A stretch of 64,000 nucleotides of DNA from Perna viridis (taxonomy: Eukaryota): positions 10,292,001 to 10,356,000 of the forward strand of contig CM074517.1 in the NCBI GenBank assembly GCA_037379345.1, in the 5' to 3' direction. Below the pieces are notes generated by a model that did not search any database, had not been told where the DNA came from, and worked only from the letters and a program-made list of their open reading frames with translations. Position numbers and translations under genes: made by a program. Shown here piece after piece: positions 1 through 64,000 of this stretch (position 1 is the stretch's first letter; every line of letters starts with the position of its first letter).

Positions 1-859
1 GCGGGTGTTGCTGTGGAGCAGGACATGCTTACCCTTTTTAAGCACCTGATTTTGTGGGAGCTTATATAACTACTACTTCAGTTTTGATTCTTTTATCTTC
101 AGTTTTTATTTATAATTCTTTTTATTCAGTTAGCTACATTATGTATGTAGATCGTCTTTGTTTCATGCATTCACGTTTAGGTATTTTTTTTTATTTTGAC
201 GTATTTGAATCATCCCACTGCTTACACTTCGGTATTTTCTCCATTTACATCGACTTATCGCCCTTTGGCCTAGTCCTAGATTGCTATGACGGCCGACGGC
301 TGATTTGTCAGACAAGCGTCGGAGCTTTTCCCGTATCAAAAACACGGAATTTGACTAAAGGGTTGAAATTCACAACACTATTGGCATGTTTTTCACTTTT
401 ATGAAATGTTTTACAAAATTTCAATATAAATTCCATATCACAGTATATTGTTATTTTTTTTTTTTTTTTGGCTTCCTCAAACACAAATTACTACAGAAAA
501 GCATATATGAATTATTGTTGAGAGTATAAACTTTCATTTCATATCTGGTTTAAACATTCCAAGAGCCATTAAAGTAATAAATTTTGATATCATACCGCAC
601 ACCAGATTTGCTCTGCAAAATCCAGGGTTTTTGAAATGGATAAGCTCTGACGTTCCACGGCCCAGCTTGTTTGGGTAATCTCGGACTGCTTTTGGTCATT
701 CTTAAAGATATAAGCAAAGGTCGTTGTCGCCGCTGACTAAGCAGGCGCGGATCTAAGGAAAAGCGTACCGCGCGTACGCCCCTTAAACTGAGAAAAATAA
801 ATGCATGAAATCTGGATTTCTTGATTTTTTTCACAAATTCTAACAATTTTTTTTCTTAC

Positions 860-883
860 CTTGCTTTGCTCGGTCTGTTTCAT
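860..883 (-). CDS. Possible first coding micro-exon (MKQTEQSK) of a divergent gene running off the left edge
   Basis: Minus-strand ATG at 883, donor AAG|GTAAGA at 860/859, in a CpG-rich region. Confidence 0.3.
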
Positions 884-1239
884 CGACCCGCCCCTGAATG
901 CCTATGCTCCTGGTTGTTAGTGGATAACGTTCAGAATGGTTACTTTTAGTTGTTGTTGTGTTCGCCGGTTATTCCGTGCTTTTCGGTGTTAATGTCTCAG
1001 TTTTCAAACTTGTTTTACAAGCCGATATCCTTCAACCTTCTCTTGTTTACCACCTTTAATATTTTTTTGTGAAGTTTCACAAAGTTAGGTTTTGAATTAA
1101 AATAGAAAACTTTGTATTTTTTATTTTATACAAAATTTTGGCATAACTTACCAAAAGACAGCCTGAAACATCCCATTAAAAATCTGGTTAAAACACCCTT
1201 TTCTTGATCCGCCCTTGAAAATGATATACAGTTTGATGA

Positions 1240-1258
1240 AACACACACACACACACAC
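1240..1258. repeat. (AC)n microsatellite
   Basis: acacacacacacacacac. Confidence 0.9.
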
Positions 1259-1504
1259 TTACGTTTCAAAACTTTAAAAAACTAAAGTAAGAAAGTACAT
1301 CTTTTCAAAGATATATGCTATCTTTTAAAATGATAGCATGAAATATTGGTTTTCATTAAATATTTCTCGCATTACTACCGGTAGATAGTCCTTGGTTTGA
1401 CAGAAAAAAGGAGCGACTTTTAACTCAGAAAGTTCAGTTTCAAGGTCTTAGGTCCAAGAAAAAAAACCTTGGATGGATACAGTCTTTTGAGTTTTTACTG
1501 TTCA

Positions 1505-1600
1505 ACATTTCGCGGGCAAAAACTTCAGTATGGGACACTTCCGGAATCCGAATTTGTTACTAAAATTACGTCACCAGGTGCATTTCACCGCCATCTTTGA
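1505..1600 (+). promoter_or_regulatory. Probable core promoter of the TALE gene
   Basis: Clustered motifs within ~95 bp: E2F-like TTTCGCGG (1508), ETS ACTTCCGG (1537), CRE/ATF-like TTACGTCA (1566), YY1 CCGCCATCTT (1588). A strong donor AAG|GTAAGT follows at 1687/1688. Confidence 0.6.
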
Positions 1601-1687
1601 ACTTGTCACTGAAGTAGTTGAAGTAAAAAGATGAGCTAAGCCATTATACTACATGAAATAAACGTTAAACGGCTGTATGTGATGAAG
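1575..1687 (+). other. Probable non-coding first exon (5' UTR) of the TALE gene; start approximate
   Basis: Consensus donor downstream of the promoter motifs. The acceptor at 8815 lies upstream of the ATG, so an upstream exon is required. Confidence 0.55.
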
Positions 1688-3149
1688 GTAAGTGCTATAA
1701 ATCTTTCAAACCCCTTACTCTGTGCAATGTCAACAAAAGTTCATCGAGATTTCTTTAAGAGGTGTAAAGTTGAGAGGTCACCGGTTTCAACTTCCATAGG
1801 ATTGACGGTTTCTAAAAATAAAATAAAAATAAATATGTGTCGTCTTATAGTGAATATTCACCTGCATAAAAAATAAGCAACTTTTATACAGTTTTATTTG
1901 CTTTAGTTGTTTATATATACTACACACTGGTCAAAGGAGTAGGTCTCGCCAACCGATTTTTCGTCCTCTCCTGTGAAACAAGTTCATTGCCAAAATTTAA
2001 GGAGATTGCTGATATTTCGCTCCCAAAAATGAGCTATCATACTACAATTTTCAATGAGGAATAAAATTTTGGTGAGTAGATTTGCGAGAAGTGCTTCTGT
2101 CTCGAATATGGCAAGATCTACTCCCTTACCACAATCCAGTATCACCAATTGGAAATAAGTCCTAGCAGGGACAGAATTTAAATTTACTAGTAGTAGCCAC
2201 CTGGGCTTCTGCATTTAAAAAAAATGGAAGCCCAGACCAATAGTTAAGGGCTCAGGTATTTCTTGTGAGGCCTGTGATGTGGGCAAACCCGCTAGGGGTT
2301 TGGGGCATGCCTCCCTCCCAAGATAATGTTCAACTTTTGAAAGCAAATTCTGCATTCTGAGAGTACATGGAGACCTTTTCAGAAGCTAAAAATACAGCAT
2401 TTTTTTTACTCTTTCAATTTCCTTTTTTTGTATGTAGTTTCAAATTCAAACTGAAAGAAATCCTCCCATCTTTTGATATCATTTGCCATTAAACCATAGA
2501 AAAATTAAAAAATAAAAAATATTTTGACCCATGTACAGACAATTTTTGTATTATCATTGAAGAAAAGTACATTGAATTATGTACTATTTTGAAATCTGTA
2601 ATTAAAATAAAGAAACAATTTCAACCCTGACAGACTTTTAAAGTTCTATTTTATTGGATATGTGGTAACAGTTGTTGTTGGAATGAACTTTTAATTTTAA
2701 CCATGCCATCGTCGGTTGTGTTAAGCCACAGGTGCCTGTTTTCCCATTCTGTCAAAAAACTTCTTGCCCTCTTTGAAGATTCATAATTGGAATAATATTT
2801 TTGTTTGTCTTCAGTTGTTATTCTTTTTTTCCAAGGGTTTCACCCCTTGCCAGAGGTGCTCAGCCTCAGCATACCCGACACTCACTGTTATTTTGTAATC
2901 TTCAAGTCAACAATGGTTGTATTTGTTGTCTTTGGTCAATAAGACTTCTTACCTAAATATGAAATACTTTTCTTGCGTTATTTATTTCTTTAAGTTCAAC
3001 ATTCTATGGACTACCACTACCAGAAAGATTCATTCTATTCCATCTACATAAGAGGTTGGAATATTCCCTTTCTCCATACTCCGAACTTTATTTTGGAGTA
3101 CTTTCTTGAAAACCGTATGCTTTGTCATACTAAGAAGTGGGGGAAGGTG

Positions 3150-3228
3150 GGAGTTCTTGGTTTGATCCCTGGCCAAGTCACATATCATAGAAACAGCTTC
3201 TCCGCTAAGCATGCATTATTTAGAAGAT
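3150..3228 (+). mobile_element. Degenerate tRNA-derived SINE fragment (Meta-domain-like)
   Basis: B-box-like ggtttgatccc followed by gcttctccgctaagca. Confidence 0.4.
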
Positions 3229-3504
3229 ACATGTACACAAACTTTTTTTTTTGGTGCAGATAGAGGATATTGTGAATGATTGGGGTGGCATACCTCAGGG
3301 GTCAAACTGTTAGAGAAAAACAAGGAGAAGTGACTCCTCTTTTAGAGAGACATCAGGGAGAAATGAAGAATAGAGTCCTTCTTGAACATGCATCATTCGC
3401 ATGTTTTTTTTGTTAATTATATTTCACAATGAAAAAAAGTCATTGCAGTGAAATTGAGATTTGCTTTTTAAATGTAAAGCAAGATGAATTTACATGTTTA
3501 TGGT

Positions 3505-6160
3505 TTTTACATGTTGCTCACCTGGCCATCATCTGTCTTTGTCTTTTTCAAACATCTTCTCCTCTGAAAAAAACTCACCATTTTGTTACCCTTTTATTGC
3601 AGCTGAACATCGGCTGTTTCCCTAGAGACTTTTCCCAAAATGTTGAAAAATGTTTTTCCCAAATGAAGGAAAATTCCCATTTGTCAGGTATAATTTTATG
3701 AAAACTAGGTAAGAAGCCAGCGAAATGTTCCTCAAGGTGTGGTTTCCCGGCCTGGTACTTTATCCACTTCTGTGGAATGTTTTTTGGCAAATTAGTCATA
3801 ACCTAGTGAATATCAGGAGTATGTATTTGTCTTTGGTTTTCAGTTCCGGATCGGCATATGACGTTTCTGTCCCCTTTACCATATTTTCCAAATGTGTTAA
3901 AAATATGGCAAAAATTTCCCAAAAATAAAGGGTTGAGCTTCTTTTAAAACAAGGAACAAAATCACTGGTATTTTTAACAATCCGTGTGTGGGGATTTTTG
4001 ATCTGGCAAAAAAAACATGACCACTGTTACTAAAAAGACAATAGGGGTCAAATTGCGGAATTTTGCGAATAACTCAAAAACGGTTGAAAATTGCTCAGCA
4101 TGATGGACCCATGTCAATTTTTCAGAAAGATCTATTGATGAATGAGTTATGGGTCCTGTAATGAATTTTTTTTCTCGAATTTTACATTTCCAATTTTAAA
4201 AATCTTTTCCTCTGAAACTACTGGATAGATTGAAACAAAACTTAGCATGAATGTTATGTACACCATCTTAAACTAACTGTGCGTGGGCGATCTAGTGAAA
4301 AACATGGCCCCACCTTACTAAAAATAGACCATATGGGGCAAATTTCAGTTTTATGCACATAACTCAAAAACAGTTGGGTTTAGCTGAAATCTGACAGGAT
4401 GTAAAATTGTTAAGCATGATTTGATGGACCTATGCAGAATTTTCAGAAAGATTCGTTGCCAAATGAATGAGTTATTGGTCCTGAAATGCAGTTTTTCCCA
4501 AATGTCGCCGGTCCAACGGTCCTGACAGGTAAAATTGTTGTCGGACTGACAAATTATAATCTTTTTCCAGACCAAATGTCCGACATGTCCTGTGGTCGGT
4601 TCAGGGATTTTTTTTTTCCACGTGCAAGATTACAATTAAATACCATTGCCATTTCCGGTTTTAGACCAATATTTTTTTTTTAACTCAAAATTGTGGAAGG
4701 GGCAATCCCTGGAAAGTCTTTAAAATGTCCAATAAATTTTACATTTCCAATTTTAAAAATCTTTTCCTCTGAAACTACTGGATAGATTGAAACAAAACTT
4801 AGCATGAATGTTATGTACACCATCTTAAACTAACTGTGCGTGGGCGATCTGGTGAAAAACATGGCCCCACCTTACTAAAAATAGACCATATGGGGCAAAT
4901 TTCAGTTTTATGCACATAACTCAAAAACAGTTGGGTTTAGCTGAAATCTGACAGGATGTAAAATTGTTAAGCATGATTTGATGGACCTATGCAGAATTTT
5001 CAGAAAGATTCGTTGCCAAATGAATGAGTTATTGGTCCTGAAATGCAGTTTTTCCCAAATGTCGCCGGTCCAACGGTCCTGACAGGTAAAATTGTTGTCA
5101 GACTGACAAATTATAATCTTTTTCCAGACCAAATGTCTGACATGTCCTGTGGTCGGTTCGGGGATTTTTTTTTCCACGTGCAAGATTACAATTAAATACC
5201 ATTGCCATTTCCGGTTTTAGACCAATATTTTTTTTTAACTCAAAATTGTGGAAGGGGCAATCCCTGGAAAGTCTTTAAAATGTCCAATAACAGAGGCTGA
5301 ACAAAGCCAAAGGAAGAAGAGATATGAGGAAAATCATCCCGATCAGAAATTCAGTAAAAGCTGGGATAGGAATATGGACATGTTTATTCTTACAGTTTAT
5401 CTAATTAAACAAATGCAACTCATTTCGAAAGGCAGAGACTGCTGAAATGTTTTTTTCCTGAATTTTAAATTTCCAATTTTAAAAATATCTCCTCTGAAAC
5501 TACTTCATTTGTAAATGGATTGAAAGAAAATTTAGCATAAATGTTATTTAGAACATCTTTCACAATTTGTGCATGGGGATTTTTGATCTTGTGAAAAACA
5601 TGGCTGCTATATTAAACATGGACATGGAGGTGAAATTGCAGGATTTTGCAAAGAGTTGGCTTTATCTAAAATCTGTCAGAGTAAAGAAGATCCCTTAACA
5701 GATGAATGAGTTGTAGGTACTGAAATGGATTTTTTTCCAGAATTTTTGTATTTCCAATTTTGAAAACCTCCTCCTGAACTACTGGGTGGATTGTAACCTA
5801 ACTTGGCATGAATGTACATTACAATATTCTTGACAATCTTTGTGTGGGGATTTTTTATTTGGCAAAAACCGTTGAAGATTTTTGGAAATAACTCTAAACA
5901 AATGGGTTGAGCTAAATTCTGACAGGGTATAACTGATCAGCATATGCCGAAATTCTCGTAAAGATCTTTTGACCAGTGTTATTGCCCTTTAAAAGTAAAA
6001 AAAACGACCGAGAGATTTGTTTTATGATATGAAAACCCAGTAGATAACTAAGATTCTCTCTATTGATTGAAGGGTTGTTGTGACAAAAGTTCTGCTTTAG
6101 AAAGCTAAAAAGACTATTTTTGACCAGGTGAGCAATTCAGGCTCTCTAGAGCCTCTAGTT
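3505..6160 (+). mobile_element. Helentron/HINE-like element with internal degenerate tandem array and nested inserts
   Basis: Subterminal inverted repeat gctcacctgg (3516) / ccaggtgagc (6124); 3' hairpin aggctct-ct-agagcct then ctagtt; repeated ctcctctgaaactactgg...aaacttggcatgaatg units. Confidence 0.7.
4178..5290 (+). repeat. Near-perfect tandem duplication, 2 x ~557 bp
   Basis: Identical ORF translations ending at 4351 and 4908; copies differ by ~4 transitions and poly-T length. Confidence 0.95.
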
Positions 6161-8300
6161 CATAAGAGCTTAATTTAATGCAAAGGTGATCTTTCCCTCT
6201 AATAATTTCAAAGGGGCCAGAAAAAAGCATTTTCCTGATGTCTGGATATTGATTTAAGTGAAAGGAAATGGATCTGTGTGAAGTACCACAAAGCCCAATT
6301 CTCTAAAAGGAAAGTTTGGATTGATTTTTTAATGGAACCACTATGGAATAAGGGGCCAAAAAAGGGTCACTTCCATTCTCGTTAAATACTTTTTTATGTT
6401 GAACTACAGTTTGGTAGAGAGACAAATTGTTTTTGTCTTGTCCATGTGTCCAACACAAAGTTAGTCAGCGCACCTCCTCTCAAACTACTTTACAGAATTT
6501 TATGGAACTTACCAAAAATCCTCAATTACCTTGTCAGTGCAACTCCTCTGAATCTACTGAAACAAATATGTTCAGGACAGTTTGTGGGACGAGGGGAGAC
6601 ATGTTTTTGCAGACAAACTTAACTGTATCAAGCTTGAATGGTGTATCCATTGCATACAGTACTTGCTCTACTTTTGAAGGGTTCAAATTCTGTATCTTGT
6701 GAAGCATTGTACCATAGTAGGAGTGTGTTCATATGGTGGAATAACCCCCAAGCTGTAGTAAACCATTTGAAATGTCAGGGTTGCTTGCCTCAGTCACTGA
6801 CAGTTTATTTGCTCTAAGGAGAATAACCTGCAAGTTAAATGTGATGTGCAACTTTAAAATTATATTTTGCCATATGTTTGCATTTATTGGCATTTGAAGA
6901 AAATTTTAAACAAGTAGGGTATTGTATGCTTTCTTTTTTACCCTGTTTAATCATTGAAAAGACTGAACAAATATAATCATTGTATCTAACTGTTCTTTAT
7001 GCCTGATGGTTGCATATCCTGTGAAATTACTTGTCAGATTCCCCCTATATTTGGTGTAAATCTAGTGCCAATCCCTGAGCATGTACAATTTGAGCTTTCC
7101 TTCAAAGTCTAAAATTGTCAGGAATCCTAGAATACCATATTACTAGTTCACCAGACATACCAATATACATTGTACATGTATTACTGGGGTATGAATGTTG
7201 CCTGTCTGAGAGTATGATCTTGAAATGCAATCAAATACATTCGGCTTTCCAATAGAGGCCGAGCATTGAAAACTAACTTAACCACAACAGACTCATACCT
7301 CCTGCCAAACATCAATATAAGGATAATGGGAAAAGGTATTTATAGAATCCTGCTTGTTAATGTTTGAAGAGAAGCTATTGTCAAACTTGACCTAAATGAC
7401 TTCCTAGGGAGAGTAGAATCATGGTCACATTAGACAGGTGACCTTAATGTACAGATTAATTTTACATACATGTACATGTAGAATGCACTACAGAAGTTTT
7501 TTAAGACAAGTTATTGTTGAATACATGTGGTCACTAAGACAGGGTTGACAGACTTTTTATCCAACTTGCAATTGATGTATTTGTTATTGTCTTTGTTTCA
7601 TCTGAATTTTCTTCAATTAAGATTTATACTCCCTTTGCAGACTGTTATTGATGGCTATAAAAGGTGGATATCTTGAATAAATATGACTCTCTAAAATGCA
7701 TTAAAAGCTATAAAATAGTAGAAATTGCTTTATTGTGTATTGTTACACAAAATTTTTGTTGCATTTACCTGTAACTTCTGTTTAATAAATCTGTAGGTGT
7801 ATGGCTACTCGTTTAAATCATAAATCTATTTGTATAACCTTATGTTCAGTGAGAATCTAGGTCACATGATAAAGCTGTGTATTACCCTTGCTGGAGAAAA
7901 AAAACTGAAATACTTCAAATTATTTTGTGTAGACTTTTTGTGTGTGTCAGGATTTGATAATGGATTCACACAAAGGTAGTAAGTGCTCAGCCTAATATTA
8001 AACTACTGCTAATATTTAAACTAACAGCAACACAAAAGGAGAATGGACAAAATTTCACTACTACAAACTGTAATATAATAAGTGTTTAAAAATAAGTGTT
8101 TTAAGTAGAGTATTTGGTTCATGCAGTTGTTGTTTTGGCAGATAATAAAAATAAGACTTACAACATAAGGCGGAGTTAAAAGTTTGAGTTGTAGGTTTTT
8201 TTTATTCTGTTGTAACATTTTCAATCAATCATTTTTAAAAAAATTATTTACTAAATGTATATATGTTTTCTGAACTGAGGAAGGTTATCAAGTCTTATTT

Positions 8301-8780
8301 ACCACTGGACACTTTCTGGTAAGGTTTTGATTTGAAGAGTCACCACTGGACACTTTCTTGTGAGGTTTTGATTTGAAGAGTCACCACTGGATACTTTCTT
8401 GTGAGGTTTTGATTGAAAGGGTCACCACTAGACACTTTCTTGTGAGGTTTTGGTTGAAAGGGTAACCACTGGACACTTTCTTGTGAGATTTTGGTTGAAA
8501 GGGTCACCACTGGACACTTTCTTGTGAGGTTTTGATTGAAAGGGTCACCACTAGACACTTTCTTGTGAGGTTTGGATTGAAAGGGTCACCACTAGACACT
8601 TTCTTGTGAGGTTTTGGTTGAAAGGGTCACCACTGGACACTTGTGAGGTTTTGATTGAAAGGGTCACCACTGGACACTTGTGAGGTTTTGATTGAAAGGG
8701 TCACCACTGGACACTTTCTTTTGGGGTTTTGGTTGAAAGGGTCACCACTAGACACTTTCTTGTGAGGTTTTGATTGAAAG
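8301..8780. repeat. 41-bp minisatellite, 12 units (two carry a 4-bp deletion, last truncated)
   Basis: Unit accactggacactttcttgtgaggttttgattgaaagggtc; starts at 8301, 8342, 8383 ... 8629, 8666, 8703, 8744. Confidence 0.97.
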
Positions 8781-8824
8781 ATTTGAAAAAACTGGTATGT
8801 GTACTTTCTTTTCAGGGCTAACTG

Positions 8825-8959
8825 ATGGCGGTGAATATTAAGATTGAGCCTTTACCGATGGACAGATACTCCCCCTTAACCATTAATGTCAATGCTATGG
8901 ACGATGACAAAGTTCAGAAACTGAAGAGAGATAGAAGAAGCAAACAGGATGGATTCCAT
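8825..8959 (+). CDS. TALE gene coding exon 1 (MAVNIKIEP...QDGFH)
   Basis: Acceptor ctttcttttcag ends at 8815, ATG at 8825, donor gtgagt at 8960; phase 0 matches the next exon. Confidence 0.75.
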
Positions 8960-11900
8960 GTGAGTATTTCATTCCAACTTTTGTTAAACCATTTCTTTTG
9001 CTTAAGTGCATGAGTGGCTTATGAAAGAAATTTAATTTGTTTGATATTTCTTCACATGAAATGTATTCAAACTCTTGTGCTTTAATTAGCAGGATTTTTA
9101 TGGATAACTGGTGAAACAGTTTCTGTCTGTGTACTTGTATTCTTCATGGTTATTTTTTTAACAGGCCCAAACTTTATTTTGGAGAATTTTTTTATAGAAA
9201 TTACTAGCTTATAGAGACTTTCACAAGCTCACCAGCATTATAACCATGTCTTTGTTTGATGTTCAGCAGACCAATGACCATCAGAATAACATGCATAGAT
9301 TTACAGACTTCATTAAAAAAATAAATGTATGTCTACATTTGTGTCTTAATGCAAGTACTCATGATGGGAATAAACTAAGAAAATAATTTTGAAATAGGCT
9401 GGGTACATATAGATTGAATTACGTGGTAAACAAGTTGATGAGGAGATGGTTTTGGGGGAAAAAAAGAGGTGGGATGAATGGAATAAAACAAGTTATAATC
9501 CACTTTAGATATTTCAGGTTGGCCCAATGCATTTGACTCACAGGAACATATACTGAACTCACGCTTGGTGATAATTGTTTACAAACTTCATGAACTTTAA
9601 TACATATATGATTAACATTCTGGTGTGTAAGCTTATATCAAAGTGTTAATATTGTCTTACCTCCTGTCAATGACATTTACATTTGTATTACTTTCTTGGT
9701 GGCATTCAGTGTGGTCATTCATGAATTTCTTCATCTTACAATGCAATGAAATGAAAAGGGAAAGCTTACACACTCCCAGTGGTACATGTATATCATCTCC
9801 CTTCATTAGTAATAGTCAAGTTACCAATGCTGTAAACAGTTGTTTAATTTTGTTGGAAAAATAAAACTGACAGGTATGTTATTATCATTATTATGAACTG
9901 AAATTGAGTGAAACTAAAAGAAAACTTGGATTTGACCATGATTTTTTAATTTTCTTCTCCCTAAATTTAAAGAATATACTTTATTCATGTTATATCTGGT
10001 CAAAAATAACCGTTGCCTTTGGGGAATTTGTCAATGAGAAATTCCAAGGAAAGTCATTTCAGTATTTTGCAGAGAATTCCAGAAAATCAAATGGATATTT
10101 ATCTGAATATTTTCATTAAGCTCAGGCCCATTTTAAGTCACCTTTGCCTTTTCTTTGTAGAGGTTTGTATCTTAACTAAGTTTTTGGAAGTTCCTAGTGA
10201 TTTGCATTTACTAGGGCTGTCTTTCTTATGAATGAATATTTTGTTATATCCAATTTGGTAAACTTTAACAAATTATTTGGAATCAATTACATAATTCCAA
10301 AAATATGAACACAATTTATTATAAAAGCGAATTAACTCTAGGATCAAGTTTATTCTCTTTAGTTGAAATCTTACTCTAGATCTGTCAACCCTTTTTTTAT
10401 TTGCTCTCTGATTCAAAATCTTACAAGTGGATTGAATTGTTATTTTAGGATATCTATAAGTGTTTATAAGGTCCCAACTTTCATCAGCTGTGAACTGATG
10501 CTCTCTTTTAATACAATTAGCAAGAAAAAATTGAAATTGAATAATTTTATATGTGATACAGTTGTTGATCCATTGCAATAAATTGATTGTGTGAAACTTC
10601 ATTTTTGTCATCCAATTCTCATTATCTTCCCATCATATCTATTTACATACGGATTTATGTGTTTGCACAAGTAGGATTTAATATTAGTGCAGAACTATCA
10701 TCAGGTAGCTTGATCAAATTTTTTTGTTGCAAGATATTTTACATTTTCTTTTTTAGTAAGCTCAGCCTATGAGGAGCTTGTTGATTTTCAGTCTGTCTGA
10801 TATGCCTTGAGAGAAGCTTACTGATTTCTTTGTCCAAGTTTCACTTTCTGTTCCATTCTTTTCAAATCATCAATAATTTTTTTTTTTTTTTTTTTTGGTT
10901 TTATTTCTAACTGCACTTATTCTAAAGAACAAAGAATTTTTTGGTCTTATATAGACATATTTTTATAGGTTGATTTTTTATGGCATGTTTAATATTATTG
11001 TGATAGTTTATAGACGGTAAACGAGTGGGATTGACCAAGTACAAAACCACTCAACTGGTACAGATTTTGTTCTGATATTTGATTGTTGTAATATACTGCC
11101 AACTTTAACCTCCTTTCAAGGTAAAACAGGTGATTAGCTTCTTAAATTCTGATTCTTTGATAAATAAAATTGCCTTTTATATAAATCCACTGTGTGTGAA
11201 GGCCTCTGGTATTTTTGTCATCATTCAAAAAGCATTAGCCTAACTGCACCTTAATAATCTCAAATGTTTACACAAGAGTTTACTAAAAAAAAGAATTTGG
11301 GTCCTTAGGTGAGTGGAAATGCAGTTGTGTTATAAATCTGTGTCCTTAGTATGCTCCATGGATTCTGTTTGAAATCTTTTGAAGGGAAGTTCAATTAGTG
11401 ATGAAATTCAGCATACAGTTTGATTTAAAAGTTATTGTCATTATGAATGTCAGAAACAACTTCCTATTAATAGCAATAAACTTTTTTATATTACATTTCA
11501 TTGTAGAAAGTTTCAAGTAAGATTTATAATGTAGGAATAAAGAGATGCAAGTTGTCTGAGACAAGTTTTCAATGACTACCAATGTTTTTTTTTATCTTGT
11601 ATATTTGAATTAGATAATGTAAGCTTTGTTTTTTACTGGAGTAAATTTTGTACGTTAGTTGCTGGAGTAGACAGTCTTTAGATAAGGTCAGTTTATGCAG
11701 TGTGCTTCAATAAGATATAATATTGTGGCTTAGAACATGATACTGAAGTTGTTCTTTATGTTTTGGGGTTTTAAGGTAGTATGTTTCTTGATTGAAACTT
11801 TCCTTACCCCAGCTTTTCTGGAGGTGTATATAGTGATCATGGTATCAGTCTGTCCATCTACAACTTTTTAGCTCACCTGGCCAATGACCATGTTAGCTAT

Positions 11901-26900: not shown

Positions 26901-29900
26901 AAAAAAACTATTTCTAGGACAGATCTTGGTTTATCAGTGACAAGTAAATGTTTTATTTATACATGTGACTAAAAGGAAAATAAGATATAGTGTTAATTGT
27001 ATAAAGATGCATATTTAGTTGCTATACAAAGCGTTCCAAATTTAGGGTGTAGATGTTGTCACTTCAAGAATGACACGCTTCACAATTGTGAGTACCAAAA
27101 AAGTGCTAAGTACATCATAAGTCTCTTTATATATTACATATATACAAGGAGATACTAATTAGGTCAAGGAGAACATCATTAACAAATCATACAGATGAAA
27201 CCCTTGATGTTAAAAACTTTTTTTGCTAAATTGTCAATGACAAGGATGTGTGAGATTTGCAGATCTTTCAAAATCCTTTACTGAGCTGTACATTGACTAT
27301 CCACTGAACAATCCAGCTATAGGAAAGAGTGGAGAATCTTTGGAAGTGGTCACTTTAACATGCTATGCTAAGATCATAAAGCACATTGACACATTTTTAT
27401 AACATAGTTAAGCCCCAAACTTAGCCTGATTATTATTACAAAAGGTTCTTTATCTTTTAGATATTACAATATTTTGAAGAATTCAGATGAAGAGCACTTT
27501 ATTTACACAGTTAATTATTTAATGATTTAAGTGAAATATTACTAGACAAGAGGACGGCTGATTATAATGAAGATACATGTATGATCATTTAAAAAAAAGA
27601 CAACTTTTGTTTGTATTTTTATTGGGTTTTATAAACTTATCTCATTCCCCAAATTTCTCTACAAACCCTACAGTGATATGTTTAACTACTAAATGACTGT
27701 AGAATGAGCTGATACAGCTCCCAATTTTCAGGGCCAGCTTACAAATTTTTGGCTTCTTTAGAATTAAATGCTATTGAACTTAGTATTTCTTGGTTAAAGT
27801 AAGTACTTCAGTGTAGGTGAAAATGTTTTAGACATACAATAAAACAGTTACAGCTCAAGTAATTAATATAAACAAATTACCGTATTATTTGAATTAAGAA
27901 TTATTTTGGAGTTAAGAAAATGACTAAAAAATAATTTGTGAAGCTGACAGTCCTTTCCGTCAAAATTCTTAACAACTAGCTCGAATAATAGATGACCGGA
28001 TAGGATTCAACTAGCCTGAAACTAGAAAAGTTCATTTCACTAGCCCCAATCAATTTTTACTAGTCCCGGGCATCGGGGGAGTGGCTAAAGGCGAACACTG
28101 AGCTAACCCCAACTAGTAACTGGGGTTAGTCTTGCCAGCATGGCTAAGGGATAAGGTTAGTTATATGACATAAGTCAAGAAAACATACTAACTCCCCTTA
28201 GTCATGACGGCATAACTAACCACTTTAGTAGGGATCAATTTTTATGCCCCTGCAACGATAAGTTGGGGGGCAATTTGTTTTACACCTGTCCGTCCATAAT
28301 TCTGTCCGTCCCATACGTTTTCCACACTTTTTTTTGAAAATCTTTGAAGATATTGAACTGTTTTTTTGTATGTGAGTCTTTCATGATTAGTTACAGATCG
28401 AGTTAGAGTTTCGTTCCGCTACGCTGAGTTTTACCAAAATTATGGGTCCTGGACTTAAAAAATTCCATGGAAATAGTTTTCCGCACTTTTTTTGTAAACC
28501 CTTGAAGATATTGAATTGATTTTTTGTATGCGAGTCTGTCATGATTAGTTACAGAATGAGTTAAAGTTTTGTTCCGCTACACTGAGTTTTACCAAAATAA
28601 TGGGCCCTGCACTTTAAAAATTGTATTGAAATAATAGTTTTTCGCTTTTTTTTTTGTTAATGCTTGAAGATATTTGACTGGTTTTTGGTATGTGAGTCTG
28701 TCATGATTAGTTACAGAATGAGTTAAAGTTTCGTTCGGCTACGCTGAGTTTTACCAAAATAATGGGCCCTGCACTTTAAAAATTGTATTGAAATAATAGT
28801 TTTTCGCTTTTTTTTTGTAAATGCTTGAAGATATTTGACTGGTTTTTGGTATGTGAGTCTGTCATGATTAGTTACAGATTGAGTTTAAGTTTCTTTCAGC
28901 TATGCTGAGTTTTACTCAAAACCATATGCGGGGCATCATTTGTGTCTCACAGACACAATAACACATCTGACAAAGTGCATTTTACAATTATGAGTTATGA
29001 TGTAGCTTTATGAAGGTTAAATGCGGGGGCATCACTTTATCTAGTTTTATATTATTTTTTACTTTTAAGTCTTAATTTAAATCTTAAATCCAAAATAATT
29101 AAAAATTCATATAATCCCTTGTTATTACTTTGTGTAATATAAAAGGGGGTGGGGCACAATCAAAGTAGGGGGAAGTGATGCACTCCTAATAGTTGTTAAT
29201 AGGTAATGTACAATTTTTTTTTGTGTACAGATAGGAAAGAAATTTAATTTAATCCATCTTTAAAATTTGTGTTTTGTCTGTTGGTATCAGTTGCAAAAAT
29301 TTAATAATTTTTATTTGAATGTAACATTTTCTATTCAATTTGTATATTTGCTTAATGAAATAATGCATTCCAATATTACATTCAAATGATAATTTATACC
29401 AAGTGATAAATTATACCAATTGAATGAAAAAAGTTACATTCAAACTAAAATTAATACAAATTAAATAACATATAATATTGCATTTTAATGAAAAAATATA
29501 CCAATTGATAGAAAGTATTACATTCAAATGAAAATTATTAAATATTTTGGAATAAATACAATGTACCATGCCATAGTTTGTACCATGAATTTTAGAATCA
29601 ACAAACTCATTGTTTATGCAGAATTTACATATTTTATGTTAAGTATTGAGCTTATCACTGTGACTAAATAGCTGTTCATGGACTACCAAATTTCATGGTT
29701 TTGTTTCAGTTAAAAACAGACTTATTATTTTATTTGGCCTAATATTATTCTGCTGCTTTAGTAATTGTAGAATTACTTGCTTTTGTAGTTTCTCTCCTGT
29801 TGAGAATTGTTTACTGTGGTTTATGTAAAACATAATAATTGTAATAGAAATCCATAGCTTAAATTTGATTTGAAATTTTTTCATTGATGCTTTCGCTAAG

Positions 29901-32900
29901 TGTACATCCATTGTTATTTTGATAAACATCGTTGGAGAGCAGGTAGAAGAAAGACTAACAGAGGAACAGTCACAGCAGGATAGTGCATTTTATATCTTAA
30001 TTTGCACATTTAATTTCTTTATAAATATTCATGATGACTAATGCACTCTGGCCATCTCAGTAATTTAGCATAATTTGGAAATAAAACAGTAGGGTATGGA
30101 AGAGAAACCATGGACTAGATTTAAATACTCATAGAATGAGAATTTGATTCTGGTGCATGTAGAATATGTTTCATTGAATTACCACCTTTACAGCAAATTT
30201 CATTGATTTAGGTTTGACATTTCCATAATAATTTTGATGCTTTTTATACAATTGGAATAATGTAAAAATACAAAATTATTATCTAGATAATATCGAATGA
30301 AAGGAAGCTTGGCTGATATCAATTTGTAAAGAATTGCATGAAATTTACATTAAATGGTTGCATATTGATTGCACCCTGCATGAGTTGACTTCCGTTGGTT
30401 TGGAGAACACCACCTACATGCAGGCGCAGTACTGAATTGTTAAAACATTCATTTAAACATTGGTGAAAGGTCCTGAAAGGCAGGTTTCTTGTTTAGTTAC
30501 AATTTTCTTCAATTTAGTCCCTGCTGATACTATCTTTTGCTATCAGTTCTGAAATCTTAATGTTGAATTTAAACTGTTTTCATGCCTTTCAAACCATTAT
30601 CAAACTTCTGTTAGTGCAAAGTATAGAGTAGGCACAAGGCTTTAACATTTTAATAATGTTGCACTGTGTATTGATTTTTCCCAATGCCTAAATTGTAATT
30701 TGTATGAATTTCTATTAAAATGGTTTTCATCAATTTGCACATGTAAACAACTGTGGATGTGGTTACCATGAGAAATTGCTTGAGTACATTTGAACAATGT
30801 TTCCATTGATTAAAAAACTTCACTGGCTTGTATGTAGTAATGTTCTATTTAGGAACTTAGAAAAAAATAGTGTTCAAGGGTTTGGTTGAAAGATGTTTCA
30901 TTGTAAGTTAATTGACTTTTCCCAGTGTTTGGGTGCAGATATGCAGATGAATATTGATTACTGCTTATAATGTGGGTAATCACTGATATTTACAATCTAT
31001 TTAGAAGTTCTCTGATTTGATTTGATATTGATAATTTTTTTCAGAAAAGATTTTGTCTAGTATCAGTGGCAGGTAAAGCATAGAGAAAGTACTTGAGAAC
31101 TTTTGTATTTTGTTTTCAGAGAAGATTCGATCACGTCAGGAACAAGACAAGCACACTAAAAGTACCTCCAAATCCTTGAGCGCCATCGAAGAATTTTGTG
31201 AAAAGTTTGATAGATCTGTGAGAAACAGTGTTATCAAGGTTTGTTTTTAGATCTGTGAGAAACTGTGTTATAAATCAACCACATATTTTATCTTGGGTCC
31301 CGAAAAAAGAAGAATATTTGTGTTTGTTATTTTATTTCCTCCCATGTACATGTAGTTATGGCTTCCGTTTTATGGGTGATCTATTCAGCTGTGTCTGTAC
31401 ATCTGTCACCAAAGATGTTCTTATGTCTCATACCATCATATGTATGTTTTCTTTGGAAAATGAATTATATCTGTTTACTTAGACATGATTTTAAAACAGT
31501 CAAGACATAGACCTCCTAGTGACCTCTTCAGGACTTGCTGTCATGACACTGGTTTGGTACACCTTAACTGTGAGAAAAGGACCAAAATTATGTTGCCAAG
31601 CCCTGTATTTAGTCCATTATCGAGCTTTCTAGCACCTGTTGCTGTTAGTTTATAAGTAAAGTTTAGAAACAGTGCGATGATGTCTGTAAATTGTTGGTAG
31701 GAGTCTTACTAAGTCGGGAGGTTAACCAGTATCTATTCAACATGTGCTGACATGAATCTCAATCTGAAATGATTCACCGATTTATTCTGTGTTTCATGTT
31801 CAATGTAGCTAATAGTAAAACAGTTTTGTTATTACACCACCTAAAACGAGGATTTTGTTTCTGTTAACTTGTCTGCCAAATCCTGATATATGAGCTTCCG
31901 ATAGTTTTACAAATACTTAGAAATTTAAGTGATTATGCAGATGTTGCACAAAAATACATCGTATATAGAAGATTACTACTAGCAAGTGAAAAATAAGAAA
32001 AATTGAACTTTGTTCAATAGGATTTGTTTGAACTTGGTGTCAAAAAGAAAAGTATCCCCTGATGGTATGCCTGGCTGGACTTTTTTTGTTAAACTGTCAA
32101 TCACATGTAATACAAAGGTAGATTGAATAACCCTGGTTAGGCCAGATAACATTCACAATGTATTACCATTACTCGTTGTTGTGTGGTCTTCACATGATAA
32201 GTTCTCCGCCTTATTTATTCCGACTCAATGACCCATCAACTGACCAAGTGGGTATTGAATTGTCTGACGAAACTCCATCAGCCCTACGTAGGAATGCGAG
32301 TAATTTGATAATAAGGGGTCTGGCCACTGTGCAGTTTTATACAAAGTCATTAAAACATTTAATCAAACGATAAAATATCAGGTGGATGATTCATAGTTAA
32401 ATACACTCATGCTTTTCTTTCACTCCAGATCAATTATTTGTTTTTCATCACAGTTTTATATTTTGAATTGTATTTTGAGTAATGATCAATGTCTGTTTAA
32501 GAAATGTTGAATGTTTTTAAGAAAATATAAAGACTGACATGTTGTATAATGGAGTTTTGGGGGTTCTTCAACTTCCCAAGTATTCAAAAAAGTAATTTAA
32601 ATGTACTTCAGATAATCTTAAGTATCAACCCATGACATGTGACTTTCAGTCCTCAAGATTTAAAGTTTAGTTCACTGGGGGTATTCAGACCAAGTTTATT
32701 TTTCATGGAATCAAGGTTCTTTAATAATATTTACTTTCAAGACTTGCAAAGTTGAATGTATGAGACGTATATATAAAAATTGAGATAGATTGCGGATGCC
32801 ATATTGAATAACAGTTCAGGAGTCCAAATTTACTCTCAAAACCTGAAGGACCTGGATTTTTTCAATTTTAAGTTTCAAATCAGTGGTCCATTTGAATTAG

Positions 32901-35900
32901 TCAAAAGTCCCCAATCCAATGAATATAGTTGAAGGCCCCAGACCTTAGTTAATGAAATTTCAAAGGTCTTGGATCAGAAATTGAGGGTCCAGGACCTTGG
33001 ACCACTGCTAATTCATCACCCTGCAGTTCAAAATACATTTACATGCATATATCATATACTTAATACAAAGGTTGCTGTCAAGCTTAGCTAAAACTAATAA
33101 TGTTTCTGGCACAGTCAAAGGAATGTTTTTAGATAGTAAAATTTGCAAGTTTCTCTTCATTTGGTACACTGTTGGTTAAACATTGAGCACAGGTCATATC
33201 TGTGATTATCACTTTGTTTGCTATTTCCTCTCGAGTTGAGGTTACACTTATTTTTAATCTTTTAATGATAAGAACATGTCCATGGTGTATGACTGAGTCC
33301 AAGTTGTGTATTGTAAGCTGCATGTAAGTATTATCTGTCCCTTTATTCTTGACTATGTCTCATTCCAGCCTAGATTTCCCATGATGTCCCGAACTGAGTT
33401 GTTTCTGTTAATTGTATAGTTATCAGTGATTCACATGCAGTGATTAGATTTGTTCTCCTCCCCCTCCTTAAGTCAACCTCCTAGTAGCACTGTAAATCTA
33501 ATTAGGGGCTTCATATGCAGTATGCATTAGCAGTTATTTGTGTAAATTAGACATTTGGAATTTCGTTATGGATTCTAAAACAGATCACAAATTCTTCACT
33601 GTCATACACCTGTTTTGATTTTTCACTTTTCCATTTCTGTTTTCAATATTTGTTTTCATTGTATTCTGTTAACAGCTGGTAATAGTTGTGTGCGGTCTTA
33701 CATTTACATAGATTTACCAATGTTTACCAAATTGAATGAACTTTAGAAAATAACACTGGTATATCTGCCCAGATCAGTCTTGTTTTTCTGCTTGACTGAG
33801 GAATTAAAATATGATTTGGGTGCATGGCACTGATAATTGTTATAGGTGCACCTACTGACAGGCAGTATCATACAAATCTAATGAGTAGAACATGCAACAC
33901 TTAGGCCAACACTATTATCATGTTCGTTTATTGTGGCCAACACTATTATCATATTTGTTTACTGTGACATATTTAGTCAGTTTTCTAAAGGTTAACTCTG
34001 TGTTGGTTTTTGTTGTGCTATTTTCTCATTCAAAACAATGACTTTTCTTCCACCTGAGCAAGTCTGTAATAATGCAGTAATAATTTCAAAAGGGACTTTT
34101 TGTGAAATTGGAAAATTGAGAAAAAAAAGTTCGGGGTATTATTTTGTTTTAATATAGTTTTGCTATTTCATTTGAAATACACAGATTTAAGATTAAATTT
34201 TCTGTTGAAGTTTAGGCCAGTTTTGTAAATCCAGTGCATATGACAAATCTGAGAAATGGACATATGCTTTGTTTTATCATGTAATGTATGTGATACAAGA
34301 AGTAATATTTTCAGTAAAATAACTAAAATAGCAATTTATGTGGAAAAAGATGGGGCCAAAAGGTTGGTTAAGGGGCAAAGGGAAACACTTTCAATTAAAC
34401 AGATAATTAATTAGTCATGGCCTAACAAGAAAAACTAACTTGTTTCATTGACCTGACTAATCATAGATGTTATCTGAGAAATGTTTTTGTCTGTAATCGT
34501 AAATCTGGCTTTTTGGCTATTTAATAAACACAAGGGTTTTTTTTCTTACCCATATCTAACATTGAATAAGAAAAAAATATAGAATTATGATGTGATAGCA
34601 TGGGTCTGTTTTACATGTTAACTATGCAGGAGATTGTTCAGCTACCTCTGTGTTGAAGACGTTTGAAGAATTTTTTTTCCTGATTTCATCAAATTCCTCC
34701 CAGACATTAACATCAGGGAAGAATGTAGCAGTTGATTTATACTGACACTCTCTTCATATTTATATAGGGGGCTCTTCAAGAGAATTCTATCTGTGCCAGG
34801 TGACTCATTTCATATTTATATAGGGGGCTCTTTAGGAGAATTCTGTCTGAAACAATATTAAATTGGATATTTTTGCTGCAATTGTGGTCAAATAATATCC
34901 ACTAAAAATAACCTCTATGTAATCGTTGTGTTTAATATGTTGATCTCTGAACTTAGAACTGAATTTTACATTAACACAAACCGTTTGTCAAAGCAAAAAT
35001 AACACCCAGTGAATATTTCCATGACTACCTGGAATAGGGGGAAAACAAGCAGTTATTGGCAATTTTTGTTTTTTTGGCTTTAAACAGGAAATACTTGAAC
35101 TATAACAAATAGATGTAGACCATGATTTTTATTATATTTTAATAATTATTTAATTACCCATTAAAAGAGTTGTTGATTTTTTTCCTTAATTTATTTCCCT
35201 GTCATGTTTATGTAAGACTAGACTTTCTACCAAAGGAATTTTAAATATTTTCCATTTAGAAGATATATATACAGAACATATGTATGTTAATGTCACCTGC
35301 TAAAATTTGTGGTTCAACTCCAAACTGTGAGCAAGATGTATGTTCACCTACAGTGGAGGTGCTTGTGGTGAGAAGGAATTAACACCTATGTAATTTAAAA
35401 TATGACATAGTCTTCCTAATAACCAAGAAAAATGTAAGAGATAAGTTACAGGTGTTAGTGAATACATTACCTTCTGTTTAATTTATGTATCTTTTGTCAT
35501 CTGTAAACAAAGAATGAGACTTCTCATATTATTAACATAAATTGCCACAGATGTAAAAGTTGGTTGTAGTAATATTATCATCCTTGTCCTAAATGGGTCG
35601 GTCTAAGTAGCCAAGTAGTGATAAATATGGAATTTGGTTTTTTTTTTTTTTTAAATTGAAAATAGGCTATTTACTTGCTGTCAAAGTTGTATATAACAGA
35701 GTCAATATGTAGTCCTTGAGCTTTGTAAGCCTTTATTTGTGGCTCTCTGGTAATTAAACATTATTTATTTTAATACTCCTATCTGCCTCTCATTCTCTGT
35801 GCTTTTGTGAGTGTGTTAAATGAAGCTTTATACGAAGGAATGGCATCTGAAAACAATTGTAAATGGCCCAGACTAAAATGAATCTGAAGTTGTTCTAACA

Positions 35901-38094
35901 GCAAAATACAACATACTAAAGATATTTTGTACCAAAAATATTTTAAAAAAGAAGTACACAAATAGTAAATATTAAATCTTTGATGTTTTGTCTTGTTGTA
36001 GCCTGCGACGTTCCAGGTTCCTAACTCCCAGAATCAGGTGACAACATCAATGGGAGGCCCGATGGTTCCGGGTATGACACAGATGGAAACACCCACCAAA
36101 GATCATAAATTTGTTCCTATGGATAACATGATGGTAGGACTTTCAACAGAAAACAAGTATTTTAATGCCGAAAACACCTGGATCTTGTCATTTATATATA
36201 AATATATTTTAGATCTTAACTCATCAATTTAATGAACAATCACAAATTTTTTTTAGAGAGATGTTTGCTGTTGTTCCCCCACACTCCCATGCTCTACAAT
36301 TACTGACTGAACTAAATCTCACACACTTAGAACAATACTTACATGAGCAAGATGTATGTAAAAGATGTTTAACGTCTTTGTCACATTCTAGTTATGATAT
36401 CATTTATATGATGTTTGCTAATGCAAAGTCATCTTAATGAAAGGTTTTGATAAACATTTAGAGATGTACATATGATTGTAAAAAAGATGATCAGGGTCCA
36501 GGACTTTAGTAGGTTTCAAATAAAAAAATCCTACTGATATAAGCTGTAGTTATTCAGTAGAGATTCAGTGTTTTGTTTTGAATGTGGACCAATGTTGATG
36601 AACTATTATAAGTCCTGAATCAGAAATGGAGGGTCTGGACCTCTGATCTACGCTAATTTGAACCCTGTTTATATTTATAAACTTTTCCATGAAAATAGTA
36701 AGAAATATAGATATAATGTTTTGATGTATTACAGATACAGGGTGGAATGTTTGCTTCTCCAATGGCCAAGAAGAACTTAGAACTGTCAGCTTTTGGTAGT
36801 CAGTTTAAATCATTAAAGGAAATATCAGAATACAATGACAATGGTAGTCTTGTTAGTAGCAGTAGTAACCATAGCAACAAATCTGAGTCAAAGAAACATC
36901 CAAGTTTACCAAAGGAGGTAAGAGTAACTGATATTATTCAGTTCAATGTTTGATTTACAAGTTTGAATGAAGAGTGATAGACATTATGTATTACATCAAA
37001 CAAATAGGTAACTTTCAATTTTAGACAAAATTTTTCAGTCCATCCTTGATTTTTACTGGTTTGGGCAAGGGCAGTACTCTATGGTAAGAGATGAAGTGAA
37101 TTATGCAAATGCTTCAATACGCATGGAAATGTCTATTTTGACTCAAAGGCGTGTAAGCATGAGTATTATTTGTAAATATTTGGTATTTCCTTATATTGAA
37201 AACTGTCACAAAATCAGTGAAAATGATAGTTGACATTTATTCATTGACCTATATATATAGGACAGATTCTACAGCAGCTGTTTATCAATCACTAATGTCA
37301 TTGACTGATATTGTCATGATAGTGGACACCCCTGGTGTTAATTATGACATCACATTGATAATGTGAGATCAACCCCACTGGCCAGTCTGTTTGTATATTA
37401 CTTTTTTTGGGGGGAAGTGGTAAAGGTCATTCTGTTATTGCTATTCTGTATTGAACTGTCTGAAGTTTTCTTTCCATACAAAAACTATATGGATACTACT
37501 CAAATTTTTCAGAATGGATGTAACTATACTCTAATAAATAGATCTATGCCTTAGTCTTCATAAACCCCAGGTCTGTCCCACAGGTTGCCTTAGTCTTCTA
37601 AATCCCAGGTCTGTCCCACAGGTTGCCTTAGTCTTCTTAAACCCCAGGTCTGCCCTATAGGTTGCCTTAGTCTTCTTAAGTCCCTGGTCTATCCCACAGG
37701 TTTGCTTAGACCATAAAATACCATTTCTGTTTTATTGTAGCTCCAGGTTTCTATATAGAAAAGCACAAACCACTGAGTGCCAAACTCAGTGATGATTGAT
37801 TTCTAAATTTTGCATGGGTCAGAACTTTTACATTGGATTGATAATCTCTATTAATTGATCACTAAATGATGATTCAACACAATGATATTTATAGGTAATT
37901 TGATTGGTTTTACTTTATAGGCTGTAGCTATTATGTTGGACTGGTTACGACAACACAAAGATAACCCATACCCAAATGATGATGAGAAAGCTATGCTCAT
38001 CAAACAGACAGGACTGACAATAAACCAAATCAATTATTGGTTCACCAATGCTAGAAGGAGAATCCTGCCAAAATGGGCTCAGCAGTGCAAATAA
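8825..38094 (+). CDS. Divergent TALE-class homeobox transcription factor (MEINOX-like domain plus TALE homeodomain), 6 coding exons, ~1042 aa
   Basis: GT-AG exons join in frame (135+2386+119+132+183+174 nt; intron phases 0,1,0,0,0). The protein contains HPLFPLL (MEIS/PKNOX HR1 motif) and the homeodomain [61 protein letters not shown] with the TALE PYP loop. Confidence 0.9.
11865..12477 (+). mobile_element. Helentron/HINE-like element, same family as 3505-6160
   Basis: tttttagctcacctgg ... ccaggtgagcg, hairpin aggttc-tggg-gaacct, then cttgttt. Confidence 0.75.
12968..13586 (+). mobile_element. HINE-like element with ~160-bp internal repeats (aggtcaaaggtcaaggtcac family)
   Basis: aaattggttt(c)cggag...aacttttg units at about 13022, 13155, 13312 and 13474; ends ctcttgtttt. 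Confidence 0.6.
15771..15802. repeat. (ATTT)8 microsatellite
   Basis: Direct reading. Confidence 0.9.
19085..19960 (+). mobile_element. Degenerate HINE-like repeat with internal ~150-bp units
   Basis: Repeated aaggtgcca...ggaag...gattgatttt units; the 3' end (aactgtatc.ag.ttgaatggtgtatcca...gggttcaa) is shared with 6620-6690. Confidence 0.5.
23781..26166 (+). CDS. TALE gene coding exon 2 (2386 nt; S/P/T-rich then M/Q/N/G-rich region, start of MEINOX-like domain)
   Basis: 811-aa ORF in the track; acceptor tttttag ends at 23780; donor gtatgt at 26167; encodes [11 protein letters not shown]. Confidence 0.93.
28239..29046 (+). mobile_element. HINE-like element carrying four ~160-bp satellite-type monomers
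   Basis: tttttatgcccc ... ggggcat inverted repeat; gtcc microsatellite near the 5' end; monomers at about 28318, 28477, 28638 and 28799; 3' hairpin tgtgtct-cac-agacaca. Confidence 0.8.
29290..29552. repeat. AT-rich foldback element with ~60-bp imperfect arms and internal subrepeats
   Basis: atttaataatttttatttgaatgtaa... / ...ttacattcaaatgaaaattattaaat. Confidence 0.65.
31120..31238 (+). CDS. TALE gene coding exon 3 (EKIRSRQEQ...[19 protein letters not shown])
   Basis: Acceptor ttttcag, phase-1 join, donor gtttgt; resembles the second half of the MEIS-B/HR2 helix. Confidence 0.85.
36002..36133 (+). CDS. TALE gene coding exon 4 (PATFQVPN...PMDNMM)
   Basis: Acceptor ttgtag, donor gtagga, 132 nt open, phase 0/0, GC-richer than flanks. 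Confidence 0.8.
36735..36917 (+). CDS. TALE gene coding exon 5 (start of homeodomain, ...[10 protein letters not shown])
   Basis: Tandem in-frame acceptors ending at 36734 and 36740; donor gtaaga at 36918. Confidence 0.87.
37548..37709. repeat. 39-bp minisatellite, ~4 units
   Basis: Unit gccttagtcttcttaaaccccaggtctgtcccacaggtt at 37548, 37587, 37625 and 37664. Confidence 0.93.
37921..38094 (+). CDS. TALE gene terminal exon (homeodomain helices 1-3, stop TAA)
   Basis: Acceptor ctttatag; translates [18 protein letters not shown]...[18 protein letters not shown]. This exon is missing from the ORF track. Confidence 0.95.
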
Positions 38095-41000
38095 TCCCAT
38101 ACTTAGTATGAAATACCATTTGGTCAAGCTGCAGCTAAAGATAAAATTAATACAATGTAACTTTTGTGCCTGTATGAATTACTTATGCAGAGTAATTTTT
38201 TCTGTGGAAAATTATTTTTGTGCCTATTTGAACTATTTATGCAATAAGGTTGTTATCACAAAAGAGATTTTTTATTGTTCAGCATTTATTTTTGTTGTTC
38301 CAAATCTGATTATTAAAAAGACGGTTGTTTATAGTTGAGTATTTTTATAGGATTTTTTTAAAACAATGTGAGAATACTTGGAGTTAAGTTAATATTGTTT
38401 CCTTGTCAGTACAAAGCAGTGAAACTGCCTGTTTTTTTGTGTTGTAAAATATATGGATAGTTCAGATGCATTAATTTCCCCCCATATTTGAAAAAAATGG
38501 AAGTACAATATTTCTTTTTCCCGCCAGGGCTTTTCATTAACAAGGTTCTTGTAATTTGTAGTTTGCAGTGAAAGTTTTTTTTTTCTTTTTTAATGTTTTC
38601 AAACCAATATTCATTGTTATACATCTATTTTTCAACAGGTTAAGATTCACTTCATAGTTTTTTATTTGTTAGAGCTTTATTAAGTCTTTTCGGTGATTCC
38701 AGCACCATTCACAAGCAACTATGGGTTTAATTTCTGCTTTAAAATGCTGTTTCTTACCATTTCTATTTCTAAAAACAGATGAAGTTATTATAATCATTAG
38801 TGTAACATCAGGCATTAAGAGTTAGTTTTCCATAGAAACAATGTGTTCGCTTCCAAATTGTTTCCATGACAATTACCATTAGTGCTTATTATTGTAATTG
38901 GTTTGCTTATGCATGAATTGATTGCGTACTTTGTACTTCCATTTTGTCCACAGGACAGGAGTATTATTTTTTATATATAAATTGGTGTGTTAAGCTTTTA
39001 TATCCAATATGGTATTCTATCAAAAAGAAACTTTTCTTTACTGTAAAGTATTCCAGAGAACAATGCTTCTTCATCTTGATGGGTTATTAATTTATTTTAT
39101 TAAAACAGAGCTTGTTACTAAACATTAATAGATTCCAGTTCTTTGACATATCCTTTTATGAATGAAATGGCTTGATTGTGTAAAGGGAGATAACTGAAGT
39201 GTAAAATATGAACTGCTCACATTCAGCTGAAGAGCTTTCATTTTAAAGAAAATGCCAAGGTGATGTACATAGTAAATACCTTAAACAGTTAGTGCCTTTT
39301 ATACATGTACATAGTTATTGTTGTTTTTTTGTATGATTTTGTAAATAGATAAAATATTATATTGGTAGTTATTGTTTTAATGGAAATTATATCTGTGTCA
39401 CATTAGTTGCAAGGTATTGTTTTATGTTTAATGTTATTTTAAGTAATGTGAGTATTGGGAAATAGATATTGCCATCTTACAATCATACTCTGTACAAGAT
39501 TCCAGATTTTAAAGGTGTTTCTTCTACAAATATCTTCTGCAATTTGCAAGATGCTTCTGTTTGACAAAGAACAATGTGTTTTGGCTGGCTATTCATTTAG
39601 AAATAGCTTAGTTTAATAATTAATTGTTGTGCTGCTGTTTTGAGTTAAATTAATAGTTCTGTATACATTTTGAGGGGAGAAAAAAATCACTGTACAGTAA
39701 ATGAAGTTGAATGAAACTTAATTTATCATTTATTACTGGTTGTTTTTTTTTGTTTTTTGTTTTAGTTTTTGTTTGTGTAGTATCTGTTTCCTAATGGTCA
39801 TGTGATACATTAGAGATGTGATGATGTCAGATTTTTATATGAACAAAGTATATGGTGCATGCACTAAGCTATATAATGGCCACTTTTATTTTGAGATTGT
39901 ATAGTGTGATTGTGTACGTGTTACAGTATTATTTTTTTTCTTTATTTTCTAAATACTCTCTCTCTCTTACTCTATATCTTTCAGTTACTTGTATTTTATG
40001 GGAACATGAAACAATTATATGTTTCAATGGGAGTTGTTTGTCAAATGAATGTTTTTCAACAGAATTTTCTGCCAATGAGAAAAAAAGTTAACATTTTATT
40101 TAAATTTAAATCATGAGATTTTTAGATTTGTAATTTGATAGTTACTTGCAAAGTTTTATGGCTTCAGTTTGAATTTGGAATTGAATTTGTAAGATGTTCT
40201 GACATACTCGACAATCTGCTGTTTGCTTATTATTGGAAATTTTAAATATTAAATGGCCACTTTTTGGTCTGCTTTCAAATATCTTAAAAAGAATCTGACA
40301 GTTCTCCTTGGATATGTATTTTCTACCATTTAGAATTAGCTCCGTTACTATTTTTTTAATAAACAAAATGAACCCATGGACAATAATAAATGTTGCACAG
40401 TTTGACAAATTGACAGTACTTAGATGAAATATTTATGTGGTTTACCTAGGAGTAGTCATGAAAAATTAGATTGTCAGTAAACTGTTAGCTATTGAAGAAT
40501 TCCAATATTTTGTTGTGCAGATATTCCTGTGTTAGGAAAATTTTGATACGATGATTAGTACAAGTATGGTTAAAAATTGGTATATAAAAACAGCATCTGG
40601 GTTTTTATTGTTGTGCTTATCTCATTTCAAAACTGCAATATAACTGTCTATTTTTTTTTTTTTCTGTGATTGAACCACCCTCTCTGGTTATTATGAATAG
40701 CTATATTGATCCAATTTACAATACATTCATCATACAAGCAATGTTTTGGTTATTATAGATATTAACTACAAAGATCTCAATTCGTTTGTATGTTATTTTG
40801 TATTCTGTCACTTCATGTTGCACTGTCTAAAGTGTCAGAAATTGGGACATCAAAACCATGTACTTAAAACAACAGTAAATTCTACACTTATTGTTTACAA
40901 GCAATATTTTCACATCTAACTACATTTTTTCAAACTATTGCAAAAAAAATTCATGTTTTCTCCAAATTTTACTTCATATCATTGGTAAGTCAGCTTTAAA

Positions 41001-41862
41001 TTAGGTTAAGAAATTTTTCATCTTCATTTGAAGGAATGAAAAAAGAAACCTAAGCATGATAGCCAAAACTAAAGGTCTTGTTCAAGATGATAGATTTTTG
41101 ACTTAAATCAAATTTCTACCTCAATGAGAAATGTTTGTCCCATTTTAATTTGTTCCTTGGTGTGGTTTTATGTGTGAATACAGAAACAGCATTAGCTATA
41201 GACCTATAGAAGTTTTTCAGCTTTTTTGTTAACTTTCTTCTTTATTTTGTAAGCCAATGAAATGGCCAAAATTTTTCTTTTGCATTATAAAAAGAAAGAA
41301 GTGTTTCAATTTGTAAAAGCATAAGATTTCATATTGATGTTAAAACCTATGCATTGTTACACAAGAAATATTAAACCTTGTCCAGTTCTGCTATGGTTAA
41401 CTTGTAAATGGCTATCAAATACTTAAAAGTTTTTCCTTGATTCTGATATACAATTGTACTTATGGCATTAACACACTGTTACTCTCCACAAACAAACTTC
41501 TTGGTAGTGCTCTAGAATTTTTTTAATTTTCTGCTTTCACCAAGTAAGTTTGGCCTGAAAATATACTGTCCCATGACAGAAATGGAAAACTTACAAATGT
41601 AAGATGTTACAATTCCCTTGTCATTGGTAATATGATATGGGAATTCTACAGCCCTGCCTTGACAAATAATAAGTCCAGCGGTAAAAGATTGTTAACAGTT
41701 TTGATGACTTTTTACCTAAAGATTTAACCAGTTTTATAGTAGACAAGATATAAATGAACCACTTCAAGAAAAAGGAGTCAAAGTCTACGAAACTGCAAGT
41801 TTGCAAGTTCTTTTTATGTAGCTTCATAAAGTTTATATTTTAAATGGACAGTAGTAATACAG

Positions 41863-42002
41863 GGCCTAGTTCAATAAAGAATCTCAAATCCTTCAATTAA
41901 AATTTCAACCAATCAAATCACTTGAAATTAAAGATTTGAGGAAAAACCTCAAGGATTTGAATAAATTCTCAATTTTTGAGATTCTTTTATGAAACCCAGG
42001 CC
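41863..42002. mobile_element. MITE with ~26-bp imperfect TIRs
   Basis: ggcctagttcaataaagaatctcaaa / tttgagattcttttatgaaacccaggcc. Confidence 0.65.
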
Positions 42003-42399
42003 AGATAGTTACAGGTCACAAATTTGCCCACCTTATCTTTCATTGTACTTATATATAAATTTTTCTCCAGTATCAGTTTATATCTACAGCTTGTTGATGT
42101 CATTGTAAATTAACATATTGCAATCAATGTAAAGTTATAAGAATGGTTATTAGTTCTGCAACTTATTCCAGGAAATACTGACTAAATGATTTTATGCAAA
42201 TCATGGAAACAGATTTTATTTATGTCAGAATGGTTGGTCAATATTTTTATACATTTATGGCATTTTATAATACAGGTTTTGATTAATTTTACATGTATTC
42301 ATACTTAGTAAAGTCGGCTTTTGTCAGAACAAAAGTAATGTGCCATTTTTATTGCTTTTAAATTATAGAACTTGTTGAACAAAGCATGTGAAAAATATA

Positions 42400-42405
42400 A
42401 ATAAA
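42400..42405 (+). terminator. Candidate polyadenylation signal of the TALE gene (3' UTR ~4.3 kb)
   Basis: AATAAA followed ~15 nt later by a GT/T-rich tract (ctgtgttttttttt). Confidence 0.35.
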
Positions 42406-43490
42406 TTTGTTTAAAACCTGTGTTTTTTTTTCTCCATCTGTCGTACTAGATAAAATATATATGGATACTCAAAAATTCCATTCATAATTCTGCTTATAAA
42501 TAAACTAGAAAAGAAAAAAAAAGGTCTGTCTAAATATTGTTGTTGTCCATAGGTGAACCTAAATATTATTGTAAGTTCAGAAAATGTTAATTGAATACAC
42601 CTGTTTTGTTGTCTGATTAATTCGTCTATTTTTGAATTCTAAAAATGAAATTTGATCTTAATGGTCATTTTAATTGACACATTCACTGAAAGTAATCAAG
42701 GGATCAATTGGCTGTAGGGAGGAATTTTGATTTTGATGGGAAAAAAATGAGGATTGTCAACATCAAAGTAAAAATATTAATTTCACACTAAAATTTGAAA
42801 AAATAAGCAAAGTAAATCATGTGGTCAAAATATAAACAAAGTCAACAAACAGGATGCTGATGTTGCTAGAGTGAAAGAGCTACTTAGGCAGCTGTAAGGT
42901 ACTTCAAATACAGTCTCCAAAATGGTGTGTGGTATTTAATGGATTTCAATCTTACACTACTAAAAGTGCACCTGAAATAATGAAATTTGAATCGCACAAT
43001 AATGCATATCTAAAGTAACAAGTGGTTGTGATAAGTAGTTGCAGAGGAAACTGTTACAAAAACATGTCACAAGCTTTCTTTGCTGGACTTTTCTTGTTTT
43101 GCCTCAACTGTGGGTGCCATGTTTGGTGATCCATCAAAACAACAGTGTATTAGGTATGGTAAATACAGTGTCAATCCTTTCTACCTCTTGTAACTAATGA
43201 AATCTTCACCTAATCCCAAGATATGAATAAACGAAAACAGAAAATTTGAATATCCAAGTTCAACCCTGAATAGAGAAGAAACTACAACCTTCATTGCTTT
43301 AATACAGAGGATACAAATAAAACCTGATTACAAAAAAGATCAAATAAAAAATAATCATGTTCAAGATCAACTATTTTGACAATTTCTTTTATCATGTTCC
43401 TAATCAGAATTTTAAAAAATGTATTCCTAGTGGAGTACGTGACCTGGAAGACCAACCCTGACCAGTTGGGACATGTATGGACACCACATC

Positions 43491-43653
43491 CAGTGGTGGA
43501 TCCAGTTTTAGGTAAGGGGGGGGGGGCAAAAAAAAATTCTTGACAGGATCACAAAGTGATCCGAAATTGCTAGGAAGGTTTGGGGACATGCCCACCCCCC
43601 TGTAAAAATTAAAATTTTCTAAAGGGGGCTGGGCCCCCCAGGATCCACCACTG
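43491..43653. mobile_element. MITE with 13-bp perfect TIRs
   Basis: cagtggtggatcc / ggatccaccactg with internal G and C runs. Confidence 0.75.
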
Positions 43654-44009
43654 TTCCAACCTGATACAGCAAAACATTAGGATTTGTGATTATTAAAATG
43701 TCCGACAAAGTAATGCCATCTTAAGAATCTTCTTGACCCATCTCGAACTACAAGTGCTTATTATATTATGCAACAACCATATAATTTTTGACATTAATGA
43801 CTTTTACTAATGAGAAGCTCTAAAGCCAGTTTCTCTCACCTGGTAAAATTAAAATGCTCTGCTTGGTGTAGCTTGATATGATCGCAAAGGTCAAACCTCA
43901 AAATGTTTTGATACAGCTCTTTCTGATTCCAATTTACTATTCGACATATGAGAAGAATTTGACCAGAATAAAGTGACCTCTTTCTGGACCTTATTCTTAA
44001 ATGGTTCCA

Positions 44010-44760
44010 GTATACCCCCAAAAACAATCCAAGCCTTCCTTGGTTGGGGGGGGGGGTATGGCAAGTCGTACAATTTTAAAGAGATCCATTGTTTTTAAGT
44101 AAAGTAATGCCAGGACATAATGAAAATACTTGTCCTGTCCCCTTAGTACTGTATGGTTCAAGCCACAGCCCAAATAATCAATCTCAGCCTTCCTTTGGGG
44201 GTATGGCACCTTCTGGTACTATTTTAAAGAGATTCATTCACTTGTACATGTATTAAAGTTTTTGTCTAAGACTTCATGAAAATTCTTGTTTCTGGCCCCC
44301 AATTCCTAGATCAATCAAGTGACAACTCCTAAAATCAATCCAAGCTTTCTTTTTGTGGAATTGCACTTTGTGGTATAATTTCGTGTTGATCCATTCACTT
44401 ATAGTCAAGTTATTTTCCGGACATCATAAAAATGCTTGTTTCTGATCCTTTAGTTCCCAAATGGTTCAAGTCACAACCCCCATAATCAATCCGTCTTTCT
44501 TTTTTTTAGGATAGCATCATGTGGAACTATTTCAAATATATCTATTCACATATAATCAAGTTAGTGTCCAGATATCACAATATTGCTTGTTTCTGACCCC
44601 AATTCCTAAATGTTAAAGTGACAACCTCCAAATCAATCCCAACCTTCCTTCTGTGCTATGGCACCTTGTGGTATAATTTCATAAAGATCAGTATACATGT
44701 TATTCGAAACCAGGTTGTCCCCAACACCGGACGATGACAATGCTTACAACAGCGCAATAC
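44010..44760 (-). mobile_element. Inverted copy of the 19085-19960 repeat family
   Basis: Repeated aatcaatcc(c)aagc(c)ttcc...tggcaccttgt units, the reverse complement of the 19.2-19.8 kb units. Confidence 0.5.
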
Positions 44761-45204
44761 TATGATGTCTCTTTTTTATCTTTTAAGGACATTCATCATA
44801 CAGGTACCAGTCTTGTATTGCACATTCCTGAGTGAGTGTACAAAAACTGTACATTTATGTCAAACATGGAGGCTATATATAATATACATGTAGTGCACAT
44901 TTTTAGTCTTTTCCTGATGGTGTTTTAGCAAATGATTATCATTTTCATCCTAAGTACTGGATAAATAGCAAATTTTGTTTTTAAAGAAAGCAGCATTTTA
45001 ATGAGAATTAAATGTCTCAGAAAAGGACTTTACTTATTACTTCCATGAACTTAAAAATAAAAGTGATACTAGAAAAAGCCTATTTTGTTTTGACCAGTTA
45101 TGGTTTACATAAGTTCCTGGATTTTTTCCCTAAAATGCAACAAAAGGAAAAAAAATAGAAGAACACAAAAATTTCTGAAAAATTACTAGGGTTACTACAG
45201 AAGC

Positions 45205-46102
45205 ATGTGTTGGTGGTGTTTCACCACAGGGTAGTGAAACGCATCTAGTGCGACTGGGATCAAAATTGTAGATCTACGGTTGCCCCTGGCTAGCCTATTC
45301 GTAGGCGAAAGGGAGAGTCGAGTGCGTAAATCTTGCCCCCGCCAGTACAAAGCCTCTATACTACCAATACTCCTTCCAACGCCTCCCCATGGAAATGCAT
45401 CTCAACTGGGATCCAGTATCTCAGGCTAAGTTTGAAGGGGATCTCGTAATAGCAAGAACCCCAGAGATGCAGTTTGTAGGCCCACCAGCATGTGGATATG
45501 CCCAAGCACTCGTCAACCTTGACCCAAGTATGGGTCAAATTGCTCCACTGCCTTGTGGAAAGACTTTGGATAGTCAAAGGCTATAGAAGTAAATCCAGAA
45601 AGAAAATCCGGGTAGATGGAACTCCTCAGCGAAAGCTATTGTCTAAGGGAGAAAAAACCCTACAGAAAAAAAGTAGCAAGGAAAAAGAAAGCACAAGCTT
45701 TTGTTATCCTCAAGCCAATCTGGAGAAGCAAAGTACTAAGAACACCTACAAAGATCTGAATTTTCAACTCTAATGTTAAATCAGTGCTTTCATATGGATC
45801 AGACATGGCAATCAACTGTTGCACCTACCAAAATAGTACAAGTATAACATGTTCATAAACAGGTGCCTAAGAAGAATCCTTGGAATAAAGTGGCCAAATG
45901 AAATTAGCAATAACAACTTATGGCAAAGGACCAAACAAGAACTGGTCATGCCAACAATTACATCAAGAAAATGGCGAGATTTTAATACAGAAGCCCAGAA
46001 GATTGGAAAGACCTGGGGAGAAATTAAAGTACTGGAAAAGATAGGAGATGAAAGCCAGCGGTAGCCCTATGTCCCCCAAGGGATGAAGCGGATTAAGTCA
46101 AG
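45205..46102 (+). mobile_element. Internally deleted non-autonomous RTE-clade non-LTR retroposon
   Basis: 12-bp TSD tactacagaagc (45193-45204 and 46103-46114); degenerate RT C-terminal peptides (IFNSNVKSVL, FINRCLRRILGIKWPNEISN); RTE-type 3' tail gccctatgtccc...gattaagtcaag. Confidence 0.88.
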
Positions 46103-49100
46103 TACTACAGAAGCCTTAATGAATTTTTTCAATAATTGAAAGTTTACATCTATCTGAAATGGTTTTCTAGTTAATGCTTAATACCACAAAATCTGTCATC
46201 TATTATCTTCAAAGGGCAATAGCTAGACTTTTTGAGGAATTACTGGTAAGTATGCCTTGTCATAGGATTGTTTCAACAATTAACAGAATTCTGCTATCTA
46301 TTCCAGTTTTCAGTTACTGCTAAAAACCATAAAAATCAGCATATATCTTCTAAGGGGACCAACTCCAATTAGGAGCCATCATACAGCTTCTATCAAATGG
46401 AGACTTTTGAAGTGCTCTTAAAGTTTAAGTCATTTGAGACATTCTTGTTTGTAGAAATTGGTGACTTGACTTGATGTAAAAAAAAATCCCAATATTTTTA
46501 TTCCCGACTAAAATTAATGCAATTTTAATTTTTTGTCAATCGCCTCATCTGATGTTTACAATGAAACAACATGGGTGTTAAAACATCCTTTTCAGTGATT
46601 GAACATTTATTTATACAACATGAGAGCTAAATTCACTGTTTGGCTTTGCTGATATGTGGGCAGCTGCTTTCTAAACTCCAAATTGTCTATTTCTCTTTCT
46701 CTCTTCCAGTTTTAGTTTATGTTTGGTTAGCATATGACATAAACGTGATTTAAGTTTTCAGCATTCTATAATGTAGTTTGCCCTATAGAATTACTCAGCT
46801 TTTCTGGAAAAATCTTTACAGAATTTGCTTCTAACAGTAGGTAGTTTTTGTTTATTTTTAAAAAAAAAACATCTTTTAGATTATTTCATGATGTTTAGGT
46901 TAGATGCCTTTGGATTGCCATGAAAACCATAAGGTGTATCATTTTCAGGCTTTATCTCTTGTTGTGAATGGACCATGGAAGTTTTTTGTTTCAAAAAGTC
47001 AAATACCACAAGAAAACACTCATGTTTACTGCCACGTTTATTGTGGACTATCACAGCTGAACACATCTTACATTATCTACAGCACAGGAAGTCATATCAA
47101 GGGAAGTAACTCTACATTCATCAACATGTGGGACCTATCAATGTTGCTTTTATATATCAAACACAATTCCCCATTTTGAGAACAATGTAGGATATGATCT
47201 ATTTCAATTCAATAGAAACATACAATTTCAATACAAAATCTTGCTTTAACCCAAATAATATTATCAGTTGTTAAAACACCTCTAATCATCAATATTTATT
47301 AGACATGAAAAATGGGAGAAAAAATAATGTTTTTCCTCAATTTCTTACAACAAAATTTAACCTTAACAACTAGCTTCTTTAGAAATGTGCTGACTGGTCA
47401 CTCAAATTCAAGATATTTTATTACAAGACCAAAAATGAATTAGTTTTCTGAATACAGCTTCTCAGCTAAACAAAATCAGAATATTTGAATAAATTTCTAC
47501 AAGAAAGTTGTTTAACTTGAATCTTTAAATCCAACATGCTACATACAGTGAGGTGACACAAACATAGGAAGGATTTCACAAAGTATTTGATGCGTTAAAG
47601 ATGAGGTAGATTTTGCTTTATACTGATTATATTAGAAAATCATAAAAAAGTAACAAATATGTAAGCATTCTAGATGGACATCTCAACTATATTGAGTAAA
47701 CCATAACCATAGAAACTGCAATCCAAACAGTACTGGCATAAAAAAAAGGTGCTGTCAGCCTATAAAGGGCTTCCAAATCTGTAGTCAATATCACAAAATG
47801 TTGTTGAAGGAAAATTAGTTACATCACTATTTATACATGTAATTAATTTAACACTTCTGACTTTTTTTGTGAAACAGATTATCATAATTGTGTTATTCAT
47901 TTACTACAAACACATGAATCCAAAAAGTGTAAGGAATGACATGTTAACAATTAAGTGTATAATTCTAAATTTAGACACTACCTTAAACCTACATTGTAAA
48001 TATCAATATCATGACATAATTGTTGTGTTAAAAATAACACAGTCACACAATTATTGGATATTTTTTTCAACACTGATGCTAATTCATTATCAAATAAAAA
48101 TATTAAACAAAAAAAGGAGTTTGATTTATAAGCACAATTGAATTTAGTTTCTATATATAATGTACAGACAAAAAGATTTTAGAATTGTCACAGTTTGTTG
48201 AAAACAGTCTCATATAGTAGCACACAGTCAACTGACATACATACACATCAACATTGCACATTACACATGGTAGTAATAAATAATTGCACAAAAATATTGT
48301 TCCCTTTATAGTGCTGAACACTGTAGTGAAGTATGAGAATATACAAGGAGCACAAAACTAACCCGAAGGCCAAATAAAAAAAAACAACAAAAAACAGTAG
48401 TGCATTTCCTATTACCTTATCCACCCCATTATCGAAAGGGGAAGATAGTGTACCCTTAAGTTTCTAGTGTCATTCTTCAGTAATAATGGTTTAAGTTGGT
48501 ATGTTTCTACCTAGACTCAATGTAAAAAAAATCCCAACCTACCAATCCTATTTTTTTTTCAAATGTGTAATAGGAAACACATATTTTTTTATTTGGCCCA
48601 AGTATATGAAATACTTCATGCATTACCACACTCATATTAAAAATAACTAAGATAATAAAGTATAGACAAAATCATGTGTCTTGTGTGAGATAAAATAGTT
48701 ACATAATACCGTTTTATCATCCTCAAGTAAAACATGAATAAAATTTTTAACCATACATTGAACTGTTTAGAAATTCTATGAAATAGTATACTTCTTTTCG
48801 TCTGATTTTGGAAGCAATAGGTAAGTAAATGTCACACAATATTAAAGGTGGCAAATGAACTCTGCATATCTCATTATTTCTACTTCATTTTGAACTTAAT
48901 AGAACTTGATGAAATGAGAAACCAAGTCTAAGATTTAAACATACAAATTATGACATTGGTAACTTTCATATAAAAGTATTGAATTAGATAAGTGAATTGA
49001 TGACTACTGGTTAGGAATGTAATATGGGTCCCACACTATCATTGGTAACTCATGTTAAATCTTAACACAAACAAAACCTTCTGTTTTTCCTTTTTAATTT

Positions 49101-49509
49101 GGATATCAGCACTATCAACTTAGAATGCAAAAAAGCACTAAGAAGAAAGGTTCAATAAGAATCAAGGTCCCTAAATTCTCATATTGACTCCCCATGGTAA
49201 GCTTTCTGGTCAAATACATTTTTTTTAATATTTTATTTTTTTCCTCAGCCTTAGATACTATGTTATTGGCATAAGTTGTTATTTTACTAGTATTAAAGAT
49301 CTTCCTTCTAATGCTCAGCATTGCCTTAGAAAAACTCTGTAAAAACCTTTTAAGCTGTGTCTAGATAAAAATATCAACTAAAGGAGAGCTAATTTTTGAT
49401 CAACAATAACAGATAATCAGGAATCATTCTTCCGCTCTGTCCTTTGCTTTGTCTGTCAGTGAAGATGACAAAGTCTATGGCGGGGAAACCTCGTCACTAA
49501 TTCATCATT

Positions 49510-49582
49510 TCATGTCACATCCATGGCTACTATTTTGTCTGGGTTGATGATACTGCTAAGTTTCCCTTCTTCTATACTGGAC
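49510..49582 (-). CDS. EPC1: EPC terminal exon (SSIEEGK...IVAMDVT*)
   Basis: 73 nt; ends in the AM(E/D)VT C-terminal motif typical of EPC proteins. Confidence 0.9.
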
Positions 49583-52500
49583 CTATAAATAAAACGGTAT
49601 CCAAATGTAAAAAGAAAAAAAAAACAAACAAATTAATTAGGTTGTCCTTCAAAAAAAAGTTTTTAAATGCCAGTTATAAAGATGATAATAACCAAGAAGA
49701 AGGAATCAACTTCCTACATCATTCTTCATTATGATATTACTCTTCAGGTTTAAAATCTTTTTTTATGCAAAAACAACTTTACTAAGCCAAAAAAAAGGGG
49801 TATGACATTTAAGGTTGTCATATTAACAGAGGTGAGTAAAACTCATTTGGACAGGTAAAAGTTAAAACAAATCTTGTTCAATTTCCAACAACCTAGATTT
49901 CAATTTCGGCAAGGAGAATTTTCATCAACTTGCCTGATTGGACAAGATTTATATAATGTTAATGTCATACCCTGCATTTTATTGTAATACTCAACATACA
50001 TGTAACTATTTTGGGACTAACATAACCGTAAGAACATAAAACTAGCCAAAAAATGTATAATTGCTTTTGAAAAACAGGTTAACTGTCCGTCATAGAAGTG
50101 AACTGAAGACACTTTGAGGACAACAAATCAATTCACAAATTATATTAATGCCATGCCCATACAAAATGCTTTGTAACCATAGCTTTCTCTAATGTAGGCT
50201 GTTCCCATATGCAAAACCATTAAAAAATCATAAAATCATAAAAAATTCCACATCATTGTTTATAGCTTGGCCAAGACTCACATAATGAACCTAATTTCTT
50301 CCCAAACCTGCTTGTAGGGCACTTATAAAAATTCAAAACCAAATCATTGAACTCAATGGTATGTATTTAAACTTACTTCCCAATCTTGTGAGGGAAGGTG
50401 GATGGAGTAATTTTGACATGGTTAGTTGACTGCCCTGTTTTACTGATTGTCTGTACAGGTAAAAACGACTGAGTGAGCACTGATGAAAGACTTGTTGCTG
50501 TTGTTGTAGAGACCAAGTTATGGTTGGACGAATTCTTGTTATTATTAGTTAACGGAAAATTCAGCTGTAGAACCGTAGCTGCTGGTGAAGTTGAAAGCCC
50601 TGTGGGTTTACTGTCAGTGATTGGTCCATTAGTCAACGTAGCTGAGTTTAACGATACAGGTTTCGATAATGAAGATGACGATGCCAATGACGAAGATGTT
50701 GATGAGAGTAAAGATGAAATAGCACCAGTTTTCTTGGTCTGAACTTGTGTGGTATTCATTACTGCTGATACAGCAAATTTAGCACTAGCCGAGTCTAACA
50801 TAAACCGTGATGTTGGCTGTGAAGAAAATGACTGATCTAATCCAGAGCACCCTGCAGTTTCAAATTCACAAGTGGTCTGTTTCAATAATTGTTCTTCTTG
50901 ATCACGCTGCATTTGGAGAAGTTGTTCCTTGTGAGACTGAAAACTCTCCATATTGAATTCCTCTGTTGGAGAACTTCGTACAGATCTATCTCTAAAGTTA
51001 TGGTCTTCATCTGTTGGTGAATGTGGACGAAAGTATGATCTGTTGGGTGGAAAAAATATCAAGTATATATCTTGTATAAAAAATTTGAACAAAACAAATT
51101 TTCTATCAAACCAGCCTACCTGATCACACAGAAAAGATAGCAGCAGGGAAATCGAAAATTGTTCATTCAGCTCTAAATGAACTTGAGAGAAAAGGGTTGA
51201 AATAAAAAAGTTATAAATGTTGTGAAGCAGCTCAAATTAAATTTAAATAAGAATAATGAATTAGTGAACAATAGCCACATGTAAAAAGTTAAAAGGAACT
51301 ACATATAAATAAAGTATAAATAAAATGTGGGGCTCAATCCCCTTAATTTTTTTTTACGTTTTGTTTATACTTTATTTGAATGTAGTTCCTTTTTACCTTT
51401 TAAATGAGGCTATAGTTCACTTATTCATTATTCCCCTTTTTGCTGTAAATAAAAAATGGTGCTGTTTAATGAGATTGGGTACTTAATCCATAAAAGATAT
51501 TTTTAAACAACTTGTTTTAATATCCACCACTTACATTTTCTTTTCCCTGATATATGAGTTATAATCTTCCATTAATGATAATGATTTGTTTGATCTATGC
51601 AGTGAATCATCCCATTCTGAGAAAGCTCTATCAAATAGAACTCTGAAAAACAAAGCATAATTTGATAAGACAAGTTAAGGCACAAGGAAAGTCTTGAACC
51701 CTTTTGGCACTTATGCTATTCATACAGAAAATGCATTTAGTCACTTGTCATAATTAAGCACAACTTAATGATCAAAATACCTATTAGCATACTAAAAAAA
51801 CATTATTAGCATACAATATTAAAAATACTTAATATCTAGACAAAATGATTATATTTTGATAAAAAAAAAATAGTTAATGGAAAATGCTTTTCCATAAATG
51901 CATGTACCAAAAACCAGAGAAGAGTAATTGAACTTCAATTTAATTTCATGTTAGATTAATTTGAAATAATTGATATGATGTTTTTTTGACTGTGAAAAAA
52001 GCAAATTGGTTGTAATTACAAGAATTTAACTTTGCACTATTGGATTTTCAGCATTTACTTAAGTCAGATTTTCTCAATAATATACAAATTCGAATTGTGT
52101 TGTTGCCAACAATGACTAAGTCATAATAACGCCCCCAAAAAATATGTAGTGTTTTCTGATCACCCTCTCTAAAATTTTGTTGGATTGGTAGGTACGGATT
52201 TAAAATATTTTTTTTTTTGTTTTAAATTATGAAATGACACCAAACTCAGAATACAATAAAAACCAAATCTGCAAAGATTAAACATGCAATAGACTTAATT
52301 CATAGAAAAAAATCTTAGGCTTTATTTCCTTGGTTTTTTTTTCTGTATATCAGCTGGCAGGCTTTTTAAATTTTTCTTTTTCAAAATCACAAATAAAAAC
52401 TTTTGGGTATGGGGTCTGAAGGAGGGTTGATAGGTGACCAGAAACATAATAATTTTTTTAGGCCTAAAAAATGCACACAATATTTTTTTAATATGACAGT

Positions 52501-55500
52501 ATTTGTGTAAGCAGAACTGTTATTAACCCAATTGACTCAGCATTGGTCTTCTATATATTGGATTTCAGAAAACTAAATAGAAGTTGTAATGTTTTGACTA
52601 GAATTAATACCTTCCCCCTCTTCCCAATCTCCTCCTTGCAAATCCTATACATCGAGACGGATGCGACAAAGATGTGAGGTTGTATCGGTATTTTTTCTCT
52701 CCCATTCCACCATCATCAGAACTAAACCAAGGCCAGTTCCCAAGTCGTTCCAAAATAGGCTGAAATAATAAGATTTTGTAGTTAAAGCTATGAACCATTA
52801 ATTTAAAAGTTTAAGGTTAGCAATCAAGTTTGTGATTACTACTATTCTGAATATACATACATGTATAAATATCCACATTTAATACACTAATTTTCAAAAA
52901 GGTGGATACTGCATAAAAAATTTAAGGTGTACGTTATGTTTGATGACTAATTGCCGTTAATTTAGAATTCGAAAAATAGACATCCTTTTTTGTAGGACAT
53001 GTATATGCATGTTTGTCATATTCAAGTTTCATAATGCATGACTGACTTACAGCTTGATAATGGCAATTTTTTTTCCTTCTGAATGCAAACTGTCCATCTG
53101 GATCATTCTCTTCCTCATGATCAGAAAGTGACATTCCCTGAAATACAGAGCTCATCTATAGATACCTTCATCCAAAATGTAACATGCAAGGATCAAATTA
53201 ACATAAGGTTTTAATTTTTAGTTCAGTAAAAGCTCATGAAAAGCAAATAACACAAGTATGAGCCAGAGAAATGAAAAATACATGTATAGCAAAAATTGTC
53301 TCTGTGATCTTTGAAAAAAAATGACTGATATTTTTACATCCAGTAAGTATGCAAACAATTTTGACAAAATAAATTATAGGATTTTGATAAAAAGGACTTC
53401 AGAAGAAAATGACAAAATAAATAAAGTAAGCACTGCAATTTTTATATGTAAGAATAACGAAACCCCCTTGAATCTTGCAAACTGATTTTCATTTTTACTA
53501 CTTAATTTACAAAGACAAATTTTTGGAGTGCAGTTTTTGGCAATTTTTTTTACTGTAAATATAAATTTTTTACACTAGACAATTAGCAAAAAACGGAACG
53601 TGAAATTACCTATCAACACCATGTAATATTATAAATATGTTTGTAAACCATAAAAATGTACATTCAAATGACAGAATCTGCTTAAAACTTTACATAGTAT
53701 TTCAACAAATCTTCTTCTTGGATTGATTAATTGTAGTTCAAAATTGCCTGGAAAAATATTGGGAAAAGAAAGTGTGATCATGTGTTAATACACAGAAGTA
53801 ATAGACACATTATTCTGACAGAGCCAACAAGTTGTCACTCCAGCTGCTTGGAAAATAATTTCTGTCTCTGATATGACCTAGCCATGGATAAAACCAACAA
53901 CTTCTTACACTTGAGGAAAGAAACCATTGAGGCATTTTCATTTTCTAGGAAAGCAATCAAATTTGATCATTTGATATTTAACTCTTACAGGTGAAAGAGC
54001 TTCATCTTCAGAACTGAAGTCTGGTGGTAACACATCAATATCAGTAAAATGATGAGTAGGTTGAACACTTGTAACATTATGCTCTCTTTGATGTGATGAT
54101 ATGGACTGTTTATGTTTACGCTTTCTGTATTCTCTTTTCTTCTTAACTACCATTTCATCCTAAAACATTACAAAAATCATTAATTTATAAGTGAGTGTTC
54201 GAACTCATATTTAAATGTTTAAGTCATCACAAAACAGTGAAAGGAGATCTACTTTACTCTGATAGAATGATTCAAACTTAATGCAAGACAGATGTTCTTT
54301 TTTTCCAGGACTGTTTTTGCCATTCTAATAAATGAACCAAACACCTAATTTTTTATCTTTGTTTAAAAGATTGGATTGAAGTATGACTGAATTATGAAAA
54401 AAAATGGTAAGTTCATTATCAAAATATAAAACATAACTATTCACTGATTCAAAATTAAAAAAACTCGGGTAACTTACTTGACTCCAAACACCACCATAAG
54501 TGTATGGGGACAAAAATGATGGCATTTTGTGACGCAAGGCTTCTGCTTCCTCTAACATTTTGCCCTCAAAATCTTCAGCAGCGTACCTGTGATAATAATT
54601 TAAAACAAATTTAGACCAAAGTTGATATGCAACTTCTAATTTACAAATACATGAAAAACAGGATTAATCATTTTGTCCACTATTTTGAGTCTCCTGTCTG
54701 ACTTTCTTCTTATCAATCATAATTTTTGTTGAGACACTTTCTTCCTAACAATTTCCAACTTTCTGAAGTCTCAGTCACTTTTTTTCTATCCAAGTTGCTA
54801 ACAATAAATCACCATTCTACTCTTTTTTATTTTTTACCAATATCAATACTGTAAACTGGGAATTTCTGCACGATCTTTGTATTACAGTTACTGTAATCAA
54901 TATGTTTTTGTGAAGTTTTGAATGTGACATTCCCCAAATCATATTCAGAGTTAGAAATATATAGCCATATGGTAAATGCATTGAAAAATTGCACTCAGGA
55001 CTGGCTAGAATTTGAGTGAGTTTCTTACTCTTGTCATATTATAATATACCTCCAAAAAATATTCAAGACAGTTGAATTTACCGGTTGCGGGTCTTACCGC
55101 AAAAATAACAAAAATAAAACAGACTCCAAAATTTCAATTAAAGACTCATAATCTAACTTGGTTAATGAATGCAGGAAAAGTGTTAATAAACAAGATATAA
55201 AAGTAATAAATAGAAGTTAAAACCTTATCAATACCACAATCATACCTCTTGTCCATAACCTCAATAGTCAGTTGAACCATTTCCTTCTTGGTTTTCTCCC
55301 TTCGTTTAATCATTTCTAATAATGTGCTGCAAGAAAAGATATATTCAATCAACACCAAAATTTAGATAGGTTATAATGAAAGAACTTAGGGCTATTCCAG
55401 AATGTCTCTGAGGTGGAAAGCAGTCGATTTATTAATGTGTTGGTGGGGGGTAAAATTTGAATTTTCCCTTTCATACAAGTGCATTAAATCTTAATTTTGA

Positions 55501-58500
55501 TGTGTTGGTGGTACCCCCGAGTGCCATGGGTGTTCTTGCCTCCCACTACACTCTTTTGGAATAGCCCATAGAGTGTTCACATACCCCACATCCGAACATT
55601 TAAGGAGGAACTGGTTTAAGGTTAAGAATTTGTAAATCGATGATGCAAATTAAACAAATTTGGCCACCTCTGACTATATTATGGAAGAGTTTCACTAAAA
55701 AATGTTTCATAAACTTAGGTGGACTCCAACAAAATCTGAGGAATCAAACTTTTCAGCTAATTTGCACAATTACATATTCTGTCCTAACTACATACCAAGT
55801 TTCATGAAATTCTGTTCTTTAATTTGGAAGCAGTACGAATGACAAGTTGATTCAGAAAACCGTAATTAGGGGCAAATATTCCAACACAATTTAAGGGATA
55901 AAAATTTTCTAATATATGTAATGTGCCAAACCACATATTGTATCCACACTACATATCAACTTTCACCTAATTCTATTCAGTAGTTAGAGAGGAGTAGCAA
56001 TGAAAAAAAAAATCGAAGTGCTGATAGCACCGGCGGTTTTTGATTCTTGTGAAAATTGCAGCATGAATTGTGAAAATTGTAGCATGAACAAAATTTCAAA
56101 GATTATATGATGTTAAATAAAACTGTGATCATACATTGCATTTTAAATACTATTAAGAACTGTCCTTTTTTAATAATTATATCTATACTACTGATGCAAC
56201 TTCACACACATTAACAAATTTTGTTCCATTTCAAAGCTTAAAAAAATAATTTCCTTAACACAAGATGTTTAAAAACTTTTAGCAATTAGAATTTTCCCGC
56301 CAATTTTACTTGGATAAAATCACTGCTCTTCAATTCCTATTTATAAAAGGTGAAACATTAATAATAGGATGGATAAATTAACTTGAAGAGGATTAAAATG
56401 AAAATATTTAACACATTTTATACTTCCAGACACATTACTGCAAGAAATTAATTCCCTAAATGTAAATTTATTACTTCAAGGCCATCATCATCTTTCAAGG
56501 CCAAAAAGGAGTCTCTCAAATCTTGAGTTGAAATTCATTCATTCATATCTTTATTTAACACTTTAACTAATTTTGATTTCAGCTATGTGCAAATGTGTAA
56601 CGACATACAGAAAATGGGTATAAATTTGCATATTAAAGGACCGATAATCCAGAACACTCGATAATGTCTCGCCAGTAAAAAGAGTACTGTTATCATATCT
56701 TCTGGAGTTTGTTTATATATTTTAAAGTTTTTATTAATATCTTTGTATTCATTCATAAAGGATAGAGGCACTGATCAATAATCTTTGAGTGACGGCTTTA
56801 TTTGATAGCAGTTTACCCAAAATTATGAATGAAAGCAATAAAAAATGAACTCAACAAATCCAATGAAATGCATTGTAGATGAACATTTTTTCTTGAAAAA
56901 TCCTTATGTAAGTTAAAGTGGACGATAAGTGGAGGCTGGCCATTTCTTGAAAAAAATAAATATCGACTAATAGTCCAGAAAATACGGTAAATAATTATGA
57001 AGTTGCGGAAGGAGTAAGCTGTCATGAGCTATGAAACGTCATTCCTTCAATTGACATCACACATTTAATATTATACATGTATTTTACTTTCGTGTTTTGC
57101 TGCCATTTCGATCTAAAAAAAATATACCAGTCACTTTGAACAAATCCATAAATGCATACTTACACAGCTCTGTTCAGATCTCTACGAAGTTTCAACATTT
57201 TTTCATAAGATGTTTCATCATTCTTTCGATTCTAAAATGGAAAATTTAAATTGTTCATATGCAGTCATAAATACCATGAGGATTAAATCAGCATTATTAA
57301 GTAATTAGAAACATGAACTTGGAAATAGACTGGTCAAAGAAAGATAACTGAGAAATATTCTGACCAGCAGACAACACAAATACGGGAAATATACTTGGTG
57401 AAATTCTCTGACTCCTGTGACCAAAATCTGAATTTTGATATCTTTCTCACTTGCCATCGCTCAAGCACATGAAATTCTGCTGGAACAAAATTACTTTTGC
57501 ATAACAGACAGTCCTCCATGACTTGCCATGAATGATAAGCCTTACAAACCTTTCTCGTCTGCATCTTTTCTGTTCTTCTCCTGAAAGCTACATAAGGATT
57601 ATTGGTAGTTGACCCATCTCTTTTCTCTGTTTTAACTTGTAAAATTAAGGGGTGAGCCTGGAAAAGAAACTTTCAATTTGAAATTTGGAACTTGAAGGGT
57701 AGAAGAAAGAACATTCTAAGTAGAATAGAATTTTTTCCCTTTTTTTCACTATGATACTGGTCTCTCTGTATAACATGCACATGCCTGTGATTCTGCTGAG
57801 CCCCAGTGCTAGAAGTAATGCCTACTTGCTTCCTAAAAACAATTATAATAAATCAAGAAATTTCAGTCTAGCTGAATAACTGCTTGTTAGTATGCATAAA
57901 AATGTACACTTATCTCAAGAATACCCTGCAATTCAAGATTTTAGTGACTGATGAGAATAAAATACAATGCACATCAAGTTTCCCATGTTTGAAGTTTCTT
58001 TTGGAGTGTACAAACCTGAAGTTATCCACAGCCAGTGACAAAGAAGCAAGATACAAGAGTGTATGATGTACTATAAGGCTTACCAAGCGTAAACGTTTGT
58101 TTAGCCAATAATCATACACAGCTATAATGAGATCATCATCTTCTTTCAGTAAAAGCTTTGCTTCCTGCAGCGTAACAACCTGTAAAAATGAAAAAAGATT
58201 AAAATAAACATTACAAAAAATTAATAAAAGAATATGCATACTTCAATAAACTGTAATGGTAAATATCTTTAATGCATTTGATTTGATAAAAATACTTCAC
58301 TGATAAGATTCCAGAACAGGATTGCAATTAAAGCTTAACAGAACAATATTTCAACAGTAAACAAGTAACTCTGTATGTCCCCGCATATGCAAAAAGAAGT
58401 TAGAGTGCATAGGTACCATTACTCCTGTAAAATTTCTAGGAATAGGCCAGCCTTAAAATAGTTTGTCTGCTATAACCCGACTATACCTTGAGAGTGGTGG

Positions 58501-61500
58501 GTAGGTTGGTAGGGAAAATATTTTATCGGCATTGAGAAATGTTGTGTATACATTTAATCAGAAGACAAATTTTAAAAAAAAGCATTTTATATTCTGATTT
58601 TCACAATGGTAACATGAACATTGACTACAATGTCAAATCATTTAAAACAGAGATGATTTTATGAGGTCAACAAACAAAGCAGAAATTGACAAAATAGGAA
58701 GTAAATTAACAGTAAAAAAAAACATCACAACTGTAACATCAGGATTTAAAATAACAGAATTACGCTAAAAAGCGGGAAAAATTCATGTCTGCAAAAACAA
58801 ACAAAAAAAGAAATAAAAAATTCAGATCTAACAAAAATGCCATGACTATACAAAGTATAAATCAACATTGAGTAGAATGTATTTTGAAAAAAATGTAATA
58901 AACACTGTCAATAGAATGTATTCTACACACAAGACGAACTTTCAAACTTTCTGGATCATGAACAATATTCATTTTAAAATAAAATTTCTGAGATTTAGGA
59001 CCAATTAAATTTTGTCAGTTGCATGGATTTCTGAAGGTTGGTTGGGTTATAGCAAATAATCAATATTTTAATTTAGGCCTTACGCATCTAGATTAATGGA
59101 TATAGATTAATATCCTTCTACAGGATGGCTTAACATCTTATCCAGATTCATTTCTCGAATACTCTTAGTCATTCCTGTGCATTATATCTGTCACTGCAGT
59201 CCCCATTGCCTACTTCACACTGAAAATCTGTACGAGTTAAAAATACAAAAAGAAACTTTGTAAAGGTAAACATGTAGGTATTAATACGGATTTTACCTGT
59301 TGTCCACTACCCTTTTCAAGTCTGTCCATCATTTCTTCAAACTTAAGAGGAGAGATTTCCATTTTCTTACTTTGTTGGTCAACCCATCCTTCATCTTCAC
59401 TATCCATATCATAATCAGGAATTTCTTGTTCCATTCCACATGCTAAAAAAAGAATCTCCATCAAGTTACTGCCATTTCAGAATGCTGTCAACATTTGTAG
59501 GAGCTACTAATTCTGGCTAGATTTTATATAAAATGCTTATTCTCAAATAGTTGCATCATACATGTATGTTACCTTGCCATTAATATTTCAACCAAGTCAG
59601 GGAATAAGCTTTACTTTTTTCTCCAAAAGCCAGCTGGGTTACGAAGTCAGGGAATCTTCGAAGCCCAACATAAAATTAAGAAGCCTAGCCGAGTATTATC
59701 ATTTTTTACCCCCAAATAAATACTAGAAAAAGTTCTTAACAATCTGCTGCATCGTGCATAAGTTTCCATTGTATCAGACGCCTGTAGGTGACCTGTTTTA
59801 TAATTATAAACATTGTGGAAAGGATTTCTAACTACAAATGAACTCAACAATAACAGTTTCATTTTTAGTACAATAAAGATAAACAGAAACATTTTATTAT
59901 GCTCTGTTAAGTCAAATGATTACAAAACACATCATCTCCATCTAGGACAGTATCGGTTTTATCACTTTTTGTCTTAGTCTTTATAATACACATGTACCTC
60001 TTTTCTTCTGTAATTTGTGCTTTACATTTTTATGAACTTCCTTAACAAATATTTTGTTAATAAACCCTACAACTTGCAAAATGAGGCGATGATATTTAGA
60101 TTTTATTATTCATTTTTAAAAGCTTTAAGAAACAGAAACTTGAACAAAGATTTTTCATAAATTCAATTTTTTCAAATTTCAAATCATTCAGGGAACTAGA
60201 AATACATGTATAGTCAGATATGGTTGATAGATTCATAGCTGGATTCAATATCCATAATGCACCTTTAACTAAACAGCTTTATCGATGGCTGTTCTACTAC
60301 TATTTACTAAGAAAATCTCAGCCTTCATTGTGACAAGCAAAAATTTAGAAATTCAATTTTAGGCAAAGGTGAATTGAATAGAAATAACAAATCGCAAGAT
60401 TTAACAATGGCCTCCAAAACAATTACATTTACCACCTAGGCAAAAGATTTATTTATCTGACCAAAAAAAAAAAATTATACGTGTTTCCTGGTTCATGTCT
60501 GAAAAAAATAGGGTAAGTAGGTAGGTTTTTTTTTATTAAATGAAAAATAGCCACTGTATGTTTTAATACAAATACTACCAGTTTTATACATTGTAAATTT
60601 TGATATGCTGTACATGTGTTAAAGGAGTAATCTCTCATCAGCAGCATTAAAATCAAATTTGTAGGAAGATCATAATCAAAATATTGATTGAATACAAGTA
60701 GTACTCAATATTTTTAAATTTGGATAACTTCAAAATTTCATAAATAGGGTAGATGAATTATGATATACATGTAATTGGTGATGTATGTGATACATAGTGT
60801 AAACCAGCAGTTTTTATATACAACCATGATTTCTTTCTTTTATCCATGAGGCTACATTTAAGGAATTTTAATGCGAATAGACTTGTGACTTGTAGATTGG
60901 ATGTGGCCTGCAACATGTGCACCGCCATGTTGGGCGATATTAAAAGGGCTGCTCTGGCGTCCAAAATTCTATCGCCAGCTGCCATATTTTTTGCCAATTT
61001 CCAAAAAAAAGAGCCAAAATGGGTGCCACAATTTTTTTTTTAAGATATGACAGCAGTTAGTCCACTTGTCTTTGTCAATTCAACAAAATAACATCTTCAT
61101 TCATGACATACATGTACCTCAGATTCACTCTTGATGCATGTATAAAGCTGGTATTTAGCTCCAGTCTTAGTCAGGATCTAAAACCATTAGTCACTTTTTA
61201 TATGCAAAATAATGAAGTACAACTTCAGAAACAGGTGGTTTATTTCTAGCAAGGCCTTTATATTACTATGCACATATAGACATGTTGACCCTTATTCTTT
61301 GTGGTCTCATTAAATTTATCTTAAATATTAAATAATGATTTGATTTTTTGTCTATAAATGTTCAACAAACTGGATTATTTTTTCAAGTGATAAAATTTCT
61401 AGCAAACTACCATGGACCATAAAATATGTCCCTTTAAAAATATCTCTTGTACTCTTACTCGATTTCTGAATCACTATTACTTAATGCTGTTAGTATTTCC

Positions 61501-63108
61501 GTAATTAGATTTTGGGCATCCCTATTCTTGTTGTTTACCGATTTTCCCGCCAAAAAAGTGTAAATAAATGTCATCCATTCTTTTATCAATTCTTGCCCCG
61601 TGCAGGTCCGGGTGTTAAAAGAATAGGCCTGCAGCAACACTAAGCTTGTCGTAAAAGGCGACTAAATAGTGCTCAAAACCCTAGCCGGGGGATATGGCGC
61701 TTTGCCCACAGAGCAACTGGGATGTGTGCCCAGGTGGTTGAATGGGGTACCCCTGGCGTGTTACATGCTGGGGTTGTCAGGCTATAATACGGCGAACCTG
61801 ACCGCAAACCATAGTGGTGCACCGTGTTGGGAAAGATGCCACTTTCCTTGCACGTTAAAGAACCCTACTGTGGTATTCTCCCGGAGTAGGAACCATAGGC
61901 TCCGCCACAGGAGGCTAAATTGCCCGACCCTACCCACCTCTCCCTATTTCCAGTGGCAATCAAAATTTGTCGACCCCACTGTACTTGTGTCCCATCCCTT
62001 TTTCATTTCATGTTCATTTTATCATCAATTTCATGTTCATCATCTGAATATAGCTGAAATATTGCTGCTCGGACGTTAAACCCCAACAAACAAACCAAAC
62101 TTTATCAATTCTTCCATCAGACACTTCCTGATGGGATAATCATTGTTAATTGGATTTAATATATTCTGTTAGAAGGTAAATCTGATTCTGAATGTATCAT
62201 CATATGGTTTAAAAGGTCTGTGAAGCCTGTATGTAGCCACATGCACATGGCCATGATTGTGTTTACCTTTGACCAGATGATGAGTTTTGATTGGCTCAAA
62301 AATATATTTACATCTGATTGACATCTCCCATGATGATATTGTGAGATCAATTTGTCTAATTACATTTGATTGGCTTCAGTCATAAATTGGTTACTGTCAT
62401 TCAACTCTGACCTGGTGTCAACACAGCTGTTTAATTGGAGAGAATATCTGTTGCTGTCAAACTTTCTATCAGTTTTAACATACAAAACCTAGGTGTCAAG
62501 AAAATCGCCAACAGGTTATTTTTGTCGCCAGATCAAATTAAAATCGCAAATTGGGACTTTGGCATAACCCTAATAATTCAGTCCTATCTCCGTATCTGTT
62601 TCAATGGAGTGATCGCATGGAATGTAATTTAACGACTGGATTATTCAGGTAAACACTGGCAAAGCCCAGTGCTATCTATGTATAAAAATGAGAAATGAGG
62701 AATGGTTGCCAGAACGAGATCAGAGTAATTCAGAAATTTCCAAAAAAGATGCTACGGTCGGCAATTCACCTTGAAAAAAAAAGGGTCGGTTGGGAAACCG
62801 GAAACACACTTATTTTTTTTGTTTGGCCTCACTAAAAAAAAAACAATAATTCTAGTTTGAAGATATTTGAAGTAATGTTTTTGTTCAAGTCTGTTGGTCC
62901 GTATCCAAAACAAGCATCATTTTGGTTTTTTTTCGTCCACTGAAGTTTTACCTTGAATATGGATGTACTGTTTTTGTGTTTTGAAGTCTCCTTTGTACAG
63001 ACGGTCATATTCTTCATTGATAGTGTCAACTTCAGGAATAGGAATAACAAGAGCTTCAGCCGTCCCATACACCTGCTGGGCTGAGAGGGCTCTTTGAAGA
63101 TGGTGCTC
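49510..63108 (-). CDS. EPC1: Enhancer of polycomb homolog (NuA4/TIP60 subunit), 5'-partial; 13 exons, 671 aa in window
   Basis: EPcA motifs (EHHLQRALSAQQ, PDYDMDSEDE, VYDYWLNKR, NNPYVAFRRRTEKMQTRKNRKNDETSYEKMLKLRRDL), EPcB motifs (DPDGQFAFRR, CIGFARRRLGRGGRVLFDRA), LDSASAKFAVSA and C-terminal VAMDVT*. All exon phases are consistent. Confidence 0.96.
49798..49972. mobile_element. MITE with 12-bp TIRs
   Basis: gggtatgacatt / aatgtcataccc. Confidence 0.65.
50377..51039 (-). CDS. EPC1: EPC exon (EPcC-like helix and S/T-rich region)
   Basis: 663 nt within the 239-aa ORF, phase 2/2. Confidence 0.92.
51252..51432. repeat. Foldback inverted repeat with ~77-bp arms
   Basis: aataatgaattagtgaac...aaatgt is the approximate reverse complement of acgttttg...gttcacttattcattatt. 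Confidence 0.8.
51535..51642 (-). CDS. EPC1: EPC exon (VLFDRAFSEW...IREKK)
   Basis: 108 nt, phase 2/2. Confidence 0.9.
52611..52759 (-). CDS. EPC1: EPC exon (PILERLGNWPW...LGRGG)
   Basis: 149 nt, phase 0/2. Confidence 0.93.
53051..53137 (-). CDS. EPC1: EPC exon (GMSLSD...CHYQA)
   Basis: 87 nt, phase 0/0. Confidence 0.92.
53989..54159 (-). CDS. EPC1: EPC exon (DEMVVKKKREYRKRKHK...ALSP)
   Basis: 171 nt, phase 0/0; basic NLS-like stretch. Confidence 0.9.
54478..54586 (-). CDS. EPC1: EPC exon (YAAEDFEG...GVWSQ)
   Basis: 109 nt, phase 2/0. Confidence 0.9.
55246..55326 (-). CDS. EPC1: EPC exon (TLLEMIKRREK...MDK)
   Basis: 81 nt, phase 2/2. Confidence 0.92.
55389..55567. mobile_element. MITE with 11-bp TIRs (PIF/Harbinger-like ends)
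   Basis: gggctattcca / tggaatagccc. Confidence 0.65.
57164..57231 (-). CDS. EPC1: EPC exon (NRKNDETSYEKMLKLRRDLNRA)
   Basis: 68 nt, phase 0/2. Confidence 0.93.
57550..57657 (-). CDS. EPC1: EPC exon (AHPLILQ...MQTRK)
   Basis: 108 nt, phase 0/0. Confidence 0.93.
58084..58179 (-). CDS. EPC1: EPC exon (VVTLQEAK...NKRLRL)
   Basis: 96 nt, phase 0/0. Confidence 0.93.
58443..59081. mobile_element. MITE-like element of the taggcc...ggccta family; related pieces at about 48367-48600, 52131-52467 and 63780-63995
   Basis: taggcc...gctataacccgac / gttgggttatagc...taggcctta inverted ends. Confidence 0.5.
59297..59442 (-). CDS. EPC1: EPC exon (CGMEQEIPDYDMDSEDE...GSGQQ)
   Basis: 146 nt, phase 1/0. Confidence 0.93.
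61595..62100 (+). mobile_element. SINE-like retroposon, full length (506 bp), antisense within an EPC intron
   Basis: 13-bp TSD tttatcaattctt (61582-61594 and 62101-62113); GC-rich body; gcacgttaaagaaccc (Deu/Nin-domain-like); 3' tail ...ggacgttaaacccc(aaac)n. Confidence 0.85.
62952..63108 (-). CDS. EPC1: EPC exon (EHHLQRAL...YIHIQ)
   Basis: 157 nt, AG/GT flanked. Confidence 0.93.
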
Positions 63109-64000
63109 CTGAAGATGAAATAAAGGATACCGTTACAACACTGCCTGAAGTGAATAAATAGGCTGATAAGTATATTAAACTGAATTGTAGTATTGAATGC
63201 AAGAACATATCATATCTGCAGGATTCATTATCACAACAATTCATCATTCAGTGTTTTTATATATAGTCATATTCTACTGCAAACATTTTCCAAAGCCATC
63301 AATAAACCTTGTATGATACTTTCACTTTAGTCATCCATGTAACAAGAATTTACTCAGCTGGAGTAATAATATCTATTTGTTTTGCAAATTCATATTGTGT
63401 ATACAACTATATCTTACTACTTTTTTTTGTGTTTAGCAGTATCACTCATGTGTTAACTGTGTTGCAACTGTCATAATAATAAGTCAGGTTTTGTAGGAAA
63501 TTATGAAACAAATTTATGACTTATTTGAATGTTGTTTTTTTTTTATAATGTAAATGTATTATAACAAACATGGTGCAAAATTTATTCATGGCTGTGTGGG
63601 TTGTATAGATAGAAGATGCTGTCTAATGAATAACTGTCCTGTTATTTTCTGAAGAATTTTTCATATTTTAATTACCCCATTCAATTTTAATATTAAACAC
63701 TGCAGAATACCACCAAATACAATGTATAATGAATAAATAATATTCCCCTATACCTTATGATAAGAACTGGTCCAACAACAGGCCAAAAATAAAAGAAAAA
63801 TAAAACTTATTACAGGACCTAACCTACACAATGCCGACAGAGAGAAGTTTGGTAAATTCTGTTTGAAAAAAGACAATATTGACATTATTGTCTATGTAAT
63901 GATCTATTACAAGAACTTCTCACTCTAAAAGACAAATGGGAGAAGTCTACACAAACAAATAGAATTGTTGCATATTTCTCCTTTAAATTAGGCCCTGCTA

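Follow-up and report, generated by a model that had tools for sequence, protein, structure and literature searches.

The window, that is, the whole stretch of 64,000 nucleotides of Perna viridis analysed here (contig CM074517.1, positions 10,292,001 to 10,356,000), contains an expressed gene of six coding exons on the forward strand between 8825 and 38094. The searches were run exon by exon with the exons unjoined, the Mytilus trossulus protein P0003 serving as the full-length proxy, and the lengths of the coding exons add up to 1042 codons. Exon 1, the first coding exon (8825-8959, 45 codons, ending in GFH), was located by tblastn with P0003 residues 2-47 and opens with the ATG at 8825; its donor, GTGAGT, follows at 8960, and both were read in the sequence. 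Exon 2 is large (23781-26166; P0003 residues 45-861 by tblastn), with an acceptor AG at 23779-23780, a phase 1 donor AG/GTATGT and an open reading frame from 23784 to 26219. It encodes low-complexity sequence rich in Gln, Pro and Ser and contains two conserved elements: an acidic N-terminal motif of 32 residues (23916-24011), which is partly invariant in 14 orthologues from four phyla (N95, L97, L98, E100, D104, G106 and D114 in P0003 numbering), and, at its end, part A of a family domain (25890-26166), which resembles MEINOX only at an HPLFPLL motif. Part B of this domain, beginning EKIRSRQ, constitutes exon 3 (31120-31238), which was placed by tblastn and splice sites and whose end is read by the loose end of transcript contigs at 36000. 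Exon 4 (36002-36133; tblastn) is a linker with poor conservation and is joined in spliced contigs to exon 5 (36735-36917), the last 11 codons of which (36885-36917) encode homeodomain residues 1-11, the N-terminal arm, and are followed directly by GT. A phase 0 intron of 1003 nt (36918-37920) falls between homeodomain residues 11 and 12, and the last coding exon, exon 6 (37921-38094), begins after AG and encodes residues 12-63 (to 38076), a tail of five residues and the stop codon (38092-38094), after which comes the 3' UTR. All exons have open frames, and GT..AG is found at all five introns between coding exons, at the last two also as spliced joints. A tandem repeat of 39 bp x 4.2 is located at 37547-37709 in the 1003-nt intron.

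The homeodomain has 63 residues, encoded at 36885-36917 and 37921-38076 on the forward strand, and its numbering was fixed on Leu8 and Trp48. The initial annotation had placed its start at 36884, one base before Glu1 begins. It had also claimed unusual residues at three DNA-facing positions of an otherwise intact TALE domain, and the codons bear this out when read directly in the window: His5 is CAT (36897-36899), Tyr47 is TAT (38035-38037) and Thr50 is ACC (38044-38046), all on the forward strand, whereas Trp48, Phe49, Asn51, Arg53, Arg54, Arg55 and the PYP loop are retained (YWFTNARRR in helix 3). Membership of the TALE superclass is evident from the three extra residues with P-Y-P between helices 1 and 2, encoded in exon 6. 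In addition, the last exon alone matches Pfam Homeobox_KN (PF05920) over the full 40-position model (E 3.4e-20), and the closest solved structures are those of MEIS2, PKNOX1 and TGIF1 (E about 5e-14 to 5e-13); these matches are therefore not due to chance, and with the spliced contigs described below they establish a genuine, expressed TALE homeodomain. The residues assigned beforehand to the canonical families hold in the mussel's own genome, where position 47 is Asn in Tgif, Meis and Pknox, and position 50 is Ile in Tgif and Ala in Irx and Mkx. Tyr47 or Thr50 occurs in no other of the 30 TALE and SIX loci taken from this genome.

This gene is very probably the expressed, single-copy mussel orthologue of a non-SPILE family already on record, and its four-part product is a presumed transcription factor. 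The family was named TALE Clade I by Paps et al. in 2015, with the oyster gene Cgi_TALE2 (CGI_10008335) as a member and a clade support of 99% (PMC5322547), and TALE-I by Barton-Owen et al. in 2018, who described its transcripts as non-SPILE (PMC6118893). The mussel homeodomain shares the KKHPSLPKE arm and is identical to Cg_LTCI_TALE2 of the published alignment at 62 of 63 residues, one residue apart from oyster, and a 16-residue signature covering helix 3 and the tail is common to all TALE-I rows shown in that alignment, Lingula carrying Val50. Therefore, the suggestion of an unnamed family is to be withdrawn: the flagged homeodomain is a new member of a family named in 2015 and 2018, not a new kind. 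Orthology is also evident outside the homeodomain, from the architecture, the two shared intron positions and the copy number; TALE-I is usually single-copy, and the mussel genome has one locus only. Full-length orthologues were found in bivalves, gastropods, a cephalopod, a brachiopod, a bryozoan, annelids, a nemertean and an orthonectid, and the order of N-terminal motif, HPLFPLL domain and homeodomain is colinear in 14 of them. While the published work placed the origin of TALE-I in Trochozoa/Lophotrochozoa, classified it by the homeodomain only and reported no large companion domain, the full-length architecture, the conserved upstream domain, the shared introns and the non-lophotrochozoan members are found here.

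Tyr47 and Thr50 are signatures of this family. Among 24 distinct family homeodomains, Thr50 is present in 21 and Tyr47 in 17, including Priapulus and every lophotrochozoan sampled, so the unusual pair is indeed kept in relatives, and it dates back to before priapulids and spiralians diverged. Position 5 is more variable, with His in molluscs, the brachiopod, the bryozoan, the nemertean and the orthonectid, Asn or Lys in annelids and Asn in Priapulus. In decapod orthologues Gln or His replaces Tyr47 and two carry Ile50, so the pair is not indispensable. Asn51, Arg53, Arg54 and Arg55 are found in all 24, and in bivalves, gastropods and a cephalopod the whole homeodomain differs little or not at all.

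What these residues mean for DNA recognition can be considered against known structures. In homeodomains, residues 47 and 54 touch base 4 and residue 50 the bases after it (PMC3460184), while in TGIF1 the base contacts to TGACA are made by Arg220 and Arg221 (positions 54 and 55) and the one contact mentioned for Ile216 (position 50) is a water-mediated one to the backbone (PMC6158717). In the TGIF1 structure DNA is contacted by Arg165 and Arg167, the counterparts of Ser2 and Lys4 in the mussel domain, but not by Arg168, the counterpart of His5. TALE-I would act as a sequence-specific nuclear transcription factor with helix 3 sitting in the major groove. As TGIF and MEIS do, it would probably still recognise a TGAC-like core, through the invariant Asn51, Arg54 and Arg55, with a family-specific preference beside this core probably set by Tyr47 and Thr50, whose positions are known to contact bases 4-6 of homeodomain sites. 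The arm, SKKH where TGIF has RRRR, is less basic and would probably read the minor groove more weakly. Since Arg54 and Arg55, the residues which read TGACA in TGIF1, are kept, an altered DNA specificity of the mussel protein is plausible only, and the "rewired recognition code" of the initial annotation is something that we infer from residues set beside an invariant Asn51, Arg53, Arg54 and Arg55. It is conceivable, if somewhat doubtful, that nothing is rewired: canonical TGACA would then be bound as by MEIS, PKNOX and TGIF, with Tyr47 and Thr50 either tolerated or engaged in contacts to proteins. The invariance of the four residues in 24 of 24 homeodomains, the TGIF1 contacts from positions 54 and 55 and the decapod variation at 47, with two returns to Ile50, speak for such canonical binding; the retention of Tyr47/Thr50 ever since molluscs, annelids, bryozoans, nemerteans and priapulids diverged and the established role of positions 47 and 50 as specificity determinants (PMC3460184) speak against it.

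A divergent mussel orthologue of MEIS, PKNOX or TGIF is a far less probable explanation of the gene, and we consider it very unlikely. Resemblances certainly exist: MEIS2, PKNOX1 and TGIF1 are the nearest solved structures, the Penaeus relative is named "Meis1-like" at NCBI, and TALE-I shares with MEIS/PKNOX (PREP) an N-terminal domain opening (S/R)HPLFPLL followed by a C-terminal TALE homeodomain with NARRRI (PDB matches of about 5e-14), and with TGIF (the mussel's own Tgif, G000:C1, and human TGIF1, PDB 6FQP) the LPKE starting helix 1, NARRR(I/L)LP after helix 3 and a place in the same tree clade (96/94). However, this reading is refuted by the separate canonical orthologues that the genome contains, namely Tgif (C1:47.77 Mb), Meis (C2:57.18-57.21 Mb, Meis_PKNOX_N 1.3e-19) and Pknox (C5:47.95 Mb, Meis_PKNOX_N 1.6e-17), and together with separate Irx and Mkx loci they uphold the claim that the gene stands outside the six canonical families. 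The mussel's own Tgif has an RRRGNLPKE arm, a YNAYP loop and VCNWFINARRR, at each of which the TALE-I gene differs; TGIF is a short protein with an RRRR arm, Asn47 and Ile50, without the HPLFPLL domain or, in this genome, the 11/12 intron. MEIS and PKNOX differ from TALE-I at positions 47 and 50 and in their introns, that of the mussel's own Meis and Pknox homeodomains lying after Trp48, while its Tgif has none at residues 11/12. A PBC (PBX) affiliation is equally not indicated, as there is no PF03792 match and position 50 is Thr, not Gly; a PBC lead at Priapulus residues 395-540 (Protein Atlas language model) scored 0.75, below the tool threshold, and was rejected.

The upstream domain has about 130 residues, about 90% of them shared by Mytilus and Haliotis, and is strongly conserved in the family and apparently undescribed before. 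A profile of five sequences searched against 1.84 billion proteins gave 104 clusters; those inspected, 10 by Pfam and 20 of the weaker matches by source name, all belong to TALE-I. When the domain was compared by hhalign with the mussel's own Meis and Pknox exons, 9 columns were aligned, those of HPLFPLL, with a probability of 81%, and part B against the second part of Meis/Pknox gave a weak, not significant match (P 0.008). Pfam found no match on exon 2 or exon 4 (no Meis_PKNOX_N on exon 2 at E<=1), no Meis_PKNOX_N, KNOX or PBC (PF03792) in 20 family members at E<=10, and Meis_PKNOX_N (PF16493) in the whole genome at E<=10 only in Meis and Pknox, with none in the window. Filing the gene in the MEIS class was rejected on the absent Meis_PKNOX_N match and the alignment of 9 columns only, and the MEINOX analogy would likewise be limited to that motif. 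By analogy with the PBX-binding domain of MEIS/PREP, the most likely role of the HPLFPLL domain is to serve as a surface for binding other proteins.

It is just as improbable that the gene is a fast-evolving, lineage-restricted gene of the SPILE type (Morino et al. 2017; TALE clades III, IV, XV, XVII and XVIII). Like TALE-I, these are non-canonical TALE genes first described in spiralians, and many of them, including two-homeodomain ones, are present in the mussel genome. Nevertheless, the tree and the conservation refute this reading: SPILE homeodomains (WFANKRNR type) have Ala50 and Lys or Ser at 47, evolve fast and form a separate clade (100/99), whereas the mussel homeodomain is near-identical across bivalves, gastropods and a cephalopod; some SPILE genes carry PADRE domains or two homeodomains, and tblastn found no second homeodomain in the mussel TALE-I gene. 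TALE-I was moreover called non-SPILE by Barton-Owen et al. (PMC6118893) and has orthologues outside Spiralia.

In the homeodomain tree the TALE-I family clusters with Tgif, Meis and Pknox, apart from Irx/Mkx and SPILE (96/94 and 100/99), but its split from Tgif is without strong support in homeodomain-only trees: 62/73 in one, while in the second the family fell into no single clade, with monophyly not rejected (AU p 0.433). The second tree, in which Meis and Pknox entered as single-exon partial rows only, unites the lophotrochozoan members and Priapulus in one clade (77/88). Both trees were built without the published reference homeodomains (supplement of PMC6118893).

The gene is also spliced and transcribed. 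Transcript-like contigs of about 7 kb from runs X1, X2 and X4, which belong to three studies, contain the GT..AG joints 36133 to 36735 and 36917 to 37921, and they cover 37919-38300 and extend about 3.6 kb past 38300; the splice across the homeodomain is real. A decaying or untranscribed copy, for which no evidence was found, can be dismissed in view of these contigs, the open frames, the intact splice ends and a homeodomain exon 100% identical to that of M. trossulus. Elsewhere in the family, expression of oyster TALE2, like that of other novel TALE genes, runs from egg to blastula (PMC5322547), and TALE-I A and B are present in Spirobranchus regeneration transcriptomes (PMC6118893).

The distribution of TALE-I is wider than has been published. 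According to Paps et al., the Clade genes are found only in Lophotrochozoa and without a large companion domain (PMC5322547), and a decapod survey placed every TALE gene in the six families. However, orthologues with the same two-domain architecture occur in Priapulus and in decapod crustaceans, and both intron positions are confirmed in Priapulus and Panulirus; the intron at homeodomain residues 11/12 is found in Priapulus (L043), Panulirus (L042) and the annelid-like L001. Furthermore, amphioxus has a homologue of the family, which seems to be without a homeodomain, none having been found within 10 kb downstream of the gene; on L002, the contig of P0079, the 4.5 kb that follow the domain exon contain none. 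A search with the Priapulus homeodomain gave family members only and no further phyla. Because of the Priapulus and decapod orthologues and the amphioxus homologue, TALE-I is not lophotrochozoan-specific, contrary to publication, and of the earlier proposal of a lineage-specific spiralian TALE clade, the relationship to the published TALE-I, with 62 of 63 residues shared with oyster, stands, while the lineage restriction does not. In the literature on TALE-I, Atale, MEINOX and Priapulus TALE genes, no paper was found that connects TALE-I with a companion domain or with animals outside Lophotrochozoa, and the upstream domain, the Priapulus and decapod orthologues and the amphioxus homologue are possibly new.

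On balance, we lean towards TALE-I being an ancient TALE family, the seventh, that spans at least the protostomes and possibly all bilaterians, with its own recognition helix (ancestrally Tyr47/Thr50) and with the conserved HPLFPLL domain as a divergent MEINOX-type partner-binding module. Insects, nematodes and vertebrates would have lost the family, and in amphioxus it would have become homeodomain-less. As Tyr47 and Thr50 have been kept since before priapulids and spiralians diverged, TALE-I offers a natural experiment, and a clean one, on the way in which positions 47 and 50 shape TALE specificity. The family would be recast from a lineage novelty to an old gene lost in all the main model animals, and this loss would explain why the function of TALE-I has been so little studied.

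By orthology, the mussel gene at window positions 8825-38094 on the forward strand is assigned to a TALE family that already has a name. When the end of exon 2 was used as the query in a word search, full-length proteins of 900-1350 residues with Homeobox_KN were returned from bivalves, gastropods, Lingula, the bryozoan Watersipora and Capitella, the best match being from M. trossulus (99%), and a search with the homeodomain of P0003, the full-length Mytilus trossulus orthologue, added a cephalopod, Owenia, Dimorphilus, the orthonectid Intoshia and the nemertean Lineus. The homeodomain alignment of Barton-Owen et al. 2018 (PMC6118893, supplementary file 11) includes Cg_LTCI_TALE2 together with La, Pv, Sl, Ct, Hr and Lg 'TALE-I' rows; the mussel homeodomain differs from Cg_LTCI_TALE2 by a single Asp/Glu exchange, and the TALE-I rows have one common helix 3 signature with the exception of Lingula (Val50). 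On these relatives and this one-residue difference the mussel gene is therefore placed as the orthologue of the family called TALE Clade I by Paps et al. and TALE-I by Barton-Owen et al. 2018, and the suggestion in the initial annotation of an unnamed family was wrong. Barton-Owen et al. counted clades I-III among the robust TALE clades and used the term non-SPILE for non-canonical TALE transcripts in regeneration data, including TALE-I A and B (PMC6118893). The automatic NCBI names of family proteins (P0003, P0040, P0046, P0017, P0125) are misleading, such as 'myb-like protein AA', 'trithorax group protein osa', 'hornerin', 'GATA zinc finger domain-containing protein 14-like' and 'homeobox protein Meis1-like'; the low-complexity Gln/Pro-rich region probably accounts for this.

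The gene model was made by tblastn of P0003 onto the window, which is without any N, and by splice-site reading; similarity searches were done exon by exon with P0003 as the full-length stand-in. Six coding exons on the forward strand, 8825-8959, 23781-26166, 31120-31238, 36002-36133, 36735-36917 and 37921-38094, total 3126 coding bases or 1042 codons, and the last exon runs from 37921 to the stop codon. The first base of the homeodomain is 36885, one base past the start previously given, and a phase 0 intron (36918-37920, forward strand) with the donor GTAAGA after 36917 and the acceptor ...TTTATAG before 37921 lies between homeodomain residues 11 and 12. This intron contains a tandem repeat at 37547-37709 (39-bp unit x 4.2, 87% matches). 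Contigs of ~7 kb from the sequencing runs X1, X2 and X4 of three studies, whose RNA origin is a guess, are missing precisely the two stretches 36134-36734 and 36918-37920, whose ends are GT..AG, and on the upstream side reach the last part of exon 3. Spliced contigs can have no source but RNA, so transcription and splicing of the gene are as in the model. At 36094 in exon 4, the X1 and X2 contigs have T and the assembly has C, which looks like an allele because X4 also reads C. In addition, the transcript contigs extend ~3.6 kb past 38300 in the region from 38095 onward, which suggests a long 3' UTR.

The homeodomain was numbered as a 63-residue TALE type by setting Leu8 on Phe8 of typical homeodomains, with Trp48 as an additional anchor. 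Direct reading places the codons of His5 at 36897-36899, Tyr47 at 38035-38037 and Thr50 at 38044-38046, all on the forward strand, and Trp48, Phe49, Asn51, Arg53-55 and PYP are all intact (36600-38400). The last exon alone gives a Pfam Homeobox_KN match at E 3.4e-20 and is matched by the solved homeodomains of MEIS2, PKNOX1 and TGIF1 (E about 5e-14 to 5e-13). The three unusual residues in an otherwise preserved TALE domain, as originally described, are confirmed.

The PF05920 scan of the whole mussel genome gave 38 matches, and helix 3 of the TALE-I type occurs only at the window's locus (C7:10.33 Mb). Separate genes are present for the mussel's own Tgif on C1, which is canonical (RKRRGNLPKE...YNAYP...VCNWFINARRR), for Meis and Pknox (on C2 and C5; each has Asn47 and a Meis_PKNOX_N match, at 1e-19 and 1e-17 respectively), and for Irx and Mkx with Ala50. 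Contig 5 carries four Irx/Mkx-like homeoboxes in a stretch of about 35 kb (G000:C5:36.03-36.07 Mb; L003, L009, L010, L011). SPILE-type genes are many, three of them with two homeodomains; these three are of TALE-IV type, at C8:7.54/7.68 Mb and C14:4.88 Mb (L012, L016, L014). In a maximum likelihood tree of 41 homeodomains, TALE-I joins own Tgif in a single clade (96/94), separate from Irx/Mkx (93/88) and from SPILE (100/99); the SPILE identity was therefore dropped. In a second tree, to which Meis and Pknox were added as single-exon partial rows, the lophotrochozoan members and Priapulus form a clade (77/88), the decapods are its weakly supported sister, and Tgif, Meis and Pknox fall outside; an alignment of 63 columns allows no finer resolution. 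The original view that the gene fits none of the six canonical families was right.

Tyr47 and Thr50 are real, conserved family signatures. Among 24 distinct TALE-I homeodomains, position 47 is Tyr in 17, Gln in 3, His in 2 and Asn in 2, and position 50 is Thr in 21, Ile in 2 and Val in 1; Tyr47 is found in every sampled mollusc, annelid, brachiopod, bryozoan, nemertean and orthonectid and in Priapulus. The refuting condition named in the initial annotation, that relatives would lack conserved Y47/T50, therefore did not arise. His5 is less constant: 13 of the homeodomains have His, 4 Lys, 2 Asn and 5 other residues. Its aligned counterpart in TGIF1, Arg168, does not touch DNA in structure 6FQP; the DNA-contacting Arg165 and Arg167 of TGIF1 correspond to Ser2 and Lys4 of the mussel homeodomain (PMC6158717). 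Base 4 of homeodomain sites is touched by residues 47 and 54 and the following bases by residue 50 (Chu et al. 2012, PMC3460184). TGIF1 reads its TGACA core through Arg220 and Arg221 (positions 54 and 55), and Arg219 sits on the backbone (PMC6158717). Because Asn51, Arg54 and Arg55 are invariant in the family (24/24, as is Arg53), a TGAC-like core would be the most likely binding outcome; plainly canonical binding is a real, if minority, possibility. Tyr47 and Thr50 would probably change the preference adjoining the core, and the weaker arm (SKKH) would probably lower the minor-groove contribution. A putative 'rewired code' is a reasonable reading.

Upstream of the homeodomain, a conserved domain, the HPLFPLL domain, is encoded by exon 3 together with the end of exon 2; mussel and abalone share about 90% identity over this block. 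Its core motif opens with seven residues identical to those that open the MEIS/PREP domain of own Meis and Pknox. In formal comparison, however, the resemblance is weak: hhalign gave nine columns against the MEIS/PREP domain (probability 81%, P 1.2e-5); the second half against its counterpart gave P 0.008. The Pfam MEIS, KNOX and PBC models matched no TALE-I member scanned, and a literature search found no paper connecting TALE-I with MEINOX. Judged by sequence, the domain is MEINOX-like at the motif level only.

A five-sequence profile of this domain (the window and four metagenomic loci), searched against 1.84 billion representative proteins, gave 104 clusters at E<=1e-3. Of the weaker matches, 20 were traced to their source names, including 9 of the 10 scanned with Pfam; Meis_PKNOX_N was found in 0/10, and none of those checked resembled MEIS or PKNOX, one Penaeus entry being auto-named 'Meis1-like' by NCBI. 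The weaker matches include Priapulus caudatus (XP_014666189), the decapods Penaeus, Panulirus, Cherax, Procambarus and Petrolisthes (two short models, checked by name only) and Branchiostoma floridae (XP_035657441). The Priapulus protein has the upstream domain and a C-terminal homeodomain with Tyr47 and Thr50, and in the full-length decapod proteins both domains occur, position 47 being Gln or His and position 50 mostly Thr. By BLASTP, P0003 gave two colinear matches with Priapulus (2e-24 and 9e-21; homeodomain 61%) and one 303-residue match spanning both domains with Panulirus (9e-36). Furthermore, two intron positions are common to the mussel, the annelid-like contig L001, Priapulus (L043) and Panulirus (L042), one in phase 1 in the codon directly before K(I/V) after the domain's AH..L(I/L/M) motif and the other in phase 0 between homeodomain residues 11 and 12; own Meis and Pknox have their interruptions at other positions. 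In Panulirus ornatus the homeodomain intron (L042:17350-18505) apparently uses a GC donor (GAG|GCGAGT) at the conserved position. The amphioxus protein carries the upstream domain (AIFPLLRDI..., E 1.2e-14; L041, CM022901.1, gene 10001-16959); its domain intron, however, sits at another place than in the protostome members, and a homeodomain is absent from the gene model and was not found within 10 kb downstream. An Asn-rich protein labelled as from a MAG of Paramarteilia canceri, a rhizarian crab parasite (P0141 / P0161, MES1903079.1), has the upstream domain followed by a TALE homeodomain with Asn47/Thr50 and could be animal contamination or a real non-animal member.

The gene belongs to a clade described from spiralians, as had been proposed, but that lineage is too narrow. 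The TALE-I family is, with good confidence, older than the lophotrochozoan-ecdysozoan split and, with less confidence, bilaterian. A survey of decapods placed every decapod TALE in the six classical families (PMC5968366), and the decapod TALE-I genes therefore seem to have been overlooked there. According to Paps et al., these genes are 'only found in the Lophotrochozoa' and novel TALE genes, PADRE aside, are without a large companion domain. The Priapulus and decapod members contradict that published range, and the companion domain and the wider distribution are what is added here to the picture of the TALE-I family.

Follow-up and report, generated by a model that had tools for sequence, protein, structure and literature searches.

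LP-SINEs are known from scallops, oysters, abalone, periwinkle and medfly (Matetovici et al. 2016, PMC4758252). Their ~70-bp LP ("LINE promoter") head is common to the elements Nimb-17_LMi, I-3_DR and RTE-9_CPB, and according to section 10 of the same paper it can replace the tRNA head in Saccostrea SINEs. The head was put forward as a promoter, with a parallel to Pr77 mentioned, an activity that was proposed and never shown; the main text gives no structure for it and contains "pseudoknot" and "covari" 0 times. Bipartite short elements more generally derive from RTE, Ingi, Vingi and R2 and have been linked to 5' ribozymes (Kojima 2018, PMC5786205).

The element described here lies in the window, i.e. 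the whole 64,000-nucleotide stretch of Perna viridis DNA that was analysed (Table 1). By its sequence it adds a member to the published LP-SINE kind, with a head fold for which no description was found. The original prediction of an undescribed motif holds for the fold and fails for the sequence domain, which matches the LP head of PMC4758252. It has TSDs of variable length, 3' short tandem repeats in the form of a (CAAA)n tail, and the ~70-bp LINE-derived 5' head with which an autonomous I-group LINE (L321) also starts. Compared by eye with the Chlamys LP-SINEs in the Fig. S2 text of that paper, it has the same head words and spacing, and shares TSDs, a microsatellite tail, a mollusc host and the link to an I-group LINE; it differs from the published LP-SINEs as a mytilid family of 506 bp, and the present analysis adds the fold and the presence in viruses. 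Neither of these was found described in the literature covered, which included the PMC11481361 supplement and had Repbase, Dfam, most subscription journals and bioRxiv supplements outside its scope. The tail word GACGTTAAAC (window 62072-62083) recurs in the coremin motif of plant viruses shown in PMC10520033, a likeness that is probably coincidental.

Table 1. Features of the window and contigs carrying the viral motif (positions are those of the window)
Feature	Location	Strand	Remarks
5' TSD, 13 bp	61582..61594	+	exact repeat of 62101-62113
LP-SINE-type short retroposon, 506 bp	61595..62100	+	inferred: probably antisense within an Enhancer-of-Polycomb-like gene, in an intron
First bases of the element, G and C	61595..61596	+	2 nt ahead of P1; from TSD junctions
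P1 hairpin, CCCG 61597-61600 / CGGG 61609-61612	61597..61612	+	8-nt loop TGCAGGTC (61601-61608), complementary to GGCCTGCA (61626-61633) with one G-U, holds the 5' pseudoknot strand 61602-61608
Linker, with conserved AGAAUA at its end	61613..61625	+	first part expandable by 60-140 nt in other families
3' pseudoknot strand GGCCUGC	61626..61632	+	covariation
Second domain: P3, internal loop (5' G..U, 3' UAAA), hairpin GUCG-UAARAGG-CGAC (61648-61662)	61636..61673	+	CACTA 61638-61642 / TAGTG 61667-61671 enclose GTCG-TAAAAGG-CGAC 61648-61662
Likeness to Nin/Deu-type SINE core word, short stretch	61850..61865	+	by eye against the Lsa_Nin and Tgr_1 lines of the PMC4758252 supplement
3' tail: stem-loop, TTAAAC, (CAAA)n	62041..62100	+	layout as in two I-group LINE tails and other LP-headed short elements
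Pfam E_Pc_C domain	50376..51236	-	
812-codon exon, TALE-homeobox-type gene	23781..26219	+	relatives with PF05920/PF00046; conserved in molluscs and other spiralians
Tandem repeats (unit)	8301..8780 (41 bp), 13053..13501 (158), 28328..28921 (162), 37547..37709 (39), 44279..44689 (151)		
Tetravirus-type capsid contigs	L183, L188		
RdRP contigs	L185, L189		L185: Shuangao toti-like virus
Noda-type capsid contig	L187		Hubei tombus-like virus 21
S-domain coat protein contig	L358		only new member from relaxed viral patterns (25 + 6 + 87 distinct matches)
Contig encoding one further protein	L182		two tandem motif copies
Invertebrate iridescent virus 6 (IIV-6)	L184		after 206R, 171 nt ahead of next ATG

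The original prediction of a TSD-bounded element without recognisable Pol III boxes was borne out, with an exact 13-bp TSD enclosing it and neither a tRNA nor a canonical A/B box pair. ARAGORN found no tRNA in the element (0), a Rfam scan of the window yielded noise only, with no tRNA, 5S or 7SL match, and by box consensus the head lacks any B-box-like word with less than one mismatch as well as an A box in the canonical place; the tRNA-like head with A and B boxes of tRNA-derived SINEs (SINE2) is therefore missing. A neighbouring gene shares 99% identity with a Mytilus protein over a 111-residue region, which places the host among the mytilid mussels.

The family is abundant, with 7,203 exact matches to a head 22-mer and 11,412 to a tail 22-mer in the source genome (723 Mb). 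Its copies include a dense cluster at G000:C1:3330000-3550000, where ~27 of the first 100 head matches listed lie within ~0.2 Mb. Among 158 distinct full-length copies from the loci sampled, the first base is G in 121 and exact flanking repeats of 9-16 bp occur in 88, of which 52 have the TSD adjoining this first G. Loose ends in assembled contigs from four sequencing runs pile up at 61595, in data that hold neither RNA-end nor strand information. Untemplated G was not enriched at the 5' junction: in a small sample of 8 copies with one extra base, this base was A in 3, T in 3 and G in 2. Upstream flanks are common to three copy pairs, one of them alike over >40 nt, as expected of a larger duplication.

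The predicted P1 stem, the pairing of its loop and the second module all lie where they had been placed. Taken alone, the window copy folds no better than shuffled sequences (z -0.97 for 61596-61675), and the second module by itself is mildly better (z -2.45); since a single copy is no more stable than chance, it is the relatives that support the fold rather than its folding energy. Two changes are private to the window copy; the majority of copies have AGCGCTA/TAGTGCT, a 7-bp P3. From the geometry of H-type pseudoknots, the AGAAUA linker is predicted to cross the P1 minor groove.

Relatives were collected by searching metagenome contigs, viral contigs and prokaryote genomes with the 18-base hairpin word, which gave at least 122 stretches from the metagenome set and 9 from the viral set (at least 134 matches in 42 rough clusters). 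Upstream of the word, the order P1, loop, AGAAU(A), loop partner and P3 is kept in nearly all matches listed, and the similar heads in other invertebrate retroposons that the original prediction mentioned were thereby found, as well as in the published Chlamys copies. Five relatives (L089, L112, L117, L122, L229) are short elements with TSDs and LINE-type tails that start with a purine and two C before CCGTG, and in these five as in the window family the element edge lies at the P1 base. In six others (L087, L100, L108, L116, L118, L136) the linker between P1 and AGAAU is longer by 60-140 nt with no loss of complementarity between the pseudoknot strands; across families, the conserved word stands ~50 to 190 nt from the start. 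Tandem motif copies occur in L182 and L095. The LP-headed elements L227, L262 and L131, which come from soil or peat sets and possibly from a microbial eukaryote host, measure only ~190-200 bp and have their tails laid out in the same way.

L321 is the 5' end of a full-length LINE of I-group layout, whose ORF1 carries a zinc knuckle and whose ORF2 combines endonuclease, RT and RNase H. Its young sister LINE in the source genome (L322) has a 5' UTR homologous to that of L321 from just past the head, with a different starting module. L322 (positions 801-6875, G000:C8:23537700-23543775) and its copies L323-L332 form a young I-group family with an ORF1 of 491 aa and an ORF2 of 1247 aa, 96-99.7% alike among copies, with 126 ORF1 matches in the source genome and a 5' module of its own of ~190 nt, which had no match in Rfam and which may resemble RTE 5' UTRs. 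The SINE and both LINEs, along with several of the other short elements, have tails in which a stem-loop is followed by TTAAA and a microsatellite. The exact partner LINE of the SINE was not found, L322 having a tail of the same layout and different sequence and a pattern search with tail variants returning nothing.

Prokaryote genomes contributed 66 hairpin-word matches, against ~58 expected from a hand-estimated chance rate, and only 7 of the 66 have the fold (L217, L227, L229, L241, L254, L257, L262). These seven matches resemble eukaryotic retroposons, in contigs that look contaminated or chimeric. Eukaryote-type LINEs or short retroposons in contigs titled as bacterial genomes or MAGs, likely through contamination or chimerism, were also noted for L321 (G001:C4:518900-525000) together with L217, L227, L229, L241, L254 and L262.

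Covariation among these relatives indicates that the head is an RNA fold composed of a pseudoknot and a stem-loop domain, as the predicted structured, non-tRNA leader implied. Pairing was assessed in 24 hand-picked diverse examples (17 host, 7 viral), with the register taken from the AGAAU anchor and P1 chosen without pseudoknot information. The cells of the 7-bp pseudoknot were paired in 79% of cases versus 59% when shuffled (0/20,000) and 36-46% when slid. The host-only subset gave 1/20,000; the virus-only subset was weaker (180/20,000), and the stem-only rule mis-anchored P1 in 2 of its 7 members. In a MAFFT alignment of 16 non-viral sequences, both sides had changed in 5 of the 7 pseudoknot pairs, and the covariation score was 0.32 versus 0.15 (0/500); relatedness inflates tests of this type, but the slid controls gave only 0.05-0.14. 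The Chlamys copies of PMC4758252, outside all tests, add one more complementary strand pair. Invariance of the terminal hairpin in the alignment follows from its use as the search word; a search with the loop unconstrained brought up only UAARAGG and one UAUGAGG together with the pseudoknot domain. The P1 loop sequence varies freely, and many unpaired bases are invariant. A phage-like contig (L381:2000-2050) has a good domain-1-type pseudoknot with AGAAUA and without the conserved hairpin or a model match, possibly by chance.

Several unrelated RNA viruses, of tombus-, toti- and tetra-like kind, carry the same two-domain fold in the 3' UTR, on the sense strand. A covariance model built from non-viral sequences only scored 8 viral loci (7 distinct motifs; Table 1) at 38-70 bits, compared with at most 27 for chance word matches. 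In the RNA-virus contigs the motif lies on the coding strand after the last ORF, its hairpin 52-248 nt past a stop codon, with 14-119 nt left before the contig ends. This sense-strand placement, together with the copy between two genes of IIV-6, indicates that the motif acts as RNA. On balance, we lean towards the view that the head represents an undescribed class of two-domain pseudoknotted RNAs that set or guard 5' ends and are traded among LINEs, SINEs, RNA viruses and an iridovirus. As a block to exonucleases it would be the first such RNA native to animal genomes, present there in thousands of copies each; that it forms a new self-cleaving ribozyme class is less likely.

Our preferred reading, held tentatively and by analogy to viral xrRNAs, is that the head blocks 5'-to-3' exonucleases, for example Xrn1/Xrn2, and does not itself cut. 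Host transcripts running through a copy would be decapped or cut and then trimmed as far as the P1 base. What is left would be a stable RNA that needs no promoter for its fixed 5' end, and an I-group (Nimb-like) LINE could supply the reverse transcriptase that binds its LINE-type tail. A block of this type in viruses would yield a short stable 3' fragment, as with flaviviral and plant-virus xrRNAs. The covarying pseudoknot, the position near the start of viral 3' UTRs, the tandem copies and the edge at the P1 base are consistent with such a block, which would also be harmless in introns; by a weak proxy, full-length copies lack an antisense bias. The head shares with xrRNAs (ST9a/Tombusviridae class 3, coremin, flavivirus 1-2) a compact pseudoknot with long loop pairing, besides placement, tandem copies and 5' edge: tandem xrRNAs are described as common (PMC8374639), and the stop site of the ST9a xrRNA is given as the 5' base of P1 (PMC11702639). 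Plain frameshift pseudoknots are reported not to stop Xrn1 (PMC10321173).

However, the secondary structure is unlike xrRNA classes 1-3 or coremin as described in PMC12397905, PMC10520033 and PMC8374639, and it gives no evident ring around the 5' end. The head has a single short P1 and no P2, in place of the P1-P2 hairpin, L2B/J1/2 network and loop pseudoknot of class 3 (PMC12397905), and lacks a three-way junction. Nor does it show the coremin (xrRNA-C) layout of a 4-bp hp1 with YGAD-type loop, an 8-10 nt spacer and a second hairpin (PMC10520033); its loop is UAARAGG and its hairpin is the downstream part, not the 5' part. Unlike xrRNAs, it carries an extra conserved downstream hairpin domain and sits in host retroposons, and its resistance is a predicted property. 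Further, a terminal GC stem is generic in stable RNAs (the sister LINE L322 also starts with one), the purine start fits a transcription start equally well, and the invariant UAARAGG loop looks equally like a protein-binding surface.

Such a surface would also suit a cap-independent translation element or a binder of ribosomes or initiation factors, a reading that we regard as possible and rather unlikely. It would aid uncapped or tail-less viral RNA and LINE mRNA, and would dock non-coding SINE RNA on ribosomes near newly made LINE protein, as proposed for Alu. The motif lies in 3' UTRs of tombus-like, toti-like and tetra-like viruses, and literature abstracts describe 3' translation enhancers as common in tombusvirids. 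In IIV-6, it stands between 206R and an ATG 171 nt downstream. The head contains a near-invariant 18-nt hairpin, which resembles the conserved 17-nt core of BTE enhancers. With BTE and PTE, the likeness extends to a short invariant hairpin in a tombus-like virus 3' UTR, whereas the sequence and layout differ and the head is also 5'-terminal in non-coding retroposons. [quoted passage not shown]

The original prediction of a self-processing RNA was not supported; a new class of self-cleaving ribozyme that would cut 1-2 nt 5' of P1 and free the element from read-through transcripts is in our view doubtful. The exact 5' edge across families and the many invariant unpaired bases would suit it, as would the 5' ribozymes described in R2, RTE and Ingi/L1Tc (PMC5786205, PMC6765202). 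Like the HDV-like ribozymes of R2, RTE and L1Tc/Ingi (Pr77), the head is a short conserved module at the extreme 5' end that is common to different LINEs and short derivatives; unlike them, it has no nested double pseudoknot or HDV fit and occurs inside viral 3' UTRs. Rfam gave no meaningful match for the window, 16 relatives or the L321 head. With descriptors applied without a positive control, no HDV, hammerhead, twister, hairpin, pistol or twister-sister core fitted: the HDV double pseudoknot had 0 fits in 17 of 18 stretches and one chance-level fit in L184, and the other five had 0/18 each. A twister-sister likeness of the P1 loop was only local and was rejected because this loop is freely variable.

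An exchange of heads between LINE clades was also taken to favour cleavage, the LP head being common to Nimb and RTE elements (PMC4758252) and swapped between L321 and L322. However, the L321/L322 swap is not evidence for catalysis, since the L322 head has no HDV-like support; an HDV-like ribozyme at the L322 start was rejected for want of a Rfam match or descriptor fit and with a z of -0.14. Self-cleavage is disfavoured because cutting 5' of the motif would separate RNA-virus genomes from their 3' ends, and because head-bearing copies show no antisense bias in genes, where purging from sense-strand introns would be expected. Reported ribozymes in viral UTRs are mostly 5' or paired (PMC13725137). 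The strand evidence uses base skew as a weak proxy for transcription direction (its correlation with splice words has an r of 0.3, and 4 of the 5 Pfam matches to host genes agree with it), which gave 13 versus 9 for short loci (80/84 loci) and, for full-length copies, 17 sense-like versus 14 antisense-like of 100 in 80 10-kb loci. One full-length copy, whose head has two substitutions, stands in sense orientation within an intron of a GBF1-like gene. PDB searches on the exons of L505 returned 0 matches.

That the head is solely a DNA-level internal promoter, as the name "LINE promoter" suggests and as its 5'-terminal position, its purine start and the replaceability of the tRNA head by the LP head (PMC4758252) would allow, is very improbable, since the compensatory pseudoknot changes and the occurrence in viruses without a DNA stage make a promoter alone insufficient, and the start-to-word distance varies several-fold besides. 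Promoter activity may be a second role of the head, by analogy to Pr77. The probability remaining beyond these four readings falls to roles not listed here.

According to a 2021 review, xrRNAs had by then been characterised only in viruses and are expected in eukaryotic genomes (PMC8374639). For an exonuclease block, the LP head offers a concrete 80-nt xrRNA candidate with natural compensatory variants. If the block is real, it would explain the fixed 5' end of SINEs that lack a Pol III promoter and would recast the "LINE promoter" head as an RNA device, a functional RNA module exchanged between retroposons and viruses.
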